From: Prevotella sp.
GTDB lineage: Bacteria > Bacteroidota > Bacteroidia > Bacteroidales > Bacteroidaceae
Length of the DNA stretch: 64,000 nucleotides
Direction: 5' to 3'
Assembly: GCA_018053665.1 (NCBI GenBank)
Contig: JAGPKZ010000004.1
Location: 1,463-65,462 of the forward strand
Under the pieces are notes generated by a model that was given only the letters and a program-made list of their open reading frames with translations, was not told the origin of the DNA and did not search any database. The position numbers were made by a program, and so were the translations under genes. Positions 1-64,000 of the stretch are shown here, piece by piece; position 1 is the first letter of the stretch, and every line of letters begins with the position of its first letter.

Positions 1-612
1 ATAACATTCTTTGATTCATTGCTGAAGATGCTTCATCCATTCATGCCATTTATCACAGAAGAGTTGTGGCAGCAGATTGCTGAGCGCAAAGACGGTGAGA
101 GTATTATGTGTGCAACACTTGATATTCCAACTATAACAAATGAAGAAAGCAAACTTGCAGCTGACATAGAAACTGTGAAGCAGATAGTCTCTGGTATACG
201 TACTGTGCGCAACCAGAAGAATATTGCACCAAAAGAAGTCCTTGAACTCCAGACTGTAGGTGAAAATAAGTTTGCCAAATACAACGACGTCATCATCAAA
301 ATGGCTAACCTTAGCGCAATAAACACTGTTGCTGAGAAGACTGCAGACGCAAGCGGATTCATGGTTGGCACAGACGAATATGCTGTCCCTGTAGGTAACC
401 TTATTGATATTGAGGCTGAAATAGAAAAGGCACAAGCCCAAATAAAACATCTAGAAGGTTTCCTTATTGGCATTCGCAAGAAACTAGGCAACGAAAACTT
501 CGTCGCTCATGCTCCAGAAGCTGTAATAGCCCTTGAACGTAAGAAGGAAAGCGACTCTGAAGAAAAGATTGCTGCTTTAAAGCAGACGATTGAAGAATTG
601 CAAAAAAAATAA
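1..612 (+). CDS. valS: Valine--tRNA ligase, C-terminal part (5' end outside window)
   Basis: Frame open from base 1; LKMLHPFMPFITEELW anticodon-binding motif and C-terminal coiled coil (KKLGNENFVAHAPEAV). Confidence 0.95.
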   Translation: MTFFDSLLKMLHPFMPFITEELWQQIAERKDGESIMCATLDIPTITNEESKLAADIETVKQIVSGIRTVRNQKNIAPKEVLELQTVGENKFAKYNDVIIKMANLSAINTVAEKTADASGFMVGTDEYAVPVGNLIDIEAEIEKAQAQIKHLEGFLIGIRKKLGNENFVAHAPEAVIALERKKESDSEEKIAALKQTIEELQKK

Positions 613-613
613 T

Positions 614-1825
614 ATGAAGAAAATCCTGACATTACTGTTTGTCACACTCATAGCCATCACATTTGTTGGCTGTGAAAAAGACTCACCTACTGTGACGTAT
701 CAATATGAGAGTACTACAAGGACTCTATTTGTTTATATGCCATGGACAGGTTCTACGACAAGTAGCTATGGCTCTCTTACTGAATACTTTGACACGAACA
801 TCGCTTCTATGCGGAATGCTATTAATACGAATGGCGGACTGAAAGGTACTGATGTAATTGTGTATAAAGCCAACAGTGCTAGCAAAGCAGTAATGTTCAG
901 GATGAAATATAACATCACATTGAAGAAATGTGAGCTTGACACATTACTTGCAAACGCTAGTAATAATGCGATAACAAAGGAAAACTTAACAAGTTTACTT
1001 AATCAAGTAAGTTCATACAGTAACACTGGTTCGTATTCTATTCTTGTTGGCTGTCACGGAAGTGGATGGACTCCACGAGGAAGTGACGGAACAATGCCAA
1101 GAGCAAGTAGAGCTTTCGGCGGTCAAGGACAGGAATTGCAGTATGACTTGAGTGATTTGAGTTATGCAATAGCAAACTCTGCAATGAAGAAGGTTGAGTT
1201 TGTCAGTTTTGACGACTGCTATATGTCTAACGTGGAAACAGCGTACGAACTGAGAGACGTAACAAATTATCTCGTAGCCTCAACAAGTGAGGTAATGGGA
1301 GACGGTTTCCCTTATGACACATTGTTTAAGTATATGCTGGGCACACCAGACTATAACAACATTTGCAACACATTCTACAATTATTATACTAACAACAGTT
1401 ATCCGTATGGAGCTTTATCAGCTATAAAATGCGGTGATGCGATAAAACAGATGGCCAGCGTTATGAAGGACATTAACGCAACATATACTTTTGACCAGAC
1501 AAAATTGAGTTCAGTACAATATCTTGATGGATATGACAATAACGTGTTTTTCGATTTAGGTTCATACGTTGATAAATTAGGAGTTACAGCACCACTGAGT
1601 ACGAATTTCAAGACAGCTCTTGACAATCTTGTACCTTATAAGGTTTATACACCATATATATATACGTGGTACACTAATGCATACCGCAGTGAAACTGACC
1701 CAAAGAATCCATACAATACATTTAAGATAGATACATTCAGTGGATTAACAATAAGTGATCCTACTTTGAATTCCACAGTAGTAAATTCAAAGAAAAACAC
1801 TGCATGGTGGCAAGCAACACACTAA
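614..1825 (+). CDS. Clostripain-family (C11) cysteine peptidase lipoprotein
   Basis: ATG at 614 gives a signal peptide with lipobox FVGC; catalytic His in GCHGSGW and Cys in FDDCYMS; SRAFGG region; ends in WWQATH. Confidence 0.85.
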   Translation: MKKILTLLFVTLIAITFVGCEKDSPTVTYQYESTTRTLFVYMPWTGSTTSSYGSLTEYFDTNIASMRNAINTNGGLKGTDVIVYKANSASKAVMFRMKYNITLKKCELDTLLANASNNAITKENLTSLLNQVSSYSNTGSYSILVGCHGSGWTPRGSDGTMPRASRAFGGQGQELQYDLSDLSYAIANSAMKKVEFVSFDDCYMSNVETAYELRDVTNYLVASTSEVMGDGFPYDTLFKYMLGTPDYNNICNTFYNYYTNNSYPYGALSAIKCGDAIKQMASVMKDINATYTFDQTKLSSVQYLDGYDNNVFFDLGSYVDKLGVTAPLSTNFKTALDNLVPYKVYTPYIYTWYTNAYRSETDPKNPYNTFKIDTFSGLTISDPTLNSTVVNSKKNTAWWQATH

Positions 1826-1830
1826 AATAT

Positions 1831-1865
1831 AAAAAGGAGAATTTCAATAGAAATTCTCCTTTTTT
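1831..1865. terminator. Bidirectional intrinsic terminator
   Basis: AAAAAGGAGAATTTC-AATA-GAAATTCTCCTTTTT between convergent genes. Confidence 0.85.
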
Positions 1866-1885
1866 ATTTATATATTAAAATTCAA

Positions 1886-3469
1886 TTACTTCTTTGCATA
1901 TTCTGCAGCCATTTCAGCACATCGCTCACCATCAACACCTGCAGAAACAATACCACCAGCATAGCCTGCACCTTCACCACATGGGAAAAGTCCTGCAATA
2001 CGAACATGTTGGAAAGTTTCTCTATCACGTAGTATGCGAACAGGACTTGAAGTCCTTGTTTCTGCTGCAATCATTACAGCTTCATTTGTAAGGAATCCAT
2101 GAGCATTCTTTCCGAAAGTCTTAAAGCCTTCCTGCAAACGGGTGCTAACAAATTCTGGCATCCAGAAATGTAGCGGACTACTAATAAGTCCAGGAGCATA
2201 AGAACTCTTTGGTAAATCATAACTGAGATGCTTATTAACAAAGTCAGACATACGCTGTGCTGGTGCTGTCTGCTTCATATTTCCTTGTTGCCAACAGTTC
2301 TTTTCAAACTGTTCTTGAAATCTCATAACACTTAAAGCATCTTCACTCTCATCGCCAGTCATCTTTGCGCAATCATCTGGATGAACCTCAACAACCATAC
2401 CGCTGTTACTCCATGCAGTACCGCGATTACTTGGGCTCATTCCATTTACAACGATCTGTTCTTTATCTGTAGCAGCAGGAATAACAAAGCCACCAGGACA
2501 CATACAGAAACTGTATACGCCACGTCCATCAACTTGAGTTACGAAAGAATATTCAGCAGCAGGGAGATATTTGCCCCTACCGTTTTTATTATGATACTGT
2601 ATCTGATCAATCAGTTCACTAGGATGTTCAAGACGAACTCCAACAGCAATACCCTTTGCTTCAATCTCAATCTTAGAATCATTAAGATAACGATAAACGT
2701 CACGAGCACTATGTCCTGTAGCAAGGATCACAGGACCATGAAATTCCAACTGACTATCATCTGTCAAAGAAACAGCCTCAACGCCAACAACCTTATCACC
2801 TTCGAGGATAAGACTTGTCATCTTAGTAAGAAAATGAACCTCACCACCAGAAGCTATAATCGTGTTACGCATTTTCTCGATTACTCCAGGAAGCTTATCA
2901 GTTCCGATATGCGGATGAGCATCTGCAAGGATAGCTTCAGAAGCACCATGCTGACAAAATACGTTAAGAATCTTATCTACTGATCCACGCTTCTTACTAC
3001 GGGTATAAAGTTTGCCATCACTATAAGCTCCAGCACCACCTTCACCAAAACTATAATTGCTTTCGTCGTCAACTTTCTGTGTCTTGGTAATCAAGGCTAA
3101 ATCCTTCTTTCGTTCACGAACATCCTTTCCGCGTTCAAGCACAATTGGACGAATACCAAGTTCAATTAATCTAAGAGAAGCGAAAAGTCCACCAGGTCCC
3201 TCTCCCACAACAATAACTTGCGGGCAATTCTCAACATTAGGATATACCGTAGTAACATACTGCTCGTCTTGTGGGAGCTCATTAATATATGTACGAATCT
3301 TTAGGTTAACATATACCTGTCTGTGTCGGGCGTCAATACTTCTATTAATCACTCTCACCTGATTTATGGTGCGAATGTCCAATCCTTTATCTTCGGCAAT
3401 AAACCGTTTTATATTCTCTTCAGTGTAAGCCACCTGTGGCAAAACACGAATCTGATATTCATTTATCAT
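1886..3469 (-). CDS. Uncharacterised NAD(P)/FAD-dependent oxidoreductase
   Basis: VVGEGPGG dinucleotide-binding fold, GEGGAGAYSDGKL, FCMCPGG and PCGEGAGYAGGIVSA motifs. Confidence 0.88.
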   Translation of the reverse strand: MINEYQIRVLPQVAYTEENIKRFIAEDKGLDIRTINQVRVINRSIDARHRQVYVNLKIRTYINELPQDEQYVTTVYPNVENCPQVIVVGEGPGGLFASLRLIELGIRPIVLERGKDVRERKKDLALITKTQKVDDESNYSFGEGGAGAYSDGKLYTRSKKRGSVDKILNVFCQHGASEAILADAHPHIGTDKLPGVIEKMRNTIIASGGEVHFLTKMTSLILEGDKVVGVEAVSLTDDSQLEFHGPVILATGHSARDVYRYLNDSKIEIEAKGIAVGVRLEHPSELIDQIQYHNKNGRGKYLPAAEYSFVTQVDGRGVYSFCMCPGGFVIPAATDKEQIVVNGMSPSNRGTAWSNSGMVVEVHPDDCAKMTGDESEDALSVMRFQEQFEKNCWQQGNMKQTAPAQRMSDFVNKHLSYDLPKSSYAPGLISSPLHFWMPEFVSTRLQEGFKTFGKNAHGFLTNEAVMIAAETRTSSPVRILRDRETFQHVRIAGLFPCGEGAGYAGGIVSAGVDGERCAEMAAEYAKK

Positions 3470-3474
3470 GGGTA

Positions 3475-3482
3475 CAAAGTTA
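3475..3482 (-). promoter_or_regulatory. Bacteroidota -7 promoter box (TAACTTTG) for the FAD oxidoreductase
   Basis: Matches TAnnTTTG; 5 nt from the ATG at 3469. Confidence 0.6.
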
Positions 3483-3544
3483 CAAAAAATGAATCTAATA
3501 TCGAAATTATCAATGATTTAGTTGGTCATAATAATAATTCTTAG

Positions 3545-3552
3545 TATTTTTG
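3545..3552 (+). promoter_or_regulatory. -7 promoter box (TATTTTTG) for the thr operon
   Basis: Matches TAnnTTTG about 170 nt upstream of thrA. Confidence 0.55.
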
Positions 3553-3637
3553 CCCCAGAAATCATTCAAATTGAAAGGTTTTGGTTAGTTTTTCGAGTTA
3601 TTTGCCACTTTTGTACTGCTGGTTTTAAAACTCGGAT

Positions 3638-3664
3638 ATGATTATAACCACAATTAAAGTCTGA
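3638..3664 (+). promoter_or_regulatory. Putative thr operon leader peptide MIITTIKV
   Basis: ATG ATT ATA ACC ACA ATT AAA GTC TGA; five consecutive Ile/Thr codons in the thrA 5' leader. Confidence 0.6.
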
Positions 3665-3722
3665 TTTCTATAGCTACAAGCCACTATTGTCAAGTGGTCG
3701 CACAAATTAAAACCATTAGTAA

Positions 3723-6158
3723 ATGAAAGTATTAAAGTTTGGTGGAACATCTGTTGGTTCCGTAGAAAGCATTCTTAGCTTAAAGAGTATTGTAGAGATA
3801 GAGGCTAAAAAACAGCCGATAGTAGTTGTTGTAAGTGCACTTGGTGGCATAACGGACAAATTGATTTCCACATCAACATTGGCATTACAACACGATGATA
3901 ATTGGAAATACGAATTCGACCAGATGGTTGATCGTCATCATAAAATGATAGACACAATTATCACAGACACCAAAAACCGAGAAGACTTATTCAACACCGT
4001 AGATTCTCTATTTGAACAATTGAGAAGCATTTATTTTGGTGTCTATCTGATACATGATTTAAGTGAAAAGACACAGAATGCAATCGTTAGTTACGGCGAA
4101 CGTCTGTCAAGTAATATTGTTGCTGCTCTGGTAAAAGGTGCAAAATGGTTTGACAGTCGCGAATTTATTAAGACCGAACGTATTAATGGTAAAAATGCAC
4201 TTGACAGTGAATTAACAAATAAGTTAGTAAAAAATACATTTAAAGACCTTCCACATATTTCATTGGTTCCAGGATTTATAAGCCGTGACCGTGACACAGA
4301 CGAGATAACTAATCTCGGACGTGGAGGTAGTGACTATACAGCAGCCATCATTGCAGCTGCACTGAATGCCGAAGTATTGGAGATATGGACGGATGTAGAT
4401 GGTTTCATGACTGCCGATCCAAGAGTTATCAAGACTGCATACACAATTAACGAACTAAGTTATATTGAAGCTATGGAGTTGTGTAACTTTGGTGCTAAGG
4501 TAATATATCCTCCAACAATATACCCAGTATGTATAAAGAATATTCCTATCAGAGTTAAGAATACATTCAATCCTGAAAATCAAGGAACAATAATAAAGAA
4601 TAAGATTAATGATGACAAGAAACCTATCAAGGGTATAAGTTCTATCAACGGAACAGCACTTATCACCGTGACAGGTCTTTCTATGGTTGGTGTCATTGGT
4701 GTAAACCGCAGAATCTTTACAGCTCTTGCCAATGAAGGAATAAGCGTATTCATGGTTTCGCAGGCATCTTCAGAAAACTCAACCAGTATCGGTGTAAGGG
4801 AGGAAGATGTAGAAGAGGCTGTAAAAGTGCTGAATGATGAATTTGCAACCGAGATCGAAGACGGAGCTATGTTCCCTATGCATGCAGAATGCGGGCTTGC
4901 TACTGTAGCCATTGTAGGCGAGAACATGAAACATGCCGCTGGTATTGCAGGTAAACTGTTTGGAACTTTAGGAAGAAGCGGTATCAGTGTTATAGCATGT
5001 GCACAGGGTGCCAGCGAAACAAATATATCATTCGTCGTAAAAAGTGAATCATTAAGAAAGTCATTGAATGTTCTTCACGACTCATTCTTCCTTTCTGAAT
5101 ACAAGGTTCTAAACTTATTTGTATGTGGAATCGGAACTGTAGGTGGCAAACTTATTGAACAGATTCGCAATCAGTATGATGAGTTGAAGGAAAGAAGTCA
5201 ACTGAAACTTAATGTCGTTGGTATCGCAAGTTCCAAGAACGCAATATTAAATCGCGACGGAATAGATCTTTCAAATTATAAGGATGTATTGAAGACATCA
5301 GAAATAAGTAGTCCTGAAAAGCTGAAAGAAGCTGTGTTGGGAATGAACATATTCAATAGCGTATTTGTGGACTGCACTGCAAGTAAGGATATCGCTGCCC
5401 TATACCAAAGTTTTCTTGAAAATAACATCAGTGTCATCGCAGCAAACAAGATTGCTGCCAGTGGTGAATATGACAAATATGTGGAACTGAAAAAGACAGC
5501 TTTGAAACGTGGCGTTAAATTCAGATTCGAAACAAACGTAGGTGCAGGTCTTCCTATTATCGGAACTATCAATGACCTTAGAAACTCTGGCGATAAGATA
5601 TTAAAAATAGAGGCTGTATTAAGCGGTACATTAAACTTCATCTTTAACGAGATAAGCAGTGATGTTCCTTTCTCAGAAACAGTACGCAGAGCAAAAGAAA
5701 AAGGATACAGTGAACCAGATCCACGTATTGATTTAAGCGGAAAGGATGTCGTAAGGAAACTTGTAATTCTAGCACGTGAAGCAGGTTACAGAGTAGAACA
5801 AGAGGATGTAGAAAAACATCTATTTGTTCCACAAGAATATTTTGAGGGAAGCATTGATGATTTCTGGAAGAATCTTCCTAAACTTGACAATGATTTCGAG
5901 ACACGTCGAAAGAAACTTGAAAGTGAAGACAAGAAATGGCGATTCGTTGCTGTTATGAACGGCGGTAAGACAAGCGTGGAACTAAAAGCTATTGAGCGAA
6001 ATCACCCATTCTATAATCTTGAAGGAAGCAATAATATAGTACTTCTTACAACAGAAAGATACAAAGAATATCCTATGTTAATTCAGGGTTACGGTGCTGG
6101 AGCTAGCGTGACGGCTGCCGGTGTATTCGCAAATATAATGTCAATTGCTAATATCTAG
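3723..6158 (+). CDS. thrA: Bifunctional aspartate kinase/homoserine dehydrogenase I
   Basis: KFGGTSVG, LGRGGSDYTA, two ACT domains, FETNVGAGLP and GYSEPDPRIDLSG. Confidence 0.97.
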   Translation: MKVLKFGGTSVGSVESILSLKSIVEIEAKKQPIVVVVSALGGITDKLISTSTLALQHDDNWKYEFDQMVDRHHKMIDTIITDTKNREDLFNTVDSLFEQLRSIYFGVYLIHDLSEKTQNAIVSYGERLSSNIVAALVKGAKWFDSREFIKTERINGKNALDSELTNKLVKNTFKDLPHISLVPGFISRDRDTDEITNLGRGGSDYTAAIIAAALNAEVLEIWTDVDGFMTADPRVIKTAYTINELSYIEAMELCNFGAKVIYPPTIYPVCIKNIPIRVKNTFNPENQGTIIKNKINDDKKPIKGISSINGTALITVTGLSMVGVIGVNRRIFTALANEGISVFMVSQASSENSTSIGVREEDVEEAVKVLNDEFATEIEDGAMFPMHAECGLATVAIVGENMKHAAGIAGKLFGTLGRSGISVIACAQGASETNISFVVKSESLRKSLNVLHDSFFLSEYKVLNLFVCGIGTVGGKLIEQIRNQYDELKERSQLKLNVVGIASSKNAILNRDGIDLSNYKDVLKTSEISSPEKLKEAVLGMNIFNSVFVDCTASKDIAALYQSFLENNISVIAANKIAASGEYDKYVELKKTALKRGVKFRFETNVGAGLPIIGTINDLRNSGDKILKIEAVLSGTLNFIFNEISSDVPFSETVRRAKEKGYSEPDPRIDLSGKDVVRKLVILAREAGYRVEQEDVEKHLFVPQEYFEGSIDDFWKNLPKLDNDFETRRKKLESEDKKWRFVAVMNGGKTSVELKAIERNHPFYNLEGSNNIVLLTTERYKEYPMLIQGYGAGASVTAAGVFANIMSIANI

Positions 6159-6162
6159 GATT

Positions 6163-7392
6163 ATGAAACATATTATCATACTTGGCGACGGTATGGCAGA
6201 CCATGCAGTTGAAAAATTAGGAAACAAAACTCTGCTGCAATATGCAGAAACACCATACATGAACATGTTGGCAAAAAATGGATGTACCGGTAGACTGAAC
6301 ACCATTCCTGATGGTTTTCTTCCAGGTTCTGAAGTAGCTAACACTGCCATTCTTGGATACGATTTAAACAAGGTATATGAAGGTCGCGGGCCACTTGAAG
6401 CTGCATCAATAGGATATATCATGCAGCCAGAAGACATGGCTATCAGATGCAACATTATTGAGTTGGAAAACGGATTGATAAAGAATCACCATGGTGGACA
6501 TCTTACTACTGAAGAAGGAGACATGCTGATAAAATATCTTGATGACAAACTTGGCAACGACAAGATTAAATTCATCACAGGTATACAATATCGCCATCTT
6601 TTAATCATAAAAGGAGGAAACAAGCATATCACTTGTGCCCCACCACATGATCATCCAAACGAGGAATGGAAGAAAATTCTTGTAAAACCAGAAGAAAATT
6701 ATATAGAGACAGATTCGTCAAGAATGAGTCCACAAGAAACAGCAGATTTGATAAATGAGCTGATATTGAAGAGTCATAAATTGCTTTCTGAACATCCTTT
6801 CAATAAAGAGAGACTGGAAAAGGCAAACAGTATATGGCCTTGGAGTGGTGGTTACAGACCATCGATGAAAACACTTATGCAACTATTTCCAGATATAAAA
6901 AGCGGAAGCGTAATTTCGGCTGTTGATCTTATACGTGGTATAGGACATTATGCAGGACTAGATGTAATAAAGGTAAAGGGAGCTACAGGATTGGCTGACA
7001 CAAATTACGAAGGAAAGGCACAGGCTGCCATTGATGCTCTAAAGAAACAAGACTTTGTTTTTCTACATGTTGAGGCTAGTGATGAAGCCGGTCACGATGG
7101 AGATTTGGATTTAAAACTCAAGACTATTGAAAATCTAGACTCTAGAATCGTAAAACCTGTATATGAAGAGGTGAAAGATTGGAACGAGCCTGTTTGCATA
7201 GCAGTCCTACCCGACCACCCTACCCCTGTTGAAATTCGCACGCATGTCAAAGAGCCTGTACCGTTTATTATTTGGTATAAAGGAATAGAACCTGATGATG
7301 TAAGCACATACGACGAAGTGAGTTGTGTGACCGGAAGTTACGGTCTGCTGAAATTGAATGAATTTATGGAAACATTTATGAAAATAAAATAA
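6163..7392 (+). CDS. Cofactor-independent phosphoglycerate mutase family protein (ApgM-like, proposed homoserine kinase)
   Basis: GDGMAD, PGSEVAN, GRGPLEAAS, HVEASDEAGHDG and PDHPTP metalloenzyme motifs; lies between thrA and thrC. Confidence 0.88.
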   Translation: MKHIIILGDGMADHAVEKLGNKTLLQYAETPYMNMLAKNGCTGRLNTIPDGFLPGSEVANTAILGYDLNKVYEGRGPLEAASIGYIMQPEDMAIRCNIIELENGLIKNHHGGHLTTEEGDMLIKYLDDKLGNDKIKFITGIQYRHLLIIKGGNKHITCAPPHDHPNEEWKKILVKPEENYIETDSSRMSPQETADLINELILKSHKLLSEHPFNKERLEKANSIWPWSGGYRPSMKTLMQLFPDIKSGSVISAVDLIRGIGHYAGLDVIKVKGATGLADTNYEGKAQAAIDALKKQDFVFLHVEASDEAGHDGDLDLKLKTIENLDSRIVKPVYEEVKDWNEPVCIAVLPDHPTPVEIRTHVKEPVPFIIWYKGIEPDDVSTYDEVSCVTGSYGLLKLNEFMETFMKIK

Positions 7393-7395
7393 GTT

Positions 7396-8697
7396 ATGAA
7401 ATACTATAGCACAAACAAAGAAGCACCAACTGCAACTCTTGAAGAAGCTGTCGTAAAGGGCTTGGCTCCAGATAAAGGTCTCTATATGCCCGAAAATATC
7501 CATAAGTTACCAACAGCATTTTTTGATAACATAGAAAACATGTCGTTTCAAGAAATAGCCTTCGAAGTAGCAAAGGCATTCTTTGGCGATGATGTAGAGA
7601 CTAGTGCATTAAAAGACATAGTATATGACACTCTGTCTTTTGACGTTCCTGCAATAAAGGTTGAGGACAACATATATTCTCTTGAGCTATTTCATGGTCC
7701 AACTCTTGCTTTTAAGGATGTTGGTGCCCGATTCATGGCTAGACTTCTACAATATTTCATAAAGAAAGAAGGGCAAAAATCCATTACTGTTCTTGTTGCC
7801 ACTTCTGGTGATACAGGTTCAGCTGTAGCAAACGGATTTCTTGGTGTAGAAGGCATACATGTAGACGTACTTTATCCGAAAGGTAAAGTGAGCAAAATTC
7901 AAGAGAGCCAGTTTACCACTCTTGGAAAGAACATAACAGCTATCGAGATAAACGGTGTATTTGATGACTGCCAAACTCTTGTAAAACAAGCATTTATGGA
8001 TGAAGAGTTGAATGAAAACAAGAAACTCACATCTGCCAACAGTATAAACGTGGCGCGTTTCCTTCCTCAGGCTTTCTACTATTTCTATGCTTACGCACAA
8101 CTGAAGAAACAAAACAAGGCTGACAACATGGTAGTATGCGTACCAAGTGGAAACTTCGGAAACATCTGTGCCGGAATATTCGCTCATGAAATGGGATTGC
8201 CTATAAAGAGATTCATTGCTGCCAACAATGCCAATGACATATTTTATAAATACCTTCAAAGCGGAAAATATGAACCAAAACCTAGCAAACAGACATTGGC
8301 AAACGCTATGGATGTAGGTGATCCTTCAAATTTCGCACGCATATACGACCTGTTTGGGGGCTGTCATGAAAAGATAACCAGTCTTATTAGCGGAGCAACA
8401 TACACAGACGACATGATAAAGGCTACGATGCAGACTTGTCATAAAGAAACAGGTTACGTTCTTGATCCTCATGGAGCATGTGGCTATCGGGCCTTAAAGG
8501 AAGGACTAAAGAACGGAGAAACAGGAGTATTTCTGGAAACGGCACATCCTGCTAAGTTCAAGGAAAAGGTTGACGACATACTTCATATAGACATTAAAAT
8601 ACCTTCACGTCTGGCAGAATTCATGAAAGGTAAAAAGCAAAGTATTGGAATGAATAACAGCTTTGCCGAATTCAAGGAATTCTTACTAAACCAGTAA
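7396..8697 (+). CDS. thrC: Threonine synthase
   Basis: LELFHGPTLAFKD (PLP lysine), ATSGDTGSA, SANSIN, VPSGNFGN, ETAHPAKF. Confidence 0.97.
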   Translation: MKYYSTNKEAPTATLEEAVVKGLAPDKGLYMPENIHKLPTAFFDNIENMSFQEIAFEVAKAFFGDDVETSALKDIVYDTLSFDVPAIKVEDNIYSLELFHGPTLAFKDVGARFMARLLQYFIKKEGQKSITVLVATSGDTGSAVANGFLGVEGIHVDVLYPKGKVSKIQESQFTTLGKNITAIEINGVFDDCQTLVKQAFMDEELNENKKLTSANSINVARFLPQAFYYFYAYAQLKKQNKADNMVVCVPSGNFGNICAGIFAHEMGLPIKRFIAANNANDIFYKYLQSGKYEPKPSKQTLANAMDVGDPSNFARIYDLFGGCHEKITSLISGATYTDDMIKATMQTCHKETGYVLDPHGACGYRALKEGLKNGETGVFLETAHPAKFKEKVDDILHIDIKIPSRLAEFMKGKKQSIGMNNSFAEFKEFLLNQ

Positions 8698-8743
8698 TTT
8701 ATAAAAAAAATAAAAGATTGGGTATATTGTCATGAAAATTAAG

Positions 8744-8751
8744 TAACTTTG
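8744..8751 (+). promoter_or_regulatory. -7 promoter box (TAACTTTG) for uvrA
   Basis: Matches TAnnTTTG about 30 nt upstream of the ATG. Confidence 0.55.
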
Positions 8752-8780
8752 CCGATTAAGACAAGAATAGTAAAGTTATT

Positions 8781-11594
8781 ATGGACGAATATATTGAGAT
8801 AAAAGGCGCACGCGTAAACAATTTAAAAAACGTGTCACTTAATATCCCTCGCAATAAATTTATCACCATAACCGGAGTTTCCGGTTCGGGAAAGTCTTCG
8901 CTGGCTTTCGACACGTTATATGCCGAAGGTCAGCGAAGATACGTAGAAAGCCTTTCATCATACGCCCGACAGTTTCTGGGACGTATGAGTAAACCTGAAT
9001 GCGACTTCATCAAAGGCATTCCTCCTGCAATTGCAATAGAACAAAAGGTTATTTCACGCAATCCACGTTCTACGGTAGGAACCACTACTGAGATATATGA
9101 ATATATGCGACTGCTATTTGCACGCATAGGACACACCTATTCTCCAGTAAGTGGTGACGAAGTGAAACGTCACACTCCTGAAGATGTAGTGAAATGTAGC
9201 CTGACCTTTGCAAAGGGAACAAAATTCATGATACTTGCGCCTTTGCATGTTGTTGAGGGACGCAGCGTGGAAAAACAACTTGAAATGTATATTAAGGAAG
9301 GCTATTCCAGAATGTACGTAAATGGTGATGTTGTAAGAATTGAGGACATTCTAGCTGGCGATAAACCAAAAGATATATCTGATTTGTATCTTGTAATAAC
9401 AAGAATGAGCCTTGATGACACAAAAGATGCCATATCAAGACTGACCGACTCTGCAGAAACAGCATTCTATGAAGGTGACGGAATACTCAAACTAGTATTC
9501 CTTCCAGGAAACATTACGTATGAATTCTCTACTAGATTTGAAGCAGACGGCATTAAGTTTGAAGAGCCTAACGATAATATGTTTTCATTCAATTCACCTT
9601 TAGGCGCATGTCCTACTTGTGAAGGATTTGGAAATGTAATCGGCATAGACGAAAAATTAGTTATAACAAATTCTGCACTTAGTGTTTATGATGGATGCGT
9701 ACAATGTTGGCATGGAGATAAAATGGGAGTTTGGAAGACTGAATTCTGTCGTCGTGCCGCAGAAGATAATTTCCCTATTTTTGAACCTTACTATAAACTG
9801 ACCCAAAAGCAAAAAGATATGTTATGGCATGGTCTACCATGCGAAAATAAACTGAACGCAAAAGAGAGGATTTGCATTGACAGTTTCTTCCAAATGGTGA
9901 AGGAAAACCAATACAAGATACAATACCGTGTTATGATGAGCAGATATAGAGGTAAAACTATATGTCCAAACTGTCACGGAACCAAACTTAAGAAAGAGGC
10001 TACATGGGTAAAGATTAACGGCATGAGCATCACTGAAATAGTGGAAATGCCTATTACAAATTTGAAAGAATGGTTTGATAAGCTGAAACTTGACGAACAT
10101 GATGCAGGAATAGCCAAACGACTTATAACTGAAATAAATAACAGACTTGGATTCTTGGTTGAAGTGGGATTAGGATATCTCACACTCAACAGACAGTCAA
10201 ACACCCTAAGCGGTGGAGAGAGCCAACGTATAAATCTGACAACATCACTAGGTTCATCACTTGTCGGTTCATTATATATCTTAGATGAACCAAGTATCGG
10301 ACTTCACAGCCGAGATACAGACAGACTCATAAAAGTATTAAAAGATCTCCAAAGTCTGGGCAACACAGTAATGGTTGTTGAGCACGATGAAGAGATCATG
10401 AGAGCATCAGACTACCTCATTGATGTAGGCCCTGAAGCTGGTTCTAACGGTGGAGAAATAGTATTTGAAGGTGATACAAAAGAACTGAATAAAAAGGATA
10501 AGTCGTTGGTTGAAAAATATCCTCGTTCATATACCGTTAAATATCTCACAGGAGAATATTCAATCGCTACATCTAAGTCAAGACGCAGTTGGAATAAATA
10601 TATAACACTCAATGGAGCACGAATGAATAACTTAAGAGGTATCGACGTAAAGATTCCACTGAACATATTCACATGTGTAACCGGAGTATCTGGTTCTGGT
10701 AAATCAAGTCTTATAAAGGGCATATTGTATCCTGCACTAAAACGTCATCTTGACGAGGTTGCCGATGCTCCTGGAGAGTATACATCTCTAGATGGTGATT
10801 GGAAAGATATTAAACATGTTGAATTTGTTGATCAAAACCCAATAGGCAAAAGCACACGTTCAAATCCTGCTACATACGTCAAAGCATACGATGCAATTAG
10901 ACAACTTTTTGCAGATCAGCCACTTGCAAAACAGCAAGGATACACTGCACAGTATTTTTCTTTCAATACAGAAGGTGGTAGATGCGAAGAATGTAAAGGA
11001 GCTGGAGTTATTAACGTAGAGATGCAGTTCATGGCTGACTTGGAACTAGAATGTGAAGCATGCCACGGAAAAAGATTCAAGCATGACATACTAGAAGTAA
11101 GGTTCCACGAAAAGAGCATCTATGACGTGCTTAACATGACGGTGCTTGAAGCAATTGAATTCTTCGGAGAATACAATCAAAAGGTTATTGTAAACAGATT
11201 GAAGCCTCTTGCTGAAGTTGGACTTGGATACATTAAACTAGGGCAAAATTCTAGCAGTCTTTCTGGTGGAGAAAATCAAAGAGTAAAACTGGCTTACTTC
11301 ATTGGACAAGAAAAACAGGAACAGACAATGTTTATATTTGATGAGCCAACAACAGGACTTCATTTCCATGATATCCAACGTCTACTAAGTGCATTCAACG
11401 CACTAATTGAAAGAGGGCATACTGTACTGGTGATTGAACATAATCTAGACGTAATAAAATGTGCAGACTACGTAATAGATTTGGGTCCTGACGGAGGAAA
11501 CAAAGGCGGAAATCTTGTTTGCGAAGGTACGCCTGAAGATATTGCTGCCTGCAAAGAAAGTATAACTGGAAAATTTCTAAAAGATAAACTTTAA
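8781..11594 (+). CDS. uvrA: Excinuclease ABC subunit A
   Basis: Two [10 protein letters not shown] Walker A motifs, LSGGE signatures, CxxC zinc modules. Confidence 0.97.
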
Positions 11595-11605
11595 AATTCC
11601 ATATT

Positions 11606-12487
11606 ATCAAAAGGGAACTAAGCATACTCATCCCATGCTATAACCAAATATGCGTAGAACTGGTTAAAGCACTTTGTACTCAATGTGAAAACATTGAAGG
11701 ATTACACTATGAGATTATCGTTGCCGATGACGGAAGCAGCGATGAACATTCACGCCTTTTAAACAAGGAAATGCTAGAACTTGACAACATAAAATACATT
11801 ATAAGAAAAGAAAATGTAGGACGAGCTGTTTTAAGAAATTTCCTTGCTAAAGAGGCTCAATACAAATGGTTGCTGTTTATTGACAGCGACATGAGCATAG
11901 ACAATGATGAATATATGCTCAACTATCTAGAGCAAGACGATAAGTTCGAAGTAATATATGGTGGTTATAGTTTAGCTTCAGGTAATAGTTCAAATCTAAG
12001 ATACATATATGAGAAGAACGCAGAGAAAGCACATATGGCTATAAAGCGCAACTGTCACTCATATTTAGACCTACATACTGCCAATCTATTAATTTCACGC
12101 AAAGTAATGCTGAATATCCCTTTCGACGAGAGAATACGAAATTATGGATATGAAGATGTGTTACTTGGAAAAAGACTGAAAGAAAACAATATAGACATTT
12201 TGCATATTGATAACCAGTTGGTATTGAACAATTACGAATCAAACAGTGATTATCTTGAGAAGACAAGAGAAGGATTGCAGACTTTAAAAATGTTTTCAAA
12301 TGAATTACAAGGATATTCACGTCTATTGACACTAAGCGACAGAATATCACGCTTTCATCAAAAATGGATTATCAAACTATATTGGAAATTACGCCAAAAA
12401 TATTTAGAAAGAAAACTAACCGGCGCAAATCCTAATTTGTCTACCTTCACTATATATAAACTGGGGTATTTTATTTCAATTTCCTAG
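11606..12487 (+). CDS. Family 2 glycosyltransferase (start codon uncertain or non-canonical)
   Basis: Frame is open from 11588 and encodes LSILIPCYN...EIIVADDGS upstream of the first ATG (11771); also LLFIDSD and YGYED motifs. Confidence 0.8.
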   Translation: MKRELSILIPCYNQICVELVKALCTQCENIEGLHYEIIVADDGSSDEHSRLLNKEMLELDNIKYIIRKENVGRAVLRNFLAKEAQYKWLLFIDSDMSIDNDEYMLNYLEQDDKFEVIYGGYSLASGNSSNLRYIYEKNAEKAHMAIKRNCHSYLDLHTANLLISRKVMLNIPFDERIRNYGYEDVLLGKRLKENNIDILHIDNQLVLNNYESNSDYLEKTREGLQTLKMFSNELQGYSRLLTLSDRISRFHQKWIIKLYWKLRQKYLERKLTGANPNLSTFTIYKLGYFISIS

Positions 12488-12941
12488 GAATAGAATTTAA
12501 ATTCACGAGCCATTTATCCTTCTTATAAACCATATTTAATACAAATGTGGCTTTTTCCACAATATGCGACTTTGTTCCAATAGTGTCCTTTTCGAGATAG
12601 TTTGTTACATCAACTCTAACAGTTGCCAATGAATCATCATTCAGATGTGTAACATCTCCTATTTCACATTTCGCACCTTCATCCATTGATTTCAGTATAT
12701 CAACATCAAATTGATGAACCTGACTAGCTTCAAACCTCAACCATTTCTCTGATCCAGGAGTAACATAACGAAGAGCTTTTTGATATTGCCAATTAAAGTA
12801 ATGACAAGAAAAAGAATCTGCATTCTCGGTGAGACCATCTTCACTTCCTAAATGATTGCAAGATACAAAATTTAACATTGCAATAATGAACATTATTACA
12901 GAAAATATATTCTTTATTGCCTTTGAGAGCCTAAAAATCAT
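12471..12941 (-). CDS. Hypothetical lipoprotein
   Basis: Hydrophobic N-terminus with FVSC lipobox; preceded by a TACCTTTG box; start position uncertain. Confidence 0.7.
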   Translation of the reverse strand: MIFRLSKAIKNIFSVIMFIIAMLNFVSCNHLGSEDGLTENADSFSCHYFNWQYQKALRYVTPGSEKWLRFEASQVHQFDVDILKSMDEGAKCEIGDVTHLNDDSLATVRVDVTNYLEKDTIGTKSHIVEKATFVLNMVYKKDKWLVNLNSIPRKLK

Positions 12942-13029
12942 ACTAAATTCATTAATTTAGGACAAAGGTAGCCAAATTCTTTGGTATTTTCATCTTTTCT
13001 TAATAATTTTGTAGAAAAGAATTATCAAA

Positions 13030-13833
13030 ATGCTGAAGTTTATCTCGTTCGGCAGTGGAAGTAGTGGCAATTGCTACTATTTATATACAGAAACTGACGG
13101 ATTACTTATTGATGCTGGAATAGGGGTGAGAACCCTGAAAAAGCATTTTAAGAATTATGGATTACAAATAACAAATGTACATCATTTGCTTATAACTCAT
13201 GACCATGCTGACCATATCAAATCAGTTGGCAGTATAAGTAATGATTATAGCGTCAGCGTGTATACCACTCACGCCGTACATAATGGAATTGAGAATAATT
13301 ACTGCGTTAGAAAAAAAATAAACAATGGCTGTGTAAAAGTCATTGAAAAAGATCAGACTTTCCAACTTGGAGATTTCAAAGTAACACCTTTTGAAGTTCC
13401 TCATGATAGCACTGATAACGTAGGATATAAGATTGAAAACAACGGAATAACATTCGTTTTGATGACTGATATCGGACATATAACTGATGATATGCATAAA
13501 TATATCAGTGAAGCAAATTATCTTGTTATAGAAGCAAACCATGATGAGGAAATGCTGATTAACGGACCATACCCAGAACATCTTAAGATAAGAATTTCTG
13601 GACCAAACGGTCACTTGAGCAATTCTGAATGCGGTAATGCATTAGCAGAATATGCAACTCCAGAACTGAAACATGTTTGGCTATGCCATTTAAGCGAAGA
13701 AAACAATCATCCTGTATTAGCACAAAAGACGATTGAAACCACTCTTAGAGCTCATGGAATTGTAGCTGGAGTAGACTTTAAATTGGAAGTACTTAAACGC
13801 AAGATTCCAAGTGAGATTTATAATCTCATTTAG
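13030..13833 (+). CDS. MBL-fold metallo-hydrolase (YycJ/WalJ-like)
   Basis: SGSSGNC, THDHADH, EANHD, GHLSN and HLSEENN motifs. Confidence 0.92.
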   Translation: MLKFISFGSGSSGNCYYLYTETDGLLIDAGIGVRTLKKHFKNYGLQITNVHHLLITHDHADHIKSVGSISNDYSVSVYTTHAVHNGIENNYCVRKKINNGCVKVIEKDQTFQLGDFKVTPFEVPHDSTDNVGYKIENNGITFVLMTDIGHITDDMHKYISEANYLVIEANHDEEMLINGPYPEHLKIRISGPNGHLSNSECGNALAEYATPELKHVWLCHLSEENNHPVLAQKTIETTLRAHGIVAGVDFKLEVLKRKIPSEIYNLI

Positions 13834-16043
13834 AATGGCAATCCCACTGCAAAATGGAAATCAAAATCCCTGCTTAAATTCGGATGGAATATAGCATAAT
13901 GTTCTTTTTCGGTTTCATAAGCAGGGTTTATAGCTTTCATAGCCATGTCAAACCTTAGTATAAAATAGCTGAAATTTAATCGCAACCCCACTCCATAAGA
14001 CATGGCTATTTGCTTATAGAACTCGTTTATCTTGAATTGTCCTCCAGGTTGTTCCTCGTAATTACGAAGAGTCCATATATTGCCTGCATCAATGAAAGCT
14101 GCTCCGTCAAACTTCCAAAATAAAGAAGTTCTGTATTCTAAGTTCATGTCAAGCTTCATATCACCAGTCTGATTTATGAAGTCAATTCTTCCGTCAGTCC
14201 CTTTAAACGTTCCAGGTCCCAACTCTCTAATGCTCCATCCTCTCACACTATTTGCGCCACCTGAGAAATATCGCTTTTCAAATGGCAATATAGTACTGTT
14301 TCCATAAGGCCATGCAATACCAAATCCAAGGTGCATTGCCAAAGAGTTGTTGTTGTCAAATCTCAACAAGTGAGTAACGTCGAAGTCGAATTTAGTATAT
14401 TGTGCATAAGCTATATTAAACAATGTGTACTGTCCATTGCTGTTTTTCTTAAAGTCAAAGGCCCTTGACAGTCCGTTAAGGATGTTTCCAGCTGTCTCAA
14501 CATTTGCCCTTATCACATTTATACCATCATTGTAAGTGATTCCAGCACCCATCTTCATTATAAACAAATCTTCATAGTTGTATCTCAGTATGGCATTTCT
14601 ATTGCTCACACTATCAAGATAATCATGTTTGAAGGTAGAACTTATCCATGGCATATACACATAGTTAAGGTCCAGAAGATCTACACGATATGAAAGATGG
14701 TGACGAGGTTCGTTCCATTTGTATCGCCAAGCAGCGGAGAATATTCGTCTGTGGAATTCTGGACGGTTTTGCAGATTGTAATTCAACGACAATTCTGATG
14801 TTGCATTGCTGCGCTTCTTAAATGCATTTGACAGAAATGGAGCTAGAAATCTAGGGAACTGGAGTTTGCTCTCTATATTATATTCCTCATAATTCTGATT
14901 TTGATAGCCATCCAAACCTTTTATAGCTTCAAAAGCACCTCGCAACTGAATACTGAATAATTCAGAACCTCTAAAAAGATTTCGATTCTCCCACGTCAAA
15001 CTTGCAGCAGCACCTAAATCACCAGCGGTATTAGTGCCTTCTGGTTGAAACGACAACGTATTTGGCTTATTCGTACTCAACTGTATATCACAGTCCAAGA
15101 GTGTTGTATCAGGATGTTCACGAAAACTTATATTCGTAAATCTTACAGCCTGCAACCTTGCAAACTTATTATATGTATGTTGCAAGGCGCTATTGTTATA
15201 AGGTTTTCCTTCTTCCAATGCCGTTGTATAACGAAGTACACTGTTTCTAAGATGAATTCTTACCGTATCACCGCTAAGATAATTAATTTTATTTATCGTA
15301 TAACATGGATGAAGCGTGTCAGCAGAAGAACTACTAACACGATATGGTAAGAGATGTAATACTAAGTTTATGTCCTTACTGCTTCTTGCAGAATCGGCAC
15401 TGAATATTATAAAATCCTTATGAAATTTATAATATCCGTTATCAAGAAGAAAACTTGTAATATTCTTGCGTTCGGCATTCAACTCATCTACTGTAAACCT
15501 ACTTCCGCTGATAAGTCTTTGCTTAAAGGGACTTGGCATATTTTTATTGGCAAGCAATTTCGCTATTACGCTATCCTTGATATCATATTTTATCGAACTG
15601 ATATAATATGGCTCTCCGGGATGCAACATATAAATAGCTTTTATTTTATGTCCCCTTACCTTTGTCTTAATCTGTGCTGTGGCGTGCATATATCCCATGT
15701 TGCGCATAGCTGTAGTCAAATCATCAAGTGAACGATCTGCCATGAGTGTATCATATATTACTGGTTTTTCACCAATATTCTTTAATGTCCTATTTATCCA
15801 TTTTGCCGAATCTTTTCCTGCTAAAGAGTAAGTTCCAAGAGGTATTTTGAATATAGAAAACCATTTAGAATTTGCTTTCTGGCGAATATACGCCTGAAGC
15901 ATTGTTGGATCAAGTTCCCTATTGTCGGATTCCACTTTTACACTTTCAAGCAGATACTTTTGCTCAGGTATAAACTTAGAAGCATTACACGACATTAAAA
16001 GAACTATTGCCGATATATATATGTATAACTTAATTTTATTCAT
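13830..16043 (-). CDS. BamA/TamA (Omp85) family outer membrane lipoprotein, TamL-like
   Basis: Lipobox LMSC, POTRA-like N-half, YFSGGANSVRGW motif, C-terminal FAVGLPF. Confidence 0.9.
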   Translation of the reverse strand: MNKIKLYIYISAIVLLMSCNASKFIPEQKYLLESVKVESDNRELDPTMLQAYIRQKANSKWFSIFKIPLGTYSLAGKDSAKWINRTLKNIGEKPVIYDTLMADRSLDDLTTAMRNMGYMHATAQIKTKVRGHKIKAIYMLHPGEPYYISSIKYDIKDSVIAKLLANKNMPSPFKQRLISGSRFTVDELNAERKNITSFLLDNGYYKFHKDFIIFSADSARSSKDINLVLHLLPYRVSSSSADTLHPCYTINKINYLSGDTVRIHLRNSVLRYTTALEEGKPYNNSALQHTYNKFARLQAVRFTNISFREHPDTTLLDCDIQLSTNKPNTLSFQPEGTNTAGDLGAAASLTWENRNLFRGSELFSIQLRGAFEAIKGLDGYQNQNYEEYNIESKLQFPRFLAPFLSNAFKKRSNATSELSLNYNLQNRPEFHRRIFSAAWRYKWNEPRHHLSYRVDLLDLNYVYMPWISSTFKHDYLDSVSNRNAILRYNYEDLFIMKMGAGITYNDGINVIRANVETAGNILNGLSRAFDFKKNSNGQYTLFNIAYAQYTKFDFDVTHLLRFDNNNSLAMHLGFGIAWPYGNSTILPFEKRYFSGGANSVRGWSIRELGPGTFKGTDGRIDFINQTGDMKLDMNLEYRTSLFWKFDGAAFIDAGNIWTLRNYEEQPGGQFKINEFYKQIAMSYGVGLRLNFSYFILRFDMAMKAINPAYETEKEHYAIFHPNLSRDFDFHFAVGLPF

Positions 16044-16057
16044 TTATCATTATTTAC

Positions 16058-16166
16058 ATGCAAACAAAGGCAAATAAATCAAATGTTTTGCCATGTGCAA
16101 CCTTATCTTATGCAAAGATAGTGCAAGCAAAACACATTACAAAATAAAAAATGATTTTTATAGCTA
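16058..16166. repeat. Degenerate copy of a dispersed repeat (ATCTTRTGCAAAGATARTGYAAG...ACAAAATAAAA), also at 43568-43712
   Basis: 16105 ATCTTATGCAAAGATAGTGCAAG vs 43630 ATCTTGTGCAAAGATAATGTAAG; contains a minus-strand TATCTTTG -7 box. Confidence 0.5.
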
Positions 16167-16307
16167 ATTCTTAAGAATTTAACGTCTAAACTCTCTCATA
16201 AAAACCGTACTTCTTATTAATTTTCTACATATAGTCAACAAAAAGCCAAGCGTCTTATTAGGGTTTTAAATCAAGATGTAAAGACAGCAACTAGAAAAAG
16301 TTTTTTT

Positions 16308-16398
16308 AATGTCACTAATGTCACAATGTCACAAACCCTTTGTTTATAAGGGCTGAGCCAGTGACATTAAGTGACATTATCGGTGTAAAAGTGACATT
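16308..16398. repeat. Repeat module A: 3x AATGTCAC, core, 3x GTGACATT
   Basis: AATGTCAC at 16308, 16317, 16325; core AAACCCTTTGTTTATAAGGGCT; GTGACATT at 16361, 16371, 16391. Confidence 0.9.
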
Positions 16399-16545
16399 AT
16401 ACCCTAAAGTACACCTGTTTTTTGCGTTTTTTTCGCAATTATGCTATTTACATAATACGTATTTATGATGGGTTCTTCGTCAATTCAGGGGGTGATATTC
16501 TCAACAAACGTATTCCGACTAGAGAAAATTTGCGAAATAAGACAC

Positions 16546-16610
16546 AGTGATTAGGCCCTAATCACTATGCAGTTTACGAAGAAGTAGGAAGTGATTAGGG
16601 CCTAATCACT
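16546..16610. repeat. Doublet of 21-bp palindrome AGTGATTAGG(C/G)CCTAATCACT, 44-bp period
   Basis: Copies at 16546-16566 and 16590-16610. Confidence 0.95.
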
Positions 16611-16773
16611 ATGCGTTTCAATTTGCTTAATAATATTTTAAGTCATACGATCAAAAGTTTCCATTTCTATATGGGGGAAATTGTGCTTAAAGACAACCTT
16701 ACATTGTGATGATACAAAATCAGCTCAAATTACGCTCTATTTTACGTTTTATCGTTATAACGGCTATTAATTA

Positions 16774-16890
16774 CGTAGCTAGAACGTAGCTTACCGTAGC
16801 TAATATTTTTGTTTTTATTTTCAACAATGCCTGTAAACAAGGGACTTTCAAGCATGAACGTAGCTGCGTAGCTATTTATTAAAAAACGCT
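16774..16890 (+). repeat. Repeat module C: 3x CGTAGCT, core, 2x CGTAGCT, A-tract
   Basis: CGTAGCT at 16774, 16785, 16795, 16859, 16867; core AATGCCTGTAAACAAGGGACTTT. Confidence 0.85.
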
Positions 16891-17100
16891 TAGAGAGGAA
16901 TTCTGTAGTTAATCACATGTTGTATTATGACAATTGAAAGGAAATCAACAAGATGCGTTACTTCTTAAGGATATACTTACTGTAGTCCCTATTACCCCAA
17001 TACGTTTGCTTTATATTTTCGAACGAGGATGTTTACATTAAGGAAAGCCTGCTAGCATAATTTACGAAAAAGCGCAAAATATTGGTGTGATTTCAATTAT

Positions 17101-17203
17101 ATCGTCACCTTTATCCCAAGATCGTCACCGAATCATCACTCCGAAATGCCGATAAACAGGGGAAAAGTGATGAAGTTCGATTATTTCATCAAAAAAACTT
17201 TTT
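17101..17203 (+). repeat. Repeat module D: 3x ATC(G/A)TCAC, core, inverted copy, AAAAAAACTTTTT
   Basis: Repeats at 17101, 17121, 17132; core AAATGCCGATAAACAGGGGAAAA; GTGATGA at 17167. Confidence 0.85.
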
Positions 17204-17459
17204 GCTGTTAGCGTTGTTTTGGCGTTACCAAATATTATCCAATACTTTGACTTTGATCTTCAAGACATCATTCCATCAATCTAATTTCTTGAAAAAATCT
17301 ATTTTTATTCAAACTATACATCAAGAAATCATTACATTATTTATACTATTTATAGTCAGAATTTTAATGCAGAGAAATACTAAATATTACTCTGAGAATA
17401 AAAACATAACTAACAACAAAATAAAATACGAAGTTTTTTAATTTCTCAATATTAATTAT

Positions 17460-17467
17460 TACTTTTG
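17460..17467 (+). promoter_or_regulatory. -7 promoter box (TACTTTTG) for the TrmH methyltransferase
   Basis: TAnnTTTG 5 nt before the ATG at 17473. Confidence 0.6.
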
Positions 17468-17472
17468 CAAGT

Positions 17473-18231
17473 ATGATTAGCAAAGCTAAAATAAAATATA
17501 TCAAATCTCTTCAGCACAAGAAGATAAGAAACAGCGAAGGTGTATTTGTAGCTGAGGGTCACAAAGTTGTAGGTGACCTACTGACAAAATACCAAGCTAA
17601 AATTATTGTGGCTACAAGTGAATGGATTAAGACAAACAATAATATTAATTCTGACGAAATAATAGAAGTTACAGAAGACGAACTTTCACGAGTTAGTTTC
17701 TTGCAGCATCCTCAAATGGTACTTGCTATATTTCAATTCTTTGAATACGACACACCAATAATAAATGACAATGACGAGACCTTGTATCTTGCTCTTGATG
17801 GAGTGCAGGATCCTGGAAACCTAGGAACAATTATTCGCATTGCCGACTGGTTTGGCATTACAGATATTTATTGCAGCAATGACACTGCCGACATATATAA
17901 TCCAAAAGTTGTACAGGCAACAATGGGAAGTATTGCACGGGTGAAACTTCATTATACAGACCTAAGCAAGTTCATTGGCTCTCTCCCACCCAACTATCCT
18001 ATTTACGGTACGTTGCTAGAAGGAACCGATATTTATAAGGAGGAACTTTCAAAAAATGGTATAATCGTTATGGGAAATGAAGGAAACGGTATATCACCAG
18101 AAATCAGAAAGATGATTAATCGCAAACTTCTCATCCCTAATTATCCAATAGGCAGAGAAACGGCAGAATCACTTAACGTAGCAATTGCTACAGCCGTGAC
18201 ATGCGCTGAATTCAGACGTAGAATGATGTAA
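17473..18231 (+). CDS. TrmH/SpoU family RNA methyltransferase
   Basis: LDGVQDPGNLGTIIR, MGNEGNGIS and ESLNVAIA SPOUT motifs. Confidence 0.95.
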   Translation: MISKAKIKYIKSLQHKKIRNSEGVFVAEGHKVVGDLLTKYQAKIIVATSEWIKTNNNINSDEIIEVTEDELSRVSFLQHPQMVLAIFQFFEYDTPIINDNDETLYLALDGVQDPGNLGTIIRIADWFGITDIYCSNDTADIYNPKVVQATMGSIARVKLHYTDLSKFIGSLPPNYPIYGTLLEGTDIYKEELSKNGIIVMGNEGNGISPEIRKMINRKLLIPNYPIGRETAESLNVAIATAVTCAEFRRRMM

Positions 18232-18242
18232 ATTTAATAAAT

Positions 18243-19145
18243 ATGGAAAATAACTTATTTAAAAGTCGCAGCATCTACGGATGCGTAAAGGCTGCATTCA
18301 ATTTGATGAATCTAAATATCCTAAAGATATTTAAAAAAACATGGATGCCAGCTATTGCACTTGCTGTAATCTTCACACTATATATCTTAGGTTGCAAGAA
18401 CGTGATGTTTGCCAATCTATGCGGACAGAAACTCAGTTATTGGATATTACTAGCTTTCGTACTTATTGTAATATGTGAAACTCTGGCGGAATCATGGCTG
18501 ATGAGCAGAACATACACGTTGCTGAATACAAATTCTTTTAAAAACAATTTAAGAAGGTCACTGAGTGTTACACTTTTAAAACTATTTGTAGCAATTGTAA
18601 TATTTACCATAGCTTTCTTTTGTGGCGGAACTGCTATTGCCATTTTGGTATCAAAACATCTCTGCAGTCCAGATAAAGCTGTGTCTATATCTATGATTAT
18701 TGAATTCGCAATTATAACAATAGGATTCATATTTACATTGCCATTTATATTTTCAACAACAAAATATATTATGGAAAAGAATACTGAAGTCATAAATATA
18801 TTTAGTAAAGACTATCATACAGGTATAAAGCATTTGGGATTCATTCTAATCGGACAGATTATAACAACACTATGCTATATACTAATCATGCTTGTGATAG
18901 CGTTACCTCTTATGATAATTTTTCACGCATATCTTACCAACCAAATGGGTATTATGAATGGCGATTCTGACGGAACTCCATCATATTTTATATTTCTTAT
19001 GGTATCTGTATCACTACTGACAACATTCTTGTACACTTACATATTTGTTTACTTCTACATTTTCAGTTATTATATCTATGGTGCAATAACACAACAGGAA
19101 AAGGAAAAAGCGGATATAAAAATGAAAATAGACAAATACGAATAA
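18243..19145 (+). CDS. Hypothetical integral membrane protein
   Basis: About 6 hydrophobic segments; co-oriented between the TrmH gene and hisB. Confidence 0.75.
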   Translation: MENNLFKSRSIYGCVKAAFNLMNLNILKIFKKTWMPAIALAVIFTLYILGCKNVMFANLCGQKLSYWILLAFVLIVICETLAESWLMSRTYTLLNTNSFKNNLRRSLSVTLLKLFVAIVIFTIAFFCGGTAIAILVSKHLCSPDKAVSISMIIEFAIITIGFIFTLPFIFSTTKYIMEKNTEVINIFSKDYHTGIKHLGFILIGQIITTLCYILIMLVIALPLMIIFHAYLTNQMGIMNGDSDGTPSYFIFLMVSVSLLTTFLYTYIFVYFYIFSYYIYGAITQQEKEKADIKMKIDKYE

Positions 19146-19156
19146 CTTAAATAGAG

Positions 19157-20233
19157 ATGAAAAAGCAGAAAATATTATTCATTGACCGTGACGGTACTCT
19201 TATAGAGGAACCGGCTGATGAACAGATTGATTCTTTCGAAAAGCTGAAGTTTACTAAAGGTGTATTCAAGAACCTTGAATTTATACGCAGAAATTTAGAC
19301 TTTCGCTTTGTAATGGTCAGCAACCAAGATGGACTGGGAACGAAATCATTCCCCGAAGATACCTTTTGGCCTGTACATAATTTCATTATCCAAACTTTGG
19401 AAGGCGAAGGTATTACATTCGATGATCAACTGATTGACCGCCATTTCTCAGAAGATAATTCACCAATGAGGAAACCTGGTACAGGAATGTTAAAGAAATA
19501 CTTAAACAATCAGGATTATGACATTGAAGGTAGCTTTGTTATAGGTGACAGAGATAGTGATGCTAAACTAGCTGAAAACATAGGATGCAAGTCCCTTATC
19601 TTGGGACAAGACGGTATTACTTGGGATAAGATAGCCGAGATTCTGTTTGCTGGAGAAAGAATTGCTGAGACACGACGTACAACAAAAGAAACAGATATCT
19701 ATGTAAAGCTAAATCTTGACGGTACAGGAAAATGCGACATATCAACAGGTTTGGGATTCTTTGACCACATGCTTGAACAGATAGGCAAACACGGAATGAT
19801 GGATTTGACAATTCACGCAGAAGGAGATTTAAACGTTGACGAGCACCATACCATCGAGGATACAGCAATAACACTAGGCGGATGCATACTTAGCGCACTT
19901 GGCGACAAGAGAGGTATTGAAAGATATGGATATTGTCTACCTATGGATGACTGCCTTTGTCAAGTGGCACTCGACTTTGGTGGACGCCCTTGGCTTGTAT
20001 GGGACGCAGAATTTAATCGTGAGAAAATAGGAGAAATGCCTACAGAAATGTTCCTGCATTTCTTCAAGAGTTTAAGTGATGCAGCGCAGATGAATCTTAA
20101 TATCAAGGCTGAAGGCACTAATGAGCACCATAAAATAGAAGGTATTTTTAAAGCATTGGCACGTTCGTTAAAGATGGCTGTAAAGCGTGATATCTATCAT
20201 TACGAACTTCCTTCAACAAAGGGAAAGTTATAG
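19157..20233 (+). CDS. hisB: Bifunctional histidinol-phosphatase/imidazoleglycerol-phosphate dehydratase
   Basis: [11 protein letters not shown] motif; [14 protein letters not shown] and NEHHKIE IGPD motifs. Confidence 0.97.
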
Positions 20234-20324
20234 TATAAACATTAAATAGCTATATAAAAAGTTAACTGGAGTTAAATCGTGAATATTTATCATTTCACAA
20301 ACAGTTGCTTTGGATAAAAATAAG

Positions 20325-20332
20325 TAACTTTG
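20325..20332 (+). promoter_or_regulatory. -7 promoter box (TAACTTTG) for rplU-rpmA
   Basis: TAnnTTTG about 85 nt upstream of rplU. Confidence 0.6.
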
Positions 20333-20416
20333 CGCCCGATTTAGTCCGTTTTAGGCTCAGACAAGTGTTGACATAAGTCATCCGCCTAGCGGAGAAACCC
20401 GTTTAATAAATAAACA

Positions 20417-20734
20417 ATGTACGCAATCGTAGAGATTAACGGTCAGCAGTTTAAAGCTGAAGAAGGCATGAAACTCTTTGTGCATCACATTAAGGATGTA
20501 GAAGAGGGTGAGACTGTTGAATTTGACAAGGTTCTGCTCGTAGACAAAGACGGAGCAGTTACAGTCGGCGCACCAACAGTTGAAGGTGCAAAAGTTGTAG
20601 TTGAAGTTGTGAACCCACTCGTAAAGGGTGACAAGGTTATCGTTTTCAAGATGAAACGCCGTAAGGATTTCCGCAAGAAGAATGGTCACCGTTCACAGTT
20701 CACAGAGGTAACAGTAAAATCAATTAACGCTTAA
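20417..20734 (+). CDS. rplU: 50S ribosomal protein L21
   Basis: [13 protein letters not shown]...KNGHRSQFT. Confidence 0.98.
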
Positions 20735-20751
20735 AATCAGGAGGACAAAAC

Positions 20752-21039
20752 ATGGCACACAAGAAAGGTGTAGGTAGTTCTAAGAACGGACGTGACTCAG
20801 CTTCACAGAGATTAGGCGTAAAAATTTGGGGTGGTCAGAAAGTTATCGCAGGTAACATCATCATCCGTCAGCGTGGTAACAAACACTTCGCAGGCGATAA
20901 TGTTGCTCAGGGTAAAGACGACACTCTCTATGCTCTTACAGATGGTCTAGTATACTTCCACAAGGGCAAGAAGGACAAGAGTACAGTTTCTGTTCTCTCA
21001 CCTGAACTTTACGCAGCTAAAACTAAGGTTGAAGCTTAA
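20752..21039 (+). CDS. rpmA: 50S ribosomal protein L27
   Basis: [16 protein letters not shown]...RLGVK. Confidence 0.98.
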
Positions 21040-21071
21040 ATAATTAAACACTTATTCCAAACAAACAATAG

Positions 21072-21102
21072 AATGCCAACTCCGATGGAGTTGGCATTTC
21101 TT
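21072..21102 (+). terminator. Intrinsic terminator of rplU-rpmA
   Basis: AATGCCAACTCC-GAT-GGAGTTGGCATT hairpin with a T-rich tail. Confidence 0.8.
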
Positions 21103-21222
21103 CGTTATAATAAAATGAAGTTTCTTAACGATATCATAAAAAACCACTACTTTATAACACAAACGTATTAACATTGAAACGAATTTAAGATATCATTATA
21201 TACCAACATTGGGTATTGATAA

Positions 21223-21263
21223 AAATAAAAGGATTGCGAAATAATATCACAATCCTTTTATTT
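21223..21263 (-). terminator. Probable terminator of the DUF3127 gene
   Basis: AAATAAAAGGATTGCGA...TCACAATCCTTTTATTT inverted repeat. Confidence 0.65.
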
Positions 21264-21316
21264 AAATAGAGAAATACCAATAGAAACATCAGTATTCACT
21301 ACAAACTTTTGATTAA

Positions 21317-21703
21317 TTAGAATGGTAAATCATCAGCACTCTCCGCATTTTCTGTATTCTGCATTGGAGGGAATGGAGCTTGAGCTTCTGGAGCATTGAA
21401 AGCAGCAGGAGCTGCGCCTGCACCTAGAGTGGCAGGATCTACCTGACGAACATCAAAAGCACGAATGCTGTTAAACCAACGACCATTATATTCGTGGGCA
21501 TCAATATCAAAAGACACCAACACTTCCTGTCCTACCTGGATGTTAAAACGCTGCAAACGCTCTGCACCAAACACAGAGAACACCATTTTGTGAGGATATG
21601 ATTCATGAGTTTCGATAACAAAATCCTGTGATTTCCATTCTCCACGGCTAGAAACGCCAGTACGCTCTGGTAGAGCGACAATTACTTTACCTTGTAATTC
21701 CAT
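21317..21703 (-). CDS. DUF3127 family protein (OB-fold/SSB-like with acidic DDLPF tail)
   Basis: MELQGKVI...WKSQDFVIET...GRWFNSIRAF...DDLPF. Confidence 0.85.
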   Translation of the reverse strand: MELQGKVIVALPERTGVSSRGEWKSQDFVIETHESYPHKMVFSVFGAERLQRFNIQVGQEVLVSFDIDAHEYNGRWFNSIRAFDVRQVDPATLGAGAAPAAFNAPEAQAPFPPMQNTENAESADDLPF

Positions 21704-21904
21704 AATTCAAATATATTATTTTTAAGTATACTCTACTATAACGTGAAAGATTTTATAAATCCCACTTCAGTGTGCGAAATTACTAAAATAGTTCTAATAA
21801 ATGAAATTTTTTATGCGTTTTTTTTGTTTTAGACAATGGTTTTTAGTATTTTTGTAATCTGAAAAATATAATATCAGAACAATAACGAATAAAAGAAAAC
21901 AATA

Positions 21905-23026
21905 ATGAGATTCACATTATCAAGCGGAACACTTAACGCACGCCTGCAATCACTTTCAAAAGTGATTAACAGCAAGAATTCTATTCCAATTCTCGACAGC
22001 CTCCTTTTCGAAGTAAGTAACAGTGAACTTAAAATAACTGCATCAGACAACGAGAATGTTATGACATCATCAGTTACACTTGACGAGTGTGACGGCGAAG
22101 GTAGTTTTGCTGTACCAAGCCGCACTATTCTTGACGCAGTAAAAGAGCTTCCAGAGCAGCCATTGTCATTTGATGTAGACACAGAGGCACTTACCATAAA
22201 GATTCTCTATCAGAACGGTATGTATAACTTCACAGCACAAAATGCTGACGAATATCCACATACACAGACGGTTCCTGATAGTGCCACAATTATTACCCTG
22301 AACTCAACATCACTTGTTAACAATATCACACGTTCATTATTCGCTACAGCTCAAGATGAGCTAAGACCAGTAATGAATGGTATATACTTTGACCTTACAA
22401 CAGACTATTTGGCTATTGTAGCAACAGATGGACACAAACTTGTGCGCAATCAGAACTATAATATAAAGAGCGAGACTGCTGCATCATTTATATTGCCAAA
22501 GAAACCTGCAACACTGCTGAAAAATGTTCTTAGCAAAGACGGAAGCGATGTAGTTATCAAATTCGACGATCGCTGCGCTGAGATTAAATTCACAGACGGG
22601 CAATTATCATGCCGACTAATAGAAGGTAATTATCCTAACTACAACAGCGTGATTCCTGAGAATCCTAACAATATGAACATTGATCGCAAAAGCCTTATCG
22701 GAGCACTTCGCCGTGTACTTCCGTTCGCAAGCGAAAGCAGTCAGTTGATACGTTTTCATATTGAAGCTGGTAAGTTGGAAGTTTCTTCAGAAGATATAGA
22801 CTTCGCTACAAGCGCCAAGGAACAAATCACATGCGAATATAGTAGTCAACCAATAAACATAGGTTTTAAGGGTAGCTCATTACAAGAAATACTTAACAAC
22901 ATCGAAAGCGATGAAGTTATCTTCCAATTGGCAGACCCTAGCAGAGCTGGAGTTATTGTACCAGCAGAGCAACCTGAGAATGAAAATATTCTCACATTGA
23001 TTATGCCAATGTTACTAAACGACTAG
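21905..23026 (+). CDS. dnaN: DNA polymerase III beta sliding clamp
   Basis: RPVMNGI, VATDGHKL, RLIEGNYPNY, LIMPM. Confidence 0.97.
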   Translation: MRFTLSSGTLNARLQSLSKVINSKNSIPILDSLLFEVSNSELKITASDNENVMTSSVTLDECDGEGSFAVPSRTILDAVKELPEQPLSFDVDTEALTIKILYQNGMYNFTAQNADEYPHTQTVPDSATIITLNSTSLVNNITRSLFATAQDELRPVMNGIYFDLTTDYLAIVATDGHKLVRNQNYNIKSETAASFILPKKPATLLKNVLSKDGSDVVIKFDDRCAEIKFTDGQLSCRLIEGNYPNYNSVIPENPNNMNIDRKSLIGALRRVLPFASESSQLIRFHIEAGKLEVSSEDIDFATSAKEQITCEYSSQPINIGFKGSSLQEILNNIESDEVIFQLADPSRAGVIVPAEQPENENILTLIMPMLLND

Positions 23027-23051
23027 TATATCATTTTAAAATAAACATATT

Positions 23052-23906
23052 TTGAAACTAAATATTACAAAGCCCCTGATAGTCTTCGACTTAGAGACCA
23101 CGGGGCTTGATATTGTAAACGACAGAATAATACAGATATCATATATAAAGGTTAATCCTGATGGTAGCGAAGATAGAGGCGACTATTTAGTAAATCCCAA
23201 AAAGCACATTCCTAATGAGGTTGTTGCTTTGACGGGCATTGACGACGAAAAGGTTAAGGATGCTCCAACTTTCAAGGAATTATCATCTGAATTAAGCGAG
23301 AACTTTAAAGGATGCGACTTTGCCGGATTTAATTCTAATAGATTTGATGTTCCTATGCTTGCTGAGGAATTTCTACGTGCAGGTGTTGACTATGATTTTT
23401 CAAAGAGTAGACTCATAGACGCACAGATAATATTCCACAAAATGGAAAAGCGAAATCTTGCAGCTGCATATAAGTTCTACTGCGGGCACAAGATGGAAGA
23501 CGATTTCGAGGCGCATCGTGCAGACCAAGACACAGAAGCAACATATCGTGTGCTTATGGGCGAACTTGAAATGTACACAGCTGATAATCAGGAAGAACCA
23601 GAAAGAGTGTTGCCTAACAACATGGATGACCTTGCAGACTTCTCAAAACAAAATGACAATGTTGACTTTGCTGGTAGAATTGTCTGGCGACCAATAACCG
23701 ACAAAGATGGCAATCCACTTACAGACAAACAAGGTGATACGCAAAAACATGAGGTTTTCAATTTCGGAAAATATAAGGATATGCCTGTTGCCGAAGTATT
23801 GAAAAAAGACTCTGGATATTATTCTTGGATGCTTGGAGCTGACTTTCCTAACAACACCAAACAGATTCTTACTCGTATCAGATTAAGAGAATTCAACAAC
23901 AGATAA
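23052..23906 (+). CDS. DEDDh 3'-5' exonuclease (Pol III epsilon-like)
   Basis: FDLETTG, FNSNRFD, HRADQD; C-terminal FNFGKYK module; TTG start. Confidence 0.9.
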   Translation: MKLNITKPLIVFDLETTGLDIVNDRIIQISYIKVNPDGSEDRGDYLVNPKKHIPNEVVALTGIDDEKVKDAPTFKELSSELSENFKGCDFAGFNSNRFDVPMLAEEFLRAGVDYDFSKSRLIDAQIIFHKMEKRNLAAAYKFYCGHKMEDDFEAHRADQDTEATYRVLMGELEMYTADNQEEPERVLPNNMDDLADFSKQNDNVDFAGRIVWRPITDKDGNPLTDKQGDTQKHEVFNFGKYKDMPVAEVLKKDSGYYSWMLGADFPNNTKQILTRIRLREFNNR

Positions 23907-25096
23907 TGCTAAAAGGAAAAAAAATAGTATTAGGAATTACAGGTTCAATAGCAGCCTACAAATCGTGCCTCATCATTCGCGAACTTATAAAACGCGGTGC
24001 TGAGGTACAAGTTGTTATTACCCCTGCTGGAAAAGAATTTATCACACCAATAACACTTTCTGCTCTTACACATAATCCCGTAATAAGTGAATTTTTCTCA
24101 CAACGTGACGGTACATGGAATTCGCATGTTGACCTAGGTTTATGGGCTGACGCAATGCTTATTGCCCCATGTACGGCAAGCAGCATTGGAAAAATGGCAA
24201 ACGGAATAGCCGACAACATGCTCATTACAACATATCTTAGCATGAAAGCTCCAGTTTTCATTGCTCCTGCAATGGACCTTGACATGTATAAGCATCCGTC
24301 AACACAGGCAAATCTTGAAAAGCTGAAGGAGTACGGAAATAACATTATTGAACCGGCTAGCGGGTATTTGGCTAGCGGACTTGAAGGTAAGGGACGCATG
24401 GAAGACCCTGAAAAGATTGTAGAAACTCTTGACAGACAATTCAGCAAGAAAGATCTTAAAGGAAAGCAAATAATGATTACAGCCGGACCAACATACGAAA
24501 AAATTGATCCGGTGAGATTCATAGGCAACTATTCTAGCGGAAAAATGGGATTTGCCATTGCTGAGGAATGCTATCAACGTGGGGCTGACGTGACACTAAT
24601 ATCTGGTCCTGTGTCTATGAAATGCTCTGATGGGATAAATAGAATTGATGTAGAGAACTGCGAAAGCATGTACAATGAAGCTACAAAAGCTTTTAATAAC
24701 TGTGACGCAGCAATTCTATGTGCTGCTGTTGCCGACTTTAAACCAGAAAACGTTGCTGACAAAAAAATAAAGCGTGAGAATAATGACTTAATTATCAAAC
24801 TAAAGTCCACTCATGATATTGCAGCATCTCTTGGAAAAATAAAGAACAGCAAACAGAAAATCGTAGCATTCGCATTGGAAACTAACGATGAGGAGATGAA
24901 TGCCAAGCATAAGCTGGAAAAGAAAAATGCAGACTTCATCGTACTAAATTCAACAAGAATTTCAGGTACTACATTTCGTAGTGACGAAAATCAGATAACC
25001 ATTATTAGTAAGGATGGTAAAAAGGAATATGACAAAAAACCTAAATCTGAAGTTGCGACTGATATCATTGATGAGTTGGCTAATATTATGCAATAA
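23906..25096 (+). CDS. coaBC: Phosphopantothenoylcysteine decarboxylase/phosphopantothenate--cysteine ligase
   Basis: GITGSIAAYK, APAMD, TAGPTYEKIDPVRFIGNYSSGKMG. Confidence 0.97.
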   Translation: MLKGKKIVLGITGSIAAYKSCLIIRELIKRGAEVQVVITPAGKEFITPITLSALTHNPVISEFFSQRDGTWNSHVDLGLWADAMLIAPCTASSIGKMANGIADNMLITTYLSMKAPVFIAPAMDLDMYKHPSTQANLEKLKEYGNNIIEPASGYLASGLEGKGRMEDPEKIVETLDRQFSKKDLKGKQIMITAGPTYEKIDPVRFIGNYSSGKMGFAIAEECYQRGADVTLISGPVSMKCSDGINRIDVENCESMYNEATKAFNNCDAAILCAAVADFKPENVADKKIKRENNDLIIKLKSTHDIAASLGKIKNSKQKIVAFALETNDEEMNAKHKLEKKNADFIVLNSTRISGTTFRSDENQITIISKDGKKEYDKKPKSEVATDIIDELANIMQ

Positions 25097-25955
25097 TGCA
25101 GCCAATGCGCAAGAACTACAGGCAACTATAAACATTAATCATTCGCAAATTCAAGGTACCGATAATGCTGTATTCGATAATTTGCGAAATACTCTGTCAC
25201 AATTTGTAAATGAAAGGAAATGGACTAATTTACAATTCCAGAAAAACGAGCGCATAGCTTGCAGCTTTAATATTACTGTTACAAAATATGACAGAGCTAC
25301 TAACATGTTCACATGCAAGGCAATAATACAAGCTAATCGTCCTGTATATAATTCAGCCTATAGCACTACACTATACAATAATACTGACAATGATTTCAAC
25401 TTTGATTTTACTGAATTCAATCAACTAACATTTAATGACGAGAATGTTGATAACCAACTGACTGCACTCTGTGCCTACTACTCATATCTGATAATAGGAA
25501 TGAATCTTGATTCTTTTTCACCTATGGGTGGAGAGGACATCCTGCAACGTTGCATGAACGTAGCCAACAACTCACAGAATCTTAACTATACAGGATGGAA
25601 AAGTTTTGATGACAGCAAAAACAGATACGCCATAATAAATGATTATATTGACGAGGGAATGAAATCATTCCGTCAACTACAATACGATTATTATAGAAAC
25701 GGAATGGATGAGATGGCTCAAAATCCAGAAAAAGGAAGAGTCAACATATCATCTGCTATTGAAAGCGACCTTAAAACAGCTCATGAGGCACGTCCTATGA
25801 GCATGTTGCCACAGATATGGACAGATTACAAAAAAGACGAAATAGCAAGCATCTACAATGGCAAAGGAACACAGAATGAAAAAGAAAAGATATATAGTAT
25901 TTTATTTGGCATAAACGCAAGCCAAAACAACTCTTGGAACAAAATTAAAGAATAG
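25029..25955 (+). CDS. DUF4835 family protein (PorD-like)
   Basis: Signal peptide then AQELQATININ; RPVYNSAY and DSFSPMGG; usual position between coaBC and recN; start overlaps coaBC and is uncertain. Confidence 0.8.
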   Translation: MTKNLNLKLRLISLMSWLILCNNAANAQELQATININHSQIQGTDNAVFDNLRNTLSQFVNERKWTNLQFQKNERIACSFNITVTKYDRATNMFTCKAIIQANRPVYNSAYSTTLYNNTDNDFNFDFTEFNQLTFNDENVDNQLTALCAYYSYLIIGMNLDSFSPMGGEDILQRCMNVANNSQNLNYTGWKSFDDSKNRYAIINDYIDEGMKSFRQLQYDYYRNGMDEMAQNPEKGRVNISSAIESDLKTAHEARPMSMLPQIWTDYKKDEIASIYNGKGTQNEKEKIYSILFGINASQNNSWNKIKE

Positions 25956-25960
25956 CAATA

Positions 25961-27619
25961 ATGTTAAAACAGCTTTACATAAGAAATTTCACATTGATAG
26001 ACGAACTGAACATTACATTCAATTCGGGTTTTTCTGTAATAACTGGTGAAACTGGTGCCGGAAAGAGTATAATACTTGGGGCTATTGGCTTACTGCTTGG
26101 ACAAAGAGCTGACTTGAAAGTTATTAAATCAGGAAAAGACAAGTGCGTTATTGAAGCTCACTTCGACCTGAGGAAATATGATATGGACTCATTTTTCACC
26201 AACAACGACATTGACTATGAACCAGAAGACTGCATTATAAGAAGGGAAATAAGCAAGAATGGCAAAAGCCGCGCCTTCATCAATGATACTCCCGTCCAAC
26301 TTGCAATGATGCGTGAACTGGGAGAAATGCTTGTAGATATCCACAGCCAACACCAAAACCTACTATTACAAAAGGAAGACTTTCAACTTAATGTGGTAGA
26401 CATAATAGCCAAAGACAATAAGGAACTGAAAGATTATCAAAACTGTTTTGCCAAATATCATGAGGCAATAAAGGAACTTCAAAAGGTTAAAGATAACATT
26501 GCTCAAAGTCGTGATAATGAAGAGTTTATGAGATTTCAGTTTGATGAGATAAACAAGGCACAGCTTGTAGACGGAGAACAGGAAACAATAGAACAGGAAA
26601 CAGAACAGTTGAGTCATTCAGAGGAAATAAAGGAGGCTTTATACGATAGTGACAATGCTCTTATGGCAGACACAAACGGAGCTGTTGAACAAGTGAAAAT
26701 TGCCACTTCAAGACTACAGAATATTGAGAATGTATTTCAAAACGCTAAAGAACTTGCCGAACGACTGTCCAACTGCCATATAGAACTAAAAGATATTGCA
26801 CAGGAAATAAGTCATGATGTGGAGAATGTTGACTTTGATCCTGACAAATTGAATAATCTCACTCAGAGACTTGACTATATATATTCTCTTGAACAAAAGT
26901 TCCACGTAAACAGTATTGCTGAATTGCTGACAATACGTGATGATTTAAAAATTAAATTGGATAATATAGACAATTCTGATGACACAATAAAAGAAACGCA
27001 ACAGAAGGTTGACACACTCAAAAATGAATGTACCAACAAATCAGGTAAACTTACAAAATTGCGCACAGAATCAGCTAAAAAGGTTGAAAAGGAAATGTCT
27101 GAGCGTCTCGTACCATTAGGAATACCGAATGTGCGTTTCCAGATAGAATTTACAAATAAGGAACTGTCTGAAGACGGAACTAACAAGATTTCATTCTTGT
27201 TCAGCGCAAACAAGAGTACCCCACTCCAACCTGTAAGTCAAGTTGCATCAGGCGGTGAGATTGCACGTGTGATGTTGTCGCTCAAGGCTATGATAAGTGG
27301 TGTAGTGAAACTGCCAACAATCATATTCGACGAGATTGATACCGGCGTAAGCGGCAGGGTTGCAGAGATGATGGCACAAATAATGCAGGAAATGGGAAAC
27401 AATGAACGACAAGTGATAAGTATCACTCACCTACCACAAATTGCCGCATTAGGTTCTACTCACTATAAAGTTGAAAAGGAAGAAACAGCAGAAGGAACAA
27501 CAAGCAGAATGCGTATGCTAAACAGCAAGGAACGTATAAATGAAATTGCCCAAATGCTAAGCGGAAGTAATATTTCAGAAGAGGCAATAAATAATGCAAA
27601 GTCTCTTCTTAAACTATAA
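25961..27619 (+). CDS. recN: DNA repair protein RecN
   Basis: TGETGAGKS, ASGGEIAR, IFDEIDTGVSG, ITHLPQIAA. Confidence 0.97.
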   Translation: MLKQLYIRNFTLIDELNITFNSGFSVITGETGAGKSIILGAIGLLLGQRADLKVIKSGKDKCVIEAHFDLRKYDMDSFFTNNDIDYEPEDCIIRREISKNGKSRAFINDTPVQLAMMRELGEMLVDIHSQHQNLLLQKEDFQLNVVDIIAKDNKELKDYQNCFAKYHEAIKELQKVKDNIAQSRDNEEFMRFQFDEINKAQLVDGEQETIEQETEQLSHSEEIKEALYDSDNALMADTNGAVEQVKIATSRLQNIENVFQNAKELAERLSNCHIELKDIAQEISHDVENVDFDPDKLNNLTQRLDYIYSLEQKFHVNSIAELLTIRDDLKIKLDNIDNSDDTIKETQQKVDTLKNECTNKSGKLTKLRTESAKKVEKEMSERLVPLGIPNVRFQIEFTNKELSEDGTNKISFLFSANKSTPLQPVSQVASGGEIARVMLSLKAMISGVVKLPTIIFDEIDTGVSGRVAEMMAQIMQEMGNNERQVISITHLPQIAALGSTHYKVEKEETAEGTTSRMRMLNSKERINEIAQMLSGSNISEEAINNAKSLLKL

Positions 27620-27642
27620 ACAAAAAATAAAATCACATACTT

Positions 27643-29295
27643 ATGAAAAGAATCTATTTATTGATTATGTCAATCGTCTTCTCTATATCAGGAGTATTGG
27701 CACAATCAGCACAAGTTCAAAAAGCAGCGAAATCTGTCTTCACTTTGACAACATTCAATAAAGATGGCAGTATTCACGCATCAAGTCATGGCGTCTTTGT
27801 TGGCAAAGACGGCGAAGCAATCAGTACTTGGGAACCATTTATTGGTGCAGATCATGCCATTGTCGTTGATGCAAATGGTAAGACATACAATGTTGATGCA
27901 ATTGTAGGAGCTAACGAATTGTATGATGTCTGCAAATTCATTGTTGACGGTAGTACAATAAAGGCTGATGTCGCTTCAACACAAGCAAATGGCAATGTCT
28001 TTCTTCTTAACTATTCATTAAAGAAAGCAGACGTTAAGACTTTCAAGATTACAAGTATTGAGAAGTTTATGGACAAGTATAACTACTACATATTTTCTTC
28101 TACGGCACCTGAAAACGCAGCAAGTTGCCCATTTGTAAACAACAACGGACAAGTTATAGGACTTCTTCAACTTAGCAAGAACGGTGAAATACATGCCACT
28201 GACGCTAAATTTGCCTCAGACATGGTTGTAAATGGTTTCACAATCAATGACGCTGTATTGAAGACATGCGGTATTAGAACAGCTTTACCAGACAACGAGA
28301 ACGCGGCTTTGCTTACAATGATGATGGCTAGCGAACAGACTGACTCGATATCACGTCAGAAATATATAGACGACTTTATACGTAAGTTCCCTAGCTCAAC
28401 AGAAGGTTACACAAATAAAGCTTCTAGTTATGTAAACAGCGGGAAGTTTGAGGAGGCTGACAAGGTGATGCAAACAGCAATAGAAAAGGTTGCGAAGAAA
28501 GACGAGGGTCATTCTGAATATGCAAAAGTAATATATCAGAAAGAACTTTTCAGCAACAAACCATATACAAATTGGAGTCTCGACAAAGCTCTTGATGAAT
28601 CAAAAAAGGCTTCTGCAATAAACGACTTGGATGTATATCGCCACCAACAGGCACAGATAATATATTCAAAAGGAGAATATCAAAATGCCTACGACATGTT
28701 TATGGCTTTAACAAAGACCAAACTTCGCAATGGAGAACTCTTTTACGAGGCTTCTCAATGTAAAGTTCAACTAAAAGCTCCACAGAAAGAAGTAATGGAA
28801 CTTCTTGACAGCGCAATTGCAGCTTGTCCACAACCCCTTACATCAATTGCCGCACCATATGTTCTATCACGTGGTATCGCATACAATGAAGCAAAGGATT
28901 ATCATAATGCATTGGTTGATTATAATGAATACGACTCATTAATGCTAGGCAGACCTTTAAACTCTAGTTTCTACTATACTAGATATAAATGTGAACTACA
29001 AGTACATCGTTTCCAACAAGCACTAAACGATATAGCACGTTCTATAATCCTAACACCAAATGAACCTACTTATTATGCAGAAATGGCGTCACTACAAATT
29101 CGCGTAAAAAAGAATGAAGACGCAGTAAAAGCTGCAACAAGATGTACTATACTAGCTCCTGAATATATTGATGGTTACTTATTGCTAGGCATAGCAAACA
29201 AGGAACTTGGAAATAAAGACGAAGCAAAGAAGGCTTTAGAAAAGGCTAAGTCACTAGGAGATAAACGTGCTGACGAATATTTAAAGAAACTATAA
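27643..29295 (+). CDS. Secreted protein with a trypsin-like domain and TPR repeats
   Basis: Signal peptide; SHGVFVGKDG...SCPFVNNNGQVIG trypsin-like pattern; C-terminal TPR helices. Confidence 0.8.
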   Translation: MKRIYLLIMSIVFSISGVLAQSAQVQKAAKSVFTLTTFNKDGSIHASSHGVFVGKDGEAISTWEPFIGADHAIVVDANGKTYNVDAIVGANELYDVCKFIVDGSTIKADVASTQANGNVFLLNYSLKKADVKTFKITSIEKFMDKYNYYIFSSTAPENAASCPFVNNNGQVIGLLQLSKNGEIHATDAKFASDMVVNGFTINDAVLKTCGIRTALPDNENAALLTMMMASEQTDSISRQKYIDDFIRKFPSSTEGYTNKASSYVNSGKFEEADKVMQTAIEKVAKKDEGHSEYAKVIYQKELFSNKPYTNWSLDKALDESKKASAINDLDVYRHQQAQIIYSKGEYQNAYDMFMALTKTKLRNGELFYEASQCKVQLKAPQKEVMELLDSAIAACPQPLTSIAAPYVLSRGIAYNEAKDYHNALVDYNEYDSLMLGRPLNSSFYYTRYKCELQVHRFQQALNDIARSIILTPNEPTYYAEMASLQIRVKKNEDAVKAATRCTILAPEYIDGYLLLGIANKELGNKDEAKKALEKAKSLGDKRADEYLKKL

Positions 29296-29397
29296 TGTAG
29301 CTTTTAAGACTGACTAACATTCGATTACTTGAGTTTAAAATCATACAAAAAAGACATTTATTTCGTATGTTACTTATATCTTATAATCGAATATAAA

Positions 29398-29430
29398 TAA
29401 AGCCCTTCAAGAATTTCTTGAAGGGCTTTA
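29398..29430. terminator. Bidirectional terminator
   Basis: TAAAGCCCTTCAAGAA-T-TTCTTGAAGGGCTTTA between convergent genes. Confidence 0.85.
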
Positions 29431-29450
29431 TATATTATGTATTAAGAAGA

Positions 29451-31100
29451 TTACTTTTTCTTTTCTGGAACTTCAAACTTATCTCCAGTAGCCTGAACTA
29501 GCTTACGAGCAAAAGATGCAGGATAACCAGGACGCTTAACTGTAGCACCAATACCTGTCTTAGTTCTGATAAACTCACCATTCTTAGTAGGTTTAACACA
29601 CATATCATTATACTTAACAATTAAGTAATATGCCAACTCATTCCATCTTGCAAGCATCTCCTGAGCTTTATCATTACTGTACTCATTAAGATACTTCAAA
29701 GCAGCGGTCTTATCATTAGCATATAACTCACGTGCCTTATTTTCAACGCTAGGCTGATTTGCAAAGTATGAACTTTCCAAACTATCACGAACAGACTTCA
29801 ACTCAGGGAACATGAGTGAATAACGTGGGTATATCATATTACTAACCCAATTGCAAACCCAAAAAGCATTCTTTGTTGAGAATGTAACGGCATCTGCACC
29901 TGGAGTGTTATAACATTCTGGCTGTACAGTGTTACCACAATATATTGGAGTATAAGCGATCATATTGCCATCGTCATTTCCAAACCATAACACACCACCA
30001 ATCTCACGAGGAAGCCATGAACGCATCTGACTAACATAAGTAAAACCAGTCTGCTGTGTACTTGTTGGGCGCTCATTAAAATAAGATTTTCCGTTTACCT
30101 TAAACATTAAAGGTGTCGGACGATAAGGCATTTCCCATACACCACCACCGAAATCTAAAGTGTCAGTAGCCAATGGAGTACCCTCATAATGGTCTCTCAT
30201 AGCCATTTGAACGTCCTTTACAGAAAGTTTCTTGTTTGGAACGACCCACAAAGGCATATCCTCAGCATTTTCATCCTTTCCTTCTGCCCATGGTAGATAA
30301 CGACTAAAACCATCAGTGAAATGATTGAAAAAAGCCCATACACGAGCATCACAGAAGCGACGACCAGAAAAATCAGGTTTAGCATAAGCCATCTTCCATG
30401 AGAAGTCAGCGTCCTTTCCAGTAAACCATCCTTTCTTTCTAGCATAAGCAACGACATTTTTACTAAACATTACATTCTTATGGTCGTTCATATTGAACTT
30501 GCCAATACGACTTTGGTTTGCGTGTGCACAAATAGCATTATCCGGTATGCGTTGCGCAACCCATACGGCACTCTTACTACCTGCTCCACAGCCCATCATC
30601 TCCATTATCCAAGCCTCGTTAGGATCACAAATCGTAAAGGTCTCGCCCTCACTATTATACCCATATTTCTCAGCAAGAGATGTCATCACTTTTATTGCTT
30701 CACGAGCACTACGTGAACGTTGAAGAGCTATGTATATAAGACTACCATAATCAATAATACCAGTAGAGTCAACCATTTCCTCACGTCCACCGTAAGTAGT
30801 TTCTCCAACAGTCACCTGAAACTCATTGATGTTTCCAATAACATTATATGTAATAGGAGCCTCTGGTATCTGTCCATGATAAGCCTTTGTATCCCAGTCA
30901 ATAATATCACGCATTGTTCCCTTTGAATGAACTCCAGCAGGATAATGCGCTAGATCAACAAACATACCGTAGTCATCAGCATTGTAAGAACATATAACAC
31001 TACCGTCTGCACTAGCTTTCTTTCCAACAATGAAATTAGTACATGCCATTGCAGCAGAGGCGGTCAAAATAAAAACCGCAATTAAAATCTGTTTCTTCAT
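29451..31100 (-). CDS. C69 family dipeptidase (Ntn-hydrolase)
   Basis: Signal peptide then catalytic Cys in ACTNFIVGKKASADGS; NEFQVTVGETT; HANQSRI. Confidence 0.9.
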   Translation of the reverse strand: MKKQILIAVFILTASAAMACTNFIVGKKASADGSVICSYNADDYGMFVDLAHYPAGVHSKGTMRDIIDWDTKAYHGQIPEAPITYNVIGNINEFQVTVGETTYGGREEMVDSTGIIDYGSLIYIALQRSRSAREAIKVMTSLAEKYGYNSEGETFTICDPNEAWIMEMMGCGAGSKSAVWVAQRIPDNAICAHANQSRIGKFNMNDHKNVMFSKNVVAYARKKGWFTGKDADFSWKMAYAKPDFSGRRFCDARVWAFFNHFTDGFSRYLPWAEGKDENAEDMPLWVVPNKKLSVKDVQMAMRDHYEGTPLATDTLDFGGGVWEMPYRPTPLMFKVNGKSYFNERPTSTQQTGFTYVSQMRSWLPREIGGVLWFGNDDGNMIAYTPIYCGNTVQPECYNTPGADAVTFSTKNAFWVCNWVSNMIYPRYSLMFPELKSVRDSLESSYFANQPSVENKARELYANDKTAALKYLNEYSNDKAQEMLARWNELAYYLIVKYNDMCVKPTKNGEFIRTKTGIGATVKRPGYPASFARKLVQATGDKFEVPEKKK

Positions 31101-31113
31101 AAACTCTAAATAT

Positions 31114-31962
31114 TTAACAAGCCTTGAAACTCATGTCAAGTCCCTTAACACTATGTGTAAGTGCACCAACACTTATAAAGTCAACACCTTGTTCAGCATA
31201 ACCACGTATAGTGTCGAAAGTAATACCACCGCTTGATTCAGTTTCCATTCTTCCTGCAACGAGGTCAACAGCCTTCTTTGTATCAGGAACACTAAAATTA
31301 TCAAACATTACGCGGTCTACCCCACCATGGTTGAGTACACGCTGTAGTTCATCAAAATTTCTTACCTCTATTTCAATCTTCAAATCAAGTCCCTTTTCCT
31401 TAAGATAAGTATGGCAACGATCAATCGCATTTTCTATGCCACCGGCAAAATCAACATGGTTGTCTTTAAGAAGTATCATATCGAAAAGCCCGATACGGTG
31501 ATTCATACCACCACCAATCTTAACTGCTTGCTTTTCAAGCATACGCAGTCCTGGTGTTGTCTTACGTGTATCAAGTACATGTGTTACTGTTCCTTCAAGT
31601 AACTTGACATATTTGTTAGTCATTGTGGCAATACCGCTCATACGCTGCATTATATTAAGCATCAGTCGCTCTGTCTGAAGCAAAGAACGAGTCTTACCAC
31701 TTACTATCATTGCAATATCACCAACCTTTACAGGAGTTCCATCTTTGATAAGAACCTCGACTGTCAGTGTAGGGTCAAACTTGGCAAAAACCTTTTTAGC
31801 CATTTCTACACCAGCCAATATACCGTTTTCCTTTATTAGCAAATGTGATTTACCAATTGCATCATCAGGAATACAGCACAATGTTGTATGGTCACCATCA
31901 CCGATATCCTCAGCAAAAGCCAATTCGATCAGTTTGTCTTCTAATTCGTCTACTGATAACAT
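31114..31962 (-). CDS. nadC: Nicotinate-nucleotide pyrophosphorylase (carboxylating)
   Basis: DTRKTTPGLR, HRIGLFD, LKDNH, SVGALTHS. Confidence 0.97.
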   Translation of the reverse strand: MLSVDELEDKLIELAFAEDIGDGDHTTLCCIPDDAIGKSHLLIKENGILAGVEMAKKVFAKFDPTLTVEVLIKDGTPVKVGDIAMIVSGKTRSLLQTERLMLNIMQRMSGIATMTNKYVKLLEGTVTHVLDTRKTTPGLRMLEKQAVKIGGGMNHRIGLFDMILLKDNHVDFAGGIENAIDRCHTYLKEKGLDLKIEIEVRNFDELQRVLNHGGVDRVMFDNFSVPDTKKAVDLVAGRMETESSGGITFDTIRGYAEQGVDFISVGALTHSVKGLDMSFKAC

Positions 31963-31984
31963 ATTATTTTAAATTTATATATTA

Positions 31985-32176
31985 TTATTTCTCTATAATC
32001 AACTTGTCATTAATGATCTCACAAGTTCCTCCAATCCATTCTGTCATTGGTACTTCATCTGTAAACTCATAGTAGTTTACTACCCTATCTCCAAGAACTT
32101 CAACTATAGCCTGATGCAAAACGACACCAGAGACTTTTAACTCATGAAAGCCCAATCGCCTTAGTTCATCTACCAT
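31985..32176 (-). CDS. Small hypothetical protein
   Basis: 63-aa ORF that fills the gap in a co-oriented operon (3 and 22 nt spacings). Confidence 0.65.
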   Translation of the reverse strand: MVDELRRLGFHELKVSGVVLHQAIVEVLGDRVVNYYEFTDEVPMTEWIGGTCEIINDKLIIEK

Positions 32177-32179
32177 TTT

Positions 32180-33163
32180 TTAGTTCAAAGCTTTAGGTGG
32201 AATTGGCATCTGTCGCTTCGGTTGCATACTCGGATCAGAGTTTGGTGGAACAGGAACACTTGATGGTGGCATAGGCTTTCCACTATTTGATTTCGCAGAA
32301 TCATTGCTAGAAGTCTTAATACTGTCACTATTAGTTCTATTAGCATTAGCATTCACCTTACTTTGATGCAATCTATACAACTTGATATTACTTATTATCA
32401 TAAGTTTAAGTGTAGTCGCATTATCTCCTGGATCCTGACTCTTGTTAAGCATGAAAAAGCCACGTACCTCCTTTATTCCAAGTTTTTTATCATCACGAAT
32501 TGACAAACTGAAATGACTTGCACTTGAAATGTGCATATTCTGTGTAGCAATACTATCATTACCAAACTTAACAGCCAATACTACAACTCCGTCACGCATA
32601 CCATCCTGAAAAATGAATTGTGTATCAAAATCAAGTATCATGTTATCTCCCTTATGAAATGTTGAGTCAGCAACCATTGAAAAAGAATTCAAGTTGAAAG
32701 GTTTCTGTGGTGTAAGTACCATCGCAGATTCACCATTCCACACATTTGCTGTATCACCAGTTGCAGTAACACTTCCAAATCGGTTTACTGCATTTACAGA
32801 AGCGCCAAGGGCAATAGCCTCGTCACCAAGTCGTTTACTTAAATCTTCATAAATATGCTTCAACTCTTCAGTATGTCGCATATAATAAACCATGGATGAG
32901 TCAAATTGCACTGAAGTATAGCCATACTTTTTTAATACACCCGCACGGTACTTTATTGTATTGACAGAATCATTACCCGAAATCTGAGCCATACCACTAG
33001 CCAGATGATAATCATAAAGAATATCACCCATCTTATCAGGTTGGATAAAATGTGAAGGTACAGATGGCTTACATGAAACCACTAAAAGTAATCCCATAAT
33101 CACAACAAGTGACCTTATTGTCATTTTAAGGATCTTACATCCATTGAGAGACGAAGATTTCAT
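32180..33163 (-). CDS. DUF4296 family lipoprotein
   Basis: VVSC lipobox, ILYDYHLA...FDSSMVYY; Pro-rich tail; start may be the ATG at 33124. Confidence 0.8.
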   Translation of the reverse strand: MKSSSLNGCKILKMTIRSLVVIMGLLLVVSCKPSVPSHFIQPDKMGDILYDYHLASGMAQISGNDSVNTIKYRAGVLKKYGYTSVQFDSSMVYYMRHTEELKHIYEDLSKRLGDEAIALGASVNAVNRFGSVTATGDTANVWNGESAMVLTPQKPFNLNSFSMVADSTFHKGDNMILDFDTQFIFQDGMRDGVVVLAVKFGNDSIATQNMHISSASHFSLSIRDDKKLGIKEVRGFFMLNKSQDPGDNATTLKLMIISNIKLYRLHQSKVNANANRTNSDSIKTSSNDSAKSNSGKPMPPSSVPVPPNSDPSMQPKRQMPIPPKALN

Positions 33164-33165
33164 AC

Positions 33166-33816
33166 TTATTTCTTTTTAAACGCTACCTTTACAGTATCAG
33201 AAATACCTTCCATATCTTTTCTGAAGAAAAGAAGTAACAGCACAACACCTACAGAAATGCAGGCATCAGCAAAGTTAAACACAGGGGAAAAGAAAATAAA
33301 TTCCTGCCCACCCTTGAAAGGTACCCAATCTGGATATGTTGTAACAATAAGAGGAAAATAAAACATATCAACAACCTTCCCTTGTAAGAATGATGCATAT
33401 CCACTACCAAAAGGCACAAGATATGATACATAAAACGGAGAAGATGCGTTAAATATTAGCCCATAAAACATAGAGTCAATAATGTTGCCAGCTGCACCTG
33501 CTAAAATCATAGACAATACAACTATATAACCAGTTGAATGTTTTTGTTTAAGGACCTGATGCATATACCAGCCTATACATCCAACAGCAATAATACGGAA
33601 CACACTCAACACCAATTTGTTGAAGAATGTCATACCATAAGCCATACCATTGTTCTCTATGAAGCTAATGTAAAACCAGTCCGTAACATGCACAGACTCA
33701 CCTAAACACATATTTGTTTTGACCTCTATCTTGATTATCTGGTCAATAACAAGTATTGCGATAATCAAGATAAACGCCAACAAACTATCTTTCGATAAAT
33801 AACTATTTTTTTTCAT
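33166..33816 (-). CDS. lspA: Lipoprotein signal peptidase
   Basis: ENNGMAYG, GAAGNIID, VVDM, FNFAD. Confidence 0.95.
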   Translation of the reverse strand: MKKNSYLSKDSLLAFILIIAILVIDQIIKIEVKTNMCLGESVHVTDWFYISFIENNGMAYGMTFFNKLVLSVFRIIAVGCIGWYMHQVLKQKHSTGYIVVLSMILAGAAGNIIDSMFYGLIFNASSPFYVSYLVPFGSGYASFLQGKVVDMFYFPLIVTTYPDWVPFKGGQEFIFFSPVFNFADACISVGVVLLLLFFRKDMEGISDTVKVAFKKK

Positions 33817-34196
33817 TTCTTTCTTGCATTCTTCGAAGCCACACTTAGAGTAGCGTGAGGCACAACGCGAAGACGTTCCTTTGGTATAAGTTCACCGGTG
33901 ATACGGTCTACACCATAAGTTTTGTTTTCAATACGCAACAGAGCTGCTTCCAGTCCTATAATGAACTTTTGCAAACGTTGAACCATTTGAATCATATCTT
34001 CCTTGCTCTGATTGGCGTTACCGTCATCCAGAACTTTATTATAAGTGGGAGACGTATCATCCACACCATTGTCATCTTTATTCATCAACTGGCGCATCGT
34101 AGAAGAATATTCTTCGTGAGCCACTTTCAATTTGTCATTGATAATTCCGCGGAACTCTTCTAAGTCCTCATCAGAATAACGTGTTTTCTTGTCCAT
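33813..34196 (-). CDS. TraR/DksA family transcription factor
   Basis: ALLRIENKTYG...IPKERLRVVPHATLS; ileS-dksA-lspA context. Confidence 0.88.
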   Translation of the reverse strand: MDKKTRYSDEDLEEFRGIINDKLKVAHEEYSSTMRQLMNKDDNGVDDTSPTYNKVLDDGNANQSKEDMIQMVQRLQKFIIGLEAALLRIENKTYGVDRITGELIPKERLRVVPHATLSVASKNARKK

Positions 34197-34225
34197 AGAT
34201 ATCAGTATTTTATTATATCTGTTTA

Positions 34226-37200
34226 TTAACTCTTTTCAACAGTGATGTTAAGTTTAAATTCATCGAATTCAGTTTCTGTACCATCATTGTCTGCAATCAT
34301 TATATCATTTGCCAATACTTGGCTCTTGATCATTTCACCGAAAGACTTAATAGCTGCATTTGTTTCATCGTGTGGAGCAACAGTAACCATAATCCTATCG
34401 GTAATTTCAAGCCCGTTTTCCTTACGAAGATTCTGAATACGATTGATAAGCTCACGAGCCATACCCTCCATCTTCAATTCTTCTGTAAGTTCTACCTCTA
34501 GAGCTACTGTAATGTTTCCTTCATTGCTTACCAACCATCCTGGTATATCCTCACTGATTATGTCGACATCTGTTACATCAACTGTAACTGTTTGTCCTTC
34601 AACATCAAAGGTTCTACTACCTGAAGTTTCAAGTAAAGCAATTTGTTTCTGGTCAAGTGCATCCATGTTAGCAGCCACTGCCTTCATCAACTTACCAAAC
34701 TTCTTACCCATAACACGGAAATTACACTTTACTTTCTTAACAAGAATACCCTGACCTTCAATAAACGTCAAATCCTTTACGTTAACCTCTGTCTTTATAA
34801 GGTCAGCGACAGCCTCAATATGCTGTTTTTGATTTTCATCAATGGCAGGTACCATTATTTGAGCAAGCGGTTGACGAACCTTTATATTAACTTTACGGCG
34901 CAAAGCCAAAGTCATTGAAGTAATCTTCTGTGCCATGCCCATACGTATCTCCAAGTCTGCATCAACAGCAGCTTTGTTTGCTACAGGGAATTTGTCCAAA
35001 TGAACACTTGTCAACTCTCCACCTAAGTCATGATACAACTCGTCAGCATAGAATGGTGTGAAAGGAGCAAGGAGTTTTGCAACAGTCATCAAACAAGTAT
35101 AAAGTGTCTGATATGCGCTCAACTTGTCTTCACTCATTTCCTTACCCCAGAAACGTTTGCGATTCAAACGAACATACCAGTTACTTAAATCGTCGTTAAC
35201 AAAAGCATCAATAAGTCGTCCGGCACGTGTAGGATCATAATTCTCAAGTTCAGTTTCCACACCATTGATAAGTGAGTTTACCTTAGATATAATCCATCTG
35301 TCAATCTCAGGACGCTTTGTCAACTCCACCTGAGGTGCTGTTGGATCAAAGTCATCTACATTGGCATACAATGCAAAGAAACTATATGTATTATATAATG
35401 TACCGAAGAACTTTCTGCGAATTTCGTCAACACCGTTTGGATCAAACTTCAGGTTATCCCAAGGCTCTGAGTTTGTCATCATATAGAATCTGACAGGATC
35501 AGTTCCATATTTATCAATCATATCAAAGGGATTAGTTACATTTCCAACATGCTTACTCATTTTATTGCCCTTTGCATCTAGCACAAGACCAGAAGAGATA
35601 ACATTCTTGAAAGCAACCTGATTAAATACCATTGTTGATATTGCGTGAAGTGTGAAGAACCATCCACGTGTCTGGTCTACACCCTCGTTTATAAAGTCTG
35701 CTGGATAGAAAGCTGGAGGAACAGGTGTTCCATCGTATGTCGACGTAACGAGTTCACGACGATATTCAGTCTCGCTCTTACCAGTATTTTTCAAACCGTC
35801 TTTGGCAATCTCACCCTCGAATGGATAGTGAAGCTGTGCATAAGGCATAGAACCAGAATCAAACCATACGTCAATCAAGTCGCTCTCGCGCTTCATTGGT
35901 TCACCTTCTTCATTTACAAGAATTATATTATCTACATAAGGACGATGAAGATCTACCTTATCGTAGTTTTCTTTAGAATAGTCACCAACAATAAATCCAT
36001 TATCCTTCAATGGGTTACTACTCATAACACCGGCAGCTACACTCTTCTCTATCTCATTATACAGTTCTTCAAGACTACCTATACACTTGGCGTTACGCTT
36101 TTCATCACGCCATATAGGAAGAGGTGTACCCCAGAAACGACTACGGCTCAAGTTCCAATCATTCAAGTTTTCCAACCAGTTACCAAAACGGCCTGTACCA
36201 GTACTCTCTGGTTGCCAACGTATAGTCTTGTTTAATTCAACCATACGTTCCTTTTTGGCAGTATCATTGATAAACCAACTATCAAGAGGATAATAAAGAA
36301 TAGGTTTGTCTGTACGCCAACAATGTGGATAGTTGTGTACATGCTTTTCTATTTTGAAAGCCGTTCCGTCCTGTTTCATTTCCATACAGATAATGACATT
36401 CAGGTCTTCTGCCTTTTCTGACGCTTTCTTATCCCATACGCCATCAGGATTGAATTTAGGGTCGTATGAATTCTTAACATAGTCGCCAGCATGCTTACCG
36501 TAGGCTTCCTTGTTTAAGCAAACCTGCACGAAATTAGCATCCAATTCATCTTCAACATAATACTTACCTTGAAGGTCTACCATTGGACGTGTCTCGCCTT
36601 TCTTATTAATAAGGTATAGAGCAGGTATCTTAGCATCTAATGCAACTTTTGCATCATCGGCACCGAATGTTGGAGCAATATGAACGATACCAGTACCGTC
36701 TTCTGTTGTAACATAGTCACCCAGAATAACTCTAAAGGCCTCGCTGTCCATCTCTACAAACCTATCACGTCCGTCCTCACTTGTGAACACCTTGTCAGCA
36801 TGCTTTTCAGCGTAATCGTTAACAAACTTTGCAGAGAAATCACCTATCTTCTCACACGGTTTCACCCAAGGCATCAACTGCATGTAATGTAAACCTTCCA
36901 AATCAGCACCTTTCATACGGTCAACAATACGCCAAGGGCATATTTTGTTTTCCTTGTCAAAAGCACCAAGTTCGCCTTCCTTAACTTCTTGTTCAGGGTT
37001 AAGGTATGCACTTATGCGACTTTCAGCCATAACAAGAGTCATTGGTTCTCCGTCGTATAAGTTATATGTCTCAATAGCTACATAATCAATCTTAGGACCA
37101 ACGCACAACGCCACATTAGACGCAAGAGTCCAAGGAGTTGTTGTCCACGCAATAAAATAAGGTTTTCCATGCTTAGTCCATTCAGCCTTAGGGTCTTTAA

Positions 37201-37861
37201 TCAGGAACTGTGCCGTTACTGTTGTGTCCTTAACATCACGATAACAGCCTGGCTGATTCAGTTCGTGACTTGACAGTCCAGTTCCTGCAGCTGGAGAATA
37301 TGGTTGAATTGTATATCCTTTATATAACAATCCCTTACCATATAGCTGTTTTAGCAACCACCATAAGGTTTCAATATATTTGTTATCGTAAGTGATATAA
37401 GGATGATCCAAATCAACGAAATATCCCATTTTTTCAGTCAGTTCACGCCATTCAGCAGTAAACATCATGACATTCTCACGACATTTTTTATTATAGTCTT
37501 CTGTTGATATATATTTATCAGAAGCCTTATTATCAATATCCTTTTTAGTAATACCTAATTCTTTCTCAACGCCAAGTTCCACAGGAAGTCCATGAGTATC
37601 CCAACCAGCCTTGCGGTGTACTTGAAATCCCTTCATGGTTTTATATCTGTTGAAAGTATCCTTTATAGAACGAGCCAACACATGATGAATGCCAGGATGT
37701 CCATTAGCCGAAGGAGGACCTTCGAAAAATATAAACTGCTGACAACCTTCACGCTCATCAATAGATTTATGGAAAATATCATTCTTCTCCCACTCTGCAA
37801 GCACATCATTATTGGTCTTTGTCAAATTCAGACCATTATGTTCGGCAAATCTCTTGGCCAT
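34226..37861 (-). CDS. ileS: Isoleucine--tRNA ligase, type 2
   Basis: EGPPSANGHPGIHH, GWDTHGLPVE, WTTTPWTL, WNLSRSRFWGTPLP, KMSKH; type-2 C-terminus (EGMARELINRIQNLRK). Confidence 0.97.
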   Translation of the reverse strand: MAKRFAEHNGLNLTKTNNDVLAEWEKNDIFHKSIDEREGCQQFIFFEGPPSANGHPGIHHVLARSIKDTFNRYKTMKGFQVHRKAGWDTHGLPVELGVEKELGITKKDIDNKASDKYISTEDYNKKCRENVMMFTAEWRELTEKMGYFVDLDHPYITYDNKYIETLWWLLKQLYGKGLLYKGYTIQPYSPAAGTGLSSHELNQPGCYRDVKDTTVTAQFLIKDPKAEWTKHGKPYFIAWTTTPWTLASNVALCVGPKIDYVAIETYNLYDGEPMTLVMAESRISAYLNPEQEVKEGELGAFDKENKICPWRIVDRMKGADLEGLHYMQLMPWVKPCEKIGDFSAKFVNDYAEKHADKVFTSEDGRDRFVEMDSEAFRVILGDYVTTEDGTGIVHIAPTFGADDAKVALDAKIPALYLINKKGETRPMVDLQGKYYVEDELDANFVQVCLNKEAYGKHAGDYVKNSYDPKFNPDGVWDKKASEKAEDLNVIICMEMKQDGTAFKIEKHVHNYPHCWRTDKPILYYPLDSWFINDTAKKERMVELNKTIRWQPESTGTGRFGNWLENLNDWNLSRSRFWGTPLPIWRDEKRNAKCIGSLEELYNEIEKSVAAGVMSSNPLKDNGFIVGDYSKENYDKVDLHRPYVDNIILVNEEGEPMKRESDLIDVWFDSGSMPYAQLHYPFEGEIAKDGLKNTGKSETEYRRELVTSTYDGTPVPPAFYPADFINEGVDQTRGWFFTLHAISTMVFNQVAFKNVISSGLVLDAKGNKMSKHVGNVTNPFDMIDKYGTDPVRFYMMTNSEPWDNLKFDPNGVDEIRRKFFGTLYNTYSFFALYANVDDFDPTAPQVELTKRPEIDRWIISKVNSLINGVETELENYDPTRAGRLIDAFVNDDLSNWYVRLNRKRFWGKEMSEDKLSAYQTLYTCLMTVAKLLAPFTPFYADELYHDLGGELTSVHLDKFPVANKAAVDADLEIRMGMAQKITSMTLALRRKVNIKVRQPLAQIMVPAIDENQKQHIEAVADLIKTEVNVKDLTFIEGQGILVKKVKCNFRVMGKKFGKLMKAVAANMDALDQKQIALLETSGSRTFDVEGQTVTVDVTDVDIISEDIPGWLVSNEGNITVALEVELTEELKMEGMARELINRIQNLRKENGLEITDRIMVTVAPHDETNAAIKSFGEMIKSQVLANDIMIADNDGTETEFDEFKLNITVEKS

Positions 37862-37903
37862 ATCTTAAAAACTTAATTTATTACGTGATAATTTTAATGA
37901 CCG

Positions 37904-37911
37904 CAAAGATA
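37904..37911 (-). promoter_or_regulatory. -7 promoter box (TATCTTTG) for the ileS operon
   Basis: Matches TAnnTTTG. Confidence 0.6.
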
Positions 37912-38015
37912 ATAAAAATTATTATCATACCCAAAAGACTTACATATTTTTTATAATAAGCACCTACAAGTTAAAAAATAACACATTAATATTTTGTTAA
38001 TTCCCAAATTCGCAG

Positions 38016-38023
38016 TACATTTG
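38016..38023 (+). promoter_or_regulatory. -7 promoter box (TACATTTG) for the transporter
   Basis: Matches TAnnTTTG. Confidence 0.6.
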
Positions 38024-38047
38024 CAGGCATTATTACACTAAATTTTT

Positions 38048-39742
38048 ATGGACTGGTTAATTAATCTTTTTACTTCTACCGACACAGTGGCTCACATAGC
38101 ATTACTTTATGCTCTTGTGATAGCAATTGGCGTGCTACTTGGCAAGGTAAAAGTTTGTGGCATATCGCTCGGAGTAACCTTTGTTCTCTTTGCTGGTATA
38201 TTAGCAGGCCACATTGGCTTCACTGCCCCGATAAACATTCTAACATTCCTTCAGGACTTCGGACTTATTTTGTTCGTATTCTGTATAGGTCTACAAGTTG
38301 GTCCGGGCTTCTTTGAGAGTTTCCGTAAGGGTGGTATTACACTCAACGCCCTCTCAGCAGTTATAATCTTGCTCAACATTGCAGTAATGTTCGGTTGTTA
38401 CTGGTTGTTCTTCGACAACAGTAACCCCAAGAATCTTCCAATGATGGTCGGTACTCTATATGGTGCTGTTACCAACACACCTGGACTTGGAGCTGCAAAC
38501 GAAGCTCTGAACAGTGTGTTCACCAAGGGCGATGTTCCCCAAATTGCGTCTGGTTACGCATGCGCCTACCCTCTTGGCGTGCTAGGTATCATCGGTGCGA
38601 CTATTGCAATTCGTTACATAACTCGCGTTAAGCTTAACACTGAAGAACACAAGCTAGATGATCAAGAAGCAGAGAATCCTCATGCAAAACCATATCAGAT
38701 GCATCTGAGAGTTACCAACAATTACATAGCTGGTCGCACATTACTTCAGATTTCAGAGTTTTTGAATCGTGATCTTATTTGCTCAAGACTTCTTCACGAC
38801 AACAATGTTACAATTCCTAAAAGCAATACAATATTCAATCTTGGAGACGAAGTTCTAGTTGTTTGTGCTGAAGCTGACGCAGAGGCTGTTCAGGCATTCA
38901 TCGGTCCAGAAATAGATACTCCATGGCACACTGAGGCTGAGGCTCAGCCACTAATCAGTAAGCGAATTGTTGTAACACGTTCTTCTATGAACGGCAAAAC
39001 CCTTGGCAAAATGCACTTCTCTAGTGTATATGGTGTCAACGTAACTCGTATCACCCGTCAGGGAATGGACTTATTTGCTAGTCGCGACTATCGTTTCCAA
39101 GTTGGAGACCGAATTATGGTTGTTGGTCCAGAGGACAATGTAAACCGTGTTGCAGAGGCAATGGGTAACAGTATCAAGCGTCTTGATGCACCAAATATTG
39201 CAACTATATTCATCGGAATAATTATCGGTATTCTTTTCGGAAGTATTCCTATTGCTCTTCCTGGCATGCCAGTTCCTTTGAAACTTGGTATTGCTGGTGG
39301 TCCGCTTATCATTGCCATCCTTATTGGTCGTTTCGGTTACAGATTCAAACTTGTTACCTACACAACGACTTCAGCAAACATGATGTTGCGTGAAATTGGT
39401 TTGGTATTATTCCTTGCTTCTGTAGGAATAAAAGCAGGTGCCAACTTCTGGGAAACAGTTGTTCAGGGAGACGGTTTGAAATATGTATATACAGGATTCC
39501 TGATTACAATAATTCCAATATTAATTGTCGGAACTATTGCCCGTCTGCGTTTCAAGTTTAATTACTTTACAATCATGGGTATGATTGCCGGTACTTATAC
39601 TGATCCTCCTGCATTAGCTTATGCAAACAGTGTATGCTCAAAAGAAGCTCCAGCTGTAGGTTACAGTACCGTTTATCCATTAAGTATGTTCTTGCGTATT
39701 TTCACCGCACAGTTAATTGTATTATTCTGTTGTGGAGGATAA
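38048..39742 (+). CDS. AspT/YidE/YbjL family transporter with TrkA-C domains
   Basis: Duplicated membrane domains ([12 protein letters not shown]; [11 protein letters not shown]) flanking two soluble RCK-C-like domains. Confidence 0.92.
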
Positions 39743-39770
39743 AAGACAAAACAAATAATTCTGTTATACT

Positions 39771-39805
39771 CAGCGTATATCTTTAAACAGATATACGCTG
39801 TTTTT
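39771..39805 (+). terminator. Intrinsic terminator
   Basis: CAGCGTATATCT-loop-AGATATACGCTG followed by TTTTT. Confidence 0.88.
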
Positions 39806-40000
39806 ATTTATGTGCATAAAGACATTACCCACATGATATATTTTCTTGAAAAGATATCAAAAGAACTTTCAATAAAAATCAAGGTAATTAAAAGATTAAT
39901 ATTCAATAGAGCAAGTATAGAAATACTTAGATCCGAACCCATTTAGGGAGGATACTTTCCTTTCTAAATTTTAAAAGATTCCAGAAAAAAAGAAAAATGA

Positions 40001-40101
40001 CCTACATTATATACATTTTTTACTTAAACACTTATTAATCAGTAGTTTATCTTATGTATACTAGTGCTTTATCCTACATCTTTCCTACATGCTTCCTACA
40101 T
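40001..40101 (-). repeat. Repeat module E: CCTACAT repeats around core TAAACACTTATTAATCAGTAGTTTA
   Basis: CCTACAT at 40001, 40073, 40084, 40095 (last three 11 bp apart); TATACAT at 40010; ATGTATA at 40054. Confidence 0.85.
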
Positions 40102-40477
40102 TATACGCACGTATTTGTACTCAAAACGATGGCATTTTATCAAATCGCAATACGATAATTGCTTTTTTGGTTCCGCCATTATTTCGCATCTTTGGTTACA
40201 AAGCAAATCGCAGTGATATCTTTCATAGAAATTGCAAATATAGAAATATCTTTTCTTTTTGTAAATAAAATTAACAAACAAAACTGATTTATACAGCATT
40301 TTGATATGCCAACCTTTTCAGTAAAGGATTTCAGAAACTATAATGATTATCAATAACAGCATTAAAAAATATATAGTGCTTCAGTAAGTATAGCTAAAAT
40401 GTTTATAACCAATTCCAATTATAGTCAAAATGCATGAAGTACAACAAAAATAAAATCACCTTTTTCCGTGCGCCATT

Positions 40478-40544
40478 GAGTGATTAGGGCCTAATCACTC
40501 CGTAAAGCATGTAGGACAACCGAGTGATTAGGCCCTAATCACTC
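40478..40544. repeat. Doublet of palindrome GAGTGATTAGG(G/C)CCTAATCACTC, 44-bp period
   Basis: Copies at 40478-40500 and 40522-40544. Confidence 0.95.
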
Positions 40545-40719
40545 CCTAAAATGTATAAGAACAGACTAACCTACATAAGCTAACACGTTGTATAACAATA
40601 CGTTTGGCAAAAACATGTAGGAAATCGCATTAAAAACTCACAAAAAATATTTTTTTCAATACAGGAAGAGCTTGTTCTTGGTCGACATGTTGCATGTCAA
40701 CATCAAGTTAATAAAATTA

Positions 40720-40751
40720 ATGGGCATCTATTCAAAAGAATAAATGCCCAT
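40720..40751 (-). terminator. Terminator of the rfbC-ugd-DUF4738 operon
   Basis: ATGGGCATCTATTC-AAAA-GAATAAATGCCCAT with a T-rich tail on the minus strand. Confidence 0.75.
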
Positions 40752-40770
40752 ATCTATAACTTTATTGAGT

Positions 40771-41577
40771 TTATATTTTATATTTAATATTTCCGTTAAA
40801 ACCTACAATTATCAAAATCTGATAACTTGTTGGACTATCAGGAATACAGACACTTGCATTAAAGTGAAAACCATCAGTGCCAGCACCAGCATATACTATA
40901 TCACTAAGAATACTCTGTTTAAGCGCTTGAGACGGTACTTGTTTATTGAAATCATCCTTGCGCACGTCATGACTGTATATCTGAGTTGCACCACGGAACA
41001 AGCTTACATGAATAATATTATCGAAATAAACATTGTCAACTTCCACACCATCATCATTATATGTAGGCTTAACAACTTTATAAGTAGTTGGATTAATCTG
41101 TATATACCAATGATAACGATCATTTCCATACACAACAACAGAATCCCTTTTAATGAGTTTATTTTGATTTAAAGCCGCGGGACGCTTTGCACCAAAGAAA
41201 GTCAAATAAGAGCGATCGTAAGTCTTTGCAAGTTTAACAACATCACCATTTTGATTCTTAAACATAAAAAAATGTGGTGCTTGCTTCAAAATTTGATATT
41301 TCACGATGTTTGAGCCATGAAGTATCAATGTATCCTTCACAATTTGGAAATAAACTGGTTGAGAAGTACTATCAGGATAGAAGATAGTATCCCCGATAAT
41401 CCTGAAAGCCGGATCTTCCTCATCTTCATCAAGCCATACGCCCTGAAGCATTTTTTTAGCTGTAAGATCCTCCGACAAGGCCTTTTCAGTATTTGCCTTT
41501 CTATTACCACACGCCACGGTAGTCAATACTATAGCAATAATTGGTAAAACTAGTCTTGTTAAAATTTCTTTTTTCAT
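40771..41577 (-). CDS. DUF4738 family lipoprotein
   Basis: TVAC lipobox; AKKMLQGVW...GDTIFYPDSTSQP...DNVYFDNIIH. Confidence 0.8.
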   Translation of the reverse strand: MKKEILTRLVLPIIAIVLTTVACGNRKANTEKALSEDLTAKKMLQGVWLDEDEEDPAFRIIGDTIFYPDSTSQPVYFQIVKDTLILHGSNIVKYQILKQAPHFFMFKNQNGDVVKLAKTYDRSYLTFFGAKRPAALNQNKLIKRDSVVVYGNDRYHWYIQINPTTYKVVKPTYNDDGVEVDNVYFDNIIHVSLFRGATQIYSHDVRKDDFNKQVPSQALKQSILSDIVYAGAGTDGFHFNASVCIPDSPTSYQILIIVGFNGNIKYKI

Positions 41578-41583
41578 AATGTT

Positions 41584-42933
41584 TTAACGACCTATGCAAT
41601 GATATTCAAATCCGGCATCTGTCAATTCTTCTGAGTCAAAAATATTACGACCGTCAAGCACTAGTTGATTTCTCATAGAACGAGATATTACGTCCCAGCT
41701 AGGCAAGCGGAATTCTTTCCACTCTGTCAACAGCAACAAAGCATCGGCATCAAGTGTAGCCTCATACATATCACGGCAATATTCTATATTATCTGCAAAA
41801 TTAGCAATATTTGTATTATCTTGTGCAATCACAGATATGCGCCTACGACATTCATCCATCGCTACAGGATCATATACTCGCACATGACAACCAGACTTAA
41901 GCAAAAGCGAAAGCATTACCAATGCTGTACTCTCTCGCATATCATCTGTTTCTGGTTTGAACGATAAGCCCCAAACTGCAATGTTTCTGTCTTCAAGCTT
42001 TCCCAAAGAAGATTTAAGTTTCTCAAAAAGGATAGTCTTTTGATGTTCATTCACACGTTCAACAGCCTTCAATACTTCCATTGAATAGCCATTGTTGTCA
42101 GATGTCTTTATCAAAGCTTTCACATCTTTTGGAAAACAACTTCCACCATAACCACATCCAGCATAAAGAAATTTACGACCAATTCTTGTATCTGAACCTA
42201 TACCCTGCCTCACCATATTAACATCCGCGCCTACTAGTTCACAAAGATTAGCTATATCATTCATGAATGATATTCTTGTAGCCAACATTGAATTTGCGGC
42301 ATACTTTGTCATTTCGGCACTTGGAATATCCATGAATATCACACGGAAGTTATTTATAAGGAACGGTTTGTAAAGACGTGTAAGCAATTGTTTAGCCTTA
42401 TCACTTTCAACACCAACGACAACGCGGTCAGGACTCATAAAATCTTTTATCGCATTGCCTTCTTTAAGAAATTCAGGATTGCTGGCAACATCAAACTTTA
42501 CATCAAGTCCTCTCTTATCCAATTCTTCTTGAATTGCTGACCTTACCTTAGCGGCTGTACCTACTGGTACAGTACTCTTGGTAACAACAACAACATATTT
42601 ATTGATATTTTGCCCTATTGTACGAGCAACTTGCAATACATATTTTAGGTCAGCCGAACCGTCTTCATCAGGAGGTGTACCAACTGCAGAGAAAATAATT
42701 TGCTGATCATTAAGAACTTCAGCCAAAGAAGTCGTGAATTTCAAGCGTCCTGCCTTGACGTTCTTTACTACAAGTTCGTCCAGCCCAGGTTCATATATTG
42801 GAATATCACCACGCTGCAGTCTTTCTATTTTGTCCTTATCAACATCAACACAAGTGACAATCGCACCTGTATCAGCAAAACATGTTCCCGATACAAGTCC
42901 AACATATCCAGTTCCAACAACAGCTATATTCAT
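41584..42933 (-). CDS. ugd: UDP-glucose 6-dehydrogenase
   Basis: GTGYVG, KSTVPVGT, SNPEFLKEG, GYGGSCFPKD, FKPETDDMRES. Confidence 0.95.
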   Translation of the reverse strand: MNIAVVGTGYVGLVSGTCFADTGAIVTCVDVDKDKIERLQRGDIPIYEPGLDELVVKNVKAGRLKFTTSLAEVLNDQQIIFSAVGTPPDEDGSADLKYVLQVARTIGQNINKYVVVVTKSTVPVGTAAKVRSAIQEELDKRGLDVKFDVASNPEFLKEGNAIKDFMSPDRVVVGVESDKAKQLLTRLYKPFLINNFRVIFMDIPSAEMTKYAANSMLATRISFMNDIANLCELVGADVNMVRQGIGSDTRIGRKFLYAGCGYGGSCFPKDVKALIKTSDNNGYSMEVLKAVERVNEHQKTILFEKLKSSLGKLEDRNIAVWGLSFKPETDDMRESTALVMLSLLLKSGCHVRVYDPVAMDECRRRISVIAQDNTNIANFADNIEYCRDMYEATLDADALLLLTEWKEFRLPSWDVISRSMRNQLVLDGRNIFDSEELTDAGFEYHCIGR

Positions 42934-42944
42934 AATGAGAATTA

Positions 42945-43493
42945 TTAGTCAAACAATTCAGCATCCTTCAAAGAAGAAGCCTTCAAATCCTTTTCAGACG
43001 TAACGACATCTTTAGTAGCAATAGGCCACTGAATGTTTATATCCTCGTCATTCCAACGAATACTAGCTTCATGCTGAGGAGCATAAGTATTGTCAACTTT
43101 ATATGTAAAAACAGCTTCTTCACTAAGTACCAAAAAGCCATGTGCAAAACCACGTGGGATAAAGAATTGGCGCTTATTCTCATCAGAAAGTTCAACCATT
43201 ACATGCTTTCCAAAAGTAGGGCTGCTCTTGCGTATATCTACAGCAACATCAATCACCTTTCCTTTTATAACACGCACCAATTTAGCTTGAGAATATTTTT
43301 CTTTCTGATAATGGAGTCCTCTCAGCACACCATAAGATGATTTAGATTCATTGTCTTGTATGAAATCAACCTTTCCTACATGTTCCTCAAAATCTTCCTT
43401 CTTCCATGCTTCAAAGAAATAGCCACGGTCATCATTAAACACACGAGGTTCTAAAATATAGACACCGTCTATTTCTGTTTTTCTATAATCCAT
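42945..43493 (-). CDS. rfbC: dTDP-4-dehydrorhamnose 3,5-epimerase
   Basis: DDRGYFFE, QDNESKS, LRGLHYQ, PRGFAHGF. Confidence 0.97.
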   Translation of the reverse strand: MDYRKTEIDGVYILEPRVFNDDRGYFFEAWKKEDFEEHVGKVDFIQDNESKSSYGVLRGLHYQKEKYSQAKLVRVIKGKVIDVAVDIRKSSPTFGKHVMVELSDENKRQFFIPRGFAHGFLVLSEEAVFTYKVDNTYAPQHEASIRWNDEDINIQWPIATKDVVTSEKDLKASSLKDAELFD

Positions 43494-43567
43494 ACTATCT
43501 AAATATACTTATATAAAAAGGCGAACAAGTACACACAAATCATACTGAACACCACAATAATTCAAAT

Positions 43568-43712
43568 CAAAGATAATGCAAACTAGAGCAGAATCATAAA
43601 GCCATACTGGATTATTCCAAGTGTAGCATATCTTGTGCAAAGATAATGTAAGTTAATAGAAGAACAAAATAAAATCAGAAGTTTTTTGTTTTTTTATCCT
43701 GAAATGCAGTCT
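43568..43712. repeat. Two degenerate tandem units beginning CAAAGATAATG (70-bp period)
   Basis: CAAAGATAATG at 43568 and 43638; each unit ends near TGYAG; related to 16058-16166. Confidence 0.55.
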
Positions 43713-43901
43713 GCAATCTCTTATAACATTGCTAATAAGCAATAAAAAATAACGTAAATATCAAGCATAATACATCAATAACAAACACAAAACATTTTTC
43801 CCAATATAACAAATAAATATGACTTTACAAAACAAAAACAACAAAAAAAATATTTGAGATTATTTTTTGCATAAAAGCTTTGAATGTTGAAATAAAAATA
43901 T

Positions 43902-43909
43902 TAATTTTG
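43902..43909 (+). promoter_or_regulatory. -7 promoter box (TAATTTTG) for the SPOR gene
   Basis: TAnnTTTG 5 nt before the GTG at 43915. Confidence 0.55.
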
Positions 43910-43914
43910 CAAAC

Positions 43915-44946
43915 GTGATAGAACTAGAAAGACATATAGAAATCTTGTTGCTTAACAATGATTGTGTTATCATCCCTAATTTCGGAGGATTTATGGCGCA
44001 TTATTGTGAAGCACACTATGATATTAGGGATAATTCATTCCTACCACCTACACGTTCTATAGGTTTCAACCCTCAGTTAAAAATCAACGATTCACTTCTT
44101 GCACAATCTTATGTGGAGGCTTATGACATTAGCTATCCAGAGGCCGTTCGTAGAATTGAGAAAGAAACTGACGAAATGAAGCAAATTCTTGACAACGATG
44201 GTTATTTCGAACTTACAGATATCGGAACTCTAAAAATCAGTCAAGAAGGACGTTATACTTTTGAACCTTGTGAAGCTGGACTTTTAACACCAAATCTCTA
44301 TGGATTGGGAAGTTTCCAAATGCCCGTTTTAACTTTATCCGAAGATGAAGATAATAAGTCTGAAGAAGTAGAAGTTAATGCCCTGCAAAGCTCAACTAAG
44401 ATATTAGACTTTTACACAGATACAGAGGAAGAAGAAAAGACATACACTATTCGCAGGAGTATTGTACGTAACATCGCTGTAGCCTGTATTGCTTTATTTG
44501 CATTCTTGCTAATACCGTCTTCTCTTGGGAATGGAGAAATGGCTTCTATGTCAGGAAGCAAAATAGATACTGAATTACTTACTCGTATCATGCCTAAAGA
44601 TATTACTGTAGGCAATGCTGAGCACGAAATAACAAAAGCTTTGACCATAAAAGAAAAGGTCACAAAAGGAAGCAACACTTCAAGTTTCTCTAGGGAAAGT
44701 GTAGACAAGAATAAATCTTCATATTATTGTATAGTCCTTGCTAGTCGTGTAGCAAAGAGTAATGCAGCTGAATACGTAGAAAAACTACATAAAAGAGGAT
44801 ATAGCGAAGCCGAAGTCCTTTCCAGAAACAGTGGCAACAAAGTTATTTACGGCGAATATCAGTCTAAAGAAGACGCGAGAAAGGCTTTAAACAAACTCAA
44901 TGACAAGGCAGATTTTGCTGATTGTTGGGTAATGCATATTAAATAA
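43915..44946 (+). CDS. HU-CCDC81-like/SPOR domain membrane protein
   Basis: LLLNNDCVIIPNFGGF N-terminus, one TM segment, C-terminal SPOR (YCIVLAS...WVMHIK). Confidence 0.85.
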   Translation: MIELERHIEILLLNNDCVIIPNFGGFMAHYCEAHYDIRDNSFLPPTRSIGFNPQLKINDSLLAQSYVEAYDISYPEAVRRIEKETDEMKQILDNDGYFELTDIGTLKISQEGRYTFEPCEAGLLTPNLYGLGSFQMPVLTLSEDEDNKSEEVEVNALQSSTKILDFYTDTEEEEKTYTIRRSIVRNIAVACIALFAFLLIPSSLGNGEMASMSGSKIDTELLTRIMPKDITVGNAEHEITKALTIKEKVTKGSNTSSFSRESVDKNKSSYYCIVLASRVAKSNAAEYVEKLHKRGYSEAEVLSRNSGNKVIYGEYQSKEDARKALNKLNDKADFADCWVMHIK

Positions 44947-44958
44947 CTATTTTAAATT

Positions 44959-45486
44959 ATGAAACGAGTACGTTGTCCAAAATGTGATAATTTTATCACT
45001 TTTGACGAGACTAAATATGAACAAGGACAGTCATTGGTATTTGAATGTCCTGAATGTGGAAAGCAATTTGGCATACGTATAGGTGTTTCAAAACTTCGTA
45101 ACACTCAAAAGGAAGAAAAAATAGATGAGCAGTCAAACGAAAAGGGTTGTGGATCTATTGTCGTAATTGAAAATGTATTTCATTACAAACAGGTAATTCC
45201 TTTGCAGATGGGCGATAACATAATTGGACGATATATGAAGAACAGTGGTGTAAACTGCGCTATTGAAACCAATGACCCAAGTATCGACATCAATCATTGC
45301 ATAATAAATGTTTGTCACGATAAAAAAGGCAAACTTAAATATGTACTTCGTGACGGTCCTAGTTACACAGGAACATTTGTAGACAACGAGATATTAGGAA
45401 ACCGTGAACGCCGCGTAATCGAAGACGGTTCTCTATTCACTATCGGTGCAACCAGTATTATCTTAAGAGAAGCCGGCAAAGATTGA
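44959..45486 (+). CDS. Zinc-ribbon plus FHA domain protein
   Basis: CPKC...CPEC; IIGR...HC...D..SYTGTFV FHA pattern. Confidence 0.85.
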   Translation: MKRVRCPKCDNFITFDETKYEQGQSLVFECPECGKQFGIRIGVSKLRNTQKEEKIDEQSNEKGCGSIVVIENVFHYKQVIPLQMGDNIIGRYMKNSGVNCAIETNDPSIDINHCIINVCHDKKGKLKYVLRDGPSYTGTFVDNEILGNRERRVIEDGSLFTIGATSIILREAGKD

Positions 45487-45607
45487 TATTTTCCGTATTT
45501 TCATATACGATGCGCCCATATTACATTCTTAATTGACATAAAAATCGCATAAATTACAGATTAATAAAAAATCACGTTGCATGTTCTTTTTTCTTAATTA
45601 AAATATC

Positions 45608-45615
45608 TATCTTTG
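45608..45615 (+). promoter_or_regulatory. -7 promoter box (TATCTTTG) for the purU-his operon
   Basis: Matches TAnnTTTG. Confidence 0.6.
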
Positions 45616-45664
45616 CAATTGTAAAGGATATATCGAAATTAAGTATCAATTTGAAAGATTTAGA

Positions 45665-46528
45665 ATGAAACCGACAGCTATATTGCTCCTCCATTGTCCT
45701 GACGAGCAGGGCATAATCAGCGAAATCACCAAGTTTATCACAGATAATCATGGCAATATTGTATATCTTGATCAATATGTTGACAGAGAGGACGGCATGT
45801 TTTTCATGCGTCTTGAATGGGAACTAGAAAAGTTCACCATTCCAAGAGAAAAGATTGAAGATATTATTTCCACTTTGTATGCAAAGAGATATAATATGGA
45901 TTTCAATCTTTACTTTAACGATGATAAACCACGTATGGCTATTTTCGTAAGCAAAATGAGTCATTGTCTATATGATCTTTTGGCAAGATACAAAGCTGGA
46001 GAATGGAATGTAGACATTCCTTGCATCGTTAGCAATCACGAAAATTTGAGATATGTAGCAGAGCAATTCGACATACCTTATTACGTATGGTCAATAAAGA
46101 AAGACCATAGCAATAAAGCTGAAGTTGAAGCTGCCGAAATGGAACTTTTAAAGAAGGAAAAGGTTACATTTATAGTTCTAGCACGCTACATGCAGATAAT
46201 AAGTGATGAGATTATCAACAGCTACCCTAACCATATTATCAACATACACCATTCGTTCTTACCAGCTTTTGTTGGAGCAAAACCATACCACCAAGCATGG
46301 GAGCGCGGTGTGAAGATTATAGGTGCAACAAGTCATTATGTCACAGCTGAGCTTGATGCTGGTCCAATTATTGATCAGGATGTAACTCGTATTAGCCATA
46401 AGGACACACCAGAAAGTTTGGTTTTAAAAGGAAAGGATCTAGAAAAGATTGTACTTAGTCGTGCCGTAACCAAACATATAGAACGCAAGATTCTGACATA
46501 TCATAACAAAACGATTATATTCTCATAA
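45665..46528 (+). CDS. purU: Formyltetrahydrofolate deformylase
   Basis: N-terminal ACT (CPDEQGI), LARYMQI, NIHHSFLPAF, LDAGPII. Confidence 0.97.
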   Translation: MKPTAILLLHCPDEQGIISEITKFITDNHGNIVYLDQYVDREDGMFFMRLEWELEKFTIPREKIEDIISTLYAKRYNMDFNLYFNDDKPRMAIFVSKMSHCLYDLLARYKAGEWNVDIPCIVSNHENLRYVAEQFDIPYYVWSIKKDHSNKAEVEAAEMELLKKEKVTFIVLARYMQIISDEIINSYPNHIINIHHSFLPAFVGAKPYHQAWERGVKIIGATSHYVTAELDAGPIIDQDVTRISHKDTPESLVLKGKDLEKIVLSRAVTKHIERKILTYHNKTIIFS

Positions 46529-46535
46529 TTATAGA

Positions 46536-47144
46536 ATGAACGTTGCGATCGTAAAATACAATGCCGGTAACATCTATTCTGTCGTAAATGCAATAAAAAG
46601 ATTAGGAATAACACCTACTCTAACAGACAGTGCAGATGAACTGCAAAAGGCTGACAAAGTGATATTCCCAGGACAGGGAAATGCACTTGAGGCTATGACA
46701 TATTTAAAAGCACACGGACTAGACCAGGTGATAAAAAACCTCAGACAGCCCGTTCTTGGCATTTGTGTAGGTCAGCAACTATTATGCCGTCACTCCGAAG
46801 AAGGTGATGTTGACTGCATTGGCATCTTTGATGTCGATGTAAAGAGATTCAAGCCAACGAATCATGAGGATAAGGTACCAGCTATGGGATGGGAAGAAAT
46901 ATATATGCGCGAAGAAACAGACAATGCAGCAAGAATGTTACTGAAAGATTTGGGGAAACATCCCTACGTCTATTTCGTACACAGCTACTATGTTCCTATT
47001 TGTGAAAACACCATAGCAACCGCAGACTACATACTACCCTACTCAGCTTGCATGCACAAAGATAATTTCTACACATGCCAGTTTCATCCTGAAAAGAGCG
47101 GAGATATCGGAGAACAGATCTTGAAGAACTTTCTTAAAATGTAA
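46536..47144 (+). CDS. hisH: Imidazole glycerol phosphate synthase, glutaminase subunit
   Basis: LGICVGQQ, YFVHSY, QFHPEKS. Confidence 0.96.
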   Translation: MNVAIVKYNAGNIYSVVNAIKRLGITPTLTDSADELQKADKVIFPGQGNALEAMTYLKAHGLDQVIKNLRQPVLGICVGQQLLCRHSEEGDVDCIGIFDVDVKRFKPTNHEDKVPAMGWEEIYMREETDNAARMLLKDLGKHPYVYFVHSYYVPICENTIATADYILPYSACMHKDNFYTCQFHPEKSGDIGEQILKNFLKM

Positions 47145-47156
47145 CAACCCGACTTT

Positions 47157-47873
47157 ATGAATATAGAACTCATACCAGCAATAGACATAATAAATGGACA
47201 ATGCGTCCGACTCACCAAAGGTGACTACAACCAGAAGAAGGTTTATAATAATAACCCTGTTGAGGTTGCCATTCATTTTGAAGAGTTGGGATTCAAGCGT
47301 CTTCATGTCGTTGATTTGGACGGAGCAAAATCTAAGCATATCGTTAATGATGGCGTTTTGAAGGAAATAACAAAGGCTACAAATTTAACTGTTGACTTTG
47401 GTGGTGGAATCAAGACAAAGAATGATATTGAGAAAGCCTTTGAAGCCGGAGCCAGCATGGTGACCATAGGAAGTGTTGCTGTTACAAACCGACAACTATT
47501 TCTTGAATGGATAGAGATGTACGGTGCAGAAAGACTTATTCTTGGAGCTGATGTAAGAAACGGAAAGATTTCAATCAATGGTTGGAAAGAAGATTCTTCT
47601 GAAGAACTTCTACCATTTCTGAAACAATATGTTGACAAAGGCGTGAGAAATGTATTATGCACTGAGATAAGCAAAGACGGAACTTTGCAAGGTCCTGCCA
47701 CAAATTTATACAAGGACATTATGAAAGCCTATCCACAATTGCATCTCATAGCAAGCGGAGGTGTTTCATCTAACGAAGACATTACTGACTTGAATAATGC
47801 AGGAATACCTGCTGTAGTATTTGGTAAAGCCTTCTATGAAGGTAAAATAGATATAAAGTCATTGGCTATATGA
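47157..47873 (+). CDS. hisA: ProFAR isomerase
   Basis: [32 protein letters not shown]. Confidence 0.96.
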
Positions 47874-48631
47874 AAGGACTAGCTAAACGCATCATCCCGT
47901 GTCTTGACGTAAAAAATGGAGAGACTGTAAAGGGAACAAACTTCATTAATCTGCGAAGTGCCGGAGATCCTGTTGAACTAGGTAAGGCTTACAGCAAAGC
48001 TGGAGCCGACGAACTAGTATTTCTTGACATTACAGCAAGTTATGAAGGAAGAAAAACATTTACCGACATGGTTACAAGAGTTGCCAAAGAGATAAATATT
48101 CCTTTCACTGTCGGCGGCGGTATCAATGAACTAAAAGATGTTGCAAGATTGCTGAATGCAGGTGCAGACAAAGTTAGCATAAACAGTTCTGCATTAAGAA
48201 ATCCAGCACTTATAAATGAGATTTCAAGCCATTACGGTTCTCAGGTCTGTGTATGCGCCATTGACGCACGTCTTGACGAAGACGGATGGCATTGTTATGC
48301 TAAAGGTGGAAGAGAACGCACAGACAGGGGCTTGTTCGAATGGGCTAAGGAAGTCGCTGACCGTGGAGCTGGAGAAATACTATTCACGAGTATGAACCAT
48401 GATGGAGTGAAACAAGGATTTGCCAACGAAGCCTTAGCTAGACTTTCAGAAGAAGTCAGCATACCAGTCATAGCAAGCGGCGGAGCTGGATCAAAAGAGC
48501 ATTTCAAGGATGCGTTCACAATTGGCAAAGCAGATGCAGCATTGGCAGCAAGTGTATTTCACTTCGGAGAAATAAAGATTTCTGATTTAAAAGATTACCT
48601 TTGCAAAGAAGGTATTAACGTAAGAATATAA
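47870..48631 (+). CDS. hisF: Imidazole glycerol phosphate synthase, cyclase subunit
   Basis: [30 protein letters not shown]. Confidence 0.97.
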
Positions 48632-48641
48632 CAGATTGATT

Positions 48642-49289
48642 ATGAATATTGATTTCGATAAAATGAATGGTCTTGTACCGGCAATCATTCAGGATGCCGT
48701 TACCAAAAATGTACTCATGCTTGGATACATGAACGAAGAGGCCTACAACAAGACTATAGAAACTAAAAAGGTTACTTTTTGGAGTCGCTCTCGCAATTGT
48801 CTTTGGACAAAAGGTGAAACTAGTGGCAATTTTCTTAATCTTGTCAATATTAAAATTGATTGTGACAACGATACCCTACTGGTACGTGTTCATCCAGATG
48901 GTCCTACATGCCATAAGGGAACAGATACCTGTTGGGCTGAAGAAAACGATTATAACCCTATACACTTTCTTAGTGAATTACAGGACTTTATAAACAAACG
49001 ACACGAAGAAATGCCTGAAGGCAGCTACACAACAAGTTTGTTTAATAAGGGAGTAAACAGAATGGCTCAGAAAGTTGGTGAGGAAGCTCTCGAAACTGTT
49101 ATTGAGGCTACAGCTGGCACTGACGATAAAATGATTTACGAGGCATCAGACATGCTTTATCATCTCATCGTATTGCTGTCAAGCAAGGGATTGAGAATAG
49201 AAGATGTTGCTATGGAACTGCTCAAACGTCATAACCCTGATTGGGACAAGGCGCGCAGAATAGCAAAAAGTAAAGGTGAAATGGAATAA
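48642..49289 (+). CDS. hisIE: Bifunctional phosphoribosyl-AMP cyclohydrolase/phosphoribosyl-ATP pyrophosphatase
   Basis: WTKGETSGN, DCDND, CHKGTDTC, KVGEEA; ATG at 48642. Confidence 0.96.
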   Translation: MNIDFDKMNGLVPAIIQDAVTKNVLMLGYMNEEAYNKTIETKKVTFWSRSRNCLWTKGETSGNFLNLVNIKIDCDNDTLLVRVHPDGPTCHKGTDTCWAEENDYNPIHFLSELQDFINKRHEEMPEGSYTTSLFNKGVNRMAQKVGEEALETVIEATAGTDDKMIYEASDMLYHLIVLLSSKGLRIEDVAMELLKRHNPDWDKARRIAKSKGEME

Positions 49290-49318
49290 TACAACAAGAT
49301 TAACAAAGACATTTTAGT

Positions 49319-50047
49319 ATGAGTTTGATTAATTATAACAACGTTGATGTGTACCAAGGCGAAAGCTTGATACTAAAAGATGTAAACTTTCATGTAGATG
49401 AAGGTGAATTTATATATATAATAGGTAAAGTTGGTTCTGGTAAGAGCAGTCTTCTAAAGACTTTTTACTGTGAACTTGATGTTTACGATGACAAAGAAGA
49501 ACAGCAAGCTGAAGTCCTCGATCGTAACCTGATAACTCTGAAAAGACGTGAAATACCTGCTCTAAGAAAAGAAATGGGAATTATCTTTCAGGACTTTAAA
49601 CTTCTCAATGACCGCACGGTAAGAAAGAATCTAGAGTTTGTCTTACGTTCAACAGGATGGAAAGACAAGAAAGAAATCTGTGAACGCATAGAAAGCGTAT
49701 TGAAAGATGTAGGCATGCTTGACAAGATAGATAAACTACCACATGAGCTTTCTGGTGGAGAACAACAGCGTATTGCAATAGCAAGAGCGATTCTGAACAA
49801 GCCAAAAATAATTATTGCCGACGAACCAACTGGCAATCTTGACCCAGAGACAGCTAGCAACATCATTAGCCTGCTGAAGGACATCACAAGCACAGGTACA
49901 GCCGTGGTAATGTCTACGCATAACATCCCTATGCTTGACAAATTTCCTGGTATTGTTTACAGATGCAAAGATGCAGAAATAAAAGACGTCACAACAGAAT
50001 ATAATCATATCGATTTAAGTGAGGATGCTGCCGAAAGCGACTCATAA
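49319..50047 (+). CDS. ftsE: FtsE-like ABC ATP-binding protein
   Basis: GKVGSGKS, IFQDFKLL, LSGGEQQR, ADEPTGNLD; usual Bacteroidales hisIE-ftsE-lysC context. Confidence 0.8.
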   Translation: MSLINYNNVDVYQGESLILKDVNFHVDEGEFIYIIGKVGSGKSSLLKTFYCELDVYDDKEEQQAEVLDRNLITLKRREIPALRKEMGIIFQDFKLLNDRTVRKNLEFVLRSTGWKDKKEICERIESVLKDVGMLDKIDKLPHELSGGEQQRIAIARAILNKPKIIIADEPTGNLDPETASNIISLLKDITSTGTAVVMSTHNIPMLDKFPGIVYRCKDAEIKDVTTEYNHIDLSEDAAESDS

Positions 50048-50092
50048 ATACCTATATAAAAGACATTAACATCGAAACTAAATATTACTATT

Positions 50093-51415
50093 ATGAAGGT
50101 AATGAAATTTGGAGGTACTTCTGTCGGATCACCTGAACGCATGAAAAGTGTAGCCTCTCTCGTAACGGAATCAGGTGAACCAACATTTATCGTTCTTTCA
50201 GCAATGAGCGGAACGACAAATTCATTGGTTGAGATTTCTGATTATCTGTATAAGAAAAATCCAGACGGTGCCAATGAAATTATAAATAAGCTCGAAACGA
50301 GATATTTGCAGCATGTAGAGGATGTATACTCTACAGATGAATATCAGCAAAAGACTAAAGATTTTCTCCATGGGGAGTTTGAATATCTTCGTTCTTTTAC
50401 AAAAGACCTTTTCACAAGTTTTGAAGAAAAAAGTATTGTTGCTCAAGGTGAAATCATGAGCACCAATATGGTTGTGAATTACCTTCAAGAAACAGGTGTA
50501 AAGGCAGTCCTTCTGAATGCTCTTGACTTCATGCGTACTGACAAGAATGCAGAGCCTGATCCACAATATATAAAGGATAAGTTGGCTGATGTCATGAAGG
50601 AAAATGAAGGCTACCAGATTTATATCACTCAAGGCTTTATCTGTCGCAACGCTTACGGTGAGGTAGACAATCTACAACGTGGAGGCAGCGACTATACAGC
50701 TTCTCTTATCGGTGCAGCCCTACCTGCTGATGAAATACAGATATGGACTGACATTGATGGTATGCACAACAACGATCCTAGAATCGTAGACAAGACAGAA
50801 GCGCTTCGCCAACTAAACTTTGAGGAAGCTGCCGAACTTGCTTATTTCGGTGCTAAGATACTTCATCCTACATGTGTCCAGCCTGCAAAATATTCAGGCA
50901 TCCCTGTAAGATTGAAAAATACAATGGACCCACAGGCTGAAGGCACTATCATTGATAATGTAATTGTCAAAGGCAAAATAAAGGCTGTTGCAGCTAAGGA
51001 CAATATCACAGCTGTAAAGATTAAGAGTAGTCGCATGCTTTTGGCTACAGGTTTTCTGCGTAAGGTATTCGAAATATTCGAAAGTTACCAGACTCCTATT
51101 GATATGATCGCTACCAGTGAGGTTGGTGTATCTATGAGTATCGACAACCACACACATCTAAACGAAATTGTTGATGAACTAAAAAAATACGGAACTGTCA
51201 CCGTTGACAGTGATATGTGTATCATCTGCGTTGTCGGAGACCTCGACTGGAGCAATCTTGGATTCGAGACTTTAGCCCTCGACGCAATGAAGAGCATTCC
51301 TGTGAGAATGATTTCTTACGGTGGAAGCAACTACAACATATCATTCCTCATTCGTGAGGCTGACAAGAAGCGTGCACTTCAAAATCTAAGCGACGTACTT
51401 TTCAACAACAAGTAG
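50093..51415 (+). CDS. lysC: Aspartate kinase (monofunctional)
   Basis: KFGGTSVG, RGGSDYTA, ELAYFGAKILHP, ACT domains; adjacent to lysA. Confidence 0.93.
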   Translation: MKVMKFGGTSVGSPERMKSVASLVTESGEPTFIVLSAMSGTTNSLVEISDYLYKKNPDGANEIINKLETRYLQHVEDVYSTDEYQQKTKDFLHGEFEYLRSFTKDLFTSFEEKSIVAQGEIMSTNMVVNYLQETGVKAVLLNALDFMRTDKNAEPDPQYIKDKLADVMKENEGYQIYITQGFICRNAYGEVDNLQRGGSDYTASLIGAALPADEIQIWTDIDGMHNNDPRIVDKTEALRQLNFEEAAELAYFGAKILHPTCVQPAKYSGIPVRLKNTMDPQAEGTIIDNVIVKGKIKAVAAKDNITAVKIKSSRMLLATGFLRKVFEIFESYQTPIDMIATSEVGVSMSIDNHTHLNEIVDELKKYGTVTVDSDMCIICVVGDLDWSNLGFETLALDAMKSIPVRMISYGGSNYNISFLIREADKKRALQNLSDVLFNNK

Positions 51416-51460
51416 TATAAAAAAGCATCACAACGCACACACACTGAAAATACGACAAAG

Positions 51461-52618
51461 ATGAAAGGTAAATTTAATATAGACAAATTTCAGGAAATAC
51501 AGACCCCCTTCTATTATTATGACACGAATCTGTTACGACAGACTCTTGCATCTATAAATATGGAAGCCGGCAAGCACGAGAACTTTATTGTGCATTATGC
51601 GATAAAAGCTAATGCCAATCCAAAGGTGCTTAATGTAATCTGTCAATCAGGTCTTGGTGCAGACTGCGTAAGCGGCGGAGAAATCAAGGCTTCTATTCAA
51701 GCTGGATTCCCGACAAACAAGATTGTCTATGCCGGTGTTGGAAAAAGCGACTGGGAAATCAATCTCGGACTTGACAAGGACATATTCTGCTTCAATGTAG
51801 AGAGTGTTCCTGAACTGGAAGTCATAAATGAACTTGCAGAAAATAAAGGTAAGATTGCGAGAGTAGCCTTTCGTATTAATCCAGATGTTGGAGCACATAC
51901 ACATGCCAATATAACAACCGGTCTGGCTGAAAATAAGTTTGGTATCGCCATGCGTGATATGGAAGACATCATTGAAGAGGCTTCTAAAATGAAGAACATA
52001 AAGTTCATCGGTCTGCATTTCCATATCGGAAGCCAAATTCTGAACATGAACGATTTCATTTCACTATGCAACAGGATAAATGAACTTCAAGATCAACTTG
52101 AGAGTCATCACATCAAAGTGGAGAATATCAATGTTGGTGGTGGACTTGGAGTTAGTTACGATTATCCAAACAGAGAACCTATTCCTGATTTCAAGTCTTA
52201 TTTTGACACATACGCACATCATCTCAAACTTCGTAATGGTCAAAAGCTCCATTTCGAACTTGGTCGTGCTGTAGTGGCACAGTGCGGAAGTCTTATCACC
52301 AAAACTCTATATATAAAGCAAGGAAGCGTAAAGCAGTTTGCTATTGTAGACGCTGGTATGACAGACCTCATACGTCCTGCCTTGTATCATGCTTATCACA
52401 AGATAGAAAATATCAGTAGTGATGAACCGAATGAGACCTACGATGTCGTTGGACCTATTTGCGAGTCAAGCGATGTTTTTGCAAAGGCAATAGACCTAAA
52501 TAAGACAAAACGTGGTGACCTTCTGGCTTTGAGAAGCGCAGGAGCTTACGGAGAGATTATGGCTAGTCAATACAACTGCCGTCAACTCCCTAAAGGATAT
52601 ATAACAGAGGAACTATAA
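51461..52618 (+). CDS. lysA: Diaminopimelate decarboxylase
   Basis: YAIKAN, HFHIGSQ, GPICESSD, GAYG. Confidence 0.96.
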   Translation: MKGKFNIDKFQEIQTPFYYYDTNLLRQTLASINMEAGKHENFIVHYAIKANANPKVLNVICQSGLGADCVSGGEIKASIQAGFPTNKIVYAGVGKSDWEINLGLDKDIFCFNVESVPELEVINELAENKGKIARVAFRINPDVGAHTHANITTGLAENKFGIAMRDMEDIIEEASKMKNIKFIGLHFHIGSQILNMNDFISLCNRINELQDQLESHHIKVENINVGGGLGVSYDYPNREPIPDFKSYFDTYAHHLKLRNGQKLHFELGRAVVAQCGSLITKTLYIKQGSVKQFAIVDAGMTDLIRPALYHAYHKIENISSDEPNETYDVVGPICESSDVFAKAIDLNKTKRGDLLALRSAGAYGEIMASQYNCRQLPKGYITEEL

Positions 52619-52651
52619 ACGTTCCCAGAATATTGTTACGGGAAAAATTTT

Positions 52652-53806
52652 ATGATAATAGATCAATTAACATTAATAGTAGGAATAATAGTGATCTTGT
52701 TGGCGATAGTAGCCTCGCTGGCAAGTCCTTTTTTGCGTAGAATAAAAATATACGAGTCTGACAACAACGAGAATGACAATAATGACAACGCAATTCCAGT
52801 TAGCATTATCATTCCTGTGCATGATGAGGCAACAGATTTAAAGCGTAATCTTCCGGCATTTCTTAATCAAGACTATAAAGGCGATTTCAAAATTATCGTG
52901 ATTGCAGACAAGAATGACAGGGAAACAGAGGACTTGATGAACAGGCTCATGCCTGAAAACAAAAATCTCTATGCCACATATCTCCCTGAGTCTTCACGCT
53001 ACATGAGCAGAAAGAAATTAGCTATCACTATCGGAGTGAAAGCAGCAAAGACTGATTGGATTATTGTTACAGATCCTTGTTGCAGACCATTTGATGAAAA
53101 GTGGCTATCTTCTTTCACCCAGAACATGCAACCTGGAACTGATTTCGTAATGGGATATACCTCTCTTGACAACAACACACGAAAATCTTGGAGGTTTGAA
53201 CATGCATTAATTGCTAACAACAGACTTAGCAGTGCACAAAATGGAAAGGCATGGGCTACAAATTGCCAGAACATCGCTTTCCATAAGGAACAGTTCATGA
53301 AGGATGAAGGATTCAGAGGTAACCTGCAATTGCTTAGAGGTGAATACGATTTCCTAGTAAACAAATATGCGAAGAATATGAATACAGCCGTTGATGTACG
53401 AAGAAGTTCATGGCTATATGAGGATGAACCTACAAGGAAGACATGGCACAATAGAAACATCTTTTTCAGGGCATCACGTAATCTGCTTAATGGATATAAA
53501 GCCAATCGCATATATACGTTTTTCTGCAACATAATGCTTCATTTGAGTTTTATTGTTTCTTTGGCAGCTATTGCTTACTCTGTAACGCAACAGAATTGGA
53601 TATTAGCAGGCGCAAGTGGCTTTTCTCTGTTATTGATGATAATAACAAGAACTATATTTGCCAACAGAGCTATAAAGCAACTTGACGAAGATATTCCAGC
53701 AGGTATAATGTTCTTCACAGAACTTAAACTGACTTGGAAAAACATTCTATATAAGATTAGTTATATACATGCTGACAAGAACAACTTCACAAGTCATAAA
53801 CTTTAA
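52652..53806 (+). CDS. Membrane-bound family 2 glycosyltransferase-like protein
   Basis: N-terminal TM, VSIIIPVHDE, KKLAITIGVKAA, GEYDFLVN, C-terminal TMs. Confidence 0.82.
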   Translation: MIIDQLTLIVGIIVILLAIVASLASPFLRRIKIYESDNNENDNNDNAIPVSIIIPVHDEATDLKRNLPAFLNQDYKGDFKIIVIADKNDRETEDLMNRLMPENKNLYATYLPESSRYMSRKKLAITIGVKAAKTDWIIVTDPCCRPFDEKWLSSFTQNMQPGTDFVMGYTSLDNNTRKSWRFEHALIANNRLSSAQNGKAWATNCQNIAFHKEQFMKDEGFRGNLQLLRGEYDFLVNKYAKNMNTAVDVRRSSWLYEDEPTRKTWHNRNIFFRASRNLLNGYKANRIYTFFCNIMLHLSFIVSLAAIAYSVTQQNWILAGASGFSLLLMIITRTIFANRAIKQLDEDIPAGIMFFTELKLTWKNILYKISYIHADKNNFTSHKL

Positions 53807-53820
53807 TTAGTGATTTTGAT

Positions 53821-54600
53821 ATGCGCATAAGGATAGAATATTCCAACATAAGTGGAAACACTGCACAAATGGCTTTCTTAAATTCTTTGAAGAAAGCCAT
53901 TGAAGACAACGGTATGGTTATTACAGATAATAATGACTATGACGTGCTTCATGCTGTAGGCACTCCAACACAGACTATTATATCCAAGATGCGCAATGCC
54001 AGAAGAAGGCTTATACCTGTTGTGTACTCTCCTCTTGCCACTATCTCACCATGGAACAGTTCATGTTATGAAAAGTTTATTTTAAAAAACGGATTCATAC
54101 ATGCTGTCGGAGAAAACGAACAAAAGTATCTTCAAGAAAAGTATAAAGGTACTAACGTTGTTCTGATAAAGAATCCTGGAGTTACACATGATATATCACA
54201 GGCATTATTCAGTGCGAATTTCAAACAACTGTATGACGAGGTTATTATCAAACATGAAGAAGCTATAAAGGATAATATCGCTAAAAGAATAGAAAAACTA
54301 AAAGATGACATACAAGACAACGTTCTGAAAGACGTGTTAAAGAGCTGCCTTTACATGAGATACAGATATCACAGGCGACAGATTGCACAACAAGAACTTG
54401 ACGACTTCTGCACCCTACTAATAAATTCAGATTATGATGAAGACAAGATGGCTGAGATATTAGATAGGCTTAAAATCTACGACTTTATGGAAAGTCTTGA
54501 AAAAGTCATGGAAGAAAAGACACAACTCTCAGAGGGCTTCATGCCTATTACAGCTATAGATAATAATTTAACCAAGAAAATTAAAAAAACAATATTATGA
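53821..54600 (+). CDS. Hypothetical protein with a partial GT-B/GT4-like N-terminal lobe
   Basis: DVLHAVG...IPVVYSPLATISPW; helical C-half; overlaps the fbp start. Confidence 0.65.
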   Translation: MRIRIEYSNISGNTAQMAFLNSLKKAIEDNGMVITDNNDYDVLHAVGTPTQTIISKMRNARRRLIPVVYSPLATISPWNSSCYEKFILKNGFIHAVGENEQKYLQEKYKGTNVVLIKNPGVTHDISQALFSANFKQLYDEVIIKHEEAIKDNIAKRIEKLKDDIQDNVLKDVLKSCLYMRYRYHRRQIAQQELDDFCTLLINSDYDEDKMAEILDRLKIYDFMESLEKVMEEKTQLSEGFMPITAIDNNLTKKIKKTIL

Positions 54601-56603
54601 AGAAATACGATATCAAGAAAGACATGAGGTATTTGCAATTGTTGTCAAACACGTTTCCGACAATTGCTGATGCCAGTACGGAGATTATAAATCTTCAGGC
54701 TATTCTTAATCTGCCTAAGGGCACAGAACATTTTCTTGCTGATATCCACGGCGAATATGAAGCATTTCAGCATGTATTGAAAAACGCTTCCGGAAACATA
54801 AAGCGAAAAGTTAACGAGCTTTTCGGTAATACGCTTCGTGAACAGGAAACACGTGAACTTTGTTCGCTTATTTATTATCCAGAACAGAAACTAGAACTCG
54901 TAAAGGAGGTAGAAAACGATATCAATGACTGGTATCACATCACTCTTCATCAGTTGGTTGCGGTATGTCGTGTCGTATCAAGTAAATACACTCGCTCTAA
55001 AGTAAGAAAGTCTCTTCCTGCAGAATTCTCGTATATCATTGAGGAATTACTTCATGAGCATACCGAAAATAATTCAAATAAGACCGCCTATATAAATGTA
55101 ATTGTAGATACCATTATATCTACAGGAAGAGCCGATGATTTTATAATCGCTATCAGCAATGTCATTCAGCGTCTGGCTATCGACGAGCTGCATATCCTTG
55201 GCGACATCTACGACCGTGGTCCTGGTGCCCATATCATTATGGACACTATGGAGCAATACCACAGTTGGGACATACAATGGGGCAACCATGATATATTATG
55301 GATGGGTGCATGTGCAGGAAATAACGCTTGTATGTGCAACGTGATTCGTCTTAGTCTCAGATACGCCAACCTCACAACGCTAGAAGATGGATACGGTATA
55401 AATCTTGTTCCGCTTGCAACTTTCGCCATGGATACCTATAACGATGATCCTTGTGAGGAATTCATGCCTAGACTAAGTGGAGGAGCAAAGAAAATGGACG
55501 ATAAGACCATGAGGCTTACCGCACAGATGCACAAGGCAATCACGATCATACAGTTAAAGGAAGAAGCACGAATTTTTGAAGCTCACCCTGAATGGAAAAT
55601 GCAGGATAGAGAACTTTATAAATTCATAGACTATGACAAAGGTACCATAATGCTTGACGGTAAGGAATACACACTTTCAAGTTGCTGTTTCCCAACTATT
55701 GACCCTAAGCATCCCTGCAAACTTAACGCTGAAGAAAAAGCATTGATTGAAAAACTTCATCATTCTTTCCAAGTAAGTGAAAAACTTCATAAGCACATAC
55801 GGCTCATGCTGCAACATGGTTGTATGTATGCAATACGAAATGACAATTTGCTTTTCCATGCCTCTATCCCACTTAATGAAGACGGCAGTTTAAAAGAGGT
55901 AGCCATTACTCCTAATATGGTTTGTAAAGGTCGTGAACTATTTCATCATACAGGAATGCTTATAAGGTCGGCTTTTCAAGATGACACGGCTACAGACGAA
56001 AAACAATACGCCATCGACTATTTCATTTATCTGTGGTGCGGTCCTGACAGTCCTTTGTTTGACAAAAGTAAAATGGCAACATTCGAACGTTACTTCATTG
56101 CCGACAAAGAAACTCACAAGGAGGAAAAAGGTAACTACTTCAAACTAAGGGACAATGCTGAGATTGTGGATAATATTCTTGACGCATTTGGCGTGAAAGG
56201 TCCAAACAGACATATCATCAATGGTCACGTTCCTGTACACGTGATGAATGGAGAAAATCCTATTAAGGCAGACGGAAAACTTATGGTCATTGACGGTGGG
56301 TTCTCTCAGGCTTATCACAAAGAAACAGGTATTGCTGGTTACACACTTGTTTATCACAGTCGTGGTTTCCAACTAGTTCAACATGAACCATTTACAAGCG
56401 CAGCAGATGCTATTCAAAAAGGAACAGACATCAAGTCAACTATTCAGATTGTTGAAATGAGCAGCCATCGTATGCTTGTTGCCGATACAGACAAAGGTTG
56501 CGAACTAAAGAAGCAAATCGAGGACCTAGAAGAATTACTTTATGCATATCGTCATGGCATGATAAGTGAACAGGACAAAAAAAAAGGATTTAATAACGAC
56601 TAA
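54597..56603 (+). CDS. fbp: Fructose-1,6-bisphosphatase class 3
   Basis: LPKGTEHFLADIHGEY, GDIYDRGP, QWGNHD, INGHVPV, IDGGFS. Confidence 0.95.
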   Translation: MKKYDIKKDMRYLQLLSNTFPTIADASTEIINLQAILNLPKGTEHFLADIHGEYEAFQHVLKNASGNIKRKVNELFGNTLREQETRELCSLIYYPEQKLELVKEVENDINDWYHITLHQLVAVCRVVSSKYTRSKVRKSLPAEFSYIIEELLHEHTENNSNKTAYINVIVDTIISTGRADDFIIAISNVIQRLAIDELHILGDIYDRGPGAHIIMDTMEQYHSWDIQWGNHDILWMGACAGNNACMCNVIRLSLRYANLTTLEDGYGINLVPLATFAMDTYNDDPCEEFMPRLSGGAKKMDDKTMRLTAQMHKAITIIQLKEEARIFEAHPEWKMQDRELYKFIDYDKGTIMLDGKEYTLSSCCFPTIDPKHPCKLNAEEKALIEKLHHSFQVSEKLHKHIRLMLQHGCMYAIRNDNLLFHASIPLNEDGSLKEVAITPNMVCKGRELFHHTGMLIRSAFQDDTATDEKQYAIDYFIYLWCGPDSPLFDKSKMATFERYFIADKETHKEEKGNYFKLRDNAEIVDNILDAFGVKGPNRHIINGHVPVHVMNGENPIKADGKLMVIDGGFSQAYHKETGIAGYTLVYHSRGFQLVQHEPFTSAADAIQKGTDIKSTIQIVEMSSHRMLVADTDKGCELKKQIEDLEELLYAYRHGMISEQDKKKGFNND

Positions 56604-56613
56604 CAATCTATAG

Positions 56614-56648
56614 TTAATGCAGTGTCAATTAAGTTGACACTGCATTAA
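56614..56648. terminator. Inverted repeat, probable terminator after fbp
   Basis: TTAATGCAGTGTCAA-TTAAG-TTGACACTGCATTAA. Confidence 0.65.
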
Positions 56649-56667
56649 TAAAAAATAAACGTATATC

Positions 56668-57438
56668 ATGATGAAGAAAACTATTTTAACTTTACTAATC
56701 ACCCTCTGCCCTATTCTAGCTTTTGCAAGTGATTACATATATTTGGGATCATCAGGTGTAAATACTATATATGTAAACAATGACATTACACCCAATGATG
56801 GAAAATACAGGGCTTGGGTAAAGTTCACCTATAAAAATACAAAAGCTGGTATTGCTGACAGAATCCATAACGCCAAAAGATTGAGATTGCCCAGTTTATC
56901 GTATTTTATTATTTTTAAAGAGTTTGATCTAGAAAAGAAACAATATAGAAATATTGCTACATATATTTACAGAAAAGATGGAGTCTTAATCGATAAAGAA
57001 ACCAATGAATATGGTGAATTTGAATATATTGTTCCAAATTCTGTTGAGGAAGATTTATTGAACTTTGTTAGCAATCAAATGGATAAAAAAACGGCTGTTA
57101 ATGAAGAAAAAGATAGCGATGAAAATATTTATGATGTTGTAGAACAGATGCCTGCTTTTCAAGGTGGACAAGGAGCTCTTCTATCTTTCCTAAGCACAAC
57201 GGTAAAGTATCCAGCTGAAGCTCAAGCCAACGGTATACAAGGTAGAGTAACAGTATCATTTGTGATTGAGGAGGATGGTAGTCTCACCGATGCAAGAGTA
57301 ACAAGATCAGTTGATCCGGCCTTAGATAAAGAGGCACTAAGAGTAATAAATAGCATGCCAAAATGGATTCCAGGTAAAGAGAATGGCCGTAATGTAAGAG
57401 TTAGATTTAATGCACCTGTCCAATTCAAATTGCAGTAA
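56668..57438 (+). CDS. TonB C-terminal domain protein with a secreted N-terminal domain
   Basis: Signal peptide; VEQMPAFQGG...YPAEAQANGIQGRVTVSFVI...WIPGKENG...PVQFKL. Confidence 0.85.
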   Translation: MMKKTILTLLITLCPILAFASDYIYLGSSGVNTIYVNNDITPNDGKYRAWVKFTYKNTKAGIADRIHNAKRLRLPSLSYFIIFKEFDLEKKQYRNIATYIYRKDGVLIDKETNEYGEFEYIVPNSVEEDLLNFVSNQMDKKTAVNEEKDSDENIYDVVEQMPAFQGGQGALLSFLSTTVKYPAEAQANGIQGRVTVSFVIEEDGSLTDARVTRSVDPALDKEALRVINSMPKWIPGKENGRNVRVRFNAPVQFKLQ

Positions 57439-57595
57439 ATATCTTATTATTCACATTCCCCTCTGCGTTATCTATGAGATAATATCCCCTGTTGACGTAC
57501 TCACCTTACCTGCGGAACAACATCTCCCCTACAGTCATCGGCAAGAGACCATACAGTTTTAGCTGATGAATTTTGGTATATTGATTTATTTTCCG

Positions 57596-57705
57596 TATCT
57601 TTGTTGCATGTTAAGTCATTACATGGATATTGTATTATAAATAATTTGTGTAGCTTTTACACAAATTATCCTTTCTTTTCTATCGGAAAATCCTTTTCGA
57701 TAGAA
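57596..57705 (+). promoter_or_regulatory. Promoter box, mini-ORF and two hairpins upstream of the methyltransferase
   Basis: TATCTTTG at 57596; MDIVL* at 57623-57640; 12-bp stem at 57641-57669; stem at 57678-57705. Confidence 0.45.
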
Positions 57706-57793
57706 TAGCTTATTGTAAAAATCATAACATAATCTGCATGCAAAAATAGTAAGTATTACTATACTTATATATGTATGCAAAATTTTTAATGAC

Positions 57794-58564
57794 ATGAGTA
57801 ATGACAAACTATCAATACATGATTTTGACATAAATATCATTTACGAATATTTTGCAAATACAGAACGACAAGGACCAGGAAACTCAGAGGAGACAATAAA
57901 GGCACTTAGTTTTATTGACGGTCTCACAGAAAACTCTAAAATCGCAGATATAGGATGCGGTACCGGTGGGCAAACGATGACATTAGGCACACATACACCT
58001 TGTGAAATTATCGGTGTTGACATCTGGGAGAATTTTATACAAAAATTCAATCAGAAAGCAAAGGATATGAATCTTCAACACAAAGTAAAGGGCATAGTTG
58101 GAGATATGGAACATCTTCCCTTTCATGAAGAGGAACTAGATCTTATCTGGTCAGAGGGTTCAATTTATAACATTGGATTCGAACGTGGATTAAAGGAATG
58201 GAGAAAGTTCTTAAAACCAGGCGGATATATCGCTATTACAGAAAACACATGGTTTCGTGAAGAACAACCTCTCGAAATAAAGGAATTCTGGCAGGAAGCT
58301 TATCCTCTGATAGATACCATTTCCAAGAAGGTTGCCCAAATGGAAAAGGCTGGTTATCTCCCTGTTGCCACCTATATGTTGCCAGAAACAATATGGACTG
58401 ATTACTATAGTATGCAAGCATTAAACGCAGAGTCCTTCCTTAAGAAATATAAAGGAAATAAGACTGCTGAAGAATTTATAGCGTCTCAGCGATATGAAGC
58501 TGAATTATACGATAAATACAAAGCATACTACGGTTATATGTTTTATATAGGGAAAAAGCTCTAA
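57794..58564 (+). CDS. Class I SAM-dependent methyltransferase
   Basis: [41 protein letters not shown]. Confidence 0.93.
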
Positions 58565-58592
58565 AAGGCTTATATTTCACTATAAATTAAAT

Positions 58593-58625
58593 ACTAGGAT
58601 ATGCTAAAATAAGGCATATCCTAGT
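58593..58625 (+). terminator. Probable terminator
   Basis: ACTAGGATATGC...GCATATCCTAGT. Confidence 0.65.
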
Positions 58626-58724
58626 TATAAATGAAAAAAAGTATAAACTAATACCAACATGTAGACTAATTCATTAACGATATAAACAAGACATTCAATA
58701 ATATAAATTAATATTTAAACAGAA

Positions 58725-60824
58725 ATGCAAATGAAACAAAAGAAAATGATACTCACATCTAAAGATGTAAAGATCATGTTCGAAACCAATTTAATAAATA
58801 TTCAGCATATAGCCATAAATAGCAAAAATGCTGATGATTTCAAAAAGCAACTATTAAAAGGTTTGGACCTTAAAGGAGATATTCCATTATCACCAGAAAA
58901 GGAAAACCTAAAAAGGCTTATTATGCATGATGGTATGACCATCAAGGAAGCATCTACCGAAAGGGAAATGAAATTGGAAACAATCACATATCTATGGAAT
59001 TTTCTCACTAACAAAGGAAATATAGAAGACTTTAGCCCAGATTTCCTTTTTGATACATATAAGCAATTTGAAGGATTAACAAGCAGTCAGTCTATATTGC
59101 CAGATAAAAGCCAAATGATAAAATGGATGAAAAGATGGGACACTGGTACTGACTCCAAAATTATTGAAATAAGAAAAGAAAATAAACAACGCATTATTAA
59201 CAGACTGATTGAGCGAATTGAAAAACATAATTATGAGAAAAGCCGATATGCTTTTCCTCCAGGAATTAGTTTTATTGAGAAACAAGAGATGATTAAAGAA
59301 TGGTGGTTTGATTATCGTTTTCATCTTTCTATGGCTGCGAGGAGCTGGAGAGAACTCAATCAATTGATGGGTAACACGCTTTCTGATGATATGAAAGCAA
59401 TTTACCAAACAGCACAGAAGAAAGGTATCCCTGTCTTTGTCACACCATACTACCTTTCCTTAATGGATGTTACCGAGAAAAATTATGATGATGCAGCTTT
59501 GCGTTCCTATGTGTTCTATTCACAGAATTTGGTAGATACATTCGGAAATATAAAGGCTTGGGAAAAGGAAGATCAAGTAGAGACTGATAAGCCTAATGCT
59601 GCAGGCTGGCTATTGCCAGAGGGGCACAATATTCATAGACGTTACCCAGAGGTAGCGATACTTATTCCTGATACAATCGGGAGAGCTTGCGGAGGCCTAT
59701 GTGCATCATGTCAGCGACTCTATGATTTCCAAAGTGGTAGATTCAACTTTGACATGGAAGCTTTGATACCTAAGCAAGCATGGGACAGCAAACTTAAACT
59801 GCTGATGAAATATTTTCTTGAGGACAAACAACTGCGCGATATTCTTATTACAGGCGGTGATGCTCTTATGAGTCGTAATAATAGCTTGAAAAAAATTCTT
59901 GATGCTGTTTACGTGATGGCTAAACAAAAGCAACATGACAATATGAAAAGACCATCAGGCGAAAAATATGCAGAGATACAACGTGTCAGACTTGGTACAC
60001 GACTGCCTGTTTATCTCCCAATGCGCATCAATGATGAACTAATTACTATACTTTCGGAGTTTAAGGAGAAAGCTGTAAAAATTGGAATTACACAATTCTT
60101 TATCCAGACTCATTTCCAAACGCCTTTAGAAATTACACTTGAGGTGCGTGATGGTATAAGAAAACTCAACGCTGCTGGATGGACAGTTACCAATCAGTTG
60201 GTTTATAACGTTGCTGCTTCAAGACGAGGACATTCTGCAAAATTAAGAAGAGAACTCAACAAAATTGGAGTTCTATGCTATTATACGTTCTCTGTAAAAG
60301 GTTTTGATGAAAACCATGCAGTGTTTACACCAAACAGCAGATCTCTACAAGAACAGCAAGAAGAAAAGATGTTTGGGCAACTCAACGCTGCAGGAGCATC
60401 GGAACTGATAGAATATCTTAATAACAATTGTTCACAAGAGAAAAGCATTAGTCAGATAGAAAAAAAATACGATTTACCATTCCTTGCTACTGACAGAAAT
60501 GTAATGAATCTTCCAGGAATTGGTAAAAGCATGACTTTCAATCTTGTGGCTATCATGCCAGATGGATGCAGAATATTAGCATTCACCCATGACAATACAC
60601 GTCGTCATAGTCCTGTAATAAAAGACATACCTATCGTGTACATAAAAGAGAATAAATCTCTTGCTGAGTACATCAGACAATTAAGTGACATGGGCGAAAA
60701 AGTCTCAGACTATTCTTCACTTTGGAAATATACTTCTGGCAAGACGGAACCACGATTTGCCTTCTACGAATATCCTAAACCTGCAGAAGAATATACAACA
60801 GAATATTCAAATATTGCTCAGTAA
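58725..60824 (+). CDS. KamA family radical SAM protein (long, lysine 2,3-aminomutase-like)
   Basis: HRRYP, CGGLCASCQR (CxxxCxxC), DILITGGD, RLGTRLPVYLPMRI, THF, NQ, PGIGK. Confidence 0.88.
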   Translation: MQMKQKKMILTSKDVKIMFETNLINIQHIAINSKNADDFKKQLLKGLDLKGDIPLSPEKENLKRLIMHDGMTIKEASTEREMKLETITYLWNFLTNKGNIEDFSPDFLFDTYKQFEGLTSSQSILPDKSQMIKWMKRWDTGTDSKIIEIRKENKQRIINRLIERIEKHNYEKSRYAFPPGISFIEKQEMIKEWWFDYRFHLSMAARSWRELNQLMGNTLSDDMKAIYQTAQKKGIPVFVTPYYLSLMDVTEKNYDDAALRSYVFYSQNLVDTFGNIKAWEKEDQVETDKPNAAGWLLPEGHNIHRRYPEVAILIPDTIGRACGGLCASCQRLYDFQSGRFNFDMEALIPKQAWDSKLKLLMKYFLEDKQLRDILITGGDALMSRNNSLKKILDAVYVMAKQKQHDNMKRPSGEKYAEIQRVRLGTRLPVYLPMRINDELITILSEFKEKAVKIGITQFFIQTHFQTPLEITLEVRDGIRKLNAAGWTVTNQLVYNVAASRRGHSAKLRRELNKIGVLCYYTFSVKGFDENHAVFTPNSRSLQEQQEEKMFGQLNAAGASELIEYLNNNCSQEKSISQIEKKYDLPFLATDRNVMNLPGIGKSMTFNLVAIMPDGCRILAFTHDNTRRHSPVIKDIPIVYIKENKSLAEYIRQLSDMGEKVSDYSSLWKYTSGKTEPRFAFYEYPKPAEEYTTEYSNIAQ

Positions 60825-60831
60825 TCACACG

Positions 60832-60922
60832 AGCAGAACCTAAAGACATTCTTTAGGTTTGCTACTTCATAGACAAGAGGGGAAAGATTTCAACGAAATA
60901 AAGTATTGAATTTTTCCCCTCT
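60832..60922. terminator. Two adjacent hairpins after the KamA-like gene
   Basis: AGCAGAACCTAAAGA/TCTTTAGGTTTGCT and AGAGGGGAAA/TTTCCCCTCT. Confidence 0.55.
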
Positions 60923-60951
60923 AACTATCAACTACTATAAAATTATTTTAT

Positions 60952-60959
60952 TATCTTTG
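60952..60959 (+). promoter_or_regulatory. -7 promoter box (TATCTTTG) for the DUF389 gene
   Basis: Matches TAnnTTTG. Confidence 0.55.
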
Positions 60960-60986
60960 CCATAGACACACAAAAGACTATAAAAA

Positions 60987-62336
60987 ATGAAGCAGACAGA
61001 AATATCCTTTACTGGTTTGTTGAAAAAGTATTTCAACATTAATGCCGACAAAAAAGACGAACAGTCAACCATCAAGAATGTAGAAAACTCCATAAGCTTC
61101 AGTGGTGCACAGTTATGGATACTAATTTTTGCAATCTTCATCGCCTGCCTAGGTCTTAATGTCAATTCCACAGCAGTCATCATCGGTGCCATGCTCATCT
61201 CTCCGCTCATGGGTCCAATCATCGGAATGGGACTTGCAGTAGGATTGAGCAATATAGAACTATTAAAGCGATCGGCAACCAACTACATAGTATCAACAGT
61301 TATCAGTGTTCTCACGGCCACGCTATATTTCTCCATCACTCCCCTGCACGAGGCACAATCAGAATTACTTGCCAGAACGTCCCCCACACTCTACGATGTC
61401 TTGATAGCTCTGTTAGGTGGTGCAGCAGGATTCATAGCGCTATCCACCAAGGGAAAAGGCAATGTCATTCCTGGTGTTGCCATTGCAACAGCCTTGATGC
61501 CACCACTTTGCACAGCAGGATATGGACTAGCAGTAGGCAGTCTTTCTTACTTCTTTGGCGCTTTCTATCTCTTTTTCATCAACACTGTATTTATCTGTCT
61601 CGCCACATTCGTTGGAACAAGATTAATGAAATTCAAACATGCAGCCGTTGTTGATACAGACAAGATGGCGAAAGTCAAGAGATACATCATTGTAGTAGCT
61701 ATATTAACAATGCTTCCTGCCGCATATATGACAATGTTGATCATCAAAGATAGCATTACAAAAAACGACCTCAGAAACTTTGTCAACACAGAACTTGCTT
61801 TTAAGGGAACACAAATATTGTCTCAGGACATCAAAGAGGGTGATAAGGTGATAGATATTGTCGCTTTAGGAAAAATCATCCCAAGCAATGTCATCAAGAA
61901 GGCAGCCAGTAGGCTAGCCGAATATCAACTGTCTGGCTACAAGTTGAATGTCATTCAAGGAGAGCAATCAGACAGTCTATTAATGATAAATAAGCAACTC
62001 AGCAATGTTGCCGTATCAAATTCAGCAAGCAATCAGAAGATTATCGAGCAATCCAACCAAATACATGAACTAGAAAATCAACTCAACAAGTATAAACAAT
62101 ACGAATCTGTAGCGCATGACATGACCGGAGAATTAAAAGTTCTATTCCCTTCTGTTGTTAAAATCAGCATTTCCAACATTAAAGAAGTTAGAACTGATTC
62201 AGCAAAACAAATAAGATATGTCATGGCTGTTGTGAATAGTCGTTCAAAATTTAATGAAGTCAACAGGCAAAGATTTCAACTATGGTTAAAGGAACGCACA
62301 AAGGCCGATAGTCTAAGGTTGATTATCACGCCATAA
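60987..62336 (+). CDS. DUF389 family membrane protein
   Basis: NSTAVIIGAMLISPLMGPI, PGVAIATALMPPLC. Confidence 0.92.
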   Translation: MKQTEISFTGLLKKYFNINADKKDEQSTIKNVENSISFSGAQLWILIFAIFIACLGLNVNSTAVIIGAMLISPLMGPIIGMGLAVGLSNIELLKRSATNYIVSTVISVLTATLYFSITPLHEAQSELLARTSPTLYDVLIALLGGAAGFIALSTKGKGNVIPGVAIATALMPPLCTAGYGLAVGSLSYFFGAFYLFFINTVFICLATFVGTRLMKFKHAAVVDTDKMAKVKRYIIVVAILTMLPAAYMTMLIIKDSITKNDLRNFVNTELAFKGTQILSQDIKEGDKVIDIVALGKIIPSNVIKKAASRLAEYQLSGYKLNVIQGEQSDSLLMINKQLSNVAVSNSASNQKIIEQSNQIHELENQLNKYKQYESVAHDMTGELKVLFPSVVKISISNIKEVRTDSAKQIRYVMAVVNSRSKFNEVNRQRFQLWLKERTKADSLRLIITP

Positions 62337-62466
62337 CAATGATTCTATTTCGTTTGTACAATCAGTAATGATCAATGCAAACGCTTATCTATAGCTAGCA
62401 GGAGACGAACTTCTGTCTCCTGCATAGCAATATAACGCAAGATAGATTATACTTAAATATAGCATT

Positions 62467-63285
62467 ATGAAACAGACGATTTTAATAACCGGGGCATCTT
62501 CTGGTATTGGATTATCTATAGCCAACAGACTCCATGAAAGCGGTTACAACGTTATTGGTACTAGCCGTAACCCTGAGAAGTATCAATCAAAGATACAATT
62601 CAAGTTGCTAGCTCTTGACATTACAGATAGCAGTTCTATCAAATCGTTCGCAAAAGAACTCTTCAGTCAGATAGAAACGCTTGACGTTGTCATAAACAAT
62701 GCAGGCTATATGCTCACCGGACTTGTTGAAGAAACATCTATTGAGCTAGGCAGACAACAGTTTGAAACTAATTTCTGGGGAACCATTAGTCTTACCAACG
62801 AATTATTACCTTACCTCAGAAAACAACAACATGGAAAGATCATCACTACAGGCTCTTTTTTCGGTCTAGTCGGACATCCGAGTGTAGCCTATTACGCAGC
62901 TTCAAAACATGCTTTGGAAGGTTATTTTAAATCCTTAAGATTTGAGTTGAGTCAATTCAATATCAAGGTAAGCGTGATTGAGCCAATGTATACCAAGTCA
63001 AATATTGAAAGTAACGGCGTTGTTGGTGATGGAAGAATTGCAGAATACGATATGCTAAGGCAAAACATCAGTTCCATCTACAACAGAGAATTTTCAAGAG
63101 CCCCCGAACCTACAAAAGTGATAAAGGCTGTAATGAGAATTGTTAATAAAGCGAATCCAACATTCAACTACCCTGTTGGCAAAGGCACATCGCTGATTCT
63201 TGTCTTGCAGCGTTTTGCTTACAATACGTTTGAAAGTGTTGTTTTAAAGATTATAAATTCCATAAAGACACCCCAAGCTAAATAA
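62467..63285 (+). CDS. Short-chain dehydrogenase/reductase
   Basis: TGASSGIG, NNAG, YAASK catalytic motif. Confidence 0.93.
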   Translation: MKQTILITGASSGIGLSIANRLHESGYNVIGTSRNPEKYQSKIQFKLLALDITDSSSIKSFAKELFSQIETLDVVINNAGYMLTGLVEETSIELGRQQFETNFWGTISLTNELLPYLRKQQHGKIITTGSFFGLVGHPSVAYYAASKHALEGYFKSLRFELSQFNIKVSVIEPMYTKSNIESNGVVGDGRIAEYDMLRQNISSIYNREFSRAPEPTKVIKAVMRIVNKANPTFNYPVGKGTSLILVLQRFAYNTFESVVLKIINSIKTPQAK

Positions 63286-63346
63286 CCAAAGCGGGCACAA
63301 ATGAATGGAGCTTACAGCAAATGAAAGCTCAAGTAAGATGATAGCG

Positions 63347-64000
63347 TCAAATAGTAGCACCAACTTTTATAAATATGGAATGGTTTAATTTTTTGGATGG
63401 ATAAACACTATTGAAGCTTGTCCCTTCTACACTCATTGATCTGCAAGAGGAATAGATATCTAAATTTGATATACCATAACCAACGGCAATAAAAATATCA
63501 TCAGAACTGAACCTTAGCATGGTTCTTAAATCCCAGAAGTACCAATCCGAGGCATGTGCAGACCTTCCTTTTTCATACGATACCGAAGTGTTTCTATCAA
63601 TATAATCTACATCTACAAAAGTATAAGGAATCTGTATCATAACGCCCGGCTCTGCTTGAAGTCCCATATCCCAAGACCCAAAATGTATCAATGCAGGAGT
63701 TTTGAACGACAAAGTTGGTTCAATATATAATTTTTCCATTTTATTGTCTTTTTCATTCAAGTTCCAAGAACTCCACTTCCCAGATTCAATATCCCCATGT
63801 GGTAAGTAATCATTATGCCATTGTTTGTAGATACCAAATGCAGCGCCATAACCTACATATTTATTAATATAATGGATATATGATAATCTCATATCACATG
63901 CACAACCCGTCATTAATCCTCCACTTACCGAAAGTTCATTACTTATGTTGTCTTGCGCACGGATATTTAATGACATCACAGCCAATACAATAATTATTAT
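63347..64000 (-). CDS. Hypothetical outer-membrane beta-barrel-like protein (5' end outside window)
   Basis: Frame is open to the window edge (IIIIVLAVMSLNIRAQD signal-like); alternating beta pattern and terminal HSIFIKVGATI. Confidence 0.65.
   Translation of the reverse strand: MIIIVLAVMSLNIRAQDNISNELSVSGGLMTGCACDMRLSYIHYINKYVGYGAAFGIYKQWHNDYLPHGDIESGKWSSWNLNEKDNKMEKLYIEPTLSFKTPALIHFGSWDMGLQAEPGVMIQIPYTFVDVDYIDRNTSVSYEKGRSAHASDWYFWDLRTMLRFSSDDIFIAVGYGISNLDIYSSCRSMSVEGTSFNSVYPSKKLNHSIFIKVGATI

Follow-up and report, generated by a model that had tools for sequence, protein, structure and literature searches.

The gap between the Omp85 and TrmH genes

The window, by which we mean the whole 64,000-nucleotide stretch of Prevotella DNA that was analysed, contains between its Omp85 and TrmH genes a gap that is built largely of repeats (Table 1). 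Two of its parts, arms 1 and 2, are inverted homologues. When arm 2 is reverse-complemented, their global alignment has 103 identities over 154-156 nt and a score of 42, compared with -14.1 +/- 5.9 (maximum 11) in 1000 dinucleotide-preserving shuffles (z = 9.4) and a maximum of 5 among 1000 random segments of the window. The arms begin and end with an exact terminal pair, AAAAAGTTTTTTT at 16295-16307 and AAAAAAACTTTTT at 17191-17203. Arm 1 carries its outer repeats at 16308, 16317, and 16325 and its inner ones at 16361, 16371, and 16391 (spacing 10 and 20), around the core CCCTTTGTTTATAAGGG. The inner repeats of arm 2 are TCGTCAC at 17102 and 17122 and TCATCAC at 17133 (spacing 20 and 11), its core lies at 17149-17162, and its outer side retains a single degenerate copy, GTGATGA at 17167. 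The predicted single-stranded fold of arm 1 is stable (-21.8 kcal/mol, z = -5.65), and arm 2 has little hairpin potential (z = -0.46). The ORF scan found no frame of at least 60 aa in 16295-17203, the longest being two of 42 aa, and an Rfam scan of 15800-17700 at permissive E-values gave no RNA family, the palindromes producing sub-threshold matches to miRNA hairpins (19-28 bits, for gathering thresholds of 70-200). The mirrored arms, their words and spacings, the exact terminal pair, and the lack of genes had all been proposed in an earlier reading of the sequence alone, and they stand, with an arm similarity far above that of the shuffled controls.

Table 1. Parts of the gap between the Omp85 and TrmH genes (window coordinates)
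Feature	Position	Strand	Components
Degenerate left shell	16245-16294	+	Remnant of an ISL3-type terminal repeat, GCGTCTTATTAGGG (16250-16263), and linker ending in TAAAGACAGCAACTAG; weak alignment to canonical TIR and linker
Arm 1 (type 1)	16295-16450	+	A5GT7 tract; three outer AATGTCAC; hairpin CCCTT-TGTTTAT-AAGGG (16336-16352); three inverted GTGACATT; inner segment
Remnant of canonical-element interior	16451-16470	+	Short, truncated by the next feature; aligned to canonical copies and C99
Intact ISL3-type terminal repeat and linker	16471-16525	+	GGTTCTTCGTCAATTCAGGGGG (16471-16492); one mismatch to the family terminus
Palindrome doublet	16546-16610	.	21-bp palindromes AGTGATTAGG[C/G]CCTAATCACT with a 44-bp period
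Arm 3 (type 3)	16765-16900	-	CGTAGCT at 16774, 16785, 16795, 16859, and 16867; core CCTGTAAACAAGG (16830-16842); terminal ATTTATTAAAAAACGC
Linker start after arm 3	16901-16919	-	As in the C99 copy; homology stops here
Arm 2 (type 2)	17050-17203	-	TCGTCAC/TCATCAC inner repeats; core CCGATAAACAGGGG; degenerate outer repeats; terminal AAAAAAACTTTTT
Right linker and degenerate right terminal repeat	17204-17263	-	GCTGTTAGCG... linker; CCAATACTTTGACTTTGATCTTC (17239-17261); weak alignment to canonical right ends

What did not survive is the view of these ~910 bp as one element bearing a cognate pair of arms. The region is a composite, because both a third arm and an intact ISL3-type terminus lie between arms 1 and 2. 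The gap thus contains three arms, each with a repeat word of its own (AATGTCAC, CGTAGCT, and TC(G/A)TCAC), a palindrome doublet, and ISL3-type terminal repeats, one intact and two degenerate. The intact terminus points rightward, so it marks the start of a second miniature element, either nested in the first or abutting it. The iterons of arm 3 are in direct, not inverted, orientation; the arm has a 90%-identical counterpart at C99:2335-2707, after which come a linker and a right ISL3 terminus. Arm 2 matches the arm at C78:16561-16699 with 92% identity, and its own inner end keeps a relic of a helicase stop region (GGTGTGA at 17084-17090). The palindrome doublet is dispersed in the genome and occurs elsewhere in the window (40480-40544) and just 3' of a VapE paralogue at C143. 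Homology to other copies extends ~60 nt outward beyond each arm. On the left, homology to the orthologous site of a relative (G283) stops at ~16233-16244. The outer terminal repeats are recognised by weak alignment only, and a target duplication is unreadable through the decayed ends. Among metagenome contigs from three DNA runs and one RNA run, none bridges an empty site and none has the inverted arrangement; the RNA-run contigs overlap parts of arm 1, which is no proof of transcription, and arm bins have a summed depth 70-100 times that of the flanks, a figure that is not a copy number. The repeats are a sign of variable loci; in a sister species, AbiH and Gabija-like genes occupy this gap.

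Dispersed copies and their ISL3-type termini

Arm 1 is 83-96% identical to more than 20 further arms in its own genome. A search of this 2.2-Mb MAG gave 28 arm hits for the family, of which six are in inverted pairs with a separation of 0.8-1.3 kb, and a complete sister genome (G060) has at least eight full copies and at least 30 arms; elsewhere in the genus it occurs in two of the 400 other species sampled. The sequence-only reading, which had taken the arms for non-autonomous DNA, implied such further copies and also empty-site alleles in relatives, and the latter exist for copies of the family. The canonical gene-less copies are 0.8-1.0 kb long, end in GGTTCTTCGTCAATTTAGGGG, and are flanked by 8-bp target duplications, as seen by comparing filled and empty sites. 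In one such pair (L079 of G060 and C36) the insert is bounded exactly by GGTTCTTCG...CTAAGAGCC, with AAAAATAA duplicated; in another (L076 of G060 and C100) the duplicated octamer is AATTTATT; and a 49-bp element at C90:8670, consisting of the terminus only, has TTTTATTC on either side. The insertion boundaries lie ~60 nt outside the arms, at ISL3 termini, of which the window's own genome contains 17.

The terminus GGTTCTTCGTCAATTTAGG[G/T]G is common to the gene-less copies and to 1.84-kb ISL3 elements in three other species of the genus (G142, G407, and G289). The latter encode a protein of 562-582 aa with the domains Zn_ribbon_ISL3, HTH_Tnp_ISL3, and DDE_Tnp_ISL3, and they also have 8-bp duplications (GAAAAATC and GAAAGAAA). 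This transposon shell had gone unnoticed in the earlier reading. Searches with PF01610 and with the G142 transposase gave no ISL3 transposase with this terminus in the window's own genome (G000, 84.6% complete), in the complete G060, or in G283, which has unrelated ISL3 fragments only; we thus infer mobilisation in trans as a historical event. Among 51 type-1 arms, the iterons and the core are more conserved than the other positions (0.92-0.98 vs 0.86; Mann-Whitney p = 3.5e-6), an excess that could come partly from shared ancestry and gene conversion and not from selection.

Primase-helicase cassettes bordered by the arms

In the Segatella/Prevotella lineage, inverted pairs of such arms also flank cassettes encoding one protein that combines a BT4734-like AEP primase, a VapE SF3-like helicase, and a predicted C-terminal winged helix, to which the type-1 cassette adds a small Cys-rich DUF6078 protein. 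The arms have a shared anatomy: 1) an A/T tract; 2) two or three outer iterons of 7-8 bp at 8-9 bp; 3) a core of ~30-60 bp, often with a small hairpin whose loop resembles GTTTAT; and 4) three inner iterons at ~10/20 bp. The type-1 cassette of the sister genome (G060:1100209-1103376), bordered by the same arm as arm 1 of the window, consists of an arm, the DUF6078 gene (150 aa), palindromic iterons, a gene for a 710-aa protein with BT4734_N, VapE, and DUF3874 domains, and an inverted arm that overlaps the helicase stop codon. A cut-off copy in the window's own genome (C144:80480-81280) encodes the C-terminal 228 aa of the cassette helicase, 95% identical, and adjoins an arm; the cut, at C144:81282, removes the N-terminal part. 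A primase-helicase of VirE/VapE or D5 type had been anticipated beside intact copies, and these two loci bear this out.

Cassettes with 42-48% overall helicase identity keep the inverted flanking arms with different words (ATCTACCAC, CTGCCAC, ATTGCCAC, and ATCTATCAC). A 682-aa VapE paralogue of G060 (L064) is flanked by CGTAGCT with the spacing 11/10/~63/8, as in arm 3 of the window; other VapE paralogues are flanked by CCTACAT (L065) or TCCACCAC (C143). The idea that the repeats belong to a protein family of diversifying specificity fits these observations: the copies are gene-less, and the arm words differ among paralogous cassettes. In the window's own genome a cognate initiator gene was detected for arm 1 only and none was detected for arm 3; no locus examined has one for arm 2 (TCGTCAC).

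Which cassette protein binds the iterons cannot be told from comparing identity domain by domain (helicase and DUF6078) with the repeat word across 8-11 cassettes, since no domain tracks the word. The BT4734-like N-terminal domain belongs to the AEP primase-polymerase family (PMC11724360), beyond which a literature search on DUF6078, VapE with iterons, ISL3 MITEs with origins, and P4 crr returned nothing relevant. The DUF3874 model has a winged helix with H-S-H-H-S-S topology (pLDDT 72-91 over residues 70-147). In VIA-align, the origin-binding domain of P4 (1ka8) ranks fourth among 48,161 chains, with a Z of 6.7 and an rmsd of 3.1 across 76 residues. RFX and Fur winged helices score equally, and a Z below 8 is at the level that the tool calls common; Foldseek gave the DUF3874 model no match at E <= 0.001. 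The DUF6078 model has a mean pLDDT of 66.6, with a poor N-terminal Cys-rich half, and its fold is left unassigned, because Foldseek found nothing in the PDB below E = 0.65, the top non-significant matches being HTH repressors.

Origin of the composite and its relation to known systems

We think, with a probability of roughly two in three, that the gap is a decayed composite of non-autonomous, MITE-like elements with ISL3 ends, whose cargo is orphan arms of P4 ori/crr-like build from primase-helicase cassettes. By analogy with P4, the arms would be initiator-binding sites. The following steps are proposed. First, the winged-helix domain of the cognate initiator, our candidate reader, would bind the iterons flanking the core, a role that DUF6078 or another protein might also play. 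Second, the initiator would load the helicase head-to-head and the AEP domain would prime, as P4 alpha does at ori and crr. Third, internal deletion of cassettes may have produced the gene-less copies, which would retain all the cis sites. Fourth, an ISL3 transposase acting in trans, since lost from this clade, would have spread them. The cassette itself, which lies in different contexts, has no clear ISL3 ends, and this counts against the reading. With a degenerate arm 2, an arm 3 for which no cognate gene was detected, and decayed outer transposon ends, the window copy itself is probably immobile. At most, it binds or titrates the resident initiator or serves it as a weak origin. An extension that we find unlikely is that the gene-less copies hitch-hike twice: as MITEs carrying a full set of origin sites, they would let the resident primase-helicase replicate them, either in place or as excised ISL3-type circles, before or without reinsertion.

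The arms might instead be the transposition ends of the cassette itself, which would then be a new kind of self-mobilising transposon with terminal inverted repeats of ~160 bp; its own proteins would move the gene-less deletion derivatives, and the ISL3 shell would be secondary in this clade. The cassette does behave as a discrete unit of 3.2 kb: S. paludivivens and JUN01a/G060 share L095:2068-5274 only and differ in their flanks, and homology begins at most 4-9 nt from the left arm tip GCTACCAG. The distant cassettes have unrelated housekeeping genes as neighbours and no conserved integrase, and the deletion derivatives retain both ends. Yet all the clean filled/empty pairs end at ISL3-type termini with 8-bp duplications, not at arm tips; the homology ends 27-48 nt beyond the right arm, so the unit is asymmetric; the cassette ends have no convincing target duplication (L101-L103); and neither cassette protein has a nuclease or integrase domain. 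We therefore consider this explanation quite improbable. Nothing in the window's own, incomplete genome corresponds to the sequences around the S. paludivivens cassette, so an empty site for the cassette is not definable.

It is very doubtful that the arms are operators or titration sites instead of origins, with cassette proteins that autoregulate or are sequestered and dispersed copies that are sinks or irrelevant. In favour of such a role, the DUF6078 gene comes directly after the left arm of the cassette, with a Bacteroidetes-type pair of -33 TTTG and -7 TACCTTTG (by eye) at and just past the inner end of that arm, and in the window copy the ends are decayed and arm 2 is degenerate. The resemblance of DUF6078 to HTH repressors points the same way, but all of these matches are non-significant (E >= 0.65). 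The second arm lies 3' of the helicase stop codon, where it has no obvious operator role, and the paired converging iterons with a core hairpin match the geometry of helicase loading in P4. Finally, recombination sites, either att-like as the sequence-only reading had entertained for a tyrosine recombinase or inverted repeats of an invertible segment, are suggested by cores flanked by arm repeats, by inverted pairs ~0.8 kb apart, and by a 270-aa tyrosine recombinase just outside the right arm of one distant cassette (L100), but this is hardly credible given that neither the gap nor the surroundings of the type-1 cassette contain a recombinase, integrase, or invertase gene, that junction contigs from three independent metagenome studies have a single arrangement across 16429-16757 (contigs drop rare variants), and that ISL3-type boundaries with 8-bp duplications are typical of a DDE transposase.

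If the arms of the decayed ISL3-ended composite and its relatives work as origins or initiator sites, then an unrelated transposon has scattered dozens of orphan replicase sites of a mobile element across the chromosome. One selfish element would then plainly have captured the cis sites of another and spread them. The common arm scaffold carries at least five repeat words and would provide a natural series of matched initiator/iteron pairs, useful to study the evolution of origin specificity among BT4734-like AEP primase-helicases. These enzymes are widespread in Bacteroidota and in defence loci, and we know of no published description of their cis sites. Were the copies also replicated by the resident enzyme, a transposase in trans would be coupled to a replicase in trans, and one initiator gene would control ~30-50 dispersed chromosomal sites of initiation or titration, several of them bordering variable defence loci. 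Many contig breaks in Segatella/Prevotella MAGs are attributable to these repeats.

The closest parallel is P4, whose record places ori 5' and crr just 3' of alpha. In both systems, two cis regions flank a primase-helicase operon, one upstream and one right after the stop codon, and both regions are made of direct and inverted groups of 8-bp iterons that surround a T-rich core. Each 120-bp repeat of crr starts with AAAAAATTTTTTTT and continues with two TGTTCAC words 9 bp apart, a T-rich core, and inverted copies; like the arms, it opens with an A-run and a T-run and has outer iterons 9 bp apart, and TGTTCAC resembles ATGTCAC. The order of domains is also alike, from primase to SF3-type NTPase to C-terminal winged helix, the last being a prediction in the cassette, from a model that matches the P4 domain (Z 6.7) no better than generic winged helices. 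However, the cassette primase is a BT4734-like AEP, whereas that of alpha is Toprim/DnaG-like: protein P0001 combines BT4734_N (AEP), VapE, and DUF3874, and P4 alpha combines Zn_Ribbon_Prim, Toprim, D5_N, and Pox_D5. The two have no pairwise similarity in BLASTP (E = 0.3), so the analogy is architectural only; DUF5906 is the sole profile that they share, with P0001 below the cut-off. In addition, the arms of a cassette are inverted copies of each other, unlike ori and crr, which are dissimilar; the cassette has 3.2 kb and two genes, without integrase, capsid-hijacking, or cos functions; and many gene-less arm copies are scattered in the chromosome within transposon shells. At the cassettes, clusters of direct and inverted iterons flank a primase-helicase gene on either side, and the arms of the window are orphans with no adjacent gene.

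Other systems share some of these traits. The pri-rep-ori modules of SaPI/PICI, in which the origin adjoins a primase and a replication-initiator helicase, have an iteron origin specific to the helicase encoded by the island, and this specificity diversifies between islands. In contrast to them, the arms described here have no island context (no integrase, packaging, or interference genes), flank the gene in inverted pairs, and have dispersed orphan copies. The family resembles ISL3 insertion sequences and their MITEs in its terminus, identical over ~19 nt to that of the 1.84-kb IS of the same genus, in its AT-rich 8-bp target duplications, and in being multicopy without a transposase. It differs from such MITEs in that the three carrier genomes lack the cognate transposase, in its size, 0.8-1.0 kb being big for a MITE, and in its cargo, which is not IS-derived and comprises the full set of cis sites of the primase-helicase cassette (two arms and central palindromes). 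Like BIME/REP, Correia, and BOX elements, the copies are modular, gene-less, multicopy, intergenic, made of palindromic units, and prone to break short-read assemblies; unlike them, they have arms that are far longer and internally phased, and their modules can be traced to one gene cassette and one IS family.

Layout of the Omp85-TrmH gap and dispersal of its arms

In the gap between the Omp85-family and SpoU/TrmH-type genes, every ORF is shorter than 60 aa. The mirrored similarity of its outer arms, proposed in a sequence-only reading, is borne out: 16295-16450 and reverse-complemented 17050-17203 are identical at 103 positions of a 154-156-nt alignment that scores 42, against -14.1 +/- 5.9 (maximum 11) for 1000 dinucleotide-preserving shuffles (z = 9.4) and a best score of 5 for random window segments. 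The positions which that reading gave for repeat words, spacings, cores, and exact terminal A/T tracts are all confirmed in the sequence. Arm 1 starts with AAAAAGTTTTTTT, followed by three AATGTCAC iterons at 9 and 8 bp and the core, beyond which three more copies stand in inverted orientation, spaced 10 and 20 bp. Arm 2 is devoid of the outer repeats and of hairpin potential (z = -0.46 vs -5.65 for arm 1), and its sole close relative is on contig C78 (92%).

Searches of the window's own genome (assembly of 2.2 Mb, 84.6% complete) with BLAST and an iterated nhmmer profile found arm 1 to be multicopy, with 28 matches at 83-96% identity. Six inverted arm pairs lie 0.8-1.3 kb apart (C13, C46, C48, C78, C118, C144), and there are many solo or truncated arms, several sitting at contig ends. 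The family is present in two of 400 other sampled species of the genus: G060, a complete genome of 3.5 Mb with at least 8 full copies and at least 30 arms, and the MAG G283. By public records, the clade is that of Segatella (Prevotella) paludivivens and Prevotella sp. JUN01a. Among 51 arms of the arm 1 type (type 1) from two species, iterons and core are conserved at 0.92-0.98 and the other columns at 0.86 (Mann-Whitney p = 3.5e-6, which overstates the effect because the copies are related).

The window copy itself is a patchwork, the outer ends of which are recognised only weakly. A sister copy (C99:2043-2770), 90% identical over 16546-16918, has a proper end, passing from arm 3 through the linker to the right terminus, and arms 1 and 3 are therefore the more natural pair. 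The palindrome doublet, made of 21-bp units GTGATTAGG.CCTAATCAC with a 44-bp period, is dispersed in the own genome (C9, C38, C109, C123, C125, C143, and others) and, at C143, comes immediately after the VapE paralogue, enclosed by the TCCACCAC repeats of that paralogue (L060 2680-2746). It may be a component that these cassettes share, with a reader distinct from the type-specific iteron binder.

Features of the window gap, ISL3 insertion sequences, and repeat words of related cassettes
Feature	Location	Remarks
Omp85-family gene	13830-16043	minus strand; left border of gap
Degenerate left shell	~16245-16294	
Arm 1	16295-16450	intact
Canonical interior remnant	16451-16470	about 20 nt
ISL3 terminus, then its linker	16471-16492	intact, rightward-pointing
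Palindrome doublet	16546-16610	
Arm 3	16765-16900	right-arm orientation; linker start reaches 16919
Little-repeated sequence	16920-17049	about 130 nt
Arm 2	17050-17203	
Linker and degenerate right terminus	17204-17263	
SpoU/TrmH-type methylase gene	17473-18231	plus strand; right border of gap
ISL3-family insertion sequence L140	G142:C31:1203-3044	1.84 kb, apparently intact
ISL3-family insertion sequence L141	G407:C127:261-2106	1.84 kb, apparently intact
ISL3-family insertion sequence L142	G289:C13:38977-40809	1.84 kb, apparently intact
Cassettes L101, L102		repeat word ATCTACCAC
Cassette L103		repeat word CTGCCAC
Cassette L100		repeat word ATTGCCAC
Cassette L097		repeat word ATCTATCAC

A transposon shell around a primase-helicase cargo

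Homology between copies runs about 60 nt beyond each arm and ends at GGTTCTTCGTCAATTTAGGGGG, which has 17 matches with at most 3 mismatches in the own genome. At C90:8670, a 49-bp element consists of little besides two termini, with TTTTATTC on either side. We compared copies in G060 with the own genome, where flanking genes are about 88% identical: a filled site (L079) against its empty counterpart (C36) places the insert limits exactly at GGTTCTTCG...CTAAGAGCC, with AAAAATAA duplicated, and a second pair (L076 filled, C100 empty) reveals a duplication of AATTTATT. The arm-family terminus is shared by 1.84-kb elements of three other species, which end in GGTTCTTCGTCAATTT[A/T/G]GGTG, are flanked by 8-bp duplications, occur in species without the arm family, and encode a protein of 562-582 aa with Zn_ribbon_ISL3, HTH_Tnp_ISL3, and DDE_Tnp_ISL3 domains. 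By their termini, filled and empty sites, and duplications, the gene-less copies are ISL3-type miniature elements. A transposase of this kind was found in none of the own genome, the complete G060, and G283; the copies would have been spread by one that is now gone, or by a visiting one. Many terminus-only matches also occur in G064 and G407. In G060 the terminus is joined to other cargos (L104 9463-9483, L105, L106 873-2068, L109), including a recurrent ATATAGATACTTTATTGTTGCTAAATACAAC module and a gene-less 1.2-kb element that carries AGCTACG repeats. The shell has thus picked up non-coding DNA of more than one kind.

One arm pair of G060 lies 3.2 kb apart (1100209-1103376) and encloses 1) a gene for a 150-aa Cys-rich DUF6078 protein; 2) a run of palindromic repeats (GGGTAAT..ATTACCC); and 3) a gene for a 710-aa protein (P0001) with BT4734-like N-terminal, VapE-like, and DUF3874 domains, whose stop codon falls inside the right arm, in its inner portion. 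The BT4734-like domain belongs to the archaeo-eukaryotic primase-polymerase family (PMC11724360). In the own genome, the C-terminal 228 residues of this protein (95% identical) abut an arm at C144:80480-81280, in a locus syntenic with G060 where the fragment is cut by the contig end. Canonical gene-less copies retain both arms, the central palindromes, the stretch upstream of the helicase gene, and the final ~100 nt of that gene, and they appear to be internal-deletion derivatives of this cassette with an ISL3 shell around them. The cassette is also a discrete unit: these 3.2 kb (L095:2068-5274) are all that S. paludivivens DSM 17968 has in common with JUN01a and G060, the flanks differ, and homology begins at most 4-9 nt from the arm tip GCTACCAG. 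Such discreteness speaks for a rival reading in which the cassette is self-mobilising and the arms are its transposition ends, but all clean insertion boundaries in this comparison are ISL3 termini and no nuclease or integrase is recognisable in the cassette.

The G060 cassette directly adjoins a type I CRISPR-Cas operon (L067 7820-15019 = G060:C1:1092819-1100018) with Cas6 and Cas7 (Pfam) and three more ORFs of 648, 255, and 926 aa without family, and NTF2-fold immunity genes lie on its opposite side; the CRISPR-Cas adjacency is not retained in S. paludivivens DSM 17968. The same genome has a further multicopy element, a VapE-bearing repeat in four copies (L059, L061, L062, L063) about 95% identical over 2.6-3.5 kb, with a helicase 31% identical to P0001.

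Repeat words and the history of the locus

Other Prevotellaceae have cassettes with a helicase that shares 42-48% overall identity with P0001; these still carry the DUF6078-like gene and have inverted arms on both sides, and their repeat words differ. In G060, a 682-aa VapE paralogue (L064) has CGTAGCT sets on either side with the 11/10/~63/8 spacing of window 16774-16867, and another (L065) is flanked by CCTACAT. The C143 paralogue of the own genome is 77% identical in DNA to the latter, yet its flanking word is TCCACCAC, and the pair (L060, G000:C143:551-2611; L065, G060:C1:1713801-1715873) points to a possible recent switch in specificity. The earlier suggestion of a diversifying specificity thus finds support in helicase paralogues that carry different repeat words on one scaffold. 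CCTACAT is also the word (40001-40615) of a second gene-less island in the window (39985-40656), at 40001, 40073, 40084, 40095, and 40570, with ATGTAGG at 40509 and 40615 and the same palindrome doublet as in the gap at 40480-40544; since CCTACAT flanks L065, this island is an orphan arm set of a fourth type. Relatives of ~0.8 kb occur at C123:11887-12780 and beside three solo type-1 arms in G060 (L087-L089).

The orthologous gap of G060 measures 5.9 kb and encodes AbiH, an OLD-type AAA ATPase/TOPRIM protein, and a UvrD-like helicase (L073 916-4548 = G060:C1:9215-12847), the latter two forming a Gabija-like pair; after these come an incomplete arm 1 and further repeats. Across the clade, the gap is a variable locus for defence genes. 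G283 has a type-3 arm at the same position, oriented as a left arm. The site was therefore already occupied when these species split, and it has undergone remodelling since then. The window sequence is present in exact form in 14 DNA runs (0.94-0.96 of sampled words) dated 2018-2025, which sampled wastewater, sediment, and sludge. Three of these runs, each from a separate study, were mapped to the window, and their junction contigs spanning 16429-16757 are identical; they show neither an empty nor an inverted allele, although contigs can miss rare ones.

Proposed working and comparison with P4

All functional statements on arms and cassette are inferred from architecture and association. In the proposed scheme, converging iterons would be read by the winged helix of the initiator, the SF3-like helicase would load across the core, and priming would fall to the AEP domain. 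An operator or titration role of the arms, in place of an origin role, is less likely, because the second arm sits downstream of the gene and the arm geometry fits helicase loading. Recombinase att sites or an inverton have little support, with no recombinase close by and a single arrangement observed. Literature searches found no paper describing these arms.

For arms acting as origins, the nearest parallel is in the annotated genome of phage P4, where the alpha operon has ori on its upstream side and crr follows immediately 3' of the alpha stop codon. P4 crr consists of 120-bp repeats, each starting with AAAAAATTTTTTTT, then two TGTTCAC words at 9-bp spacing, a core rich in T, and inverted copies. 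The C-terminal 150 residues of the helicase are modelled with a winged-helix topology over DUF3874 (pLDDT 72-91). An unbiased search with the DUF3874 model across 48,161 chains put 1ka8, the origin-binding domain of P4, in fourth place (Z 6.7, where values below 8 are not specific; rmsd 3.1 Å over 76 residues), level with the winged helices of RFX, Fur, and ORC. P0001 and P4 alpha are without pairwise similarity and their primase folds differ, and the cassette system would therefore be P4-like in its working and not a member of the P4 family.
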